Sequence record: SRR20825019_2783
DNA: 64,000 bases
Reading direction: 5' to 3' (one strand)
Shown: positions 1 through 64,000 of the stretch, piece after piece
Layout of the letters: the number at the start of each line of letters is the position of its first letter
Numbering within the stretch: the stretch's first letter is position 1
The notes under the pieces: generated by a model
What the model saw: the letters and a program-made list of their open reading frames with translations, nothing else
What the model was told of the DNA's origin: nothing
Databases searched by the model: none
Position numbers and translations under genes: made by a program

Positions 1-25
1 GGCGGAGATGAAAGATCAACAAGCC

Positions 26-682
26 CTAGGGAAATATCACCGCTGCGTCACCCTCATGCCACTGTGGATACTTGGCCATCACCGAGCGGAAAAGATCGCT
101 TTCAAGAAAGTCTGCCAGCCAGGTCTGGACTCCGGGATAAGGCGAGGTATCAAACCAGGCTTTATCGACAAAAGCGAACTGGCGGATAAACGGCAACAGG
201 GCCATATCTGCCAAAGTCCAGCTGTTTCTTAATAAACAGCCATTTTCTGTCAGTAGCTGTTCCAGCCGGGCCAGGGTTTTCTCACCTTGTTCCCGGTAAT
301 AGCGTTCATCATGCTCGGGATAGCGATCGGCGTATTTATAGCGATCCAGAAAGTACTTGAATTCACCGTCGTTATTTTCAATCAGGGCCAGCATTGTTTC
401 ATGTTGTTCCGTGCTGAGTGACTGATACCAGTTATCCGGATCATTCTGTTTCAGTGCCCAGAATGCGATGTCGATACTCTCATCAATCACCTGACCCTCA
501 ACGGTCAACAGAACCGGTACCGTTGCCTTGGACGAGAGTGCAATCAACTGCTCGGGTTTATCCTTCAGCACCACTTCACGCAATTCACTTTTCACACCAC
601 TCCTGGCAATGGCGAGTCGGGCACGCATGGCATAAGGACAACGACGGAAGCTGTATAGCGTGGGTAAGGCCTTATCTGTCAT
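26..682 (-). CDS. Glutathione S-transferase family protein
   Basis: N-terminal LYSFRRCPYAMRAR motif, KATVPVL and DESIDI GST N-domain motifs; C-terminal LADMALLPFIRQF. Confidence 0.9.
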   Translation of the reverse strand: MTDKALPTLYSFRRCPYAMRARLAIARSGVKSELREVVLKDKPEQLIALSSKATVPVLLTVEGQVIDESIDIAFWALKQNDPDNWYQSLSTEQHETMLALIENNDGEFKYFLDRYKYADRYPEHDERYYREQGEKTLARLEQLLTENGCLLRNSWTLADMALLPFIRQFAFVDKAWFDTSPYPGVQTWLADFLESDLFRSVMAKYPQWHEGDAAVIFP

Positions 683-742
683 TTAACTCATTACTAGTGC
701 TTAAAGCTGGCCAGTATAGACAAAGCAGCGGAATAACTATAA

Positions 743-758
743 ATTAGTAAATACTAAT
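743..758. promoter_or_regulatory. Perfect inverted repeat ATTAGTA-AA-TACTAAT, candidate repressor operator between divergent GST and RND genes
   Basis: 7-bp arms seen directly, 27 nt upstream of the MFP start codon. Confidence 0.5.
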
Positions 759-785
759 ATATGGTGTTAAATACAGAGACTGATA

Positions 786-1859
786 ATGAAACTCAGCCGA
801 TATCACACTTTTTTTGTGCTCTGCTTGCTGGTGAATACACCACTAAGCCTGGCCGATAATCTGCCGACGGCAGAGGTTGAATTGAAAACGCTGCCCGAGC
901 AGCACCATTTTGATGGTGTCGTGGAAGCGGTCAATCAGGCCACAGTCTCATCACGTATTGCGGCAGAAGTCATCGAGCTTAATGTTGATGTCAATGATCG
1001 GGTCGCCAAAGACGAAGTCATTCTGCGTTTCCGGGATGATGAAATCAAAACCCGGCTGATGCGCGCCGAAGCCAACTTGCTGGCTGAAAAGGCTCAGTAT
1101 CAGGAAGCGCTGGCGAGACAGAAGGAGGCCCTGTCTGAAGCCGGGCGAATTACAGATTTATTCGCCCGCAAACAGGTGACACGGGCTGCGCTGGATAAAG
1201 CCCAGGCCGATAAAGCGGCAGCTAATGCCCGTGTTAACGTCCTGGCAGCACAAATCAAAGCAAGGGAGGCCGAGGTGGCCGAAGCGCAAGTGGCCTTATC
1301 CTACACTGTGGTGCGTGCGCCCTATGCCGGTGTGGTGACTCAGCGATTGATTGAGCTCGGGGAGATGGCCAGTCCGGGACAACTTTTGATGTCGGGCGTA
1401 TCGCTTGAATTACTTCGCGTGGTGATTCAGATTCCACAACGTCTGCTTGATGATTTGCTGCCGGCCCGGATCAACAGCATCAGCACCGTTGACGGCGCAA
1501 CGCTGACAGCAGGGGAAGCGACACTGGTCCCTCAGGCGGATAAGTCCAGTCATGCTTTTGATCTCCGTATCTCACTGTTGGAGCACAGAGATAATTTATA
1601 TCCAGGCAGCAGTGTCAAAGTGACGTTGGAAGGACCCGACGAGATATTACTGTTGATCCCTGCCAATGCTGTTGTTCAACGGGGGGAGACCAGCGGTGTT
1701 TATCTGTTGAAAGATTCAGTCATTCAGTTTCGCCAGGTCCGAACCGGCCGGAGTTTGGGGGCTGAGCGTGAGATTCTGGCCGGTCTGGCGGCAGGAGAGG
1801 TCGTGGTTACCGATCCTGTACTGGCAGTTCAAGCGCTGAAAAGCAGCCAGGGACAATAA
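786..1859 (+). CDS. RND efflux periplasmic adaptor (MFP) subunit
   Basis: Signal peptide, lipoyl-like halves (VRAPYAGVV), coiled-coil hairpin; 3 nt upstream of an RND permease. Confidence 0.9.
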   Translation: MKLSRYHTFFVLCLLVNTPLSLADNLPTAEVELKTLPEQHHFDGVVEAVNQATVSSRIAAEVIELNVDVNDRVAKDEVILRFRDDEIKTRLMRAEANLLAEKAQYQEALARQKEALSEAGRITDLFARKQVTRAALDKAQADKAAANARVNVLAAQIKAREAEVAEAQVALSYTVVRAPYAGVVTQRLIELGEMASPGQLLMSGVSLELLRVVIQIPQRLLDDLLPARINSISTVDGATLTAGEATLVPQADKSSHAFDLRISLLEHRDNLYPGSSVKVTLEGPDEILLLIPANAVVQRGETSGVYLLKDSVIQFRQVRTGRSLGAEREILAGLAAGEVVVTDPVLAVQALKSSQGQ

Positions 1860-1862
1860 AAG

Positions 1863-4800
1863 ATGGGACTGTCGGGACGGATCGCTGCTTTTTTTCAGGA
1901 TAATGCGCTGACACCGCTGATCGCTTTGCTTGCCATCTTGCTCGGGTTGTTCGCCATTGTGGTGACGCCAAGAGAGGAAGAGCCGCAGATTGATGTGACC
2001 TTCGCCAATATTTTTATCGCCTATCCGGGTGCCAGTGCGGAAGAAGTCGAGCGCTTGATTGCCACGCCGGCGGAGCAGGTCATCAGTGAAATTGAGGGCC
2101 TGGATCATGTCTATTCGGTTTCAAGGCCTGGCATGGCGGTACTCACGGCGCAGTTTGAAGTAGGCGAACCCCGTACGGAAGCGATCGTGCGGCTGTATAA
2201 CAAAATCTATTCCAACAGTGACTGGCTACCGGCAAAACTGGGTGTATCGCAGCCGGTTATCAAGCCTAAGGGCATTGATGATGTGCCGATCCTGACTTTA
2301 ACGCTGTGGCGTGAAGACAGCCAGGATGCCTATCAGCTCAAACAGGTTGCCCATGCGCTGGAAGCAGAAATAAAGCGGATTGCTGGCACACGGGATATCT
2401 ACACCCTTGGTGGGCCGGACAGTGTTGTCAGCATCGAACTGGATCCGGTCCAGCTGGCAGCCTATCAAATCGATCCGGCTGCGCTCGCCGAGACGCTGGC
2501 TGCGGCCAATCAATCTGCTGAAGCCGGCCTCGTGGTACAACATAACCAGGCGGCTTCTGTTCAGGCAGGCCAGTTTATTTTCACGACACAAACCCTGCAC
2601 GACATGATTATCGGCATGCATGACAACACCCCTGTCTATCTCAGGGATGTGGCCGAGATCAAACATGGCGCCGAACAGGCGCAGCGTTATGTCTGGTTTG
2701 GCACCGGGCAGGCCGCGAAAGATAAAGGTATTGAATCAGTCGGCGAGTTCGATGCCGTCACCCTGGCGGTAGCTAAACAACCGGGACATAACGCGGCCGA
2801 TATTGCTGAAGCCGTACTCGAACAGGTCGAAGCCTTACGTGGGGTGATTGTGCCTGATGCGGTCAATATCACAGTGACCCGCAACTATGGTGACACTGCC
2901 AATGACAAGGCAGAGACACTGATACATAAACTCATCTTTGTCACTATTGCCGTCGTGGCACTGGTATTAATCGCGCTGGGCTGGCGTGAAGCCATCATCG
3001 TCGGTGTCGCAGTTGTTATCACGCTGCTGTTAATGCTGTTTGCTTCCTGGGCCTGGGGCTTCACCCTGAACCGGGTGTCGCTGTTTGCGCTGATATTCTC
3101 GATTGGCATTCTGGTCGACGACGCCATTGTCGTGGTCGAGAATATTCATCGTCATTTGCAGCAGGGCGCGCAGTCTTTGCGTGAAGCCATCCCGCTGGCC
3201 GTCGATGAGGTGGGACAGCCCACGATTCTGGCTACTTTTGCCGTGATTGCCGCATTACTGCCGATGGCTTTTGTTTCGGGACTGATGGGACCGTATATGA
3301 GTCCTATTCCGATCAATGCCAGTATCGGTATGCTGTTGTCGCTACTGGTGGCTTATATCATCACCCCCTGGATGGTGCTCAGATTACTTGCCCGCAGTCG
3401 GCAGCATTCGGACCCTGCGCCGCAGTACAGCGATAATGGCTTTTTTCAGCGCTTGCTATCCCCCTTTGTGACATCGCCTCGTGCAAAGCGCTATCGGCGT
3501 TTGCTCTGGTTTGGCCTGGTGGTATTGATCGTGCTGTCAGTGGGACTGGCCGTTGCCAGGTTGGTGGTGCTGAAAATGCTGCCGTTTGATAATAAATCAG
3601 AACTGCAACTGGTGGTGGATATGCCCGAGGGCACGCCGCTGGAAACCACGGCAGCTGCGGTCAGGGAACTGACTGCTTATCTGCAGCAGGTACCGGAAGT
3701 GACCGACTATCAGGCTTATATTGGCAGCGCCTCACCGATTAATTTCAATGGTCTGGTGCGTCAGTACTACCTGCGGGATGATTGGCATATGGCCGATGTG
3801 CAGGTGAATTTCCGTCATAAATCTCTGCGCGACCGCAGCAGCCATGAGATTGCCCTGAGCCTGCGTTCGCCGTTGCAGGCGATTGCCGCCCAATGGCAGG
3901 CCAATCTGAAACTGGTTGAAGTACCGCCCGGGCCACCGGTGCAGTCGCCTATTGTGGCCGAAATCTATGGGCTGGATTATCAATCTCAGTTAAAACGGGC
4001 CAAAGCCATTGAACAGGAGTTCAGCACGGTAGCGGGCGTGGTGGATATCGATACCAGCGTTGAAGCGCCGGCACCACGGAAAATCATTGATATCGACAGA
4101 AATAAGGCTGCGCATTACGGTTTATCGCAGCAACAAATCGTGCAGGCTATCAAACTGGCGCTGGAGGGGGAGGATGTCGGTTATTTGCATAACACGGCAG
4201 TGAAATACGCGGTACCTTTACGGCTGACGCTGCCCATCGCAGAAAAACGCAACCTTGATGCCTTGCTGAATCTTAAGCTCAGCAATCGTGATGGTGAGCT
4301 GATTAGCCTGGGCGAAGTGGTTAAGCTTATCGACACAGTCCATCAGCAGACAATTTATCATAAAGATCTGCAACCGGTGGTATTTGTAACTGCCGATATG
4401 GCAGGTAGCGTGGATAGTCCCCTATATGGCATGTTCGGAATTTATCAAGGTCTGCAGTCGCAGGACATTGAACAAAATTTATTGTCACCGCCTTCGCTGG
4501 CGATCAATGACAGCATCAAGTGGGATGGTGAATGGCAGATTACCTATGAAACCTTCCGTGATATGGGCCTGGCCTACGGTGTCGGTATTATCCTGATTTA
4601 TATTCTGATCGTGGCCCAGTTTCGGTCTTATGTCCTGCCGCTTATCATTATGGTGCCGATTCCGCTCACCTTGATCGGCGTGATGCCGGGGCATGCACTG
4701 ATGAGAGCAGAATTCACGGCGACATCGATGATTGGCATGATCGCGATGGCGGGCATTATTGTGCGTAATTCAATTCTGCTAGTGGATTTTATTCGTGAAG

Positions 4801-5033
4801 CGATGGCTGCGGGCATGCCGGCAGAAAAGGCCGTCATTCAGGCGGCATCAGTGCGAGCTAAACCGATCGCTCTGACAGCACTGGCTGCCATGCTGGGCGC
4901 GCTGTTTATTCTGGATGACCCGATATTTAACGGTCTGGCGGTGGCGCTGTTATTCGGTATTCTGGTGTCTACTGCTTTGACACTGGTCGTGGTTCCCCTG
5001 CTGTATTACAGCTATATCAGAGCCAAAACCTGA
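1863..5033 (+). CDS. RND efflux permease (AcrB/AcrD/AcrF family)
   Basis: 1056 aa; IGILVDDAIVVVENI motif, GIIVRNSILLVDF, RAKPIALT; two large periplasmic loops. Confidence 0.93.
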   Translation: MGLSGRIAAFFQDNALTPLIALLAILLGLFAIVVTPREEEPQIDVTFANIFIAYPGASAEEVERLIATPAEQVISEIEGLDHVYSVSRPGMAVLTAQFEVGEPRTEAIVRLYNKIYSNSDWLPAKLGVSQPVIKPKGIDDVPILTLTLWREDSQDAYQLKQVAHALEAEIKRIAGTRDIYTLGGPDSVVSIELDPVQLAAYQIDPAALAETLAAANQSAEAGLVVQHNQAASVQAGQFIFTTQTLHDMIIGMHDNTPVYLRDVAEIKHGAEQAQRYVWFGTGQAAKDKGIESVGEFDAVTLAVAKQPGHNAADIAEAVLEQVEALRGVIVPDAVNITVTRNYGDTANDKAETLIHKLIFVTIAVVALVLIALGWREAIIVGVAVVITLLLMLFASWAWGFTLNRVSLFALIFSIGILVDDAIVVVENIHRHLQQGAQSLREAIPLAVDEVGQPTILATFAVIAALLPMAFVSGLMGPYMSPIPINASIGMLLSLLVAYIITPWMVLRLLARSRQHSDPAPQYSDNGFFQRLLSPFVTSPRAKRYRRLLWFGLVVLIVLSVGLAVARLVVLKMLPFDNKSELQLVVDMPEGTPLETTAAAVRELTAYLQQVPEVTDYQAYIGSASPINFNGLVRQYYLRDDWHMADVQVNFRHKSLRDRSSHEIALSLRSPLQAIAAQWQANLKLVEVPPGPPVQSPIVAEIYGLDYQSQLKRAKAIEQEFSTVAGVVDIDTSVEAPAPRKIIDIDRNKAAHYGLSQQQIVQAIKLALEGEDVGYLHNTAVKYAVPLRLTLPIAEKRNLDALLNLKLSNRDGELISLGEVVKLIDTVHQQTIYHKDLQPVVFVTADMAGSVDSPLYGMFGIYQGLQSQDIEQNLLSPPSLAINDSIKWDGEWQITYETFRDMGLAYGVGIILIYILIVAQFRSYVLPLIIMVPIPLTLIGVMPGHALMRAEFTATSMIGMIAMAGIIVRNSILLVDFIREAMAAGMPAEKAVIQAASVRAKPIALTALAAMLGALFILDDPIFNGLAVALLFGILVSTALTLVVVPLLYYSYIRAKT

Positions 5034-5040
5034 ACACTGG

Positions 5041-5061
5041 AATCCGGTTAGAGGCCGGATT
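5041..5061. terminator. Hairpin between convergent RND and PilZ genes
   Basis: AATCCGG-TTAGAGG-CCGGATT; weak U-tracts. Confidence 0.4.
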
Positions 5062-5683
5062 AAAACTCGCGCAGACTCATCCCTTCACTGGATAAACCAC
5101 CGCGCAGCATTTCAGCCTGGCGGTTCAGAGTATGTTTGACCAGTTGGTTGCGATCCTGCTCATCCATGTGTGTGAATGCCATACGCAGATGATAGGGCTT
5201 GTCAGGTGGCGCAGATAAAATCTTCTCACAGGAGATGACCGTGGCCAGGGCATGGACGGTATTGGCTGTCGGCAGTAACTGAAGATGCAGTTCAACATGG
5301 CCACGGATTTCCACCGGCTCTTCCACCATAAAGGCAATGCCGCCACCGCTGAGGTTGGCTTCAGTTAAACCGTCCGGATCAATAGGATTGTGATAGCGCT
5401 GAATACTTTGCGAGACCAGATTGATTTTATCGTCGAGCATACGCAGGGCTCTGGCGATTTCACGGTCATGATGATTGATTTGATCAACCAGATGACTGAA
5501 TGCGTTTTGAATCGCCCGTAATTGCGCTTTTTCATTGCCTTCGTCATCGTCAGTCGATTGCGCGATACGACGCGCGACGTTGGCGACATTCTCTCTTTGT
5601 ATGACTCTGTAATCAACAACGACCGTGTCATTGATGCGGAAGAATTCCCGTCTATCGGAACCAGCGTATTGCATCATATTCAT
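5060..5683 (-). CDS. PilZ domain c-di-GMP-binding protein
   Basis: RREFFR (RxxxR) and NLSGGG (D/N-x-S-x-x-G) motifs separated by a coiled-coil insertion. Confidence 0.85.
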   Translation of the reverse strand: MNMMQYAGSDRREFFRINDTVVVDYRVIQRENVANVARRIAQSTDDDEGNEKAQLRAIQNAFSHLVDQINHHDREIARALRMLDDKINLVSQSIQRYHNPIDPDGLTEANLSGGGIAFMVEEPVEIRGHVELHLQLLPTANTVHALATVISCEKILSAPPDKPYHLRMAFTHMDEQDRNQLVKHTLNRQAEMLRGGLSSEGMSLREF

Positions 5684-5865
5684 CCAAATCCAACCCGTCT
5701 TGCACGGTTTTATAATAATTATCTGTTTGTTGACTCATGACGGAGTCAATATACCCTTTATATCATTTTCAGCGGGCTTTGCCAGCTTTGTTACAACAAG
5801 GACTGACATGGAAGGGGGGTGACATATTCCCTGAATAATCCAGTGCTTAACAGACTCAGCAGCGA

Positions 5866-7281
5866 TTACAAATGTTCCGATGCAAAGTCTGCCAGCCGTG
5901 AACGCTCACCACGCATCAGTGTTATATGCCCGCTGTGCTGCCAGTATTTGAAATGATCGACCACATAAGTCAGGCCGGAAGTCGTCTCACTCAAATAGGG
6001 TGTATCGATCTGCGCGATATTACCGAGACAGACAATCTTGGTGCCGGGGCCGGCACGGGTGATCAGGGTTTTCATCTGCTTGGAGGTCAGGTTCTGCGCT
6101 TCATCAATGATGATAAACCGGTTGAGAAAGGTCCGGCCGCGCATAAAGTTCAGGGAGCGGATTTTAATCCAGCGCTGCAATAAATCATTGGTCGCCTGGC
6201 GGCCCCACTCACCACCTTCGGTTTTATTGAGCACTTCCAGGTTATCCATTAAAGCCCCCATCCAGGGTGTCATTTTTTCTTCTTCGGTACCCGGCAAAAA
6301 GCCGATATCTTCACCAACCGGCACCGTGACACGGGTCATGATGATTTCGCTGTAACGTTTATGTTCAATAGTCTGGGTCAGGGCAGCAGCCAGTGTCAGC
6401 AGGGTTTTACCGGTCCCCGCCTGGCCCAGCAGCGTGACAAAATCAATATCGGGATCCATTAACAGGTTGAGGGCAAAGTTCTGTTCGCGGTTGCGGGCAG
6501 TAATACCCCAGACGGCATGGTTATCCTTGCGGTAATCATGGACCAGCTGAATATCGGCACTGTTTTCACTGACCGAGCGCACGACTGCTTCGATAGTGCT
6601 GGTTTCACCAGGTGAAAAAATCATCTGGTTGGGGTGCCAGTCCTTAACGATGTCACCTTCGACCTGATAGAAAGTCTGACCGTCGGCGGTCCACGATTCG
6701 AGCCGGTTTAAATCATCCCAGAAATCGGCAGGCAATTCGGCGGAGCCACGGTAGAGCAGATCGACATCATCCAGCACTTTATCGTTGTAATAATCTTCGG
6801 CACAGATCCCGAGCACGGTGGCTTTGATCCGAAGGTTGATATCCTTGGAAACCAGAATCACCGTGGCATCGGTGACGGTTTGCTGCAAAGCCACGGCGAC
6901 GCTGAGAATGGCATTATCCCCCTGATGACTGGGCAGTTCTTTGGGGATTTCATGCTGCATCTGCGTGGTCTGAAAAAACAGCCGGCCGCTGGCATGGTGG
7001 TTATCACCGCTATCCACACTGGGAAGAGGAATCCCCTGAGTAATGGCATCACTGTCTTCCGCCTGAAGCAGCAACTCGTCGAGGAAACGGCTGACCTGAC
7101 GGACATTACGGGAAACCTCGGATAAGCCTTTCTTGCCGCGATCAAGCTCTTCCAGCACGACCATCGGCAGGTAGATATCATGTTCGTCAAAGCGGTAGAT
7201 GGCAGTCGGATCGTGCATCAGCACATTAGTGTCCAGAATGAACAAGCGTCTGCCGGCGGCGGGTCTTTTAATCATCTGCAA
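5866..7281 (-). CDS. PhoH family protein with N-terminal PIN domain (PhoH2/YbeZ-related)
   Basis: ILDTNVLMHDP PIN motif; Walker A GQAGTGKT; GFLPG, RGRT and IIDEAQN PhoH motifs. Start is either TTG 7281 or ATG 7275. Confidence 0.92.
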   Translation of the reverse strand: MQMIKRPAAGRRLFILDTNVLMHDPTAIYRFDEHDIYLPMVVLEELDRGKKGLSEVSRNVRQVSRFLDELLLQAEDSDAITQGIPLPSVDSGDNHHASGRLFFQTTQMQHEIPKELPSHQGDNAILSVAVALQQTVTDATVILVSKDINLRIKATVLGICAEDYYNDKVLDDVDLLYRGSAELPADFWDDLNRLESWTADGQTFYQVEGDIVKDWHPNQMIFSPGETSTIEAVVRSVSENSADIQLVHDYRKDNHAVWGITARNREQNFALNLLMDPDIDFVTLLGQAGTGKTLLTLAAALTQTIEHKRYSEIIMTRVTVPVGEDIGFLPGTEEEKMTPWMGALMDNLEVLNKTEGGEWGRQATNDLLQRWIKIRSLNFMRGRTFLNRFIIIDEAQNLTSKQMKTLITRAGPGTKIVCLGNIAQIDTPYLSETTSGLTYVVDHFKYWQHSGHITLMRGERSRLADFASEHL

Positions 7282-7859
7282 GATGTCCTCTTGTTGATTA
7301 GGTGGCTCCTGGTTCGATTATGATCAAAGAATTCAAGCTTGCAAAGCGCAATCGTCTTCTACTTAAAAACGAGGATTTGACAGAGACCGGCAACGGCTTC
7401 ACAAGCGGTGAATAAGTGTTAATATGACAAATCCATCCAGTCGACAGACAAAACCCGCTGCGCCCAGCCAGTAATAATCCTCCGGTTTCAGCACCTGCTC
7501 ATCCAACTATCAATAGACAAAAGTTTTTCCTGTTAAGGCGGGCAGACTGCGTCATGCTTGTTTCCCTGATAAGACCAGCTAATACCTGACCGCTACGTCC
7601 TGATTTAGCGGGTTGGCATGGACGCCCTGTTTTGCTGTGAAAATTTTTTTCAGTGTTCATCCTTGCCACCTGCAAAAGCATAAAAAACCGGAATGAGTGC
7701 GGAAATCAGTCCTCGGGAAATGTTCCTCACTATCACTGTGAGTGCTTGTGACTAAAACGTCATCGTCATAGGGTGACCTACAAATTTTATGTTGAGCCTG
7801 AAGCAACTGATGACAAGTCCTCAGGCTGATCCCCCACTTTATGTTTTATGAGGTCGACC

Positions 7860-8303
7860 ATGGCTCTGCCGCGTTTATCAAGCGTCACTTTTCTAAGCTG
7901 TTTATTTTTCACTTTTCCGGCACTATCACAGTCGACTCAGGAATATTTAGTAGGCACCTGGTACAGCGAAAAGCAGGAAGCGGCAGAGACGATGAAATGG
8001 CTAACAAGGCGGATGGCGGATAATAGCTACGCCACACTGTTTCTGGTTTGTCATGGTGAGAACTTCTCCTGGGTGCAAAAAGAAATCGGCGTCTGGCAGT
8101 TTCAAAATGACCAATTGATGGAGACCGTCCATTCGATTGAGGATATGAACGGCAGAAAGCCAGCGCCGGATCATACAGACACTACTTATACCAATCTTAA
8201 CCACAATGGCGGCTCGCTCAGCTACGTCAAGCTTAACAGTGAAAAGTCATTTAATTTTCATCGGGTTGACGATGGTTATCAGCTCAGTTGCCAAAAACAA
8301 TGA
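7860..8303 (+). CDS. Exported hypothetical protein, possibly lipocalin-like beta-barrel
   Basis: GAGG SD before ATG 7860; signal peptide; LVGTW (GxW) motif; two Cys in the mature part. Confidence 0.65.
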   Translation: MALPRLSSVTFLSCLFFTFPALSQSTQEYLVGTWYSEKQEAAETMKWLTRRMADNSYATLFLVCHGENFSWVQKEIGVWQFQNDQLMETVHSIEDMNGRKPAPDHTDTTYTNLNHNGGSLSYVKLNSEKSFNFHRVDDGYQLSCQKQ

Positions 8304-8364
8304 GCAGCTTTCGAAGCGGTATAAGCCTGTTTGACTCGTATTGAGTCAGGCCGGCAGCCACTTT

Positions 8365-9396
8365 TTATTCTGACACGACTGCTTTTCCGACCGTGTTGGC
8401 ATCAGTGGCAAACCAGATTGCATTGGTGGCTTTATCAAACACCATGTGACGGATTGTGAGGCCACCTGAGGGTACTTCCTCTAGAGAGATGAATTGTTCA
8501 GTCTGACTATCAAAACCGACAAATCGATTAGGCTGCAGACCGGTTTCGACGTACCAGACCCTATCCTCAGCATCGACTGCCAGCGCATAAATACCTGCTG
8601 ACTCACCACCCGGGGGGGCCCACTGCTGCATAGCACCGGTGTCAGGATCATAGACGCCGAGATGCCCCATGGCATTATCACCCCACCAGATTCGGCCATC
8701 GGATGTCATGCCAATGCGACGAATCAAACTCTCTTCTGCCGGCGTTTTCATGATGTCGAGCGTCATGGTATGAGGATTGACGGTGCCGATGGCATTGTCA
8801 CCCATAAAAGCTACCCAGGGGCGATTGTCCGGCCCCACCACGAGCCCATACGGGCGCATGTTTTCTCGTGGTAAAGCAACTTTTTCGACTTTGCCGGTTT
8901 GGGTATTGAGCTTGCCGATGTAGTTCGACCACTGGGCGGTAAACCAGAGGTTGCCATCGGAAGTCCAGCCCATGGTATGCGGGTCTTTAATGCCATCCGG
9001 CATCGGGAATAAGGTCACTTCACCGGTTTGCGGATTCATTTTACCGATATGTTTGTCCTTGTTGCCGGCATACCAGGGAATGCCATCATCACTGACGACG
9101 ACGGTATGCGGACCGGCGCCGGGAATATCAAACTTTTTCATTTCTCCGGTTTCCGGGGTCAGTTTGGCGACGTAGTCACCGACCTGGCCTACAAACCAGA
9201 CAGTGCCATCAGGAGCAACATCAGGATCCCGTGGCCGGGAATCATCTCAGGGCACAGTCCATTCCCTGAACTCCAGCAGGCCGGGAAGATTATCAACTTG
9301 CTTTTCTGCCTGTGTTGCCGTTGATAAAAGCAGCAGGGATGAGGCGAGGCTGATTAAAACAAAGTGTGATGTTCGGGCAAAGGACTGAATCAACAT
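8365..9396 (-). pseudogene. Secreted Vgb (virginiamycin B lyase)-like beta-propeller, interrupted by an in-frame TGA at 9249-9247
   Basis: ORFs 9247..9477 and 8365..9141 are in the same frame; read-through gives ...EFREWTVP*DDSRPRDPDVAPDGTVWFVGQ...; repeated DGxxWF/Y blades. Confidence 0.8.
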
Positions 9397-9496
9397 AATC
9401 TGGCTCCATGACGTATTGATATACACATTGACAGGAATCAGGGTGCACTTACTGCAGAGTAATGATGGTTTTGTCACTGTGTTTGCGGAGACGCAA

Positions 9497-11221
9497 TCAG
9501 TTCAGTGAGGGCAGGTTTTGATAAAGCAGCGTCAGCAGTAATCCCAGCGACACACACTGCCAGAATAACACCGGGTTTCGATCCATTAATGGTGGCCGGG
9601 CCTTGTTGAGAAAGGCCTTATTGGGGTGGTTCAGGTCATAAATAAACTCGGCCACTTCCTGATAACGCTTGTGCGGCTGGATATGGACGGCTTTTCGTAT
9701 GGTGTCATCGACCCAGAAAGGGATAGGTCGCTCCCCCTGAATCAGGGATTGATAACTGAGTTTTCTCTGCGCGGCGGTGCTGAAGGCTTTAGAGACCCCG
9801 GCCCCGTAAGGCAAGTCGGCCGACAACAGGTGATAGGTCAGCACGCCCAGAGAAAAAATATCGGACTGCGGTGTGCCGGTCTGGCCCAGAAAGTATTCCG
9901 GTGCTGTGAACTGGGCTGTCCCCAGGATCAATTCTGTTTCTACTCCCAGTTCTACCAGTCCGGCAATGCGGGTAGCACCGAAATCGATGATTTTCACCGT
10001 CCCGGATTTGTCGATAAGAATGTTATCGGGCCTGATGTCCTGGTGAATCATTTCCTTACGGTGCATGGCCTGTAAGCCTTTGCCGATCTGTTCGACAATT
10101 CGTCGCACCTCATCCAGTGCCGGCTCCGGGTTGTCATGCATCCATTGAGTCAGCGTCTGTCCCTCGATATATTCGGTGACGCTGTAGAGTGACTGCCGTG
10201 GCCGCTGACTATCGAAGGCTTTCAGACAATGCACATTATCCAGCCGCCGTGCGATCCAGTCCTCCATCAGGAAACGTTCGATGGCCTCCGCATCCTCTTC
10301 CAGATCAGTGGACAGGGTTTTCAAGGCAACCAGAGCGTCCGAGGCGGCATCTTTGGCCAGAAACACATGGCTGCGGCTGCTGACATACAACTCGCGTAGC
10401 AACTCGTAGCCCTCAAATTGCATACCCGGTGACAGTGTGGGTGGCTGGGGTAGTTGAGTCGCTTCAGTTTGTAATCTATGGTCAGACTCGGTCGGGACCA
10501 GGTCAAGACGAATAATCTGAATGGTCAGGTTGTCGTGGCTGCCGGCTTTGAGCGCCTGGGCAACCAGGCTTTCCGATGCCTGCTGCAAGTCGTCACTGTG
10601 ATCATTGATGGTCTTTGCGATTTGTTGCGCCGGGACAAAATCATAGACGCCATCGGTTGCCAGAACAAAAATGTCACCTGACTTGACAGGCAAAGCCCGC
10701 TGTTCACATTGCAGTTGGTGCTCCAGCCCCATGGCGCGACTCAGAACCGGGCCGGTTTCAGCATCAGCCTGTAGATGATCGGTGGTCAGTTGTTGTAAAG
10801 CCGGAGTGACCAGCTTATAGATACGACTGTCACCGGCATGAAAAAGGTGCGCTTTACTGCCTTTGAAGATAATCGCACTGAGGGTGCAGATATAACCGCT
10901 ATCATTGTCATAGCGATACTGACTGTTGCGACTGCGGCCATAAAGCCAGGCATTGATCGACTGTAATACCCGCTCACCGGCAGTGCTCACCGACCAGGAC
11001 TCGGGGGGTGTGTAGTAGTCTTCAATCAAACTCGCAATCACCGTGCTGCTGGCTTCCTGACTAACTTCACTGCTGCTGATACCATCAGCAACCGCAGCAA
11101 TAATGCCACGGGTCATCTGTTCATTGCCTTCAGGCACAAATACGCCGCAGCTATCCTGATTGATGGCCTTAATTCCGGCTGAACTATACTGACCGACAGA
11201 GATGGATAGGGCGTTTGTCAT
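9497..11221 (-). CDS. Bifunctional PP2C-type phosphatase / Ser-Thr protein kinase with C-terminal membrane anchor
   Basis: NQDS, VADGIS, HAGDSR, LATDGV, DNLT PP2C motifs; VALK, HQDIRPDN, DFG, APE kinase motifs. Confidence 0.9.
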   Translation of the reverse strand: MTNALSISVGQYSSAGIKAINQDSCGVFVPEGNEQMTRGIIAAVADGISSSEVSQEASSTVIASLIEDYYTPPESWSVSTAGERVLQSINAWLYGRSRNSQYRYDNDSGYICTLSAIIFKGSKAHLFHAGDSRIYKLVTPALQQLTTDHLQADAETGPVLSRAMGLEHQLQCEQRALPVKSGDIFVLATDGVYDFVPAQQIAKTINDHSDDLQQASESLVAQALKAGSHDNLTIQIIRLDLVPTESDHRLQTEATQLPQPPTLSPGMQFEGYELLRELYVSSRSHVFLAKDAASDALVALKTLSTDLEEDAEAIERFLMEDWIARRLDNVHCLKAFDSQRPRQSLYSVTEYIEGQTLTQWMHDNPEPALDEVRRIVEQIGKGLQAMHRKEMIHQDIRPDNILIDKSGTVKIIDFGATRIAGLVELGVETELILGTAQFTAPEYFLGQTGTPQSDIFSLGVLTYHLLSADLPYGAGVSKAFSTAAQRKLSYQSLIQGERPIPFWVDDTIRKAVHIQPHKRYQEVAEFIYDLNHPNKAFLNKARPPLMDRNPVLFWQCVSLGLLLTLLYQNLPSLN

Positions 11222-11307
11222 CGATTTACTGGCTGAGACGGTTGGCTATTATCATGCAACATATATCGGGCTTTGAACATGCAGCGGCATTGTTGACAGG
11301 AAACAGG

Positions 11308-11934
11308 ATGGCATTTGAGACCTTAATGAGTTTTTTTATTGCTTCGGTGCTGCTGGCACTGGCACCGGGACCCGATAATATTTTTGTGCTGACTCACTCG
11401 GTCATTCGTGGCCGTGAAGCCGGTCTGGCTGTTGTCATGGGGCTATGCACCGGGCTGCTGGTTCATACCACTCTGGTGGCATTAGGGGTTGCCGTGATAT
11501 TCCAAACCGCTGGTTGGGCCTTTACAGTATTAAAAACGGCGGGAGCCGCCTATTTGTTGTATCTGGCCTGGCAGGCGCTGACAGCAAAGCCGGTGTCTTT
11601 GGCTGGGAGCCCGGCATCTCGACCAAGCTTTGCATGGTCTTATCGTCGGGGGATCATTATGAATCTCACTAATCCCAAGGTGTCATTATTTTTCCTCGCC
11701 TTTATGCCCCAGTTTGTTACGCCTGCATCGGTAGGCATCACACAGCAGATTATGGTGCTGGGCGGTTTGTTTATTGTGGCGACCATTATTGTTTTTGGCA
11801 GTATGGCCTTGATGGCAGCTAAGCTGTCGCATGTGTTCAGGCGATCGCCACGAGTTCAGAGCGGCCTCAACAAGCTGGCAGCACTGGTTTTTGTTGGATT
11901 GGCTATGCATTTGCTGCTGTTCGGCCAGGTTTAA
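11308..11934 (+). CDS. LysE/RhtB family amino-acid exporter
   Basis: LAPGPDN and NLTNPK motifs; hydrophobic; AGGA SD before ATG 11308. Confidence 0.9.
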   Translation: MAFETLMSFFIASVLLALAPGPDNIFVLTHSVIRGREAGLAVVMGLCTGLLVHTTLVALGVAVIFQTAGWAFTVLKTAGAAYLLYLAWQALTAKPVSLAGSPASRPSFAWSYRRGIIMNLTNPKVSLFFLAFMPQFVTPASVGITQQIMVLGGLFIVATIIVFGSMALMAAKLSHVFRRSPRVQSGLNKLAALVFVGLAMHLLLFGQV

Positions 11935-11993
11935 GCTTTGCTGAATCTGAGACTAACGCGAATTCAAGCGCTTAAAATTACAGATTGCTATTG

Positions 11994-12332
11994 ATGAAAG
12001 ATCCTCAATTTAAGGCAATAGTCTGGCAGACGATGGCGGCGATTCCACCAGGAAAAGTCGCCACCTATGGCCAGATTGCCAGTCTTTCCGGTTATCCGGG
12101 CCATGCCCGTGGTGTAGGTCATATTCTGAAAAAGCTGCCGCCAGAGACTTTATTACCCTGGCATCGGGTGATTAATGCCAAAGGCGAGATTGCCTTGCCC
12201 GCAGGCAGTGAAGGGCATCAAATGCAAAAGCAAAGACTGGAACAGGAAGGTATTCATTTTCAGGACGACAAAATCCGGCTGCGGCTTTACCAATGGGATG
12301 GGATTGTCAGCGATCACACGCCGGAAACTTGA
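11994..12332 (+). CDS. Alkyltransferase-like protein (ATL/YbaZ, MGMT family)
   Basis: IPPGKVATYGQIA; PWHRV (Trp replaces the catalytic Cys of PCHRV). Confidence 0.88.
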   Translation: MKDPQFKAIVWQTMAAIPPGKVATYGQIASLSGYPGHARGVGHILKKLPPETLLPWHRVINAKGEIALPAGSEGHQMQKQRLEQEGIHFQDDKIRLRLYQWDGIVSDHTPET

Positions 12333-12363
12333 TAACATACGCCTTTAAATATCTGGGCATCGT

Positions 12364-13251
12364 ATGCAAGGTCTTGTGCTGGCCGTTCTGGCCTATTCCA
12401 TCTGGGGTATTTTCCCGCTCTTTTTCAGCTATCTGAATCACGTTTCACCGGTAGAAGTGCTGTCGCACCGTATTATCTGGTCACTGGTGGCGACCTTGAC
12501 ACTGGGTCTGATGTTGCAACGAGGACGCTTGCTGGTTAAAGCGCTACAGGATAAAAAGACCCTGCTCTGGTTGGGCGTGTCATCATTGTTAATCGCGGTT
12601 AACTGGCTGGTGTATATCTGGGCGGTCGGTCAGCACCGGGTCCTGGAAGCGAGTCTCGGCTATTTTATTATGCCGGTGGTCAGTTTGCTGATGGGGCGAC
12701 TGATTCTGAAAGAGTCTTTGCATCCTTTGCAGGGCTGGGCCGGTGTGCTGGCAGCGATGGCAGTGTTGTGGGAATTGTGGAGCTTCGGTGCTCTGCCCTG
12801 GGTCGGTGTGGTGCTGGCCTTTGCTTTTGCCTTTTATGGCCTGGTCAGAAAAGTCCATCCGATTGACGGGCTGAATGGGCTTACTATCGAAACCCTCTGG
12901 CTGCTGCCTTTTGCATTGGGTTTTGTCGCCTGGCAGACGCTCACAGCGGATAGTCAGATGGGCTTTGGCCTGAATAATTCGACGACCTTATTACTGGTTT
13001 TCTCAGGCTTTCTGACCGCTTTGCCCCTGGTGTTGTTTGCGATGGCCACCAGCCGCATCAATCTGTCGATTGTCGGTTTTATTATGTATATCAACCCGAC
13101 CATCCAGTTTCTGATAGGCGTTTTTGTGCTCAACGAACATTTCCCGCCCGAGCGGATGCTGACCTTTATCCTGGTATGGGTAGCCCTGTTCTTGTTTGTG
13201 GCCGGACTCTGGCAGCAAATCAGACGCAGGCAGCCTCAAACCGCATCCTGA
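12364..13251 (+). CDS. rarD: EamA family transporter RarD
   Basis: HRIIWS, EASLGYFIMP, FYGLVRK, MYINPTIQF motifs. Confidence 0.9.
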   Translation: MQGLVLAVLAYSIWGIFPLFFSYLNHVSPVEVLSHRIIWSLVATLTLGLMLQRGRLLVKALQDKKTLLWLGVSSLLIAVNWLVYIWAVGQHRVLEASLGYFIMPVVSLLMGRLILKESLHPLQGWAGVLAAMAVLWELWSFGALPWVGVVLAFAFAFYGLVRKVHPIDGLNGLTIETLWLLPFALGFVAWQTLTADSQMGFGLNNSTTLLLVFSGFLTALPLVLFAMATSRINLSIVGFIMYINPTIQFLIGVFVLNEHFPPERMLTFILVWVALFLFVAGLWQQIRRRQPQTAS

Positions 13252-13255
13252 GTGT

Positions 13256-13726
13256 CTAGTTTACCGGCAACGCTGTAGAGTTTATCGGTGACTTCATGAC
13301 GAATGAGGTATGCACGCCGCTGACGCCTTCAATCCGGGTCAGTTTATTAAGCAGAAACTGTTGATAGGCATCCATATCGTGAACAATCACTTTCAGCAGG
13401 TAATCGGCATCCTGACCGGTAATCAGGTGGCATTCCAGTACTTCCGGGTAGCCGGCCAGTGTCGATTCCAGTCTCTCGAAACGTTCGGGCGTGTGCCGGT
13501 CCATACTGATGCCGATAAAGGCCATCAGGCTGAGTCCCAGTTTTTTTGCATTAAGTAGGGCGACATAGCCGTCGATCAGTCCGTCTTCCTCCATCTGCCG
13601 GACACGGCGCAGACAGGGAGAAGGCGAGAGCTTGATGGCTTCCGCCAGTTCCTGGTTGGTAATGCGCCCATTCTTTTGCAGAATATCGAGGATCATCTGA
13701 TCATAACGATCCAGTTTTTCTGACAT
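13256..13726 (-). CDS. Lrp/AsnC family transcriptional regulator
   Basis: HTH LSPSPCLRRVRQME; EVLECHLITGQDADYLLKV RAM domain. Confidence 0.93.
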   Translation of the reverse strand: MSEKLDRYDQMILDILQKNGRITNQELAEAIKLSPSPCLRRVRQMEEDGLIDGYVALLNAKKLGLSLMAFIGISMDRHTPERFERLESTLAGYPEVLECHLITGQDADYLLKVIVHDMDAYQQFLLNKLTRIEGVSGVHTSFVMKSPINSTALPVN

Positions 13727-13849
13727 GTTATATCCTTATATTTTTATAGTTAAGCATATTATTTCATTTAAGTTTAATAATAAGCAATTATGTGCTTAAA
13801 AAGTGCTTTTTAATGAAATATTGGCAATTTAATTCTACTGCAATCTCTC

Positions 13850-13855
13850 TATACT
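13850..13855 (+). promoter_or_regulatory. Putative sigma70 -10 element (TATACT) for the leuA transcript
   Basis: Near-consensus -10 in an AT-rich intergenic region, 8 nt before the structured leader; no clear -35. Confidence 0.45.
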
Positions 13856-13863
13856 ATTCTCCA

Positions 13864-14005
13864 TAGCTGAAACCGGCAGCGAAGTGAGCCACAAGCTCTC
13901 GCTGGCACGAGTGCTCCCACATCATCACAAGTGATGGTCGACACTCGTCAGCTTCCAGTTAACCCGACTGGAGAGGGTCAGACAAACGCGATGGTCTTTC
14001 AGCTA
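13864..14005 (+). ncRNA. Candidate structured cis-regulatory leader RNA of leuA
   Basis: 9-bp closing stem TAGCTGAAA/TTTCAGCTA enclosing 3-4 hairpins; see findings. Confidence 0.55.
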
Positions 14006-14035
14006 ATCGAATTAAACTGTTTTCAGGAGTCAGAG

Positions 14036-15736
14036 ATGATTACCCACCCCGCTCAGAAGTACCGCCGCTTTGAGCCTATCAAATTGACCGATCGCCAGTG
14101 GCCCAATGTGGTACTGGAAAAGCCACCTGTATGGATGAGCACCGATCTGCGTGATGGTAATCAGGCCCTGATTGACCCGATGTCGGTGGAAACCAAACTG
14201 CGCTATTTTGATGAGTTGGTCCGGATCGGTTTTAAGGAAATCGAGGTCGGTTTTCCCTCTGCTTCTGAAACGGACTTCAATGTCGTTCGCCGTCTGATTG
14301 AAGAAAACCGTATTCCTGACGATGTCACTATCGAAGTACTGACCCAGGCTCGGGAAGATTTGATTGCCCGCACTGTGGAGTCGCTGAAAGGGGCGAAGCG
14401 GGCCATTCTGCATATGTATAACCCGATTTCGCCAACTTTCCGTGAGGTCGTCTATCGTACTGACAAAGCCGGTGTTAAAGCTATTGCCGAGCAGGGCACC
14501 CGTTGGGTTAAGGAAATGACCGCCACACAACCGGAAACCGAATGGGTCTACCAGTACTCGCCGGAAGTTTTTTCCAGCACCGAAATTGAATTCGCCAAAG
14601 AAGTCTGTGATGCGGTATCAAAGATCTGGCAGCCGACACCAGCACAGAAAATGATCCTGAATCTGCCGGCGACAGTAGAGATGTCGACCCCCAACACCTA
14701 CGCCGACCAGATCGAGTGGATGCATCGTAATCTGGACATGCGAGACAGCATTATCTTGAGCGTGCATCCGCATAATGACCGCGGTACCGCGGTGGCCGCC
14801 GCTGAATTGGCGGTGATGGCCGGTGCCGATCGGGTGGAAGGTTGTCTGTTCGGTAATGGTGAGCGCACCGGTAATGTGGATCTGGTGACATTGGCACTGA
14901 ATCTCTATTCACAGGGTATTGATCCGGGACTCGATTTCACGCAAATCGATCAAATTCGTCAGATGTATGAAGAAACCACCCAGTTGCCGGTGCATCCGCG
15001 TCATCCCTATGCCGGTGAATTGGTGTTTACCGCGTTTTCCGGTTCGCATCAGGATGCGATCAAGAAAGGCTTCGCTGCTCAGACTGAGGACAGTCACTGG
15101 CAGGTACCTTATCTGCCCATTGATCCTGCCGATCTTAACCGCAGCTACGATGCCGTGGTACGGGTAAACAGCCAGTCCGGTAAAGGCGGCGTCAGCTTCC
15201 TGTTGCAGCACGCCGCCGGCTTTGAATTACCTCGCCGCCTGCAGATTGAATTCAGTCGCATTGTGCAGAAAATCAGTGATGAAACCAGCAAGGAAGTGGA
15301 TACCGCGAGTATTGTCAGTCTGTTTGAAACCTCCTATCTCCAGGTGGACTCACCTTATCGCTATATGAGCAGTCATGTGATTGATCAGGAGACCAGTGAC
15401 GTGGTAACCAGAATGGTGATGAGTCATGAACAAGAGCGAATCGAGCTGGCAGGACATGGCAATGGGCCGCTCGATGCGGCGGCCAAAGCAATCAGTGCAC
15501 ACCTGGGACAGACAGTGACGGTAGCGGATTATCATGAACATGGTATGAGCGCCGGTTCTGATGCGGCGGCAGTGAGTTATGTCGAAGTTAAAGTCGGTGA
15601 CAGACCCACGATTTTTGGTGTCGGTCAGGACAAGAACATCACTACTGCGGCTATTAAGGCCCTGATCAATGGCGTTAATCGCGCGGTGGCTGATGAATAT
15701 GAACATAATCAACAGCTTAAACAGGCGCTGAAGTAG
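14036..15736 (+). CDS. leuA: 2-isopropylmalate synthase (yeast/actinobacterial-type LeuA)
   Basis: [65 protein letters not shown] before ATG 14036. Confidence 0.95.
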
Positions 15737-15968
15737 GGCGAATCCGTTTTAAAGCCGCAAACAGGAAGCGACACCTGCTTTCAATAAGGATAATACCGAG
15801 AGCGACCTAAATTCAACTGTAAGATGTTGATAAATATGATTTTATTTTGGAATTTTGCTGGTTTGACCTGCAACCACAGATTGGTTATGGTGTAAACACA
15901 GCTGGTTAAAAAGACTTTTAATTCAGCTTTTTACTCAATGTTTGAGTAATCAAACAAAGGAGGTAACT

Positions 15969-16253
15969 ATGTTTAAGCAAGGTTTGCTTACAACACTCGT
16001 AACATTACTCTTCGCCATGTCACCAGCCATGGCCGATCATCATAAAGAAGACAATGATGGCCATAAAGGCGAAGAACATCCCGCCCACGAAATGGGTGAA
16101 GAAGTGACATCCAAAGGCTATAAAAAAGAAAAAGATGTCAGCGAAGAATACAAGGAAAACGTAGAAGAAGCCAAGGATGCTAAGGGCACTAAACACCCTG
16201 CTCATGATATGGGCGAAGGTGAAGAAATGCTCGATAAGCGCGGTGTGGAATAA
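15969..16253 (+). CDS. Small secreted His/acidic low-complexity protein with two HPAH(E/D)MGE repeats
   Basis: Strong AAGGAGGT SD, signal peptide ending PAMA, followed by an intrinsic terminator. Confidence 0.8.
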   Translation: MFKQGLLTTLVTLLFAMSPAMADHHKEDNDGHKGEEHPAHEMGEEVTSKGYKKEKDVSEEYKENVEEAKDAKGTKHPAHDMGEGEEMLDKRGVE

Positions 16254-16285
16254 AGCCGCTTGCTGATTAGCTTTTAGGCTAACTC

Positions 16286-16324
16286 AGGCGCCGTACTCTC
16301 TGCTGAGGGTGCGGCGCTTTTTTA
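16286..16324 (+). terminator. Rho-independent terminator
   Basis: GGCGCCGTACTCTC-TGCT-GAGGGTGCGGCGCT hairpin followed by a T-run. Confidence 0.85.
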
Positions 16325-16429
16325 TGTCTGCTGATCAGATGGCATGAAAGCTTTAAATTAATCAAGGAATAAACAGTCTAAGCCGGTAAGATTTAGTTAA
16401 ACTGAACTCAACAAAATGAGAGGGATGTT

Positions 16430-16897
16430 ATGTCCAGATTGAATTTCGTACCAGTGATTTTTTTGCTCGGTTTACTGAGCGCTTGTGCCAGCTGGTTTCC
16501 CTCCTATGAAAAACCGCAGATCAATATCACTTCCTTTGCACTTGCACCTGAGTCTACAGGCGTGGCGCCGACCTTTCTTATTGGCCTGCAAGTGGTCAAC
16601 CCCAACCGCAGTGCATTGCCCTTGAAAGGGATGAGCTACTCGGTGGAAGTCGAAGACCAGCGGATTCTGACCGGTGCTGAACCAAATCTGCCAGAGGTTC
16701 CAGGCTACGGTACAGCTGAATTTACCATTAAAGCCTCGCCCGATTTAATCGGTAGTGCGCGCTTGATCAATCAACTTCTGTCAGGCCAGCGGGAGAGTCT
16801 GGATTATCGTTTCCGAGCCCGGTTTGATGTCGGTAGATTGATACCTTTTATCACGCTTGAAGAAACCGGCAGCTTCAGCTTGAAAGGACAGCAATAA
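16430..16897 (+). CDS. LEA type 2 / WHy domain lipoprotein
   Basis: Lipobox LSAC; VVNPNRSAL (NPN) motif. Confidence 0.85.
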   Translation: MSRLNFVPVIFLLGLLSACASWFPSYEKPQINITSFALAPESTGVAPTFLIGLQVVNPNRSALPLKGMSYSVEVEDQRILTGAEPNLPEVPGYGTAEFTIKASPDLIGSARLINQLLSGQRESLDYRFRARFDVGRLIPFITLEETGSFSLKGQQ

Positions 16898-16907
16898 TCT
16901 CAACACT

Positions 16908-17855
16908 GTGATGCAAGAAAAACGATTATTCAGCTCGCTCAAGCAGCAGCTACAGGAAGCTTACGATAACGACCACAATCGCGTCGAAATTGGGATACTT
17001 CATGATGCTGTGGAGTTGTGGCGGGTGCTGTTTGAGCAGTCTGCAGAGGGCATGGTCGTGCTGGATTTGTCGGGAAAAGTGGTTGAGGTCAATCAGTGTT
17101 ATGCCGACATGCTGGGTTATTCAATCGATGAAATGCTGCAGTTGTATGTCTGGGATTGGGAAGCGAGATATAGTCGGGAGGAGGTGGCTGAAATGCTGGC
17201 TCAGGTCGACGATAAAGGGGCACGTTTTGAAACCTGCCAAAGGCGCAGGGACGGTACACTAATCGATGTCGACCTCAGTAATAACGGGGCAAACTATAAA
17301 GGTCAGAAGCTGATTTTCTGTGTCTGCAGAGATATCACCAAAAGAAAACGAGAGCAGGCCGAAATAGAGCGTCTGGCGACCATAGATAACCTGACAGGGC
17401 TTTATAACCGTTATGCCTTTTCAGACAAACTCAAATCCGAAATTAACAGCGCGAATCGTTATGGCAACTCAATCTCAATCCTGATGTATGATTTGGACCA
17501 CTTCAAGTACATCAATGACAGGTACGGGCATGAAACAGGTGATAAGGTTCTGATCGAGGTCTCGGCGCTTGTATCTCAACATATTCGTGCTGCTGATATA
17601 GTGGGCCGCTGGGGTGGGGAAGAGTTCATGGTGCTGATGCCGGAAACGACAGTTGAGCAGGCAAAAATCGTCGCTGAAAAGCTAAGAGCCGTGATCGCTG
17701 ATAATTCATTTGAAGTTGCAGGCACTGTCACAGTCAGTTTCGGATTGACTCAATTCCAGACCGGCGAAACGCCAGAAGCGCTATACAAGCGAGTGGATAA
17801 AGCGCTTTATCTGGCGAAGGAAAATGGACGCAACCGGGTAGAAACCATCACTTAG
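16908..17855 (+). CDS. PAS-domain diguanylate cyclase
   Basis: PAS/PAC ending in RDIT; DNLTGLYNR, DLDHFK, RAAD I-site, GGEEF. Confidence 0.92.
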   Translation: MMQEKRLFSSLKQQLQEAYDNDHNRVEIGILHDAVELWRVLFEQSAEGMVVLDLSGKVVEVNQCYADMLGYSIDEMLQLYVWDWEARYSREEVAEMLAQVDDKGARFETCQRRRDGTLIDVDLSNNGANYKGQKLIFCVCRDITKRKREQAEIERLATIDNLTGLYNRYAFSDKLKSEINSANRYGNSISILMYDLDHFKYINDRYGHETGDKVLIEVSALVSQHIRAADIVGRWGGEEFMVLMPETTVEQAKIVAEKLRAVIADNSFEVAGTVTVSFGLTQFQTGETPEALYKRVDKALYLAKENGRNRVETIT

Positions 17856-18006
17856 ACTGTTGTTGTTTTGCCACCAGCAGATGTCTTTATGAGTCGAGCT
17901 TAATTCGTTTAAGCCGACGAGGCCCTTCACTGGGGCCCTAATAGGCCGCATCGCCCAAAACCAGGCTCATGTGCTAGGCTGGAAACGACTTTCAGATATG
18001 TGAATT

Positions 18007-19716
18007 ATGGATTCAATCAACAGTTTATTCCTCCTCAGCGGCTTACTGATTGCACTCAGTATCCTGGCAAGCCGTCTCTCTTCATTGTTTGGATTACCTT
18101 TACTGATTATCTTTCTGGCGCTGGGCATGCTGGCCGGCGAAGATGGTCTGCTGGGTATCCGTTTCGATGATTATTCCCAGGCATTTATAATCGGCCACCT
18201 GGCGCTTGCCATGATCCTGCTTGATGGCGGTTTGCGCACCCGCCTGAAAACCTTCAGGGTGGGATTCAAGCCGGCACTGACCATGGCAACACTGGGCGTG
18301 TTTGTCACCGGTGGCGTTGTCGGTTTGATTGCGACTTGGGTGTTTGAGCTGTCGCTGCTGGAGGGTTTGCTGATTGGTGCCATCGTTGGTTCCACTGACG
18401 CGGCGGCCGTCTTCTCGATGCTGCGCGGCCAGGGCATCAATATCAACGAACGGGTTGCGGCGACACTGGAAATTGAATCCGGCACTAATGATCCGATGGC
18501 GATTTTCTTAACCCTGCTGCTGATTGAAATGCTGGTGGGTGATTTCCAAACGCCGCTTGATTCAGTGATTTTTTTCCTGCAACAGTTCGGACTGGGGATT
18601 GCCGTCGGGCTGGCCGGCGGCTGGCTGACCAGCCGGATGCTGAAACGGGTTGAACTGGCACCGGCTTTGTATTCCCTGCTGGCACTGGCGATGGGCTTTT
18701 CCACCTTCGGTCTTGCCAGTATTATCGGCGGCAGCGGCTTTTTGGCCATTTATCTTTGCGGTCTGTTGATTGGCAATCAGCCCGGTCGTCATCTGCAACA
18801 TATCCTGCCGGTCCATGATGGTCTCGCGTGGCTGAGTCAGATTGGCCTTTTCCTGGTCCTGGGCCTGCTGGTGACGCCCTCAGAGATGATTCAGTTTGCC
18901 TTGCCGTCACTGTTGATTGCTTTAGCACTCATATTTATCGCGAGACCGCTGGCGGTATTGCTGACTGTTATGCCGTTTTTTAAATTCCGCAAGCGTGAAC
19001 TGGGCTTTATCTCCTGGGTGGGGCTCAGAGGTGCCGTGCCGATTGTATTGGCCATATTCCCCGTCATTGGCGGTGTCGATAATGCCGGCCTGTATTTCAA
19101 TGTGGCCTTTGCGGTGGTGTTGCTGTCGCTGTTAATACAGGGGGGGACTTTATCGCCGATGGCGCGGTTGATGCAGATTCAGGTACCAAAAGGAATGGCC
19201 CCCAAACAACGCGGCGCGCTAGGTATTCTGCCTGAGCAGGATTATGAAATCTTTGTCTACACTGTAGAAAACCCCAACCTGGATGATCAGCCGATTCAAC
19301 TGCTGCAATTTCCCTCCGGCGCCTTAATTTCCGGCCTGTTCCGCGGCAGGGTGATGCTGCATCCCAAAGGCAATACCCGACTGAAGATCGGCGATGTGCT
19401 CTGTGTGATCAGCCGTGAAGAAGACTTGGAGCAACTCAATCAAATTTTTAACGGCGAAACCAAGCTGGCAAGAGCACAGCAGGCGTTTTTCGGTGCCTTT
19501 GTGCTCAATGGTGATGCGCCATTAATTGAAGTGGCCAAGGCCTATGGCCTCACTGTGAGCGGTCGTCAGCAACATCTGACCCTGGGGGAATTTATTGCCC
19601 GTCGGGTTGGCGGCCATCCGGTGGTGGGCGATGATGTCGACTGGCACGGTATTCACTGGGTAGTGAAGGAAGTCGAGGGAGACGACATCAAAAAAGTCGG
19701 CATGCGACTTTATTAA
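18007..19716 (+). CDS. cvrA: K+/H+ antiporter NhaP2/CvrA
   Basis: ILLDGGLRT, STDAAAVFS, LEIESGTNDP, WVGLRGAVPI; C-terminal TrkA-C and CorC-like domains. Confidence 0.9.
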   Translation: MDSINSLFLLSGLLIALSILASRLSSLFGLPLLIIFLALGMLAGEDGLLGIRFDDYSQAFIIGHLALAMILLDGGLRTRLKTFRVGFKPALTMATLGVFVTGGVVGLIATWVFELSLLEGLLIGAIVGSTDAAAVFSMLRGQGININERVAATLEIESGTNDPMAIFLTLLLIEMLVGDFQTPLDSVIFFLQQFGLGIAVGLAGGWLTSRMLKRVELAPALYSLLALAMGFSTFGLASIIGGSGFLAIYLCGLLIGNQPGRHLQHILPVHDGLAWLSQIGLFLVLGLLVTPSEMIQFALPSLLIALALIFIARPLAVLLTVMPFFKFRKRELGFISWVGLRGAVPIVLAIFPVIGGVDNAGLYFNVAFAVVLLSLLIQGGTLSPMARLMQIQVPKGMAPKQRGALGILPEQDYEIFVYTVENPNLDDQPIQLLQFPSGALISGLFRGRVMLHPKGNTRLKIGDVLCVISREEDLEQLNQIFNGETKLARAQQAFFGAFVLNGDAPLIEVAKAYGLTVSGRQQHLTLGEFIARRVGGHPVVGDDVDWHGIHWVVKEVEGDDIKKVGMRLY

Positions 19717-20016
19717 TCACGGGGACTTTCCCGGTCGTCATTTTTTACCGCTGGTTTCATGCTGATTGCTATCTAATAAAAATTGTGGCAGATTTGCGTT
19801 TGTCGCGAGTTTTGCGGCATCCACGCGGTTTATGCTCATAGTCGGTCACGCCGATTTATTTCTCGCATCCACCTGTGGACAAGGGGTACAGCCAAACAGA
19901 AATTCAACTCAGTTTTTGGGGAAACTGGGTCAGATTTTATTTTGGCATCTGGTCTTCATCTTCCCGGTCATTATGGCCGCAATAGATGAATTAGATTTAT
20001 CCCTTGGGAGAACAGG

Positions 20017-22122
20017 ATGCACTTATCCATTCAACAACGTTTCAGTCTCTGGGCAGGTTTAAGTCTGCTCAGTGTCGTACTGGTCACCGCGCTTATCGGT
20101 GTTTGGCAATTCGGCAATATCAAGCAGTCTCTATCCAGCCACAGCTATGATTTGACCCGCGATCAGGTAGAGGATTATCTGGCGGTCATTGCACACGATA
20201 CGTCAGCACAATTATCGATTCCGCTTGAACGTGCTCTGCAGACGGCTCAAGCGACAGCCTCCGCGATGTCTGCCGTCATTCAGATGCCAAATGACTCGGA
20301 TAAACGCAAGCTGGCGCTGAGTGTTCTCCAGCAAACGCTGACAGATAACGCCGATTTTCTGGGCACCTATGTCGCATTCGAACCGAATGCCTTCGATGGC
20401 AGTGACTATCTTGCCATGCAGTCAAGAGGCAGCGACGCCACAGGACGTTTTTTGCCCTACGTGGTAAGAACCGAGAGTGGCTTTGTTGTAGAGCCACTGG
20501 CGGGCCTCGAAGACAGTACGATGGATGAAAACGGCATTCGGGCAGGAGAGTATTATCTATGCTCCAAAGATACCCTGAAAAGTTGTGTCATTGATCCTTA
20601 CCTGTATCCCATTGATGGCGAAGAGGTCCTTCTCAGCAGTCTGGTGGCACCGGTAATCCGTCATGGTCAGTTAGCGGGTATCAGTGGTGTCGATATCACT
20701 GCCAGTTTTCTGCAATCAAAAATCAAAGCGGTGGCAGAGGGGTTATACAACGGACAGGGCAAAACTGTGTTGGCCAGTCCCAGAGGGGTCATTGCCGGAC
20801 ACAGCCATCAGCCTGATCTGATCGGGCAGAATCTGTCTGCATTGAATGCCGAACTGCAGGAAAATATTAAAAAGACATCCATCAGTGGTGAAAGCCGGAT
20901 TATTTATGCTAACGGCCAGTTCATCGCCCTTGAACCTTTCCTTCTTCCCGGCAGCGAGCGCCATTGGGTCACTTATATCGAAGTTCCTGAACAGGTGGTG
21001 CTGGCCACCGTGGCTGAACAGGAGCAGTTTCTGAGTACGGCCCAGAAACACTTTATTACTACGACCACAGTACTGGGACTGCTGCTGGCGCTCATCGGTG
21101 TCGCCACGGTCTGGTTTGTTGCCAGAAACAGCACTCGCCCCTTGTCGGCGATGACAGAGCTGGTCGCTTCAATTGCAGAGGGTGAAGGCGATTTAACACG
21201 TCAACTCACGGTGTCGAGTCGTGACGAAACCGGCAAATTATCCGGTCTGCTCAACACCTTCATCGACAAACTACGCTCGCTGGTTCAACAGTTGCTTCCT
21301 GTCGGCAGTCATGTCAGCTCCCTGTCTGCAGAAGGACGAAGAATCAGTGAAGAGACCAGCGCCCAGATGCTGGAGCAGCAGCAATTGATTGAAGAAATGG
21401 TGTCCGCTGTCACTGAAATGGCGGCCTCTGCCCAGCAGATTGCCGGTAACGCCGAGAGAACGTCACAATTTGTTCAACAGGCGAATGACTCTGCCGATTC
21501 CGGTACCCACCTGGTTAAGCAGACTGCCATGTCAATTAATCATGTGAGCGATTCTGTCAGGCAATCCGAATCGGCCATGCTGGAACTGGAAAAAAACAGC
21601 GATGGCATTGCCGAAATATTGACTGTCATCCAGGGCATCGCTGAGCAGACCAATCTGCTTGCTCTGAATGCGGCGATCGAAGCCGCGCGGGCCGGAGACA
21701 AAGGCCGTGGCTTTGCGGTTGTCGCTGATGAAGTCAGGGCGCTGGCCAGTCGAACCCAGGATGCCACCATCGATATTCATGACAAGCTCAAAACCCTGCA
21801 TCAGGGGAACCAGGAGGTGACAGAATCTATGCGAGCAAGCGGTCAACAGGTCGCTGAGACAGTGAAACTCGCCGAGGCCGCAGAAAAGGCATTGTTTGAA
21901 ATCAGCCAGGCGATTGAAGAGGTCACCGAGATGTCCCTGCAGACGGCTTCAGCGACCGAGCAGCAAAGCGCTGTTTGTGAAGAAGTGAGTAATAACCTGT
22001 CACAGGTTTCGCACCTGGTGCAGAAAACCACGGAAGGTGCTCAGCAGTTGAGTCGTGTCGGCAATGATCTGGATGAAGCGGCTAACGGACTGCAAAACAG
22101 GCTATCGCTCTTCAAAGTCTGA
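20017..22122 (+). CDS. Methyl-accepting chemotaxis protein with dCache sensor
   Basis: Two TMs, dCache motifs ([13 protein letters not shown]), [24 protein letters not shown]. Confidence 0.93.
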
Positions 22123-22134
22123 GGCCTTGAAAAG

Positions 22135-22164
22135 AACAGGGTGCGTCACTAATGCACCCTGTTT
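22135..22164 (+). terminator. Intrinsic terminator after MCP gene
   Basis: AACAGGGTGC...GCACCCTGTT 10-bp stem then T-rich tail. Confidence 0.7.
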
Positions 22165-22268
22165 GCTTCTATGTAAAAACCGCTTATTGAAGGCGGTAGA
22201 TTCCGGTTTATCTGCTATAATTTAGCGTTTTTCCATAGTGTAACTGTCTGACAGGAAAACCGTTTTAA

Positions 22269-25200
22269 ATGAGCGCTTACCACCAACTTCGCACCTTGCT
22301 TGATGAAAAAATCCTGATCCTGGATGGCGGGATGGGCACGCTGATTCAAAGCTACCAGCTGGAGGAAAAGGATTTCCGTGGTGAGCGTTTCGAAAATCAC
22401 CCCTGTGATGTCAAAGGCAATAACGACCTGTTATCGTTGACACAGCCGGGTATTATCCGTGATATCCATCGCGCCTATTTCGAAGCCGGTGCCGATATCG
22501 TTGAGACCAATACCTTCAATGGTACCTCGATCGCGATGGCTGATTACCAGATGGAAGATCTGGTGTATGAACTCAATAAGGTGTCGGCTGAGCTCGCCAG
22601 AGAAGTCGCTGATGAGTTCACGGCAGCGAATCCGGACAAACCGCGTTTTGTCACCGGGGTACTGGGCCCGACCAACCGGACCGCCAGTATTTCACCGGAT
22701 GTGAACAATCCCGGTTACCGCAATGTGGATTTTGATGAACTGGTTGTGGCTTATACCGAGGCGATTCGTGGCCTGGTGGATGGCGGCGTCGACCTGCTGC
22801 TGGTGGAAACAGTATTCGATACCCTCAATGCCAAGGCGGCCTTGTTCGCCATTGATCAGTTCTGTGTCGACCACGATATCCATCTGCCCGTGATGATTTC
22901 CGGCACTATCACCGATGCCAGCGGACGCACCTTGTCCGGTCAGACTGCAGAAGCGTTCTGGAACTCCCTGTCACACATCCAGCCTTTGAGTATCGGGCTT
23001 AACTGTGCTTTAGGTGCAGAGCAACTGCGGCAATATGTGGAAGAATTGTCCAATGTCGTCACCACCTATGTCAGTGCCCATCCCAATGCCGGACTGCCCA
23101 ATGAGTTTGGTGAATACGATGAGTCACCCGAAACCATGGCTGCGCACATTAAAGAATGGGCCGAGTCCGGGTTTTTGAATATTGTCGGCGGCTGCTGCGG
23201 TACGGCACCGGCCCATATCAAGGCGATTGCCGAAGCGGTAGAAGGCATCAAGCCACGCAAGCCGAAAGATAATCTGCATCACTGCCGCCTGAGTGGTCTG
23301 GAACCCCTCAATATCACCGAAGACAGCCTGTTTGTGAATGTGGGTGAACGCACCAATGTCACCGGTTCTGCCCGTTTTGCCCGTCTGATCAAGGAAGGGG
23401 ATTACGACACGGCGCTGGAAGTGGCCCGACAACAGGTGGAAAACGGTGCCCAGATCATTGATATCAACATGGATGAGGGCATGCTCGACTCGAAAGAGGC
23501 GATGGTGACTTTCCTCAACCTGGTGGCTTCCGAGCCGGATATCAGCCGTGTACCGGTGATGATTGATTCATCCAAGTGGGAAGTCATTGAAGCCGGCCTG
23601 AAATGTATTCAGGGCAAAGGTATCGTCAACTCGATCAGTCTCAAGGAAGGTGAAGACAAGTTTATCGAGCAGGCACGACTGGTGCGTCGTTATGGCGCCG
23701 CCGTTATCGTAATGGCGTTTGATGAGGACGGCCAGGCTGACACCCGTGAGCGCAAACGCGAGATCTGTACCCGCAGCTATGAAGTGCTGACGGAGAAAGT
23801 CCACTTCCCACCGGGAGATATTATTTTCGACCCCAATATTTTCGCAGTCGCGACCGGCATCGAAGAGCATAACAACTATGCGATGGACTTTATCGAGGCA
23901 ACCCGCGATATCAAGCAGAGCCTGCCACATGCAATGATCAGCGGTGGTGTTTCCAATGTCTCATTCTCATTCCGTGGCAATAACCCGGTACGGGAAGCGA
24001 TTCATGCAGCATTCCTTTATCACGCGATCAAGGCCGGCATGGATATGGGCATCGTTAATGCCGGTCAGCTGGCGATTTATGACGATTTGCCGGAAGAATT
24101 GCGTGAACACGTCGAGGATGTGATTCAGAATCGCCGTGATGATGCGACTGATCGACTGCTGGAGATCGCTGAAAAATACAAAGGCGACGGAAGCACGGCC
24201 GCCAAACAGGAAGATCTGAGCTGGCGCGAACTGCCGGTGGCCAGGCGGCTGGAGCATGCGCTGGTTAAAGGCATTGCCGATTATGTCGAAGAGGATACTG
24301 AAGAAGCACGTCAGGCCTTTGCCAAACCACTGGAAGTAATTGAAGGGCCGTTAATGGACGGCATGAATGTGGTTGGTGATCTGTTCGGTGAAGGCAAGAT
24401 GTTTCTGCCGCAGGTGGTGAAGTCGGCCCGTGTGATGAAAAAAGCCGTGGCTTATCTGATGCCATTTATTGAAGCTGCCAAGGAAGAGGGTGATACCAGC
24501 AAAAATAACGGCAAAATCCTGATGGCCACGGTTAAAGGCGATGTGCATGATATCGGTAAAAATATCGTCGGTGTGGTGCTGCAATGTAATAACTTTGAAG
24601 TCATTGACCTTGGGGTGATGGTGCCAGCCCAGACGATTCTGGATACCGCACGCAAGGAAAATGTCGACATTATCGGCCTGTCCGGTCTGATTACCCCGTC
24701 TTTGGATGAAATGGTCCATGTCGCCAAGGAAATGGAGCGGCTGGGTTTTGAGTTACCGCTGATGATTGGCGGTGCAACCACCTCCCTGATTCACACCGCG
24801 GTTAAAATCGAGCCTAACTATCACGGCTGCAGCATTTATGTGAAAGATGCGTCGCGCGCCGTGGGTGTGGCACAAAAACTGGTCAGTAAAGATGCCCGTG
24901 AGGGTTTTATTGCCGAACTGAAAAAAGACTACGAAGATAAACGAGCGCGTCATACCGGTCGCAAGAGCACGCGCCGTCAACTTCCGATTGCCGAGGCACG
25001 CGCCAATAAAACCAAAATTGACTGGCAGGCTTATCAACCTACCAAACCCGCCAAGCTGGGTCTGGAAGTGTTCTCTGATTATCCCTTGGATGAACTGGTC
25101 GAGCGTATCGACTGGACACCGTTTTTCCAGTCCTGGGAGCTGGCGGGTAAATACCCGCGTATTCTCAAGGATGAAGTCGTCGGTGAACATGCGACCCATC

Positions 25201-25967
25201 TGTTCAACGACGCCCAGAAAATGCTGAAACAGATCGTGGATGAAAAATGGCTGACCGCCAAGGCCGTGATCGGGCTGTTTCCGGCCAACAGCGTCAATGA
25301 TGACGATATTGAAGTCTATACTGATGATGATCGTAGCGAGGTACTGATGACCCTCCACAGCCTGCGTCAGCAGACCGAGCGGCCGCCGGGCCGGCCCAAT
25401 GCGGCGTTGGCCGATTTTGTTGCGCCCAAGGACAGCGGGGTGAAGGATTATATCGGTGCTTTTGCCGTGACTTCCGGCATTGGCATTGACGAGCATGTCG
25501 AGCGTTTTGAAGCCGATCACGATGATTATCACAGCATCATGGTTAAAGCCCTGGCTGATCGCCTGGCAGAAGCCTTTGCCGAGCGTATGCATGAACGCGT
25601 GCGCAAGGAATTCTGGGGTTACGCCAAAGAGGAAACACTGGATAATGATGCGCTGATTGATGAAAAATACCAGGGTATCCGTCCGGCACCGGGCTATCCG
25701 GCCTGTCCTGATCACACTGAAAAAGGCTTGTTGTGGGAGCTGATTGATCCCGAAACGCATGCCGACATGACCATTACCGAGTCGTTTGCGATGTTGCCGA
25801 CCGCCGCGGTCAGTGGCTTTTATTTTGCGCATCCTGATTCACGTTATTTCGGTCTCGGTAAAATCGACCAGGATCAGGTTGAAGACTATGCTGAACGCAA
25901 AGGCTGGGATATGGCGACGGCGGAGCGCTGGCTAGGCCCGGCCCTGTCCTATGACGGAGATATCTGA
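22269..25967 (+). CDS. metH: Cobalamin-dependent methionine synthase
   Basis: [29 protein letters not shown]12 motif, [12 protein letters not shown]; 1232 aa. Confidence 0.98.
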
Positions 25968-26170
25968 TGAACGATGATATCGTGGATTTACAGACCCGGC
26001 AGGCCTTTCAGGATGGTCTGCTGGAACAACTGAACGAGGTGGTCACCAGCCAGCAGAAGCAGATTGACCGGCTGGAAACCGCGATTGCGGGGCTCAAGTC
26101 ACAAATCGAGAGCATGCATCAAACCCAAATGGTGCAGCAGAATGACGACCCCCCACCGCCGCATTACTGA
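25967..26170 (+). CDS. slyX: SlyX family protein
   Basis: LQTRQAFQD...LNEVV coiled coil and terminal PPPHY; TGATG overlap with metH. Confidence 0.9.
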   Translation: MNDDIVDLQTRQAFQDGLLEQLNEVVTSQQKQIDRLETAIAGLKSQIESMHQTQMVQQNDDPPPPHY

Positions 26171-26178
26171 TTAAAAGC

Positions 26179-28215
26179 ATGGCACTGCCTCAACGCCATT
26201 GTCTTATCCTGCAGGGGGGCAGCGACTGGCTCGAACAGCAGGCAGAAGCCGTTTTTGCAAAAGCCCCGACGGATAAGCGCTGCTGGTTGTCTGATGATCC
26301 GCAGCGTCCCGTCAGCGCTATCAGCAGCAAGCAGGCGCTGCAGCAGCTGGGTCGCAGTAATCAGGTTATTATTTTTGATGCCCGCCATCAGTTCTCTGCC
26401 GATGCTTTCGGTGCGCTTATCGGCACGCTCAGTGCCGGGGGCTGGCTACTGTTACTACTTCCTGATGAATTACCGGAATCGCTCTGGTTGCAGCGCTTTC
26501 TGGCGGTCAGTGAACACTATCGGGGCATAGAACGAATCCATCAGGGCGAGCCGCTACCGGACATTGATATCGCTGAACCGCGGCCTCCTGTTGCTATCAC
26601 GCCAACGCCAGAGCAGGCAACGGCCATCGAAGCGGTGATGCATGTGGTCAGCGGCCATCGTCGACGGCCTCTGCTGATTGTTTCTGATCGTGGCCGCGGC
26701 AAAACCGCGTTACTGGGTATGGCGGCAGCGGAACTGATGAAGCAGGGTAAAAGCCGGATTCTGGTCACCGCACCGTCAGTGGCGAATATTGAGCCCCTGC
26801 TGGAACATACCTCTCAGATTTTTCCCAATGCCAGCCGCAGCCGGACCGGCCTGCAGTCCCAATATGGCGAGATTCAGTTTATCGCTCCGGATGCATTGAT
26901 TGCGGATAAGCCCGCAGCAGATTTGCTGATAGTCGATGAAGCGGCTGCGATTCCGGTGGCGATGCTGGAAGTGATGCTTCAGCATTATTCCCGGCTGGTG
27001 TTTGCCACCACTGAACATGGCTATGAAGGCACTGGTCGTGGCTTTGCCGTGCGCTTCAAACAAACACTGGACCGGCTGACGCCGAACTGGCGCACACTGA
27101 CTTTAAGCCAGCCGGTGCGCTGGGCGATGGATGATAAGCTGGAAGCCTTCAGTTTTGAGGCGCTGCTGCTGGATGCGGAACCGGTGGCTGAAAAAAAACT
27201 CGCACAGCTATCTTTGGGTGAGACCGAGTTTGCCGTGCTTGATAAACGGCAACTCGCTGCAAACGAAGCCTTGTTACGCGAAGTTTATGGTCTGATGGTG
27301 CTGGCACACTACCGGACCCGACCCTCTGATCTGCAAATGCTGCTGGATCAGGAAGATATTTCGGTGCTGGTGCTGCAAGCCAGAGGACATATTATCGCCA
27401 GCGCGTGGCTGGTGACAGAAGCACCGCTGGATCAGGCATTGGCAGAGCAGGTGTTTGATGGTCAGCGCCGGCTTAAAGGGCAGTTACTTCCACAAACCTT
27501 ACTGGCACACAGCGGGGTGATGGCGGCAGCGGGGTGTCATTATCAGCGAATAATACGCATTGCTGTGCATCCGGCTTTGCAGGGACGCGGACTGGGAAGC
27601 CGACTGCTGCAACATATTCAGACACAGTATGCCGGTCATTGTGATGTGCTGGGCACAAGTTTCGCACTGGCGCCAGAGTTACTCAATTTCTGGCTTCACA
27701 ATGGCTATGAGCCGGTCAGAGTGGGCCAGCAGGCGGATGAAGTCAGTGGTCAGCGGGCCGGTATTTTATTACAGTCTTTATCTGAAACCGGTGACACCGT
27801 TGTTTCACAAGCCCGGCTCAGTCTGCAGCGCTCATGGCCGTTTCAGCTGTTGCAGGCACAGCGTGAACTGGATACCAGCCTGGTATTGGCACTATCACAA
27901 AGTCTGCCTGCTGAAGTGACTCAGATTGATTCAGACCAGCAGCGTGCGCTCACCGGTTTTGCCTTCAGTCAGCGCCCCTACGAGTCCTGCGAACCCTTAC
28001 TGTGGCAATGGCTTCATCATAAATTGACAAGCGGTGAACTGGCGACACTGCCAGCCGATGCTCAGGCTTTGTTAATTAAGAAGATCCTTCAGGGGCAGTC
28101 TTTCAGCGAAGTCGCCGGCGCATTGGCACTGCCGGGACGCAAAGCGATCATTGAGCAATGCCGGCAGGCGGTGGCGACGCTATTGAAGCAGACTGAGAAT
28201 AAGCCCTCCCGTTAA
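26179..28215 (+). CDS. tmcA: tRNA(Met) cytidine acetyltransferase
   Basis: DRGRGKT, VDEAAAIP, GYEGTGRGF, AHYRTRPSDL, RIAVHP GNAT. Confidence 0.92.
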   Translation: MALPQRHCLILQGGSDWLEQQAEAVFAKAPTDKRCWLSDDPQRPVSAISSKQALQQLGRSNQVIIFDARHQFSADAFGALIGTLSAGGWLLLLLPDELPESLWLQRFLAVSEHYRGIERIHQGEPLPDIDIAEPRPPVAITPTPEQATAIEAVMHVVSGHRRRPLLIVSDRGRGKTALLGMAAAELMKQGKSRILVTAPSVANIEPLLEHTSQIFPNASRSRTGLQSQYGEIQFIAPDALIADKPAADLLIVDEAAAIPVAMLEVMLQHYSRLVFATTEHGYEGTGRGFAVRFKQTLDRLTPNWRTLTLSQPVRWAMDDKLEAFSFEALLLDAEPVAEKKLAQLSLGETEFAVLDKRQLAANEALLREVYGLMVLAHYRTRPSDLQMLLDQEDISVLVLQARGHIIASAWLVTEAPLDQALAEQVFDGQRRLKGQLLPQTLLAHSGVMAAAGCHYQRIIRIAVHPALQGRGLGSRLLQHIQTQYAGHCDVLGTSFALAPELLNFWLHNGYEPVRVGQQADEVSGQRAGILLQSLSETGDTVVSQARLSLQRSWPFQLLQAQRELDTSLVLALSQSLPAEVTQIDSDQQRALTGFAFSQRPYESCEPLLWQWLHHKLTSGELATLPADAQALLIKKILQGQSFSEVAGALALPGRKAIIEQCRQAVATLLKQTENKPSR

Positions 28216-29391
28216 CCAGATAAGCGCCAGCACACAAAGACTGTTCATAATCGGCTGACCACCGCCATGGTGATGGTGGTGGCCATGATGCTGATGGTCC
28301 TGCTGCTGTCGTTTCCAGCCGACGACCATCCACAGCGAAGCCAGGCCGAACAATAGATTGAGCCAGAACTGGTAGTTAAGCTGGAAATGATCCCGCTCGG
28401 CAGGGGAGGTCCATTGACTGCGGTCCGGCAGCCAGTCAAACAGTTGCAGTCCATAATGCAGCAAGAGCGACGTTGCAATCAGGCAGGTAAATAGCAGCAA
28501 CAGGATATACAGCGCCATTTTCCAGCCGTAGTACTGTGCATTGATCCGTAATACCGGTAACACCACAAGATCAGAGAAAATAAAGGCCATCACCCCGGCA
28601 AAGGCGACGCCTTCCCCAAACAAGACGGCAGCGAGGGGAATATTGCCCATTGAGCCAATAAAAGTAAAAAACGCGGCAATGGGCCCGACCAGTGTTTGCT
28701 GCAATAAAGCCCAGAATCCCGGATCGTTGTTGCCGGCGCCGATAAACATCCATTCAAAAAATGCCGTGGGTACAAAGGCGGAAATCACCCCGGCAATAGT
28801 GAAACCTATCAGTACATCCTTCCAGACCATCTGCCATTCCATCACATATTTCTGGCTGATCGCTGACCAGATCTCCTTGTCAAAAATACGTGACCAGGCA
28901 TGGCCATCCTCATCATCGCTATCACCCTCATCCTGGTTGCGATCACGGGCCTTTTGAATCAGCTTTTTCGGGTTGCTTAACAGGATAAACAGCCAGGCAA
29001 ACAAAATCAGAATAATGCCGCCGACATACTCACCCACCACAAACTGCCAGCCCAGAAACAGGGCGATCACAAAGCCCAGCTCGATAACGAGGTTGGTGGA
29101 AGAGAGCAGGAAGGCGATGGAGGGAGAAAAATTGGCCCCTTTCTGGAACAGGGCGCGAGTCGTTGCCAGCGCGGCAAAACTACAAGAGCTGGATATAAAG
29201 CCGAAGACAGTGCCCACGGTCATTGATTTAGGTCCGTCATCCCCCATTAATTTCCGCATTTCATGGCGGGATACCATGACCTGGATAATGCTGCTGATGA
29301 GATAACCCAGCACAAAGGCCCACAGGGCCATCCAGAAAAAGCCCAGACTGGTAATAGCGGCTTCTGACCATTTATCGAGCAAATCAGGCAC
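28180..29391 (-). CDS. Permease (ArsP_1/DUF318-like) with His-rich C-terminal loop
   Basis: SSCSFAA, FIGSMGNIPLA, FIFSDL motifs; QQQDHQHHGHHHHHGG; GTG start after AGGAG. Confidence 0.8.
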   Translation of the reverse strand: MPDLLDKWSEAAITSLGFFWMALWAFVLGYLISSIIQVMVSRHEMRKLMGDDGPKSMTVGTVFGFISSSCSFAALATTRALFQKGANFSPSIAFLLSSTNLVIELGFVIALFLGWQFVVGEYVGGIILILFAWLFILLSNPKKLIQKARDRNQDEGDSDDEDGHAWSRIFDKEIWSAISQKYVMEWQMVWKDVLIGFTIAGVISAFVPTAFFEWMFIGAGNNDPGFWALLQQTLVGPIAAFFTFIGSMGNIPLAAVLFGEGVAFAGVMAFIFSDLVVLPVLRINAQYYGWKMALYILLLLFTCLIATSLLLHYGLQLFDWLPDRSQWTSPAERDHFQLNYQFWLNLLFGLASLWMVVGWKRQQQDHQHHGHHHHHGGGQPIMNSLCVLALIWLTGGLILSLLQ

Positions 29392-29427
29392 AAAAAACTC
29401 CTTTTGCTGGATGAGGTATAAAGCCTA

Positions 29428-29772
29428 TCAGCTGTTGGAAACGAGGTAAATTTCCTGCTGTTCGGTAATTTCCAGGTTAAGCGGTGTCAGACTCTCCCCG
29501 CGACAGGGGCCGGAAAAGCAGTAACCATCTTCCAACTGAAACAGGGCGCCATGGGTGCTGCATTGAATATGCGTGCCTTCCATTGACAGAAACTCATCCG
29601 GCTGCCAGTTAAGCGGAATGCCGAGATGCGGACAGAAATTCAGATAAGCGCGAACCTCACCATCCTGCTTCAGCAGGAAAAAGTCGAGCGAATCTTCGCC
29701 CAGTTCAATAGTGAAGCCGCGGGTCTGATATTCCTCGAGTTCATCACTCTGGCAAACAAAAATCTTTTTCAT
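29428..29772 (-). CDS. Rieske [2Fe-2S] ferredoxin
   Basis: CPH...CSTHGALF and GPC motifs. Confidence 0.9.
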   Translation of the reverse strand: MKKIFVCQSDELEEYQTRGFTIELGEDSLDFFLLKQDGEVRAYLNFCPHLGIPLNWQPDEFLSMEGTHIQCSTHGALFQLEDGYCFSGPCRGESLTPLNLEITEQQEIYLVSNS

Positions 29773-30632
29773 AACACCTTATCGAGATTGGCAAAACCGG
29801 TCTGACCACATTTATGACCGGCGAGATGGCAGGCCTGTTCCAGTGCATCCTGAGCGGTCTGACCGTTGACCAGCGCTGAAATCAGGCCGGCATTAAAAGT
29901 ATCGCCGGCACCCAAAGTATCGACTACCTGTGGCGGCGGGAACGCAGGGCTGTGGATGATAAGCCCGTCATGTTTCAGCCAGGCCCCCTCGCTACCCCAG
30001 CTGCAGGTCATCAGGGCCTTCTGGCTGAGGCTATCAAGAAAAGCCTCCGCCCGCTGAAACCCGCGGCTTTCAGCATAGGGTCTGGAAAACATCAGTACAT
30101 CCGCCAGATCAAACAAAGACTCAATGCCTTGTCGCGGTTTTTCCACTTCCAGCGAGCAGCGCAGGGTCGGATAGTTCAGCTTGGTCCACTGCAGCATCTG
30201 CGACAGCGCATCAATATTACGGCCTTCGAAATGCAGCCAGTCAAAACCGGACAGATCCAGCTGACTGAAATGAGCAAACGGCAGTTCCGGACAGTCCCGG
30301 TAATGCACAATACTGCGGCTGCCGGTGGCTTCGCTGAGGGTGATATAGGAAGTCGGCATTTTGCCCTGACTCAGACGCTGACAGTGTTGGTAGTCGATTT
30401 GATAACGCTGAAGATCCTGCTCGACAATCGCGGCATCGGCCTCATTTATCAGCACGCCAGTCCAATGGCAGTCATGTTTCAGCTGACTCAAGACCACCAG
30501 GGTGTTGGTGGCATTACCGCCCCGTACCTGCTGCTGGGACAGGGCACGCAGCTCATCATCTTCAGCCGGGTAGTGGCTGACATGATTAATGATATCGATA
30601 GTGGCAATGCCGATGCCGAGAATACGTGCCAT
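29769..30632 (-). CDS. PfkB family carbohydrate kinase, ketohexokinase-like
   Basis: RGGNATN, WLHFEGRN, EVEKPR, VVDTLGAGDTFNAG. Confidence 0.88.
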   Translation of the reverse strand: MARILGIGIATIDIINHVSHYPAEDDELRALSQQQVRGGNATNTLVVLSQLKHDCHWTGVLINEADAAIVEQDLQRYQIDYQHCQRLSQGKMPTSYITLSEATGSRSIVHYRDCPELPFAHFSQLDLSGFDWLHFEGRNIDALSQMLQWTKLNYPTLRCSLEVEKPRQGIESLFDLADVLMFSRPYAESRGFQRAEAFLDSLSQKALMTCSWGSEGAWLKHDGLIIHSPAFPPPQVVDTLGAGDTFNAGLISALVNGQTAQDALEQACHLAGHKCGQTGFANLDKVL

Positions 30633-30636
30633 AGGG

Positions 30637-30668
30637 AAAATAACCGGCTCACAGGGGAGCCGGTTTTT
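30637..30668 (-). terminator. Hairpin/terminator downstream of adk
   Basis: AACCGGCTC (30642-30650) / GAGCCGGTT (30657-30665) with A/T flanks on both sides. Confidence 0.65.
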
Positions 30669-30674
30669 AATGCT

Positions 30675-31322
30675 TTAGATTTCGTCGAATACGGCACCGA
30701 CTTTGTTGGTGATAGTGTCAATATCACCGGTGCCGGGAATCGTATGCAACTTGTTTTGTTGCTGGTAGTAACCGATCAGCGGTGCGGTCTGTTCTTCGTA
30801 GACTTTAAGACGGTTGGCAATGGTTTCTTCATTGTCGTCTTCACGTTGGAACAGTTCACCACCACAGCGATCACAATGACCTTCGGTTTTCGGTGGTGAC
30901 AGGTGAATATTATAGATGGCACCACAGTCTTTACAGGTACGGCGACCGGTCAGACGTTGCATCAGTTCATCAAAAGGCACGTCCAGCAGCACGACACCTT
31001 GCAGGGGCTGGTCCAGTTGTTCCAGCATTTCATCCAATGCCTCTGCCTGGGCAATATTGCGGGGGAAACCGTCCAGAATATAACCGTTCTGGGCATCCTT
31101 TTCGGACAGGCGCTCACGGATCAGGCCGATAACGATATCGTCGGAGACCAGCGCACCGGCGTCCATCGCGCTTTTGGCTTTTTTACCCAGTTCTGTGCCG
31201 GCCTTGACCGCTGCGCGTAGCAAGTCACCGGTGGAGATTTGCGGGATATTAAACTTCTTGGAAAGGACGACACCTTGGGTGCCTTTACCGGAGCCGGGGG
31301 CGCCGAGAAGAACCGTTCTCAT
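30675..31322 (-). CDS. adk: Adenylate kinase (zinc-finger LID type)
   Basis: GAPGSGKGT, STGDLLR, LDGFPR; LID CKDC-x16-CDRC. Confidence 0.96.
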   Translation of the reverse strand: MRTVLLGAPGSGKGTQGVVLSKKFNIPQISTGDLLRAAVKAGTELGKKAKSAMDAGALVSDDIVIGLIRERLSEKDAQNGYILDGFPRNIAQAEALDEMLEQLDQPLQGVVLLDVPFDELMQRLTGRRTCKDCGAIYNIHLSPPKTEGHCDRCGGELFQREDDNEETIANRLKVYEEQTAPLIGYYQQQNKLHTIPGTGDIDTITNKVGAVFDEI

Positions 31323-31357
31323 TGTTAGCCTCTTATTTTATTTCATTATTAACAGAA

Positions 31358-32215
31358 TCAGGATTCGTCCTGTGTCAGCATCACAGAACTCAGGCGGTCG
31401 ATTTGTTCGGACACCTGTTGTAACAGCAGCGGCATCTGCAGTTCGTTGAGTGCCAGCAGCTCCCAGGCAGCCGGCTCCAGCGGCGGGACGTGATTATCAC
31501 CGCTGTGACCGAATGGCACCGCCGATACCAGGATATCGGCAACATGGACGATAGCCACGTCAATCGGAAAATCTTCGGCTTCCATTGGGCGGTGATGGTA
31601 GCGCGCCACTTCCTGCAGCGAATGAGGCAGATGCCATTGACGGGCCAGTGCGTATCCGACTTCAGTATGATCAAAACCGATAATGCGCTGCTCGGCCAGG
31701 AATTGTACTTCATGGCCGAATTCGGCGCTGCGGATGGCTTCAGCGGCGAGTTCCGGCATCGACTGGTAAAGCACCAGACTGCCGATATTATGCAACAGGC
31801 CGGCGATGAAAAAACGTTCCGTTGCCTTCTGGCCGCATTCTTCCGCCAGCAATCTGGCAGTGATGGCAGTGGCAAAACTGTGCCGCCAGAAATCATCCAT
31901 ATCGATTAAGGATGTGGGAATGCCGCGGAAGGCATTGATGACCGATGTGGCCAGAACCAGATGCATTAATTCACGGGTACCGACAATGGTAATGGCACGG
32001 GAAATCGTATTGATTTGCGACGGGAAGCCGTAAAACGGACTGTTGACGATCTTCAGCAAACGCGTCGCCAGTGCCGGGTCGGTGTTAATGACGGCACTGA
32101 TATCATCAAGTGCGCTGTCCGGGTCCTGGATCAGTTTATTGAGCTGCAGATAAGTGCTGGGAGGCGAGACCAGTTCCAGCGATTTATTGACCAGTGCTTC
32201 AGGTGTCAGGCTCAT
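31358..32215 (-). CDS. HDOD domain protein
   Basis: DPALATRLLKIVNSPFY, FWRHS, GLLHNIG, WHLP; ATG at 32215 overlaps upstream stop (TGATG). Confidence 0.9.
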   Translation of the reverse strand: MSLTPEALVNKSLELVSPPSTYLQLNKLIQDPDSALDDISAVINTDPALATRLLKIVNSPFYGFPSQINTISRAITIVGTRELMHLVLATSVINAFRGIPTSLIDMDDFWRHSFATAITARLLAEECGQKATERFFIAGLLHNIGSLVLYQSMPELAAEAIRSAEFGHEVQFLAEQRIIGFDHTEVGYALARQWHLPHSLQEVARYHHRPMEAEDFPIDVAIVHVADILVSAVPFGHSGDNHVPPLEPAAWELLALNELQMPLLLQQVSEQIDRLSSVMLTQDES

Positions 32216-32352
32216 CAATGCTGCTCCGGCTGTTTTTTGGCGGGCAATTGCATTTGGAACAGCACCTGCATCAGTGGATGATTCAGATCCACATAGCGAA
32301 ACCGTTCTTCGCGTTTTTTGAGTTCTTCTTCTGACAGTGGCGGCTGACTCAT
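32215..32352 (-). CDS. Small 45-aa hypothetical protein (not in ORF track)
   Basis: MSQPPLSEEELKKREERFRYVDLNHPLMQVLFQMQLPAKKQPEQH*; ATGA overlap with the S49 gene stop and TGATG overlap with the HDOD start. Confidence 0.7.
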   Translation of the reverse strand: MSQPPLSEEELKKREERFRYVDLNHPLMQVLFQMQLPAKKQPEQH

Positions 32353-33359
32353 CGCAGACTCCAGTTGGCTTTTTCGGTCATCAGATTAGCAATTGATGTG
32401 CCGAGTCTACCAGCGAACTGATCCAGATAGTTGGGGCGCGGCGTGTAATCAATCACTTCTTCAGCACCAACCAGGTCTCGGGCAACTTTACCGGTACCGG
32501 CAAAGCCGTCAATCAGACCCAGCTCTATCGCCTGCTCGCCGGACCAGAACAGGCCGGAGAACAAGTCATCAGTGTTGGCGAGTTTATCACCGCGACCTTG
32601 CTTGACGACATTAATGAACTGCTGATGAATGGTATCCAGCATTTGTTGCGCATGTTCGATATCTTCCTGCTGCATTGGCAGGAACGGATCAAGGAAAGCT
32701 TTATGCTCACCGGCGGTCAGCGAACGTCGTTCGACACCGATTTTATCGATAAGGCCAGTCAGGCCGAAACTGTCCATACGGACACCGATTGAACCCACGA
32801 TACTGGCTTTATCGGCATAAATTTCATCGGCGGCCACGGCAATATAGTAACCACCCGAGGCACAGACATCCTGCACCACGGCATAGACCGGGAAGTCAGG
32901 TCGTGCTGCCCGCAAGCGCTGAATTTCGTCATTGATAAGGCCAGCCTGGACAGGACTGCCTCCGGGTGTGTTGAGTCGCAGAATTAAGCCTTTAGCGGTT
33001 TCACTTTCGAAGGCATCCCGGATACCGGTGATCATGGCGTCAGCATTGGCCTCAGCATCAGCAGCGATAATGCCCTGGATATCGACCATTGCCGTATGGG
33101 GTTCGGCGACGGTGGCCAGTTTGCCGGGTGAGTAGACCAGCACCATGAAGCCGACCAGATAGAGCAGAATCAAGCCTTTGAAAACATAGCCCCAGCGGCG
33201 TTTTGCACGCTGTTCCTTGATGGCGGCAAAAGCCAGATCCCTCAGAACATCGCGCTCCCATTGGCTGTCATCGGCTGTATTGCGGGGCTTGTTATCGCCA
33301 TTGTCGGGCGGGAAGTCTCCAAATGTCGCCATCTTTTTCTGCCTTGAATCAAAATTCAC
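32349..33359 (-). CDS. S49 family peptidase (SppA-like)
   Basis: LRLNTPGGS, CASGGYYIA, SIVGSIGV; real start possibly ATG 33332. Confidence 0.9.
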   Translation of the reverse strand: MNFDSRQKKMATFGDFPPDNGDNKPRNTADDSQWERDVLRDLAFAAIKEQRAKRRWGYVFKGLILLYLVGFMVLVYSPGKLATVAEPHTAMVDIQGIIAADAEANADAMITGIRDAFESETAKGLILRLNTPGGSPVQAGLINDEIQRLRAARPDFPVYAVVQDVCASGGYYIAVAADEIYADKASIVGSIGVRMDSFGLTGLIDKIGVERRSLTAGEHKAFLDPFLPMQQEDIEHAQQMLDTIHQQFINVVKQGRGDKLANTDDLFSGLFWSGEQAIELGLIDGFAGTGKVARDLVGAEEVIDYTPRPNYLDQFAGRLGTSIANLMTEKANWSLR

Positions 33360-33371
33360 ATGATATCAGAA

Positions 33372-34028
33372 CTATTTTGCAGTGCGGCGCAACCATTGCT
33401 CGGCTTGATAGAGATCATGCACAATCGCCTGGGGAGCACAGGCAGACAATTTGGCTTCATCATGGGCACCGTGTGTAATACCAAGGCCATGAGCACCGGC
33501 ATTACTGGCCATCATTAAATCGAATTCTGTATCTCCGATCATAATGGCCTGGTCCGCGGTGACGCCGGTGTAGTCCATTAATTCCATCAACATCTGCGGG
33601 TGCGGTTTAGAGTGGCATTCATCGGCACAACGGGTGGCAATGAAATGGTCAGCAAGACCGGTGGCCTTAAGCACTTTATCCAGCCCGCGGCGACCCTTGC
33701 CGGTTGCCACACCAAGTAAAATATCCTGTTCCGCCAGCGCCGTCAGCAATTCGCGGGCATTGGCAAACAGCGGGGTTTCTTCCGGGCTGCTGAGCCAGGT
33801 CTGCCGGTAACAGTCAGCGAGACTGGTCCAAAGCACATCGTTTCCAGTGGGATACAGTGTCTGTACTGCTTCGTGCAGTCCCAGGCCGATGATATGACTG
33901 ATTTCATGATCGGCCAGCGGCGCCAACTCCAGTTTGGTAATGGCCTGACGCATACAGTTGACGATATGACCGGTGGAATCCATCAGGGTCCCGTCCCAGT
34001 CGAAAATAATCAGTTGATATTGACTCAT
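33372..34028 (-). CDS. HAD-IA hydrolase (phosphoglycolate phosphatase-like)
   Basis: FDWDGTLMDS, ATGK, SKPHP, IGDTEFD. Confidence 0.9.
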   Translation of the reverse strand: MSQYQLIIFDWDGTLMDSTGHIVNCMRQAITKLELAPLADHEISHIIGLGLHEAVQTLYPTGNDVLWTSLADCYRQTWLSSPEETPLFANARELLTALAEQDILLGVATGKGRRGLDKVLKATGLADHFIATRCADECHSKPHPQMLMELMDYTGVTADQAIMIGDTEFDLMMASNAGAHGLGITHGAHDEAKLSACAPQAIVHDLYQAEQWLRRTAK

Positions 34029-34981
34029 GTGGCTTGCAGATTGTCTATGACGGTTTTCAGGTTGTCTGGCAGCGGTGCTTCCAGCTGGAGAAGCTCACCG
34101 CTGAGCGGGTGTTTAATGCCCAGCCGCCAGGCATGCAGAAACAGACGCTTGAGACCGAAGTTTTTCAGCGTCTTGTTGAATTCGCGATCGCCGTATTTTT
34201 CATCGCCGGCGACCGGGTGACCTAGCCAGGCAGCATGCACTCGAATCTGATGCGTTCGTCCAGTGAAGAGTTTGACTTCGGTCAGTTGTGCCTGAGGTAG
34301 CACCTGTCGCTGTAGAAACAGGGTTTTGGCTTTTTTGCCAAGCGGATCGACGGCAACCATGCGCTCTCCCGATGACAGGGTATTTTTCTGCAAAGGCTGC
34401 TCGACCAGTTGTTCCTGGTTATTCAATCTGCCTTTGAGCAGGGTCAGGTAACGTTTGTCGATAGCATCAGACAGCATCTGTTGTTGCAGGTTCAGCAGAC
34501 TTTCGCGGCTTTTGGCCAGCATCAGGCAGCCTGAGGTATCACGATCCAGCCGGTGCACCAATTCCAGAAAAGACTGCGCCGGTTTGATAACCCTGAGTGC
34601 CTCAATCACTCCCAGCTGAATCTGGCTGCCGGCATGCACCGCAAGCCCGGAGGGTTTGTTAATGACCAGCATGCTGTCATCTTCAAACAGAATACTTGCC
34701 AGCAGTGTTTCTCTCAGCGAGTCACTGATACTGTCCGGGGCTTTTTTCTCAGTGACCCGCAGCGGCGGTACCCGTACTACATCCCCGGATTGCAGTTTAT
34801 AGGTTTGTTTGATTCGGCCTTTATTGACCCGCACTTCGCCCTTGCGCAGAGCGCGGTAGATACGGCTTTTGGGTACGCCTTTTTCGAGGCTGAGCAGGAA
34901 ATTATCAATGCGCTGTCCAGCCTGGTTGGCATTGACTTCGATAAACTGAACTTTTTGCGACTGTGGTTTGTGAGCGGTCAT
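34025..34981 (-). CDS. rluC: 23S rRNA pseudouridine(955/2504/2580) synthase
   Basis: S4 domain GQRIDNFL...RKGEVRVN, NKPSG, HRLDRDTSG, TGRTHQIRVH; divergent from rne as usual. Start uncertain (34981 to 35020). Confidence 0.93.
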   Translation of the reverse strand: MTAHKPQSQKVQFIEVNANQAGQRIDNFLLSLEKGVPKSRIYRALRKGEVRVNKGRIKQTYKLQSGDVVRVPPLRVTEKKAPDSISDSLRETLLASILFEDDSMLVINKPSGLAVHAGSQIQLGVIEALRVIKPAQSFLELVHRLDRDTSGCLMLAKSRESLLNLQQQMLSDAIDKRYLTLLKGRLNNQEQLVEQPLQKNTLSSGERMVAVDPLGKKAKTLFLQRQVLPQAQLTEVKLFTGRTHQIRVHAAWLGHPVAGDEKYGDREFNKTLKNFGLKRLFLHAWRLGIKHPLSGELLQLEAPLPDNLKTVIDNLQAT

Positions 34982-35020
34982 GATGGAATTTCTGTCAGAG
35001 TTGTCGCTGTCCTCAGCCAC

Positions 35021-35672
35021 GACTTTTTGCCAGCGACGAGGGGAAATTTTATGATAACTGTATTCTACAGAATGACAGTCAACAAAACCGGTCTAAAAAC
35101 AGCCTTAAGCGCTTGCGGATGATGCCTGCATCTTCAGCCGGACGGTGTCTGTCAAATTAGCAGTTGCTGTGCGGACAAGAGGCTGCTATATTCGACCGTT
35201 GGTCCGTGTGTAAAATGAGCTCAGTATACTGACTTCGGCCACGAAGACCAATATTGCGTCGCTCCCTCCATATAAGGTTGATGCGGCGCCCGGAAAAGAA
35301 ATATGAATCAGCTGAACAGGGGTTCAGCAGGTGGACTCATCGGAGTCCGTGAAGAACATCAGGTTCCCATGTCTTGATTGCCATCAGAAAGAAATAGAAA
35401 GGCGCAACAGACAAGACGACATAAGTAATTAATTTACGACTCGACGGTTTCAGATTTAACCGCGAACGACAGCGATATCGCAGAACCCTATTGCGATCGA
35501 CAAACAATTGAATCGGAATATCATGGCCTGACGGAGGGCACATGAATGAAAAATAACACCAAAAATTAATTACTGACACAGACAAAGTCGCTCTGTCGGC
35601 CCAATTGGCCCAGCGTCCACATCAAGTGGTGTGCGGCAGGACATGCCGGAACCTCAAATTTGAGGTTAATGC
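35021..35672 (+). promoter_or_regulatory. Long rluC-rne intergenic region, probable rne promoter and long 5' UTR
   Basis: ~650 nt with no credible ORF; rne is known to have a long autoregulatory 5' UTR in E. coli. Confidence 0.5.
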
Positions 35673-38159
35673 ATGAAACGAATTTTAATTAACGCAACCC
35701 ATTCAGAAGAGTTGCGTGTGGCAATGGTCGATGGCCAGCGCCTGTTTGACTTGGATATCGATACCCCTTCAAGGGAACAGAAAAAAGGCAACATCTACAA
35801 AGGTAAAATTACCCGGGTAGAGCCCAGTCTCGAAGCCGTATTTGTTGATTACGGTTCAGAACGTCAGGGTTTTTTGCCGCTGAAGGAAATTTCTAAAACT
35901 TATTTCAAGAAGCGTGATGGCGGTGACGATAGTGGCCGCATCAATGTGCAGGATGTGCTTTCTGTCGGCCAGGAACTGGTCGTACAAATCGAGAAAGAAG
36001 AACGCGGTAACAAAGGCGCTGCACTGACTACCTTTATCAGTCTGGCGGGCCGTTATCTGGTCCTGATGCCAAACAGCCCGCGCGCGGGGGGAATTTCACG
36101 CCGTATCGAAGGCGATGATCGTGCCGAGTTGCAGGAGACCCTGCGCCATCTGGAAGTGCCCGATGATATGGGCATGATCGTGCGCACGGCTGGTGTCGGC
36201 AAACAACCGGAAGAACTGCAGTGGGATCTGGAATACCTGCTGCAATTGTGGACCGCGATTGATGTTGCCACCAAGGATCGCAGCGCGCCGTTTCTGGTCT
36301 ATCAGGAAAGCAACATCATCATCCGTGCACTGCGTGACTATCTGCGTAAAGATATCGGTGAAATCCTGGTGGACTCACCAGAGGTGTACCAGACCGGCTA
36401 CGATTTCATGCGCATGGTCATGCCGCATGAACTGAGCAAATTCAAGCTCTATCAGGACCGGGTGCCACTGTTTACCCGCTATCAGGTGGAAAGCCAGATT
36501 GAGAGCGCTTTCCGTCATGAAGTCAGACTGCCTTCCGGTGGCGCGCTCGTTATTGACCCGACTGAAGCCCTGATTTCTATTGACGTCAACTCGGCCCGCG
36601 CCAACAAAGGCGGTGATATCGAAGAGACCGCGCTGAACACCAACCTGGAAGCGGCCGAAGAAATCGCCCGTCAGCTGCGATTACGTGATCTGGGCGGTCT
36701 GGTGGTTATCGACTTTATTGACATGGGCCCGAGTCGCAATCAGCGTGAAGTGGAAAACCGTCTGCGCGATCATCTCAAAGCTGATCGTGCCCGGGTGCAG
36801 GTAGGTCGTATTTCCCGTTTCGGTCTGTTGGAAATGTCCCGACAACGGTTGCGTCCTGCACTGGGAGAAGCGCATCAGGAGATTTGCCCGCGCTGTGCTG
36901 GTCTTGGCCATGTTCGTGGTGTTGAATCTCTTGGCCTTGCTGTGCTGCGCCTGGTTGAGGAAGAAGCCACTAAAGACAAAATTACCCAGCTGGTAGTACA
37001 ACTGCCGGTACCGGTAGCGACTTTTATTCTCAATGACAAACGGATGCAGATCGAGGCGATCGAACAGCGTCACAACGTTAAGATTGTGCTGATTCCAAAC
37101 CCGCATATGGAAACGCCGCACTATGATATTGAGCGTATCAAGGACGGCGATGTCCGTCAGCAGGTGAGTCATGAGATGATCACTGCACCGGAGCTGGAAA
37201 CTCCCGTGGTGCTGCGAGACAAACCGACGATGGAACAACCGGCTGTTACCGGAATCTCACCGGCGGCCCCGGCGCCTGTGCTCACGCGTGAAAAGGAAGA
37301 GCAGCAGAAACCGAGCTTGCTCAAACGATTGCTGAACGTACTGACAGGTAAGCCTGAAGTGGAAGAAGACGACAAAACTAAAGACAAAAAGCCGGAACAG
37401 GAAAAAACCGGCCGTCCCCAGAACCGTAATGCGAACCGTGGCAGCCGAGGTGGCAGTGAGCGTCGCAAACCTCGTCGTCGTCCTGAAAATCAGGGAAGTG
37501 CTGACGACAGCAAGAAGTCTGAGGATAAGAAAACAGTCACTGAAAGCAACAAGCCGCAGGCTGAGGGTGATGATAATGGCAAGCCGCGTAACAATGGTCG
37601 CCGTTCTCGTCGTGGCGGTCGCCGTCGTCGGTCACGTCCTGAGACAGCTGATCAGGCGATCAGGCAGGAGCAGGAGAAAGGTAACGTTCCCCCTGAACCG
37701 CAACCTGACATCAATGGCAATGCAATCCCTCAGGCTGAACCGGAAGTGAACGGTAACCAGATCAAGCAGGACAAGGAACCGGAAATCGACGGTAATAAAG
37801 TGCCTGCCAGCAAGCCCAAGCGTACGCGCTCATCTTCTGGTGGCAGCACTAACCGCCGTCGCCGCACTGGTGAAAGCAAAGCCACCACTGCCGGCTCGGA
37901 TGACAACAAGACTCAGTCAGCGTCAACGGATAGCAAGCCTGCAGCCGAAGGCAAACAGGACAAACCAGCCACAGCAAAGCAGGACAATGCTTCGTCATCT
38001 GATGACAATAAGAAGACACCACCTGCAAAAGAGAAAGCTGAGCGCAAACCGCGCAGTACAGGTGTAGAAAAAAACACCGCATCGGATGATAATGGCAAGG
38101 AAGAGAAATCCAAGGCTAAACCCGAAGCGAGTGCAACTTCTCATGAACAGGAAAAGTGA
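35673..38159 (+). CDS. rne: Ribonuclease E
   Basis: [10 protein letters not shown]1 domain, IDVNS, VIDFIDM, Zn-link CPRC, amphipathic LLKRLLNVL, disordered Arg-rich CTD. Confidence 0.97.
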
Positions 38160-38436
38160 TATTCCCTGTGAAAATCTGCTGGCCTTAATCGGCCAGCAGG
38201 TCACTTATCATCAGCATCGCTGTGAAATAATCGAGTTGCTGGATGGTTGTCAGCTGGTGCTTCAGGTACTGGAGAATGACCATGATATTCAGGCCACTCA
38301 GTATGGTGAAGGGCACCGCACGGTACCAGTGACGTATACTTTGCCGGTATTTGATGGCGAGGGTAATCTGCACGCCGAGCTGGTAGCTGCCGGCCTAGAT
38401 CAGTTACTCAGCCAGTATCTCTCTGACCGCGATTAA
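38143..38436 (+). CDS. Hypothetical protein (97 aa)
   Basis: ATG overlapping the rne 3' end; globular-looking sequence [19 protein letters not shown]...[11 protein letters not shown]. Confidence 0.6.
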
Positions 38437-39159
38437 GTCGGCTTCGGTATCAACACCATGGCCGGCACTGATCAGCGCTTCGGTCATATGAATCTTCTTC
38501 CCATGGAATAAAGCGCGTAACTGTTCCAGGGATTCTTCTGTTTCCAGCAGACAGGGCGTCAGCTCGGCATAATGCTTGAGAAACGAGGCACGGTAACCAT
38601 ACAGGCCGATATGCCGATAATGCGGCAGGTCCGGTGGTAGGGCCGATCCGGTATTGAAGTGATCGCGCATCCAGGGAATTGGCGCCCGGCTGAAATACAG
38701 CGCATAGCCGTTACCATCCATCACCACTTTGACTACATTCGGATCGAAAACCTGTTTTTCCTGTTTGATACGACTAAACAGCGAGGCCATATCGGCCTCT
38801 GTATGCTGTGCCAGATCAGCTGCGACCTGGTTGATCAGCAGTGCAGGCAGGCAGGGCTCATCGCCCTGTACGTTGATGACGATATCGTCATCGGCAAAGG
38901 CCCGGCTTTGAGTGACTTCAGCCAGGCGGTCGGTACCGGAGCGATGTTGATCAGAGGTCAGGCAGACATCGGCACCGAATTCTGCAGCAGCATCAGCAAT
39001 CCGCGCATCGTCGGTGGCGATAATGACCGCTGCCGCATCACTTTCACAGGCGCGGTCATAAACATGCTGAATCATCGGTTTGCCAGCGATATCCAGCAAA
39101 GGTTTACCTGGCAGGCGGCTCGACGCATAACGGGCCGGAATCACGATTTTAAAACTCAT
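38404..39159 (-). CDS. kdsB: 3-deoxy-manno-octulosonate cytidylyltransferase
   Basis: IPARYASSRLPGKPL, SGTDR, NVQGDEP, LYFSRAPIP, LEQLRAL. Confidence 0.96.
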   Translation of the reverse strand: MSFKIVIPARYASSRLPGKPLLDIAGKPMIQHVYDRACESDAAAVIIATDDARIADAAAEFGADVCLTSDQHRSGTDRLAEVTQSRAFADDDIVINVQGDEPCLPALLINQVAADLAQHTEADMASLFSRIKQEKQVFDPNVVKVVMDGNGYALYFSRAPIPWMRDHFNTGSALPPDLPHYRHIGLYGYRASFLKHYAELTPCLLETEESLEQLRALFHGKKIHMTEALISAGHGVDTEADLIAVREILAE

Positions 39160-39165
39160 TCAGGC

Positions 39166-39345
39166 TTAAATCTCTTCGTCTGCGGCCAGTTCACGGGCTT
39201 CTTCGGTCAGCATCACCGGAATATCATCGCGGATAGGATAAGCAAGCCGGCAGCCACGACAGACCAGTTCTTGACGGTCTTTGTTGTAATGCAGGCTACT
39301 TTTGCAGGCGGGACAGGCCAGAATTTCCAGTAAGGCATTATCCAT
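39166..39345 (-). CDS. ycaR: Trm112 family protein YcaR (59 aa, not in ORF track)
   Basis: [18 protein letters not shown]...[20 protein letters not shown]; canonical lpxK-ycaR-kdsB position. Confidence 0.92.
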
Positions 39346-40321
39346 CAGTGGGATCCTTTAGTTTGTTCACAATGGCTTGCGCCAGGCTGTCATCAATGCA
39401 GGCCGTCACCGGCAGATACCAGTGATGCGGCTGGGCGAATGCCTGACATTTTACCGCATCCTTCTCGGTCATCAGTACCGGAAAGTCATCGTTAAATGAC
39501 AGATCGGCTGCTTGGAAAGCATGGTGATCCTCGAAAGCATGCGGATGTACGATGAGGTGCTGCTGACACAATAAATCGAAAAAGCGTTGTGGATGACCGA
39601 TACCCGCGACGGCATGCACTTCCTGCTCATGGAAAGCCTTCAGAGGCAGTCGCTGCTCAGGGTCAGCAAGATTCAGCCAATGGCTGGCTTCCAGCTGCAT
39701 CTGGTAGCGCTGGCTGGCAGCGTCACCGTTGTACACCACAAAGTCGACCGACTGCAGCCGTGATACCGGTTCCCTTAACGGGCCTGCCGGCAGGCAGAGT
39801 TTATTGCCGAAACGGCGCTGGCTATCGACCAGGCAGATTTCAATATCACGTTCCAGTGCGTAATGCTGCAGACCGTCATCTGAGATGATGACATCACAGC
39901 CCTGGCAGCTGAGCAGATGCACGGCAGCGCGGCTGCGATCCGGATCGACCACGACCGGGCAGCCACTGCGTCTGGCAATCAGTACCGGTTCATCACCGGC
40001 TTCGCTGGTTGTTGTCTGCCCGGTAACATCCAGTGGATAGTGCTTCGCCTTGCCACCATAGCCGCGGCTGATGATACCGGGTTTGAAACCGGCTTGTTTG
40101 AGCTGATCACAGAGCCACAAAACAAAAGGCGTTTTACCGGTACCGCCGACACTGATATTGCCCACTACGATGACGGGCACCCGCATTTTGTGTCGGGTCA
40201 GCCAGTCACGCTGATAGGCTGTTCTGCGTGCCACGACAATCAGCCGGTAAAGCAGACTCAGTGGCAGTAGCAGCCAGCGCACCGGATGCAATCGGTACCA
40301 GCTGTCACTCAGCCATTTCAT
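39338..40321 (-). CDS. lpxK: Tetraacyldisaccharide 4'-kinase
   Basis: [40 protein letters not shown]. Confidence 0.96.
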
Positions 40322-40326
40322 CGTGC

Positions 40327-42084
40327 TTACGCTTGCTCCTGAAATTGCAGATGGTGCAGTTCAGCATAATGACTGCCTTTAGCCAGCAATTCGCTATGGG
40401 TACCGGTTTCCAGAATTTCACCGTTATGCATGACGACAATCAGATCCGCTTTCTCAATCGTCGATAGACGGTGCGCAATCACCAGTGTGGTGCGTTGCTG
40501 CATCAAGTGTTCCAGCGCCGCTTGTATATGTCTTTCTGCCTCGGTGTCCAGCGCGGAGGTGGCTTCATCCAGAATCAGAATCGGTGAATCGCGCAGCAGG
40601 GCACGGGCAATCGCCAGCCGCTGACGCTGGCCACCGGAGAGTAAGACGCCATTTTCCCCGACCTGGGTCTGCAGCCCTTCCGGAAGACGCTGAATAAAGT
40701 CCCAGGCATGGGCGGATTTGGCGGCATCGATAATTGCCTGCTCACTGATTTCGCCCGGCAAACCATAGCGGATATTGTTGGCAATACTGTCGTTGAACAG
40801 GACGACCTGCTGGTTGACCAGTGAAATCTGACGTCGTAAATCGTCCAGTTTGAGTTCATTGATGTCGATATCATCAATCAGAATCAGGCCGTCACGGACA
40901 TTGTAAAAACGCGCCAGCAGGCTTACCAGCGTCGTTTTACCGCTACCGGAATGACCGACAAAGGCAATCGTCTGGCCCGGTTTGGCACTGAAATTAATGT
41001 GGCTGAGCACGCGGCCTTTGTCTTCGTTGTAGCTGAAGCTGACATCGCGGTATTCAATATGACCCTCGGCGCGTTCCAGCCGACGCTGGCCGTCATCCAC
41101 TTCCGGCCGTTCATCTAGCAATTTGAAAATACTTTCGGCGGCGGCGATACCGGCCTGTAACTTGGCGTTGACCTTGGTCAGCCGTTTCATCGGCGTCAGC
41201 AGCATCATCATCGCAGTGATGAAGGAAATAAAGTCACCGACCGTGATTTTGTCCAGCATCTGCGGCAGGGTCGCGATATAGATCACCAGTGCCATACCCA
41301 CGGCCGCTATCAGTGCGGTCAGCGGCTGGCTGACGGCATCGGTGGCGATTTTCTTCATCTGCTGGCGGCGGTTGCCCTGATTTACCCTGTCAAAGCGTTT
41401 TGATTCATAGGCCTGGCCACCGAAGGTTTTGACTTCACGGTGGCCTTCGATGATTTCTCCGGACACATGGCTGACATCACCCATCGAATTCTGAATGTGT
41501 TTACTGATGCGGCGAAAACGGATGCTGACGTAATAAACCAGCAGCGCGATAAACGGGACGGTGAAAAAAATCAGCAGTGATAAAAAGCCGCTGAGATAGA
41601 ACATCCAGATCAACAGACCGATAATTGTCAGGCTGTCACGGATAATGGTCAGCACGGCATCAGTGGCTGCCGAGGCCACCTGTTCAACATCATAGACCAG
41701 CTTCGACATCAGCTGCCCCGAGGTGCTGTGGTCATAAAATGGCGCCGGCAAGACCAGCAGCTTGTCGAACATCTGCTCGCGCAGTGTCTTGATCACATTG
41801 CGGGCTATCCAGCCCAGACCATAGGTGGTGAAGAAGTCCGCCAGACCACGCACCAGAAACAAGCCAATAATGGCCAGCGGAATTAACTGGATGATGTTCG
41901 GGTCGCGTTCAACAAAACCCTGGTCCATCAGGGGCTTCATAACCATAGCGACACCGGTTTCGGTGGCGGCATAAACGAGCATTGCCAGCACCACCGCGAC
42001 AAAGGCGCGCCAGTAAGGCTTGGCATAGCTCAGCAGGCGCTTGTACAACTGTACAGCGCTGATTTCGACGTCGTTATCTGTCAT
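40327..42084 (-). CDS. msbA: Lipid A export ABC transporter MsbA
   Basis: TMD plus ABC (GHSGSGKT, LSGGQRQR, LDEATSALD); upstream of lpxK. Confidence 0.95.
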   Translation of the reverse strand: MTDNDVEISAVQLYKRLLSYAKPYWRAFVAVVLAMLVYAATETGVAMVMKPLMDQGFVERDPNIIQLIPLAIIGLFLVRGLADFFTTYGLGWIARNVIKTLREQMFDKLLVLPAPFYDHSTSGQLMSKLVYDVEQVASAATDAVLTIIRDSLTIIGLLIWMFYLSGFLSLLIFFTVPFIALLVYYVSIRFRRISKHIQNSMGDVSHVSGEIIEGHREVKTFGGQAYESKRFDRVNQGNRRQQMKKIATDAVSQPLTALIAAVGMALVIYIATLPQMLDKITVGDFISFITAMMMLLTPMKRLTKVNAKLQAGIAAAESIFKLLDERPEVDDGQRRLERAEGHIEYRDVSFSYNEDKGRVLSHINFSAKPGQTIAFVGHSGSGKTTLVSLLARFYNVRDGLILIDDIDINELKLDDLRRQISLVNQQVVLFNDSIANNIRYGLPGEISEQAIIDAAKSAHAWDFIQRLPEGLQTQVGENGVLLSGGQRQRLAIARALLRDSPILILDEATSALDTEAERHIQAALEHLMQQRTTLVIAHRLSTIEKADLIVVMHNGEILETGTHSELLAKGSHYAELHHLQFQEQA

Positions 42085-42506
42085 TCGTTTTCAGTTCGGG
42101 TTTGTCGGGTCGCCAGGGTCAGTTTACTGAAGCCCATCTGCTGGGCGGTATCCATGGCGGTTACAATATGCTGGTACTGGGCATCGGCGTCGGCGCTGAT
42201 AATGATATGCGGGTCCTGATTATCTCCGGCAGCGCTGCGTAACACCGTTCGCAGGCTATCACGGCTGACCACAGTGAGCGTTTCACCATTAACCAGAAAC
42301 TCGCCATCAGCCTGGATGACGATATCTATCGGCTGCTCCTGCTCTACCATGGCTTCGCCGGTCGCTTCCGGCAGGTCGACCTTAAGCGAGCTCTCGCGGA
42401 TAAAGCTGGTGGAGACCATAAAAAACAGCAACAGCAGAAAAACGACATCAATCATCGGTGTCAGGTTGACATCGGGGTCTTCAGATCGTTGTGGTGACAG
42501 ATTCAC
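42081..42506 (-). CDS. exbD: ExbD/TolR family protein
   Basis: NLTPMIDVVFLLLLFFMV; GTG start at 42506. Confidence 0.9.
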   Translation of the reverse strand: MNLSPQRSEDPDVNLTPMIDVVFLLLLFFMVSTSFIRESSLKVDLPEATGEAMVEQEQPIDIVIQADGEFLVNGETLTVVSRDSLRTVLRSAAGDNQDPHIIISADADAQYQHIVTAMDTAQQMGFSKLTLATRQTRTENE

Positions 42507-43137
42507 GTCGGGTTTCCTCATCCACATCAAATTGACGTTCGCCATGCAGGATTTCAATCAGCTTCATCGCCTGTTCTTCCATACCGACAACCAGCTTGTT
42601 AATTTTACCGCGGTAGTATCGGTAAAAAATCAGGCTGGGAATGGCAACAACCAGGCCCGCGGCAGTCGTGATAAGTGCTTCAGAAATCCCACCGGCCAGC
42701 GTTTCCGGGTTGCCGACACCTTCAGCAGTAATTACCGCAAAGACTTTGATCATACCGACCACGGTGCCAAGCAGACCGATTAGCGGTGAGATAGCGGCGA
42801 TGGTGCCCAGCGTGTTGAGATTGCGTTCCATGGCGACGGTGACATGCCGGCCGACGTCCTGAATGCTTTCCTTGGTGATTTCGCGCGAGCTGTAGCGATT
42901 CGTCAGACCTGCTGCCAGAATTTGTCCCAGCGGCGAGTTGTTCTGCAAGGTTTTGATACGCTGCTCGTCGACCTGATTATATTGCAGCCACTGCCAGATT
43001 TGCGTGACCAGTTCGGCAGGCGCAATCCGCTTTGTCTGCAGGCTCCAGAAGCGTTCGGCGATGATGGCAATCGAGATAACCGAACAGATAAACAGCGGTA
43101 TCATCAACCAACCGCCTGCTTTGAACAGTTCCAGCAT
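42481..43137 (-). CDS. exbB: MotA/TolQ/ExbB proton channel protein
   Basis: LGTIAAISPLIGLLGTVVGMI, GISEALITTAAGL. Confidence 0.9.
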   Translation of the reverse strand: MLELFKAGGWLMIPLFICSVISIAIIAERFWSLQTKRIAPAELVTQIWQWLQYNQVDEQRIKTLQNNSPLGQILAAGLTNRYSSREITKESIQDVGRHVTVAMERNLNTLGTIAAISPLIGLLGTVVGMIKVFAVITAEGVGNPETLAGGISEALITTAAGLVVAIPSLIFYRYYRGKINKLVVGMEEQAMKLIEILHGERQFDVDEETRRESVTTTI

Positions 43138-43198
43138 GATATTTCGTCTCTGTTGATCCAATGATGACAGCGCTCATCATACGTGAAAATGCCAAAAC

Positions 43199-45439
43199 TC
43201 AGTAGTTTGCTGTCCAGAGGCCAGCCGCATTTTGTCGCCAGGTCGAGACACCTTGCTCTCCGCGAAACAATATGGCGCCGTGCTGATCGCTGCGTAGAAG
43301 TATGCTCCCTTGCTGCTGGTAGCGATCAAGCACTTCCTGTTTGGGAAAGCCATAGCGATTGCGAAAGCCGACCGGAAATAAGGCATAGGTCGGGTCAACG
43401 GCTTTCACAAAGCGACTGGTGGAAGAGCTGCGACTGCCGTGATGCGGTACCACCAGTACATCAGCCTGAATTTGCCCGCCGTAGTGCGCCAGCAGTTGCC
43501 GTTCACTGTCGCGCTCGATATCACCGGGTAACAGCAAGCTCATATTGTCCGCCGTCACTTTAAGCACACAGGAACGGTTATTATCACTACCTAGCTGTTC
43601 CGCCAGTGGCAGCAGTACCTCAAACAGCACATCATCCCAACGCCATTGCTGGCCGGCTTCACAGAGACGGGCGCCGGGCAGCGCTGCTACATCGCTGCTG
43701 ATTAAGGTTGTTACCGGCAGATGCTGCTTAAGTCCGTTCACCCCGCCGATATGATCATTATCGCCGTGACTGATCAAAAGTTTGTCGATATTCTTAAGAC
43801 CGCGACTCTGAAGATAAGGGGCAACAACGGCACTACCTGTGTCAAATCGTTTGCTGTAGCGCGGCCCGGTATCAAATACCAAAGTGTGTCCATGCGTTTC
43901 GACTACGGCTGCAAGGCCCTGTCCCACATCCAGCAGCGTGAAATAGATCTGACCTGCCGGCGGCCGGGCAGGGGAAAAGCTTATCAGTGCCAGGATAGTC
44001 AGCAAGCCCAGCCATCTGGCCGGCATGGCTCGCGGCAATAAGAGGGTCAGTGTCAATAATCCGATAAGTCCGGTCAGCAGCCAGGGCAGTGCCGGCAACT
44101 GCCAGTCGGATAACGGCAGCGAGGCCAGCCAGTTCAGCATCTGCCACAGCCAGCCCAGCAAATAATCTGCCGCAGACAAGGCCAGCATGCTGATGGGCTC
44201 GCTGATCATTAACAACAGCATGCCGACAAGCACCAGCGGTACGACCAGCAGGCTCACCAGAGGCACGGCGATAAGGTTGGCCAGAGGTGAGATTAACGAT
44301 ACCTGACCGAAAAAAATAATCAGTAGTGGCATCAGTCCCAGTGCCAGCCAGAGATGAATCCAGAGCCAGTTGCCACGGTGCGCAGGAAAGCGAGAACTAC
44401 AGGTCAGCAGAATCAGGGTTACTGCCGAGAACGACAGCCAGAAGCCGGCACTGAGTACGGAGAAAGGATCAAACAGCAGCACCAGCAGCAGGCTGAGCGT
44501 GAGGATGTGGCCTGGATAGAGTGGCCTTTTCAGCAGCAACGCCAGCATCACGGTACTCACCATAATCAGCGCACGTTGAGTCGGGATCGCCATACCGGCC
44601 AGCAGCGCATAAAACAGGGCAAAACTGAACCCGCCCAATGCACCGGCCTGGCGAGCCGGCAACAGGCGGAGGGCAGTTAATGACAGACTCCAGCCCCAGC
44701 GGAACAGAAAAAAGCCCAGCGTCGCGGCAAGACCGATATGCAGCCCGGAAATAGCCAGTAAATGACTGGTGCCGGTTTGGCGCAAGACCTGCCAGTGTTC
44801 GGGGGTGAGCAGGTCACGTTGACCGACGGAAAGACCGAGGATAAAAGGCAGTTGCTGGCTGTCACTCAGCAGCGCAGTGAGTTTATGCTGGATTTGCAGC
44901 CGCAGATTATCCAGCTGCCAGTTTAAGGCTGCCGCCAGTCGGCGGTTATCCGGATTTTCACGGATATAGCCGGTAGCACCGATGCCTTCTGCGAATAACC
45001 ATTTTTCATAATCAAAGCCACCCGGGTTTTTCATGCCTGCCGGTGGTTTGAGCCGGACCAGCAATTGCCAGCGTTCGCCCGGTGCCGGTAGCTTTGAGCC
45101 AGGGTAATACCAACTCAGGCGCAATAAGGGCGGGAAAGCCGCATTTTCCGGCCGGAAGTTGAAGCGTAGAACCTGGTCATGCTGTTCGGGAATAGAGGCA
45201 ATAACACCAGTCAGCAGGCTATCCTGACCGGCCTGATGTTCCGGCAGACGCTGCTCAATTCTGAGCTGCGCTTGAAATCCGGCCCATAACAAGCCGACAA
45301 TGAAAGCACTGAGCACGGTTTGTCTGAACCGGAAGGTGAAGGGCAAAGCCACTGCCAGCAGCCATCCATAGCGGGGCAGTTCACTGATGTTCAGACACAA
45401 CGTGCAGCCCAGCAAAAACGCGATGGCGGTTTTAACCAT
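43199..45439 (-). CDS. comEC: DNA uptake competence protein ComEC/Rec2
   Basis: NPGGFDY, HLLAISGLH, LDVGQG, SHGDNDHIGG, PHHGS. Confidence 0.94.
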   Translation of the reverse strand: MVKTAIAFLLGCTLCLNISELPRYGWLLAVALPFTFRFRQTVLSAFIVGLLWAGFQAQLRIEQRLPEHQAGQDSLLTGVIASIPEQHDQVLRFNFRPENAAFPPLLRLSWYYPGSKLPAPGERWQLLVRLKPPAGMKNPGGFDYEKWLFAEGIGATGYIRENPDNRRLAAALNWQLDNLRLQIQHKLTALLSDSQQLPFILGLSVGQRDLLTPEHWQVLRQTGTSHLLAISGLHIGLAATLGFFLFRWGWSLSLTALRLLPARQAGALGGFSFALFYALLAGMAIPTQRALIMVSTVMLALLLKRPLYPGHILTLSLLLVLLFDPFSVLSAGFWLSFSAVTLILLTCSSRFPAHRGNWLWIHLWLALGLMPLLIIFFGQVSLISPLANLIAVPLVSLLVVPLVLVGMLLLMISEPISMLALSAADYLLGWLWQMLNWLASLPLSDWQLPALPWLLTGLIGLLTLTLLLPRAMPARWLGLLTILALISFSPARPPAGQIYFTLLDVGQGLAAVVETHGHTLVFDTGPRYSKRFDTGSAVVAPYLQSRGLKNIDKLLISHGDNDHIGGVNGLKQHLPVTTLISSDVAALPGARLCEAGQQWRWDDVLFEVLLPLAEQLGSDNNRSCVLKVTADNMSLLLPGDIERDSERQLLAHYGGQIQADVLVVPHHGSRSSSTSRFVKAVDPTYALFPVGFRNRYGFPKQEVLDRYQQQGSILLRSDQHGAILFRGEQGVSTWRQNAAGLWTANY

Positions 45440-45480
45440 ATATCCCTATAATGACGCCGACTTTGCACGACTGAGACACG

Positions 45481-46011
45481 ATGCCTCGTAAATTCCTAAA
45501 ACGCATCATGCCAGATCACGAAACGATGCGCGAACATCCCCACCTGCGCAAGTTTGGTCAACGGCTGACTGAGCCCAGGCTCTGGCACCTGAACCGACGT
45601 TCGGTGGCGGGGGGCATGGCGCTGGGACTTTTTGTTGGCTTCATGCCGGTGCTGGGGCAGATGTTTATTGCCGCTGCGCTGGCTATCTGGCTGCGGGTCA
45701 ATCTCCCTGTTGCTTCAATGGCGGTCTGGGTGACCAATCCCTTTACCTTCGCGCCGATCTTTTTCTATGCCTACAAACTGGGGGCGTGGATTCTGGAGGT
45801 GCCGATGGGGCAGTATGCTTTCACCCCCAGTTGGGAGTGGTTCAGTTACGAATTTCTGAAGATTTGGCAGCCCTTGCTGCTGGGCTGCACGATCCTGGGA
45901 CTGCTGGCAGCCCTTGCCGGTGTCTTATTTGTCCGCATTGGCTGGCGGCTGGTGGTCATTCGCAGCTGGAGCAAACGCCCCCATAAACACAATTCCCGCT
46001 CAGGCGTCTGA
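45481..46011 (+). CDS. DUF2062 family membrane protein
   Basis: [17 protein letters not shown]; typical position between comEC and lolD. Confidence 0.85.
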
Positions 46012-46683
46012 TTGCAGCACGCCGTCCATTAATGTCATGGTGCGGTCCATCTTGCCGGCCAGTTCGGTATCATGCGTCACAATCACCAGCGCGGTGCCCA
46101 GATCGGCATTCAGTTCGAGTATCAAGTCAAAGATCGACTGCGCAGTACGGTGATCCAGATTGCCGGTGGGTTCGTCGGCCAGCAGGCAGGCGGGTTCGGT
46201 AATCAAAGCCCGTGCCAGTGCTGCACGTTGTCTTTCGCCGCCGGAGAGTTCGCCCGGCTTGTGTTCCAGCCGGTGTCCCAGTCCCACTTTTTCAAGCAGT
46301 TCCTGTGCTTTTTGCTGCGCGGGTCGCGGTGCCATGCCGCCGATCACCAGTGGCATGGCAACATTTTCCACTGCGCTGAATTCAGGCAGCAGATGATGAA
46401 ACTGGTAGACAAAGCCCAGTTGCTGGTTACGCAGCCGACAGGCCGCCTTGTTACTCAGTGCGTGAATATCCTGACCTCTGACCCGTACCTGTCCCTGGGT
46501 CGGACTATCGAGTCCGCCCAGCAGATGCAGCAGTGTACTTTTGCCCGAGCCGGAACTGCCGACAATGGCCAGCCGGTCACCTTTGTTAACTTCAATGTTA
46601 ATGTTTTCCAGCACATGTGTATCCAGGCCGCCATCGGTAAAGGATTTAGACAGGTTGCTGGCCGATAATACAGAATCAGTCAT
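46000..46683 (-). CDS. lolD: Lipoprotein-releasing ABC transporter ATPase
   Basis: [37 protein letters not shown]. Confidence 0.95.
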
Positions 46684-47926
46684 AACGAAGTGCCTCGGCC
46701 GGTTTCACCTGGGCAGCGCGCCAGGAAGGGTAAAGCGTGGAGAGAATCGACAATACAAACGCGGTGATCGCGATCACGCTGACGTCATGGTATTGCAGGT
46801 CAGATGGCAGACTGCTGATGTAGTAAACATCGGCGGGCAGGAACTGGTAACCGATCAGGTTTTCCAGTTTGGCAATCAGCGTTTCGATATTCAGTGCCAG
46901 CAATATCCCGCCCAGAACACCCAAGCCGGTGCCGATGAGACCGATTAAGGTGCCCTGTACCATGAAGATGCCCATGATCTTGCCGGGTGTCATGCCCAGC
47001 GTTCTTAAGATGGCAATATCAGCGCGTTTATCGGTCACCATCATCACCAGGGTGGAGACGATATTAAAGGCCGCCACCGCGACAATCAGCATCAGAATGA
47101 CAAACATCACCGTTTTTTCCGTCTTTAAAGCGCGGAAAAAGTTGGCGTGCTGGTAGGTCCAGTCAGCACCACGATAATGAGTGGGCACATCCTGCATGAC
47201 TTCACGCAGCAGCTGCGGTGCCCGGAAGACATCGTCAAATTCGAGACGCAGACCGGTCACGCCCTGATTGGGTATCTTGAACAGCTTGGCGGCATCGCGG
47301 ATATTCATGACAGCCAGTGAGCTGTCGTATTCATACATGCCGATTTCAAAAATACCGACGACGGTCAGCCGTTTAAGACGGGGAATCACACCAGCCGGGG
47401 TCGGACTGACATGCGGCGTAATCAGGGTGATCTTATCGCCGGTCACGACGCCCATTGCCATCGCCAGATCTTTACCCAGCACAATGCCGAAACTGCCTTC
47501 TTCCAGTGCTTCCAGCTTGCCCTGAACGACCTTTTCGCCGATGCTGGAGACGGTTTGTTCCAGCTCGACATCAATGCCGCGCACCAGTGTGCCGCGTACC
47601 CGGTTGCCCTGACTGAGCATGGCCTGCCCTTCGACAAACGGCGCTGAATCGACCAGTTCCGGGTGGTCTTTAATGCGATCCTGAAGACCCTGCCAGTCAT
47701 CGAGGGTGCCATCAGCACCGGTAATGAAGGCATGTGAGGTCATCCCCAGAATGCGTTCCTTGAGCTCTTTTTCGAAACCGTTCATCACTGACAATACGGT
47801 GATCAATGCCGCGACGCCGAGTGCCACACCGAGCATCGAGGTCAAAGAGATAAAGGAAATAAAATGATTGCGACGTTTTGCACGGGTGTAGCGCATGCCG
47901 ATATAGAGGCTGAGCGGTCTGAACAT
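46676..47926 (-). CDS. Lipoprotein-releasing ABC transporter permease (single LolC/E-type subunit)
   Basis: [39 protein letters not shown] at 47926. Confidence 0.93.
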
Positions 47927-47952
47927 AGAGGCGCCAACTTTTAGAGAGAACG

Positions 47953-47979
47953 GGCCGGCCGCAGCTAAGCAGGCCGGCC
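47953..47979 (-). terminator. GC-rich hairpin after rpiA
   Basis: GGCCGGCC arms; weak U-tract. Confidence 0.4.
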
Positions 47980-47987
47980 TCAGGTTA

Positions 47988-48653
47988 TCAGGATTTTGCG
48001 TGAACGGTTTTGGTGCCGTCTTCGCTGCCGACCAGCAATACATCTGCCGAGCGCATCGCAAACAGACCGTTAGTCACCACGCCCACGATATCGTTCAAGG
48101 TTTTTTCCAGTTTAATCGGCTCCATGATATCGAGACCGTGAACATCGAGAATGACATTGCCGTTATCGGTGATAAAGCCTTCACGGTAGACCGGCTGGCC
48201 GCCCAGTTTCACGATTTCGCGGGCGACGTAGCTGCGCGCCATTGGAATGACTTCTACCGGCAGCGGAAATTCACCCAGTACGTCGACCTGTTTGCTGGCA
48301 TCAACAATACAAACAAATTGCTGGCTTGCCGCGGCAATGATTTTTTCACGGGTCAGGGCACCACCGCCGCCTTTAACCAGTTCCAGATAGGCATTGGCTT
48401 CATCGGCACCATCGACATAGACTTCAACGTCATTGCACTCATTCAGATCATAGACCTTGATTCCATTGGCTTTGAGTTTCTCAGTGGAAGCTTCTGAGCT
48501 GGACACCGCGCCTTCGATACGGCCTTTGATCGTGGCGAGGGCATCGATAAAATGGTTGACAGTTGAGCCGGTACCGACACCGACAATGCCGTCACCCTTG
48601 ATGTATTCCAGTGCTGCCCAGGCAGCCTGCTTTTTCATTTCATCAGCATTCAT
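47988..48653 (-). CDS. rpiA: Ribose-5-phosphate isomerase A
   Basis: [23 protein letters not shown]. Confidence 0.97.
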
Positions 48654-48790
48654 ATGTGCTTCCTCTTGAATTCAGATTGCTTAAAAAATTATCCCGGCAA
48701 TTATAGAGATAAATCAGTGTCAATGGTAACGTAAGCGGTCACGAGTCGTCTTTGTCGGCTTCACGTATTTTCTTAACTGACTGAATTTGG

Positions 48791-50311
48791 ATGGCAATGC
48801 TCACTGCATATGTAGAAAAGATCCTCAAAGCCCGGGTTTACGATGTGGCGCAGGAGACGCCGCTGGATATCATGCCCCGTCTGTCACAACGCCTGCAGAA
48901 CACGATTCTGCTAAAGCGCGAGGATTTGCAGCCGGTGTTTTCATTCAAACTGCGCGGTGCCTACAACCGCATGAGTCAGTTGAGCGATGAGGAAAGAGTC
49001 CGCGGCGTGGTGTGTGCTTCAGCCGGTAATCATGCCCAGGGCGTAGCGCTGGCAGCTCAGAAAATGGGTATTTCAGCCCTGATCGTCATGCCCAAAACCA
49101 CGCCGCCAATCAAGGTCGAGGCGGTGCGTGCGCTGGGAGCTGAGATTACGCTGCATGGCAACAGCTATGATGATGCCGGTGCCTATGCGCATGATGTCGC
49201 TGATAAGCAGGGCCGGACTTATATTCATCCTTACGATGATCCGGAGGTCATTGCCGGTCAGGGCACCATTGCAATGGAAATTATCCGTCAGCATCCCGAT
49301 CCGCTGCATGCGATTTTTGTCCCGGTCGGTGGTGGTGGATTAATTTCAGGTATCGCGGCCTATATCAAAGCCTTCTGGCCGGAAATTAAAATCATTGCGG
49401 TGGAACCGGCAGACGCTGCCAGTCTGAAAGCCGCACTGGAAGCGGATGAAAGGGTCAAGCTGGATCAGGTCGGCTTATTTGCTGACGGCACCGCGGTCCG
49501 GCAAATCGGTGTTGAACCTTTCCGTATCTGCCGTGAGACGGTCGATGAAGTGATTACAGTCGATAGCGATGAACTGTGCGCGGCGATTATGGATATCTTT
49601 GAAGATACCCGCTCGATCGCCGAGCCTTCCGGCGCTTTGGCCGTGGCCGGGGTGAAAAAATACCTGGCGCAGAATCCGATGCAGGATCAGCAGATGGTCG
49701 TGATCGACAGCGGTGCCAATATCAACTTTGACCGTTTGCGCCATGTTGCCGAACGGGCCGAGATTGGTGAACGCCGTGAAGTGCTGTTCGCGACCAAGAT
49801 TGATGAACAGCCGGGCAGCTTTCAGAAATTCTGTAAAACGCTGGGGGATCGCGGTATTACCGAGTTCAATTACCGCTATGCTGACGATCGTCAGGCGCAG
49901 GTGTTTGTCGGTGTGCGGATCAACGGCAAGGATGAAGAGCGCCAGCAATTGTTCGATCTGCTGGATAAGGGCGGCTATGAATGGGTCGATTTCACCGATA
50001 ATGAAATGGCCAAGCTGCACATTCGTTATATGGTTGGCGGCCACGCGCCGCAGGTGACTGATGAGCGCCTGATCCGCTTTGAGTTTCCGGAGCGCCCGGG
50101 GGCCCTGCTACGTTTTCTGACCCGTATCGGGCAGCGCTGGAATATCAGTTTGTTTCATTACCGCAATCATGGCGCGGCTTATGGCCGTGTGCTGGCCGGG
50201 ATTCAGGTGCCGGCGGATTATCAGCAAGACTTTCAGACTTTCCTGGATACGCTTGGCTACAGCTACTGGGAAGAAACCGATAATCCCGCCTACCCGCTGT
50301 TTCTTAAATAA
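48791..50311 (+). CDS. ilvA: Threonine ammonia-lyase, biosynthetic
   Basis: KREDLQPVFSFKLRGA, SAGNHAQG, VGGGGL, two ACT domains (FPERPGAL). Confidence 0.96.
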   Translation: MAMLTAYVEKILKARVYDVAQETPLDIMPRLSQRLQNTILLKREDLQPVFSFKLRGAYNRMSQLSDEERVRGVVCASAGNHAQGVALAAQKMGISALIVMPKTTPPIKVEAVRALGAEITLHGNSYDDAGAYAHDVADKQGRTYIHPYDDPEVIAGQGTIAMEIIRQHPDPLHAIFVPVGGGGLISGIAAYIKAFWPEIKIIAVEPADAASLKAALEADERVKLDQVGLFADGTAVRQIGVEPFRICRETVDEVITVDSDELCAAIMDIFEDTRSIAEPSGALAVAGVKKYLAQNPMQDQQMVVIDSGANINFDRLRHVAERAEIGERREVLFATKIDEQPGSFQKFCKTLGDRGITEFNYRYADDRQAQVFVGVRINGKDEERQQLFDLLDKGGYEWVDFTDNEMAKLHIRYMVGGHAPQVTDERLIRFEFPERPGALLRFLTRIGQRWNISLFHYRNHGAAYGRVLAGIQVPADYQQDFQTFLDTLGYSYWEETDNPAYPLFLK

Positions 50312-50344
50312 TAAAAAGGCCTGCTCAAGCAGGCCTTTTTTATT
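50310..50344. terminator. Bidirectional intrinsic terminator
   Basis: AAAAAGGCCTGC-TCAA-GCAGGCCTTTTT between convergent genes. Confidence 0.9.
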
Positions 50345-50358
50345 GATTGCAAATTATT

Positions 50359-51051
50359 TTACTGCAGATTGAGCTGCACGCTGCCTCGGACAGTCAGGGT
50401 CACGTCGTTCTTGCCGCCGGCTAATGCCGCCGGGGCGCTTTTGCTCATACTGTCTGAGGCCATCATGGTGGCCCGTTCCATCATCGGCCGCGGCGTAAAG
50501 TCATTGCCATCAATCGACAGGTTGACCAGTTCATAACCGGAGCGATCAAATTCGCCGGCAACCAGTTTGGCCTTGGTTCTGAACTTGCCGATGGCTTCTT
50601 TCAGTAACTCCTGCTTGATGCTCTCAGCTTTGCTGTCGGAGACCTGGAAATGCATTGACTGAATATTCGCCATGGAGCTGATATCGGCAATCAATTGACC
50701 CATCTGGTCAAAATCCCCGGTTTCCAGCGTCAACTGCTGAGACACCTGCCAGGAAGTAATTTTACCGTCGTCATAAACCGGCCGTGTGTTGTAGCTTGAA
50801 GTCTCAGCCTCTATCGCTTTGAAATTTTTCACCGCATCCAGCACCAGCGCAGTTTTTTTATTTACCAGATCAGTCAGCTTGGCTGGATCCCGGCCGCTTT
50901 CTATAACTTCCAGCCGCGTCACCAGTTCGTCGTTCTCTACTTCACGGGTGGCGCTGGCATCCAGATTAATAATACCCAGCTGCATGGCCTCATCGGCCTG
51001 GGCGAGCGGAGACAGCAGCAATAGTGGAATCAGGGCAAAAAAAGCTCTCAT
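50359..51051 (-). CDS. SIMPL (DUF541) domain periplasmic protein
   Basis: Signal peptide; ASATREVENDE, TRPVYD, C-terminal LTVRGSVQL pattern. Confidence 0.8.
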   Translation of the reverse strand: MRAFFALIPLLLLSPLAQADEAMQLGIINLDASATREVENDELVTRLEVIESGRDPAKLTDLVNKKTALVLDAVKNFKAIEAETSSYNTRPVYDDGKITSWQVSQQLTLETGDFDQMGQLIADISSMANIQSMHFQVSDSKAESIKQELLKEAIGKFRTKAKLVAGEFDRSGYELVNLSIDGNDFTPRPMMERATMMASDSMSKSAPAALAGGKNDVTLTVRGSVQLNLQ

Positions 51052-51222
51052 AGTCAGTCCTTGTGAATTGGCTTTAGGTTCTCAAGAGTATCTAACTCTG
51101 TGGTGTTTTCATATATCATGCTAGCCATTAGGCTGTTTCAGGACTGTGACTCTAATGAACGGGATGCAGTTCGTCAGCCACCCCCGTTTCGTTTTTAAAA
51201 TAAGCAGTAACAGAGGAAATTC

Positions 51223-51933
51223 ATGAAAGCAGAACAAAAGATACTGCCGGATTCAGCCAGTCTGATTAATGCCGCTGCAGAGCATTTTGTCGCCACCGCA
51301 CGCGCAGCTATCGCCAAGCGCGGTGTTTTCTATGTCGCTTTGGCCGGCGGTTCAACCCCCAAAGGTCTGTATCAGAAACTGGCCACATCACCCTATGTCG
51401 AGCAGATTGACTGGGCACGGGTACATCTGTTTTTTGGTGATGAACGCTGCGTGCCACCGACTCACGATGACAGCAATTTCAAAATGGCCCGTCAGGCGAT
51501 GATCGATCTGGTACCGATTCCGGCTGAGAATGTGCACCGGATGCCGACTGAGAGTAATGAACCCGCCGAGGTCGCCAAACGCTATGCCGAGACCATGCAG
51601 GAAGTCATGAATGGCGCGCCCTTTGATCTGCTGTTACTGGGGCTGGGACCGGATGGTCATATCGCCTCACTGTTCCCGGAAACGCCGGCTTTGGATGTCA
51701 CTGATACCCTGACGACCAGCCTCTATGTCGAAAAATTTGATTCCTGGCGGGTCACCATGACTTACCCGGTCATTAATGCAGCCCGGCAGGTCATCGTGTT
51801 TATCGCCGGCGAAGCCAAAGCTGAGATTGTCAGAGACATCACCAGCGATGCGGTCAAAGGTTTGCCGGTACAGCGTCTCGCTCCGCAAAATGACTATTAC
51901 TGGTTTATGGATAAAGCCGCCGCCGGGCAGTAA
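51223..51933 (+). CDS. pgl: 6-phosphogluconolactonase
   Basis: ALAGGSTP, FFGDERCVP, LGLGPDGHIASLFP. Confidence 0.95.
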   Translation: MKAEQKILPDSASLINAAAEHFVATARAAIAKRGVFYVALAGGSTPKGLYQKLATSPYVEQIDWARVHLFFGDERCVPPTHDDSNFKMARQAMIDLVPIPAENVHRMPTESNEPAEVAKRYAETMQEVMNGAPFDLLLLGLGPDGHIASLFPETPALDVTDTLTTSLYVEKFDSWRVTMTYPVINAARQVIVFIAGEAKAEIVRDITSDAVKGLPVQRLAPQNDYYWFMDKAAAGQ

Positions 51934-51935
51934 TC

Positions 51936-52913
51936 ATGGCCTACCTGCTCGCAGCCGATATTGGTGGTACCAAGACGCTGATGCAGCTCAGTACGGCTGA
52001 GGGCGAGGTGATCCTGGCCGAACGTTATCACAGTGCTGATTTCCCGGATTTTGAACAGCTATTGACGACATTTTTAACACCGATTAATGAGCGTCATGAG
52101 ATTACCGCCTGTTTTGCGGTGGCAGGGCCGGTGCAGGGGCAGTCGGCCCGTGTGACCAACCTGCCCTGGCAGCTTAACAGTCTGGAGATCAGAGCTCGTT
52201 TTGATTTGAAACAGGTCCTTCTCTGTAATGATTTTGAAGCTGTCGGCTACGGTATCGAGAGCCTGTCAGAAAATGAACTGCTGGTGTTGCAGGCTGGTGA
52301 GAATCGCAGTGGTCCCCGCGCGGTGATCGGCGCAGGTACCGGACTGGGGCAGGCCTACCTGATTGCCGGCCAGAACGGCTGGCAGGTTTATCCTACCGAG
52401 GGTGGCCATAGTGATTTTGCACCGGCAGACCGGACCCAGTTGCGGTTGTTTGAGCATCTGCTGGAACGTTTCGGTCATGTGTCCTATGAGCGTGTCCTAT
52501 CGGGCGAAGGACTGGTTACCATCTATAACTTCCTGCGCGATTACCGTCAGTTGGATGAAAACCCGGACTGCCGACTCGCCATGGTCAATGATGACAGTGC
52601 CAATGCCATCAGCGTCTTTGCCCGCGAGGGCGATCCGCTGGCCCGCGAGGCGATGGTGATGTTTTTCGATATATACGGCGCACAGGCCGGTAATCTGGCG
52701 CTGACCGTGATGCCTGTCGGCGGCTTATATATCGCAGGCGGTATGGCAGCGAAGAACCTTGAATTGCTGGAACAGTCCAATTTCATCCATGCCTTCAATA
52801 GTAAAGGACGTATGCAGGATTTGATGCAGGCCATCCCGGTAAAACTCATCCTGCAACCGGAAATCGGGCTTAACGGTGCCCGCTTACTGGCTGCCAAAGC
52901 CATGTATAATTAA
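51936..52913 (+). CDS. glk: Glucokinase
   Basis: ADIGGTKT, AVAGPV, NDFEA, GAGTGLG, EGGH, ERVLSG. Confidence 0.93.
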   Translation: MAYLLAADIGGTKTLMQLSTAEGEVILAERYHSADFPDFEQLLTTFLTPINERHEITACFAVAGPVQGQSARVTNLPWQLNSLEIRARFDLKQVLLCNDFEAVGYGIESLSENELLVLQAGENRSGPRAVIGAGTGLGQAYLIAGQNGWQVYPTEGGHSDFAPADRTQLRLFEHLLERFGHVSYERVLSGEGLVTIYNFLRDYRQLDENPDCRLAMVNDDSANAISVFAREGDPLAREAMVMFFDIYGAQAGNLALTVMPVGGLYIAGGMAAKNLELLEQSNFIHAFNSKGRMQDLMQAIPVKLILQPEIGLNGARLLAAKAMYN

Positions 52914-52917
52914 GCCC

Positions 52918-53298
52918 ATGAGCGACGATAATAATCATATTCAGGTTGATGTGGAAACGAGCTATCTGGCTCAGGAATCCGATCCCGATAAAGCGCGTTA
53001 TCTTTTTGCCTATACCATAACCATTAAAAACCATAGTGCAGCAGCAGCCCGACTGTTGTCCCGCTATTGGAAAATCACCGGTGGTGACGGTCATGAGCAG
53101 GAAGTGGAGGGCGATGGTGTGGTCGGTCTGCATCCTTACTTGGCGCCGGACCAGGAGTTCACCTACACCAGCGCCGCTATGCTTGATACCCCGGTGGGCA
53201 TGATGCAGGGTCACTACAAAATGGTCGGTGATGATGGCGAGCAGTTTGAAGTAGATATTCCGGCTTTTACACTGGCCGTGCCACGCACCCTGCACTGA
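52918..53298 (+). CDS. apaG: ApaG protein
   Basis: YLFAYTITI, RYWKIT, GDGVVG, GMMQGHY, IPAFTL. Confidence 0.94.
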   Translation: MSDDNNHIQVDVETSYLAQESDPDKARYLFAYTITIKNHSAAAARLLSRYWKITGGDGHEQEVEGDGVVGLHPYLAPDQEFTYTSAAMLDTPVGMMQGHYKMVGDDGEQFEVDIPAFTLAVPRTLH

Positions 53299-53337
53299 TT
53301 TCTTTCTTCGGTCCGTAGCTTTGAGCAGGAGGCCGGC

Positions 53338-53952
53338 ATGACCGCTAATCAGGAAAAACTCGGCTGGCTGGTGATCGTCACCATCAGCCTGCTGTATTCG
53401 GCCATAGACCCGGTTGCTGATCGTTTTACCTGGTTCATGGAAGTACTGCCGGTGATGATTGCTATCCCGCTGCTGCTCGCCAGCCATCAACGTTTTCCTC
53501 TGACACCGCTGACTATCCGCATTATTGCTGTGTTCGCCCTGATATTGATTGTCGGTGGTCACTATACTTATGCCGATAATCCGCTGTTTGACTGGATTCA
53601 GCAGGAATGGGATCTCGCCAGAAATCATTACGACCGCCTCGGTCATTTTGTGCAGGGAGTCGTCCCGGCGATGCTGGGGCGGGAGCTGTTACTGAGAACC
53701 TCACCGCTACAACGCGGCAAATGGCTGTTTTTCCTGCTTTGTTGCGTCAGCCTGGCGGTCAGCGCCTGCTATGAGTTCATTGAGTGGTGGGCGGCTGAAA
53801 TTAATCAGCAGGCGGCTGAGTCGTTTCTCGGTACTCAGGGCGATAACTGGGATGCACAGTGGGATATGTTTCTGGCTTTATGGGGCAGTGTTCTGTCGCA
53901 ACTGTTTCTGGCAAAACGTCAGGATCGGCAGTTGCAGTCATTACTCGGCTGA
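53338..53952 (+). CDS. DUF2238 (YjdF-like) membrane protein
   Basis: GGHYTYA, RNHYDRLGHF, YEFIEW, FLGTQGDNWDAQWDM. Confidence 0.9.
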   Translation: MTANQEKLGWLVIVTISLLYSAIDPVADRFTWFMEVLPVMIAIPLLLASHQRFPLTPLTIRIIAVFALILIVGGHYTYADNPLFDWIQQEWDLARNHYDRLGHFVQGVVPAMLGRELLLRTSPLQRGKWLFFLLCCVSLAVSACYEFIEWWAAEINQQAAESFLGTQGDNWDAQWDMFLALWGSVLSQLFLAKRQDRQLQSLLG

Positions 53953-54816
53953 CGGCAGACACTGACTGACCGAGCCCTCTGCGCATTCACTACCGTCAAT
54001 CCAGATGGCTTTATCCAGTCGTACCCCATCCAATTCAGCACCGCCCAGTTTGGCATTGCTGAGATCAGCGTAGGCGAGATCGGCATTACGCAGATCGGCA
54101 TAGGACAGATCGGCTTCAGTCAAATTGCTGCCAAACAGGCTGGCATCACTCAGATTGCTATAGCTCAGATTGGCATGGTGTAGATTGGCATAGGCCATAT
54201 CCGTGTTAGTCAGTAATGCATTCATCAGATTGGCATTAGCCAACTGACTGTTACGCAAGCTGGCACCGTTAAGGTCGGCACCAGTCAGAGACAAATCCGG
54301 TTTGAGACAGTTATTCCAGTTAACACCGGGTGCAGGCGGGGCTGAACAGTTGGGGAGCGGGACCGGGATCGAGGTGGGGAACAGTGTTGCCAGAATGATC
54401 AATGCCAGTAACAGCACGAAGGTCGTCAGCAGGGGCCAGAACATTTTTTCACGGCGATGACGGAACTGCTGCATCAGATAACGACGCAGGGCGCGTCTCG
54501 ACATGGTATCTTCGGGCTCTGGTGAGCGGCGGTCAGCGCGTCTTTTGCGTGCTTCCCTGGGGGGAGACTTTTGCTGATGGCGTCTATCCAGCCCGGTTCG
54601 CTCATCCAGATAACGGCGGACTTTGTCCACATCCTCTCTGGCGGGGTGCAGTGACGGTTGTTTTGCCAGTGGTAGCCAGTGTTCACTGTCGGCAGAGACT
54701 TCATCGTCCATCGATAGTCTGCCGATTTGCAGGTGTTTGCTAATCACCAGGGCACTGAAAGGCCCGGAAATTTCTCCCTGCTTGCGGATATACCATTGTC
54801 CGTGTGTGTTATTCAT
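53941..54816 (-). CDS. Membrane-anchored pentapeptide repeat protein with N-terminal GYF-like domain
   Basis: WYIRKQGEISGPF N-terminus, single TM, tandem A(D/N)Lxx repeats flanked by Cys pairs. Confidence 0.85.
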   Translation of the reverse strand: MNNTHGQWYIRKQGEISGPFSALVISKHLQIGRLSMDDEVSADSEHWLPLAKQPSLHPAREDVDKVRRYLDERTGLDRRHQQKSPPREARKRRADRRSPEPEDTMSRRALRRYLMQQFRHRREKMFWPLLTTFVLLLALIILATLFPTSIPVPLPNCSAPPAPGVNWNNCLKPDLSLTGADLNGASLRNSQLANANLMNALLTNTDMAYANLHHANLSYSNLSDASLFGSNLTEADLSYADLRNADLAYADLSNAKLGGAELDGVRLDKAIWIDGSECAEGSVSQCLPSAE

Positions 54817-54882
54817 TGCCCGTTGCTCTGCGCAATCTCCTCATTGCTATACTAGCATTATGTTGAACTCTATTTTGTTTCC

Positions 54883-56550
54883 ATGCAGATAAATCCGTCA
54901 TTCAGCCCGCAACCGGAAGTGGTCAGAGAGGTGCCTGCTCGTCTGCTTGCCGCTGTACCCGATGGGCAGCGGGTCGAAGCTACTGTGGTTGCACGTGTGT
55001 CGGCAGACACTCTGCGTGTCCAGATTGGCGATAGTCAGTTTCAGATTAATAGCCGCCAACCCCTGCAGCCGGGACAAACCGTGCAACTTGAACGAGGTGT
55101 GGAAAACGGTAAACCGATTATCCGGATCACTGCAGGTGTGGCAGAACCTGTTCAGCCCGCTGCGTTGCTGAGACAGGGTCAGCAACTGTCAGTGGAAGTC
55201 ATCAAGTTGCTGGCGCAGAACCGTTTGCTGGTAACGCCCACATTAAGCAATCAAAATCCAAGTCAGACATCCGGTCCGGGAATGATGCCGAGGTTACCGT
55301 CACAGATTGAAGTGGATATCAGCCAGATCCGGCAAACCTTCCGCCCCGGCGAACGACTGGCCCTGGAAGTGCTGCGGGAGCAACCGCTGGCGGTACAGCT
55401 TAAAGCGGGTGCACCGACACGCGCTGAAGTGATCCAGCAATACCAGCGTGATCTTCTGCCGCAATTTAACCGTACAGGGCCGACGCTTAACGCGCTGAAT
55501 CAACTGCCAGCCGGACTGACGATGTCGGAGCCGGTCAGGCAGAGCCTGACACAGCTGGTGCAGGGACTGAGTGAACGTCAGAGCCTGCAGCAGCCTGAAG
55601 GGCTTCGCCAGGCTTTGAACAACAGCGGTCTGTTTCTGGAAAGCCGGCTCAAAAATACACCGGCTCAACCGCTGTTGACACAGGATCTGAAAGCGAACCT
55701 GTTACAACTGGCTCAGCAACTCAGAACGGCGTTGACAGAGCCCGGTCAGTCCCGGGTTCTGGATAACCCGGCGCTGATGCAAAAGCTACCAGCAGAAGTG
55801 CAGACAGCACTGCGGCAATTAACCATGACGCCGCAGGAGCTCAGAAATCTACCGGCACAGGTGCCGCCGGCACTGGCTAGTCGGGGGCAGACGCCGATGC
55901 AGTTATTACTGGGTTTATTATCAGGGCTGACCAGCCACAGTGTTCAGACACCGCCGACAACAGCCAATACACCCCAAACTTCAAACATGACCGGTGTACA
56001 GGCTTTTATCCAGGCGCGGGAAATGGTTGCCGGCCCGGCACAGCAGGCAGCAGTCCGGGGGGCCGAGTGGCAGATTCTAAGAGAGCTGTTGCGGGAGGTG
56101 GAGTCTGCCTCGGCGCGGATACAGTTTAATCAGCTATCAATGCTGCGCGATCCAGATACGCCCAGCAACACCAATGTCTGGCTGTTTGATCTGCCGGTGA
56201 AGGACAAACAGCAGCTGGAGATGCTGCAAATGCGGCTGGAGCAACACGGTGCCGGCCAGAATAAGGATGACGAAGCTATCTGGCAGGTACAACTGAACCT
56301 GGAGACGCAGAATCTGGGGCCGATGCAAGCGAGAATCAGTCTGCATCAGCAGGATGTACAGGTAGTCATTTTGGCGGAAAGGCAGGACAGCATTGTACTG
56401 TTATCCCGTTATATTGATGACCTTAATCAGCGGCTGGATAAGCTGGGCATGACGGTCAGCCATCTCAGCTGCCGGCAGGCGCCCATCAAACCATTGACCA
56501 TGGAGCCGGAGGCCGCATTACCCCAACATCTACTGGACATTTCAGTATGA
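54883..56550 (+). CDS. Flagellar hook-length control protein FliK-like
   Basis: Pro/Gln-rich; ALNNSGLFLESRL, DLKANL; C-terminal WQVQLNLETQNLGPMQARI; followed by an FlhB-like gene. Confidence 0.8.
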   Translation: MQINPSFSPQPEVVREVPARLLAAVPDGQRVEATVVARVSADTLRVQIGDSQFQINSRQPLQPGQTVQLERGVENGKPIIRITAGVAEPVQPAALLRQGQQLSVEVIKLLAQNRLLVTPTLSNQNPSQTSGPGMMPRLPSQIEVDISQIRQTFRPGERLALEVLREQPLAVQLKAGAPTRAEVIQQYQRDLLPQFNRTGPTLNALNQLPAGLTMSEPVRQSLTQLVQGLSERQSLQQPEGLRQALNNSGLFLESRLKNTPAQPLLTQDLKANLLQLAQQLRTALTEPGQSRVLDNPALMQKLPAEVQTALRQLTMTPQELRNLPAQVPPALASRGQTPMQLLLGLLSGLTSHSVQTPPTTANTPQTSNMTGVQAFIQAREMVAGPAQQAAVRGAEWQILRELLREVESASARIQFNQLSMLRDPDTPSNTNVWLFDLPVKDKQQLEMLQMRLEQHGAGQNKDDEAIWQVQLNLETQNLGPMQARISLHQQDVQVVILAERQDSIVLLSRYIDDLNQRLDKLGMTVSHLSCRQAPIKPLTMEPEAALPQHLLDISV

Positions 56551-56840
56551 GTGAAAGAGAGGATATCTTACGCGCGGTTGCATTGCAGTACGACGGCGAC
56601 AATGCGCCCATCGTCACCGCGAGTGGTGAGGGGGCGATTGCCGAGGAAATTTTGCGTATTGCCAGAGAGCATAATATCCCGCTCAGGGAGGATGCGCTGC
56701 TGGCCGAGTTATTGAGTGATTTAAATCTGGGTGAAGAAATCCCGCCAATGCTGTACCGGGTTATCGCTGAAGTTATTGCTTATGCCTATCTGGTATCGGG
56801 CAAAGTGCCTGTAAATAAAAAAGAAAATCCCGGACGCTGA
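56547..56840 (+). CDS. FlhB C-terminal-like (EscU/YscU/HrcU) small protein
   Basis: AVALQYD, APIVTASGEG, EEIPPMLYRVIAEVIA. Confidence 0.9.
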   Translation: MSEREDILRAVALQYDGDNAPIVTASGEGAIAEEILRIAREHNIPLREDALLAELLSDLNLGEEIPPMLYRVIAEVIAYAYLVSGKVPVNKKENPGR

Positions 56841-56896
56841 GGAATATAGCAGGGTACAAACAGACCTTCATCTCAGGAACATAAGATAACAAACCT

Positions 56897-56948
56897 TATA
56901 AAAAGCATTATAAAAATCACATTAAGTGTTGATTTTTATATATAAAAA
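56897..56948. promoter_or_regulatory. AT-rich inverted/direct repeat upstream of the EAL gene
   Basis: TATAAAAATCA-N10-TGATTTTTATA (56909-56940); TATAAAAA also at 56897 and 56941. Confidence 0.5.
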
Positions 56949-57004
56949 CTATATCGTCGAAACCATATTCATTTTGGTCACCATGATGTAGCGACGATAA
57001 TTAA

Positions 57005-58849
57005 ATGAACACAGAAATCAAGGATCGTCTGCCACTGCGGCCAGAGGCAGACCAGAGCGACAGCGAACCGGTAGCCATTGCCGCTGTCGCTGATCTCCTT
57101 GATGCCAAAATTATCATCGGCGGCAGCCGTGCTGCCGATACGGCTTTTACCCAAACGCTGCTGCAGGTCAGCGGCTTCAGCCACATCCTCACTGCTACCG
57201 ATGGCGATGCCGTGTTGCAGCGCTTAAGAGAAGGGATTGATCACGGCAGTTGTGATATTGATCTGCTGATTGTTGACGATGATCTGCCCGGTTTTGATGC
57301 CGAGGCGACCCGGCTGATGATGGATCAATTCGATGAGTGGCGTCTGATACCGATAATCCGGCTCTGCCGGGAGTCGCAATGGGATCATGCTCAGGTACTC
57401 ACCGATCTGGGACACGGCGTGACTTCCATGCTGTATCACCCGATGACTGCAGAATCCCTGCCGCCGGCAATCATGACTGCGCTTGCAGTCAAACGCGAAC
57501 GCGATGTCAGTTTCCTGCATCAGCTGCAACTGGAAGATGAACTGGCCAACCTCAAGGTGATGGAAGCCCGCCTGCAATTCTCAGTGAGCCATGATGATTT
57601 GACCGGTCTGGCAAATCGACGCCGGCTTGAGCAGTCCCTGGACCTCAGCCTGACTCAGGCACGCAATTTCATGAGCACCAGTGCCTTGTTCTATATAGAT
57701 CTGGACAGCTTCAAAGTGCTCAATGATGCCGAAGGTCACGAGGCTGGCGATAACCTGCTGGTACAGGTAGCGAATACGCTGCGGCGCTACTTCCGGGTTA
57801 ACGACACACTGGTCCGGATTGGTTCCGATGAGTTCGCCGTGCTGGTGGATAACACCGATGAAGCGGCGGTGCACAAACAGGCTGAAGGACTGAAAAACCT
57901 GTTCGATGGATACAGCTTTGAACATCACAGTCATCACTACCATCTGTCGGCGAGTGTCGGAGTCAAAATCATCAGACATGGTGAAATCACCACTGTCGGT
58001 GAAATTCTTTCCCATGCCAATCAGGCCTGTTACACCGCCAAAAAACGCGGTCGCAACCGGGTGCATTTCTATAACCCGGAGGACCGGGAGATGCATACCC
58101 TGCGCCATAGCGTTGAGTGGGCACCCCGAATTCGGGCCGCCCTGAAAGAAGGCCATTTCCTGCTTGAATTTCAGCCGATATTTGCGCTCGCCAGTGCTGA
58201 AGTGACGCATTATGAATGCTTGCTGAGAATGCGGGGCGAAGGCGGTGTACTCTATTACCCCAAAGAATTTATTCCAGTCGCTGAGGCGATGGGGCTGATT
58301 CACCAAATCGACTTCTGGGTGGTCGATCATGCGCTGGATCTGCTGCGCGGCATGCCGGAGGATATCGCCTTTGCCATTAATCTGTCAGGCAATGTGTTTC
58401 TCGACGAGAAGCTTTACCCGCTGGTGCAGAACAAGCTCCGGCAGACCGGTATCAATCCGGAACGGGTGGTATTTGAAATCACCGAAACCTCGGCCATATC
58501 CAATTTCGAGTTAACCAAGCGCATGGTCACCAGCCTGCGTTCACTGGGCTGCCGTTTTGCACTGGATGATTTTGGTGCCGGCTTTAATTCCTACAGCTAC
58601 CTCAAGCATTTCCCGGTCGATATTCTGAAAATCGACGGTGGCTTTATCACTGATCTGGATAATGACCCGGTGGATCAGTTGCTGGTCAAATCGATGATTG
58701 ATATCGCCCATAGCCTGGGCAAAAAAACGGTGGCGGAGTTTGTCGAGCGTGAGAGCACACTGGAACTGCTAAGAGGTTATGGCGTTGATTTTGTCCAGGG
58801 CTATCTGGTCGGCAAACCCCAGCCGGGGATTAATACCAGTAGAAAATAA
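57005..58849 (+). CDS. Receiver-like + GGDEF (GSDEF) + EAL c-di-GMP protein, probable phosphodiesterase
   Basis: DLLIVD; HDDLTGLANR, GSDEF; FQPI, YECLLR, INLS, EITET, DDFGAG, LKIDG, AEFVE, QGYL. Confidence 0.9.
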   Translation: MNTEIKDRLPLRPEADQSDSEPVAIAAVADLLDAKIIIGGSRAADTAFTQTLLQVSGFSHILTATDGDAVLQRLREGIDHGSCDIDLLIVDDDLPGFDAEATRLMMDQFDEWRLIPIIRLCRESQWDHAQVLTDLGHGVTSMLYHPMTAESLPPAIMTALAVKRERDVSFLHQLQLEDELANLKVMEARLQFSVSHDDLTGLANRRRLEQSLDLSLTQARNFMSTSALFYIDLDSFKVLNDAEGHEAGDNLLVQVANTLRRYFRVNDTLVRIGSDEFAVLVDNTDEAAVHKQAEGLKNLFDGYSFEHHSHHYHLSASVGVKIIRHGEITTVGEILSHANQACYTAKKRGRNRVHFYNPEDREMHTLRHSVEWAPRIRAALKEGHFLLEFQPIFALASAEVTHYECLLRMRGEGGVLYYPKEFIPVAEAMGLIHQIDFWVVDHALDLLRGMPEDIAFAINLSGNVFLDEKLYPLVQNKLRQTGINPERVVFEITETSAISNFELTKRMVTSLRSLGCRFALDDFGAGFNSYSYLKHFPVDILKIDGGFITDLDNDPVDQLLVKSMIDIAHSLGKKTVAEFVERESTLELLRGYGVDFVQGYLVGKPQPGINTSRK

Positions 58850-58851
58850 GT

Positions 58852-59235
58852 CTAGTGAACGCCGGCCTGGCTGGTTTGTGGTCCATGCAGACGGCTGATC
58901 AGATGCGCTTCTTCATCACTCAGATTGCAGTTATCAATTAACTGCTCGATAGCTGCGCCTTTACGAGCCAGACGAATGGCATGGTCGTAGGCAGGCTGGC
59001 TGTTGGCGGTCAGATCGATAGCATGCTGATGATCACGAATCTTGGCTAAAGTCTGTTCAAAGCGCAGGATACGGTCATCGGTACCGGCGGCGCCTTCACA
59101 CAGGGCTGACAGCTGATTCTGCAGGTTATGAATACGTTCAGATTGCAGTTTATACAGTTTCATCAGGTGCATGGTGGCGAGGCCAATCACCAGAAATACA
59201 GCACTCATTACAGTTATCACAACGACTAAAGTCAT
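58852..59235 (-). CDS. DUF2802 family protein
   Basis: N-terminal TM, coiled coil, YDHAIRLARKGA...CNLSDEEAHLISRLH; end of chemotaxis operon. Confidence 0.85.
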   Translation of the reverse strand: MTLVVVITVMSAVFLVIGLATMHLMKLYKLQSERIHNLQNQLSALCEGAAGTDDRILRFEQTLAKIRDHQHAIDLTANSQPAYDHAIRLARKGAAIEQLIDNCNLSDEEAHLISRLHGPQTSQAGVH

Positions 59236-59264
59236 TTGCGGCTCCTTACACCGTGACGGCGTAG

Positions 59265-59444
59265 TTAAACATATTCATCGATATGGCCCCCTTTATCATC
59301 ATCGGGGTCTTTTGTTTCCGGTTTATCATCGGATTCGTTGTCATCTTCAGGCGATTTTTTCCGTTCACGCCGCTTGTCCTCCGGCGGGGGAGCCACCGGA
59401 GGACTCGGGGGGATCGGCATGGTGGGTCTGATTTCGTCCGCCAT
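59265..59444 (-). CDS. Small 59-aa Pro/acidic protein ending HIDEYV (not in ORF track)
   Basis: MADEIRPTMPIPPSPPVAPPPEDKRRERKKSPEDDNESDDKPETKDPDDDKGGHIDEYV*; fills the cheW-DUF2802 gap co-directionally. Confidence 0.7.
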   Translation of the reverse strand: MADEIRPTMPIPPSPPVAPPPEDKRRERKKSPEDDNESDDKPETKDPDDDKGGHIDEYV

Positions 59445-59461
59445 CGGATAGCTTCAGCCCA

Positions 59462-59935
59462 CTAGAACCCGGCAATGTCCGTCATTTCTTCCTGCTCCAG
59501 TAGCTTATTTACATCGACCAGGATCAGTAGATACTTGTCACGGTTACAGACGCCCTGAATAAAACGTGAGCTGTCATCGCTGACGTTGGGGGCGGTGTCG
59601 ATGTCTGACTGGTGTAGATAGACCACTTCAGTGACACAATCGACCAGCATGCCAATCACATGACCGGATACTTCGACAATAATAATGCGGGAATTTTCAG
59701 TCGGCTCATGTGGCGCCAGACCGAAGCGGGTGCGGGTATCAATGACCGTGACCACATTACCACGGAGGTTGATGATGCCCAGCACATAGGCCGGTGCACC
59801 CGGTACTGGCGCAATTTCAGACAGGCGTAATACTTCCTGCACCTGCATCACATTGATGCCGTAAGTTTCATTTTCCAACTGGTAGGTGACCCACTGCAGT
59901 ACCGGATCTTCCGCCGTATTATCTTTTTCGCTCAT
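59462..59935 (-). CDS. cheW: Chemotaxis coupling protein CheW
   Basis: YGINVMQVQEV, PVPGAP, GIINLRGNVVTVID. Confidence 0.96.
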   Translation of the reverse strand: MSEKDNTAEDPVLQWVTYQLENETYGINVMQVQEVLRLSEIAPVPGAPAYVLGIINLRGNVVTVIDTRTRFGLAPHEPTENSRIIIVEVSGHVIGMLVDCVTEVVYLHQSDIDTAPNVSDDSSRFIQGVCNRDKYLLILVDVNKLLEQEEMTDIAGF

Positions 59936-60014
59936 TGTCCTAACCTTATGCCGGAGCTGTCAGTTTGTTGACAGTCTCTGCGTTGTGCCAATCTTGTTGA
60001 ATATAAAGCAGACT

Positions 60015-60659
60015 TCATGCCATTTCACCTTGCTCCAGTGCGGTAAACAGTGCAGTAAGATCGATAATGCTGTGCATCGAGTCAGCAATCACGCCGCTGA
60101 ACCAGGGACGCTGGCTGGTGTCATGACGCCAGTTAATATTGTCATCGTCAATATTGATAATCTGGCTGATACCATCACAGGCAATGCCAATACGACGGTC
60201 ATTGATCAGCAGAATATAGCCGGGCTGCTGTTCGTCATCACGCTGATCGGTCTGTAGCAGATGACGGATATCGACAACCTCAATATGCTGGTCACGATCA
60301 CGGAACAAGCCCAGTTGCCAGTGACAACGGCCCGGCAGTTGATTCAGACCCGCTGAAGGCCAGTGCACAATATTACTCAGGGCCGACACATCGAGCGCCA
60401 GTTTCATCTCGCCGATGTGACAGAGCAGGAGTTTATGGTTGGTGACGACCGACGTCGTGTCTGTCCCTTGGGTTGTTTTGATTTCCGTCTGTACTGAATC
60501 AGTAGGTGCGTGTGTTATTTCCGGAGCAGCTTCAGGTACGAGCTGTGGGGCTTCGGTTTCAGGTGCTGGTGTCTCTGTGACGGGTCTGTGGTCAGCCAGC
60601 ATATCGCGGAAATACACCGACAGCGCATCTTCCTGCTGATGGATTTGCGTCTTAGCCAT
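60015..60659 (-). CDS. CheW-like domain protein with N-terminal extension (ParP-like)
   Basis: ALSVYFRDML N-terminal helix, Pro/Thr linker, divergent CheW domain (LPGRCHWQLG, GIACD, RPWFSG). Confidence 0.75.
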   Translation of the reverse strand: MAKTQIHQQEDALSVYFRDMLADHRPVTETPAPETEAPQLVPEAAPEITHAPTDSVQTEIKTTQGTDTTSVVTNHKLLLCHIGEMKLALDVSALSNIVHWPSAGLNQLPGRCHWQLGLFRDRDQHIEVVDIRHLLQTDQRDDEQQPGYILLINDRRIGIACDGISQIINIDDDNINWRHDTSQRPWFSGVIADSMHSIIDLTALFTALEQGEMA

Positions 60660-61440
60660 GGGAGCGCTGCGCCTCCGTTTGTATCAGCTGATCGAGCAAA
60701 CGCTGATAAGCGAGACTGCCTTCTGCCTGTGGATTCATTTCCGGTAGTGGCAGGCCCAGCTTGCTGGCCTCACGAAAAGCCGGATCTACCGGCACCACAT
60801 CATTCCACACCTGCCCGGGATACTGTTCATGTAACTGCTGCAGAATATCATTGGCTGTTTTGGCGCGAGTGTCGTGCATGGTGGGCACGATAAAATAGGG
60901 TAATGAACTGTGTCGCGAATGATTAATCATTGAGACGGTGTGCAGCATATGTTCCAGCCCTTTCATCGACAGAAACTCGGTCTGTACCGGAATCAGCAGG
61001 CGGTCACAGGCTGCAAGGGCATTGATCATCAATACGCCCAGCATCGGCGGGCAGTCGATAAAGACATGCTGGAAACGGTCTTTGAAAAAGCTCAGGGTCT
61101 TGCGGATGACCAGTCCCTTTCCCTGTTGTGCCCCCAACTGCCGATCCAGCGTTGCCATCGCGGTAGAGGCCGGTAACAGGAAAATATTATCATGCCGGGT
61201 CTTTTTCAGGCTCTGAAAAATCGCGCCTTTCGGTGTTTCATCCAGCTTCTGAAACAGGGTGTAGATACTGGTTTCAATCGAATCCGGATCGTAACCTAAA
61301 TACGTTGTCATCGAGCCATGCGGATCCAGATCCAGGATCAAAGTTGACTCACCCCGCTGCGCCAGCAAACTGGCTAAGGAAATGACGGTGGTGGTTTTCG
61401 CCACACCGCCTTTCTGGTTACAGACTGCCCAGACACTCAT
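60652..61440 (-). CDS. ParA family ATPase of chemotaxis cluster (ParC-like)
   Basis: NQKGGVAKTTT, DLDPHGS, IDCPP, IPVQTEF. Confidence 0.9.
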   Translation of the reverse strand: MSVWAVCNQKGGVAKTTTVISLASLLAQRGESTLILDLDPHGSMTTYLGYDPDSIETSIYTLFQKLDETPKGAIFQSLKKTRHDNIFLLPASTAMATLDRQLGAQQGKGLVIRKTLSFFKDRFQHVFIDCPPMLGVLMINALAACDRLLIPVQTEFLSMKGLEHMLHTVSMINHSRHSSLPYFIVPTMHDTRAKTANDILQQLHEQYPGQVWNDVVPVDPAFREASKLGLPLPEMNPQAEGSLAYQRLLDQLIQTEAQRSHG

Positions 61441-62345
61441 GGTTCAGCCTTGTCTGTGTTAACAGCATTGTCTTCAGGTGTTTCCTCAGCCGGCGATGAC
61501 TGGAGAGTGGCTTCAGGAACGCTGTCAGAAGGATTACCGGCATTAAACAACTCGAGACTGCGGCGACTCGCATCACGACCCAGCACAACCAGTACCACGC
61601 GACGATTTTTCTGACGACCTTCCTCGCTGCTGTTATCGGCGACTGGGCGGTGTTCACCAAAGCCGGCAGCAGACATGCGATCCGGCTGCACGCCATAGCG
61701 GTCCAGCAGGTGCACCACACTGGCAGCGCGAGCGGCGGATAGCTCCCAGTTGGATGGAAACCGTGGGGTATTAATAGGATTGTTATCAGTGAAACCTTCC
61801 ACCTGAATCGGGTTGGCCGAAGTCTGCAGAATATCAGCGATTTCGCCGATGATCGGCACAGCAGCACGCTCGAGGCGGGCTTCACCGCTTTCAAACAATA
61901 CCCGTGATTTGATTTCCAGCTCCAGCCAGTCGTCTCCCTGTTTGATGATCACATCTTCAGAGGCAATCAGGTCGGACAGCGCCGTGCTGAACTGCTGCGA
62001 TAAGTCATTAATAGTTTTGATATCTTCGACGCTGGCCGGCGGCGGTCGGTTGGGTACATCCGGCAGTTCGATCTGATATTCAGGTTCCAGCGGATCGCCG
62101 GGTGAGGGCGATTGCTGTCCTTCACCGCGACTGAGTTCGCCTATCTGGATCGGCTCCTCACTGCGCACCGGCTCAGAAAATACCGCCTTCAGGCTTTGTG
62201 ATAACACGCGGTATTTACCCTCATTGACGGCGGAGATGGAATACATGACCACAAAAAACGCAAACAGCAGCGTAATGAAATCGGCGTAGGAAACCAACCA
62301 GCGTTCATGGTTTTCATGTTCTTGATGTTTTTTCCGGCGCGCCAT
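61437..62345 (-). CDS. motD: Flagellar stator protein MotB-family (MotD)
   Basis: ERWLVSYADFITLLFAFFVVMY; OmpA-like SNWELSAARA, NRRV. Confidence 0.9.
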   Translation of the reverse strand: MARRKKHQEHENHERWLVSYADFITLLFAFFVVMYSISAVNEGKYRVLSQSLKAVFSEPVRSEEPIQIGELSRGEGQQSPSPGDPLEPEYQIELPDVPNRPPPASVEDIKTINDLSQQFSTALSDLIASEDVIIKQGDDWLELEIKSRVLFESGEARLERAAVPIIGEIADILQTSANPIQVEGFTDNNPINTPRFPSNWELSAARAASVVHLLDRYGVQPDRMSAAGFGEHRPVADNSSEEGRQKNRRVVLVVLGRDASRRSLELFNAGNPSDSVPEATLQSSPAEETPEDNAVNTDKAEP

Positions 62346-62352
62346 CGCTACC

Positions 62353-63093
62353 TCAATTCAGGTAAGCCTGAAGTCGACTTTCGATATTACGCGGATTTTC
62401 TCCATCCGCGACGCCAATCAGTCCCTCAATCAACATCATGCGAAGCCGGCTGCGCTGAGCGACCACCGACTTTAACTTATTGCCGATAGGTAAAAACAAC
62501 AGGTTGGCAAGGCCCACACCATAAATAGTGGCAACAAAAGCGACCGCGATTCCCGAGCCCAGTGAGGATGGATCAGCCAGATTACCCATCACGTGAATCA
62601 GGCCCATCACCGCACCGATAATACCGATGGTCGGTGAGTATCCGCCCATGGCTTCATAGACCTTGGCAGCCTGGATATCGTCTTCTTCTTCCAGATCCAA
62701 ATCGTTTTCCAGTACTTCACGGATCATTTCCGGCTCGGCACCGTCAGCAATCAACTGGAGGCCTTTCTGAGTAAACAGATCGGTTTCATCCATCGCCATG
62801 GACTCCAGCCTCACCAGTCCTTCGCGACGAGCGACCTGGTTCCATTCCAGAATTTTCTCCAATAGCGTGCTTGCTGACATTTTGGGCGGTATAAATACCC
62901 AGACAGTCCGCCGCAGTGCCCGCAGAAACGTGTTCATCGGTGTCTGCAGCATCACGGCACCCAGGGTACCGCCGAATACAATCAGCATCGCTACCGCATT
63001 CAAAATCGTATCGAGGTGACCGCCTTCCAGATGCTGACCAACCAGAATGGCGCCAAAGCCGATGATAAGACCGAGGATACTGAGAATATCCAT
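62353..63093 (-). CDS. motC: Flagellar stator protein MotA-family (MotC)
   Basis: ARREGLVRLE, GGYSPTIGIIGAVMGLI, AFVATIYG, GENPR. Confidence 0.9.
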   Translation of the reverse strand: MDILSILGLIIGFGAILVGQHLEGGHLDTILNAVAMLIVFGGTLGAVMLQTPMNTFLRALRRTVWVFIPPKMSASTLLEKILEWNQVARREGLVRLESMAMDETDLFTQKGLQLIADGAEPEMIREVLENDLDLEEEDDIQAAKVYEAMGGYSPTIGIIGAVMGLIHVMGNLADPSSLGSGIAVAFVATIYGVGLANLLFLPIGNKLKSVVAQRSRLRMMLIEGLIGVADGENPRNIESRLQAYLN

Positions 63094-64000
63094 TAATGCA
63101 GCTCCGCCAATTGCTGGCCGATATCACTGAGGTCGAGAATTTTATCGGCAAGCCCGGCTTTGGCTACCGCCATCGGCATGCCATAAATTGTGCTGCTCAG
63201 TTGATCCTGAGCCCAGATGCAACCGCCCAGTTGTTTGATAGCCTGGCAGCCGTCACGACCATCGCTGCCCATACCGGTCAGAATAATCGCCAGTGTCTCC
63301 GCCGCACAGACGCGGGCGATCGAGCTGAATGTCAGATCAACACAGGGTTTGTAGGTCTGGGTCGGGTCGCCATCTTCAACATGTAGATAGAGTCGGCCGG
63401 GTCGGCCCTTTATCAGCATCTGCTGACCGCCGGGAGCCAGATAGGCCGTCCCCGGATTCAATGCTTCCCCGTGTTCAGCCTGCTTAACGTGAATCCGGCA
63501 TTGATTATCCAGACGCTCAGCAAAGGATGGGGTAAATGTTGCCGGCATGTGCTGGACCATGACAATGGGGCTGGGAAAGGAAGCCGGTAATTGCGTCAGC
63601 ACTTTCTGCAAAGCCACGGGGCCCCCGGTGGAAGTACCTATTGCGACCAGTCCCGGTGCCTCAATCTGTTTTTGGTCGCGGCTTCGGGGCGATGTCGGGG
63701 TAGCAGCGGGCTGCAGGGGCTCTTCCAGGCTGGCACGAAAACCGCTGGCCAGATGGTAAATACGCTGACACAATTTTTTCTGTGCTTCGCTACGATCAGA
63801 TGACAGATCCTCGAATCGTTTAGGCAGGAAGTCAGTGGCACCGGCCTCAAGCGCATCCAGGGTGGATTTAGCACCCTCGGTGGTCCAGGTCGACAACATC
63901 AGTACCGGTGTCTGACGCAGCGCCTTGATTTTACGTACGGCACTGATACCGTCCATGACCGGCATTTCCAGATCCATGGTGACCACATCAGGACGCAGGG
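63093..64000 (-). CDS. cheB: Chemotaxis methylesterase CheB (5' end outside window)
   Basis: RPDVVTMDLEMPVMDG receiver end; GTSTGGP, VQHMP, LTGMGSDG, YGMP. Confidence 0.95.
   Translation of the reverse strand, partial: LRPDVVTMDLEMPVMDGISAVRKIKALRQTPVLMLSTWTTEGAKSTLDALEAGATDFLPKRFEDLSSDRSEAQKKLCQRIYHLASGFRASLEEPLQPAATPTSPRSRDQKQIEAPGLVAIGTSTGGPVALQKVLTQLPASFPSPIVMVQHMPATFTPSFAERLDNQCRIHVKQAEHGEALNPGTAYLAPGGQQMLIKGRPGRLYLHVEDGDPTQTYKPCVDLTFSSIARVCAAETLAIILTGMGSDGRDGCQAIKQLGGCIWAQDQLSSTIYGMPMAVAKAGLADKILDLSDIGQQLAELH

Follow-up and report, generated by a model that had tools for sequence, protein, structure and literature searches.

A conserved hairpin leader between lrp and leuA, likely an mRNA-fused relative of the small RNA P24

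The leuA gene in a 64,000-nt stretch of DNA (hereafter the window) is preceded by a folded leader that is a real, conserved RNA structure, and comparison of related loci indicates that a CAHAA/NAYCC hairpin array behind an Lrp-type promoter is present before leuA across the Pseudomonadales. The leader is likely an mRNA-fused homologue of the Pseudomonas small RNA P24, despite failing the Rfam threshold. We lean, by slightly better than even chances, to the reading that this P24-related leader binds a multimeric protein through its repeated loops, most likely the adjacent Lrp.

The leader and its locus

The window's leuA (14036..15736, + strand) codes for a yeast-type 2-isopropylmalate synthase (TIGR00970, 784 bits; cut-off 697). 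Its neighbor on the − strand (13256..13726) is an Lrp/AsnC-family regulator that matches Pfam PF01037 and an HTH, falls under the NCBIfam Lrp cut-off, and has its nearest relatives in Methylophaga. Beyond lrp, positions 11215–13251 code for a LysE/RhtB-type exporter, an alkyltransferase-like gene, and a RarD transporter, and the exporter might be part of the same amino-acid module as lrp-leuA; after leuA (15942–16253) lies a gene for a small, acidic, His-containing, secreted-looking protein with no Pfam or NCBIfam match.

The spacer between the two genes contains a palindromic candidate Lrp box (13781..13798), proposed from its sequence, and a conserved GCAAT element (13824..13828, + strand), a candidate activator half-site that lies 21 nt before the −10 hexamer and is common to P24 promoters. 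The −10 hexamer itself, TATACT (13850..13855, + strand), occupies conserved columns in the 30-leader alignment and has no consensus −35; a promoter scan found no full sigma-70 promoter in the region. The position of the promoter predicts a transcript start at ~13863. No intrinsic terminator was found in the window's leader.

A sequence-only reading of the window had proposed a structured leader here, and every motif it named (TATACT, P1–P4, CACAAG, TTTCAG, the Shine-Dalgarno [SD] sequence, and the ATG) is present where it was placed. We assembled 78 leaders, comprising 77 of 80 loci fetched via an Lrp with a divergent leuA plus the window, and aligned 30 Methylophaga-type leaders by sequence alone; the consensus fold then gave P1–P4, placed as proposed and covarying. 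In these 30 leaders, 94% of cells in the consensus helices are paired, with double changes in 14 of 21 pairs (counts that include shared ancestry), and slid controls give 30–39%. The closing helix P1 (13864–72 with 13997–14005, + strand as for all these elements) is a perfect 9-bp complement, 92% paired, with double changes at two pairs. Hairpins P2 (13877..13904) and P3 (13907..13948) both covary and present CACAA pentaloops at 13890–94 and 13926–30, the two CACAAG copies beginning at 13890 and 13926. P4 (13953..13973) carries a second loop type, AACCC (13961–65) closed by U-G, and shows double changes in six of six pairs; P4 stems are almost wholly different between groups, with pairing retained.

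The window's leader folds with z = −2.5 (4 of 200 shuffles are equally good), and P2, P3, and P4 have high pair probabilities of 0.93–1.0 in the single-sequence ensemble. P1 is a mixed case: the complement is perfect and covaries, but its probability in that ensemble is only ~0.03, because a third TCAG right after P4 competes for the 5′ strand. The case for P1 therefore rests on covariation and on a 5′-end duplex control, in which the 5′ end duplexes with the region 22–60 nt before the ATG and beats shuffled 5′ ends in 75 of the 78 leaders; across the 78, this duplex is built from many different sequences. A short AGAC/GTCT stem, also proposed earlier, has a pair probability of ~0 in the window ensemble and is dropped.

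CAHAA hairpins of at least 4 bp number 100, in 63 of the 78 leaders, against 1.6 expected, and those of at least 3 bp number 111 on the sense strand and none on the reverse strand (3.9 expected). G-U wobbles on the sense strand and this strand asymmetry point to an RNA and not a DNA palindrome; with the covariation, they rule out the hairpins as a by-product of DNA Lrp boxes. The leader is also not a dispersed repeat: a model of P2–P4 finds a single significant copy in each of three Methylophaga genomes searched and one in the window. The same model finds no significant copy in two Cellvibrionaceae genomes, and the leader has no match among plasmids.

Invariant loops on a variable array

The invariant bases are confined to, or border, the terminal loops, so the apical loops, whose shared CACAAG the earlier reading had pointed out, are the conserved part of the leader. 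Two loop types recur, C-A-x-x-A pentaloops (mostly Y-G closed) and N-A-Y-C-C loops. Among 129 leuA leaders, 103 contain a total of 180 C-A-x-x-A pentaloops (13 expected), and GGA is not among the frequent loops in a census of the same number of leaders. The hairpins differ between lineages in number (one to four) and order, and the last motif hairpin lies a median of 81 nt before the ATG, at less than 30 nt in only three of 102 cases.

For an order-level view we sampled 90 leuA loci, drawn from loci in 171 of 251 genomes of the order to which a Cellvibrio genome belongs. A divergent Lrp is beside leuA in 65 of the 90, and motif hairpins are found in 34 of 45 long Lrp-leuA spacers, three of 20 short ones, and three of 25 loci without an adjacent lrp; a stricter hairpin pattern gives 30, 1, and 3 in these classes, and a class-wide sample of 40 further loci shows the same split. 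The earlier proposal that the leader is tied to the adjacent Lrp is supported. The leader's distribution over a LeuA tree is patchy and involves many losses. In 16 regions before leuC, ilvB/I, and leuS from five genomes there are no CAHRA hairpins, and three of these regions have one second-type hairpin each. The short loop pattern by itself, searched over five genomes, proved too common for use.

Some spacers have been altered in other ways. Three lrp-leuA spacers (L077, L059, and L080) have a long inverted repeat or extra sequence inserted, and in L077 the insertion stands in place of the motif hairpins. In L212 (884–950), the second CACAA hairpin itself looks like a terminator, its stem accompanied by a U run 37 nt upstream of leuA, and this leader is a possible intermediate between a leader and a free RNA.

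The variable array bears on the suggestion that the leader is a riboswitch, which we now rate as very unlikely because hairpin number and order vary freely. The guanidine-II riboswitch provides a model for kissing hairpin loops, and by analogy the leader's loops might form kissing contacts and recognize leucine or an intermediate of the pathway; nearly identical loops on tandem hairpins, sited before a biosynthetic gene, are what such an element might look like. However, an array of one to four hairpins in varying order has no fixed architecture, the invariant positions are only in or at the terminal loops with no conserved junction nucleotides, there is no conserved expression platform (neither an SD mask nor a terminator), and homologues persist without a regulated downstream gene.

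It had also been proposed that the 5′ strand exchanges its P1 partner for the SD, so that a ligand or protein acting on the junction would shut off translation. The alternative partner is present in the window, where a second TTTCAG (14021–26) and the SD (14024–29) occupy 14021..14029 (+ strand) ahead of the leuA ATG at 14036, and TCAG precedes the SD in most Methylophaga-type leaders. An SD duplex of −7 kcal/mol or better is found in 20 of 38 Methylophaga-like leaders, which is above chance, versus two of 40 others, which is at chance; in two leaders (L006 and L009) one position of the 5′ strand matches the SD better than it matches P1. Against this, double changes are missing from the 5′-strand/SD helix, and 11 of 30 sequences disrupt it at the position where P1 exchanged C-G for G-C. 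It is weaker than the P1-type duplex in all 78 leaders, and in the window the SD-paired state lies 3.5 kcal/mol above the P1 state and masks just two bases of the SD. The free-standing homologues described below have no downstream SD at all. With the duplex at chance level outside Methylophaga-like leaders, SD masking cannot be a family-wide mechanism; we set it aside as a general explanation, and a switch limited to that lineage, though conceivable, is unlikely.

Control by a leader peptide fares worse still. The absence of a Leu leader peptide had been asserted, and this is correct in part: a frame from GTG 13884 to TGA 13934 has 16 codons, three of them Leu, but it is not conserved. Translation of this frame, or from GTG 13931 or ATG 13934, would offer a means of control, and both CACAAG copies read as His-Lys in the frame. 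Nonetheless, just 16 of the 78 leaders keep a start codon before the motif in the CACAAG frame. An upstream in-frame start with an open frame occurs in 21 of 78 and is absent from the closest relatives (L001–L006), and in 33 of 120 hairpins the CAHAA loop has A as its middle base, so that a different amino acid would be encoded. We regard this explanation as extremely improbable. A leaderless uORF at a first AUG is ruled out, as the window reads ATA there. The earlier view that this is not a classical leu attenuator holds, as there is neither a terminator nor a conserved Leu leader peptide.

P24 and other free-standing forms

An Rfam scan of the window region gave no match in the leader, with chance snoRNA/lncRNA matches outside it. 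The P24 model, RF00629, has no match to the window at E values up to 10 and none to the leuA leaders of five genomes. On the leader sense strand it matches three of 14 homologous Lrp-leuA loci at 16.8–24.7 bits (the gathering cut-off is 100), and these three weak matches owe much to the promoter part of the model. In RF00629, the first ~70 positions hold the GCAAT/−10 promoter motif; CAGAA- and CAAAA-looped hairpins come next, and then a terminator. Since these ~70 positions are promoter DNA, the 5′ boundary of the family (loci L243–L272) was probably drawn too far upstream.

RF00629 matches in 54 of 81 genomes of one family (Pseudomonadaceae-type), 25 of them above the cut-off. We fetched 30 P24 loci, and in all 30 the divergent Lrp is 60–64% identical to that of the window (63% in one P24-linked Lrp compared singly); leuA is present at none. 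The P24-linked Lrps form one clade nested among leuA-linked Lrps in a FastTree phylogeny whose deep branches are weakly supported. The GCAAT plus −10 promoter motif precedes both P24 and the leuA leaders, and P24 RNAs contain 34 C-A-x-x-A pentaloops, in 24 of 30 loci, versus 2.5 expected. In the 27 RF00629-negative genomes of the P24 family, Lrp is present in all, and beside lrp there are motif hairpins in 14 and a terminator in 12; several carry the window's pair of loop types, CACAA plus TACCC/TATCC. The RF00629 model misses many homologues.

The leader thus shares with P24 (RF00629; Livny et al. 2006, PMC1524904) a divergent orthologous Lrp, the GCAAT/−10 promoter, a multi-branch fold, and C-A-x-x-A pentaloops, and bridging members have CACAA and TACCC loops. 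P24 differs in its intrinsic terminator (30 of 30, versus three of 129 long leuA leaders), in lacking leuA, and in a CAAYCA hexaloop hairpin that is all but missing from leuA leaders (29 of 30 versus one of 129). The window's leader does not belong to RF00629 by score or by terminator, and a model of the leader, R1, has no significant match to free-standing RNAs (best E value 0.24). The same divergent Lrp, promoter motif, and loop class, together with other free-standing forms, are nevertheless why we consider the leuA leader likely to be an mRNA-fused P24. Because it is a positional and motif-level homologue of an RNA already in Rfam, its novelty is less than was claimed earlier. The letters of the P24 hexaloop CAATCA are the same as those of the promoter element's CAATCA (L243–L272 and Cellvibrio leaders); the repeat may be coincidental, or it may mimic the operator.

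In PAO1, P24 lies at 4,444,696–4,444,952 and runs at ~300 nt on a northern blot, according to the P24 data drawn from PMC1524904; the predicted start gives ~190 nt, so the sizes disagree. PA3965, a probable transcriptional regulator, is divergent from P24 in a supplement of PMC8545117, and from its position we infer that it is the P24-linked Lrp orthologue. P24 is annotated neither in the Grad-seq table nor in the Hfq CLIP supplements. The longer size would fit a base-pairing RNA, whose C/A-rich loops would seed pairing with G/U-rich RNAs or act as decoys for them, or which, as a longer P24, would be antisense to the 5′ end of lrp; the stems would serve chiefly to keep the transcript stable. 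In its favor, the loops are exposed and rich in C and A, a ~300-nt P24 (northern, PMC1524904) would extend to the start of the neighboring gene, and P1 starts at the predicted first base. But five-base loops with a variable middle make poor seeds, and the conserved −10 implies a shorter RNA, and we consider base pairing an unlikely function.

Free-standing forms are not restricted to P24. In five genomes where leuA lacks an adjacent lrp, Lrp is encoded elsewhere in four. Three genomes (G408, G321, and G414) have a hairpin RNA and a terminator divergent from lrp, most clearly in G408 and more weakly in G321, and their leuA genes keep the promoter motif and show no hairpin array. G343 is a counter-case, in which the RNA remained with leuA and not with lrp. 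Among 32 more genomes with leuA away from lrp, 28 have no Lrp match at an E value of 1e-45; of the four with a match, G203 has P24, G320 shows no RNA, and G532 and G397 each carry a further leuA, which has lrp and a CACAA hairpin beside it. The free forms occupy three places on the Lrp tree, P24 plus two further Lrp lineages, and this distribution suggests that a free small RNA arose from the leader two or three times.

A candidate protein partner

An array whose copy number varies, whose stems are free to change, and which survives without leuA is easier to explain as a protein-binding RNA than as an aptamer. Lrp is the leading candidate partner because lrp is the gene with which the RNA remains associated. 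Proteins of the Lrp/AsnC family sense amino acids, form multimers, and often regulate a divergent neighbor. In the mechanism we propose, low leucine would lead Lrp to activate the leader promoter, a transcript would begin near 13863, and two to three loops would bind the protein multivalently; in the leading version, the RNA would titrate Lrp and so damp its own promoter, providing negative feedback. The RNA would act wherever it is produced, with the SD not serving as a switch, and leuA would therefore be dispensable in cis. Within this protein-binding reading, we would assign Lrp about half of the weight as partner, another RNA-binding protein about a third, and LeuA the rest. A broader proposal, that an Lrp-induced RNA family, with P24 as an orphaned member, titrates its own Lrp/AsnC protein via the pentaloops and that the leuA leader became a free RNA two or three times, is one we offer tentatively, as possible but on the doubtful side.

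Several observations count against Lrp. It is only slightly more conserved where the RNA is present, at a marginal p = 0.045, and no Lrp residue tracks the RNA after correction, the best being L57 (31 of 32 versus 14 of 21 clades, p = 0.004; threshold 0.0003). Lrp without the RNA is common, with short spacers at 20 of 65 Lrp-leuA loci and no motif at 13 of 27 Pseudomonadaceae-type loci, and the lrp-RNA linkage may reflect only a shared promoter. A supplement of PMC8545117 places the PA3965 protein in the lightest gradient fraction at its peak, which offers no hint of a large complex in that condition.

The partner could alternatively be LeuA, with the dimeric enzyme binding the hairpins through its leucine-binding regulatory domain in autogenous control and P24 serving as a decoy for LeuA in trans. 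The element is before leuA only, among the leucine-related genes checked, and a model of the regulatory domain (pLDDT 88) resembles dsRBD-like folds (Z 5–6, rmsd 2.4–4.2 over 58–85 residues), although a Z under 8 may be just a common arrangement. A fold computed without an alignment was poor (pLDDT 53) and was discarded. No LeuA residue tracks leader loss, the hairpins lie well away from the ribosome site, and the RNA departs from leuA and keeps with lrp at P24 loci and in three other genomes. We judge autogenous control by LeuA to be quite unlikely, and retain Lrp as the preferred partner.

Protein-sequestering RNAs such as CsrB and RsmZ, with repeated GGA hairpin loops, offer a precedent for the proposed protein-binding array. 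They too have a variable count of hairpins presenting one short loop motif on stems that are free to change; unlike them, the leuA leader has loops that are not GGA, its array sits inside an mRNA leader, and its partner is a candidate only. The thrS operator, bound by dimeric ThrRS, is comparable in having two similar hairpin loops suited to a dimeric protein; in the leuA leader, by contrast, a long stretch separates the hairpins from the ribosome site, and the RNA is able to persist where the gene is missing.

A search of mostly open-access literature yielded no description of this leuA leader and no function for P24. In 12 of the 18 Lrp passages of PMC12152304 there is no report of Lrp bound by RNA, the main text of PMC5737381 does not contain leuA, and there was no match in one supplement file of PMC8632094, in the portions covered of the PMC5870498 supplements, or in those of the text and supplements of PMC3247240. 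With these comparisons P24, known since 2006, is now linked with leucine synthesis and with one particular Lrp orthologue, the loops kept by selection are named, the P24 family is widened far beyond its Rfam model, and a repeated natural case emerges of a 5′ leader turning into a free small RNA. If the partner is Lrp, then a transcription factor of the Lrp/AsnC family would be held by an RNA decoy.

Other RNA-level elements are known before leuA. The actinobacterial LEU element is a conserved structure for which the authors propose protein and not metabolite binding, and as described in the passages on it in PMC1262725, it has a run of Leu codons pairing with the SD and a pseudoknot, neither of which is conserved in the window-type leaders. 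The enterobacterial leu attenuator (leuL), in the portions of PMC2836559 and PMC2659441 that treat it, likewise lies before leuA, and by contrast the window-type leader has no conserved Leu leader peptide and no terminator. A conserved 8-mer of the Leu-Arg-Leu type is common before yeast-type leuA genes that lack an adjacent lrp (11 of 25 loci in the order-level sample) and is frequently present as a tandem pair, with examples in the 300 nt before leuA in L087, L088, L092, L093, L096, L100, L197, and L202; these 8-mers are probably short leader peptides. G532 and G397 (L275 and L276) have two yeast-type leuA genes, one of the lrp/CACAA type and the other with the Leu-Arg-Leu-type motif. In L168, where lrp is elsewhere in the genome, the region 100–350 nt before leuA holds an Lrp-type promoter, a hairpin array, and then a short Leu/Arg uORF, placing both kinds of leader in tandem.
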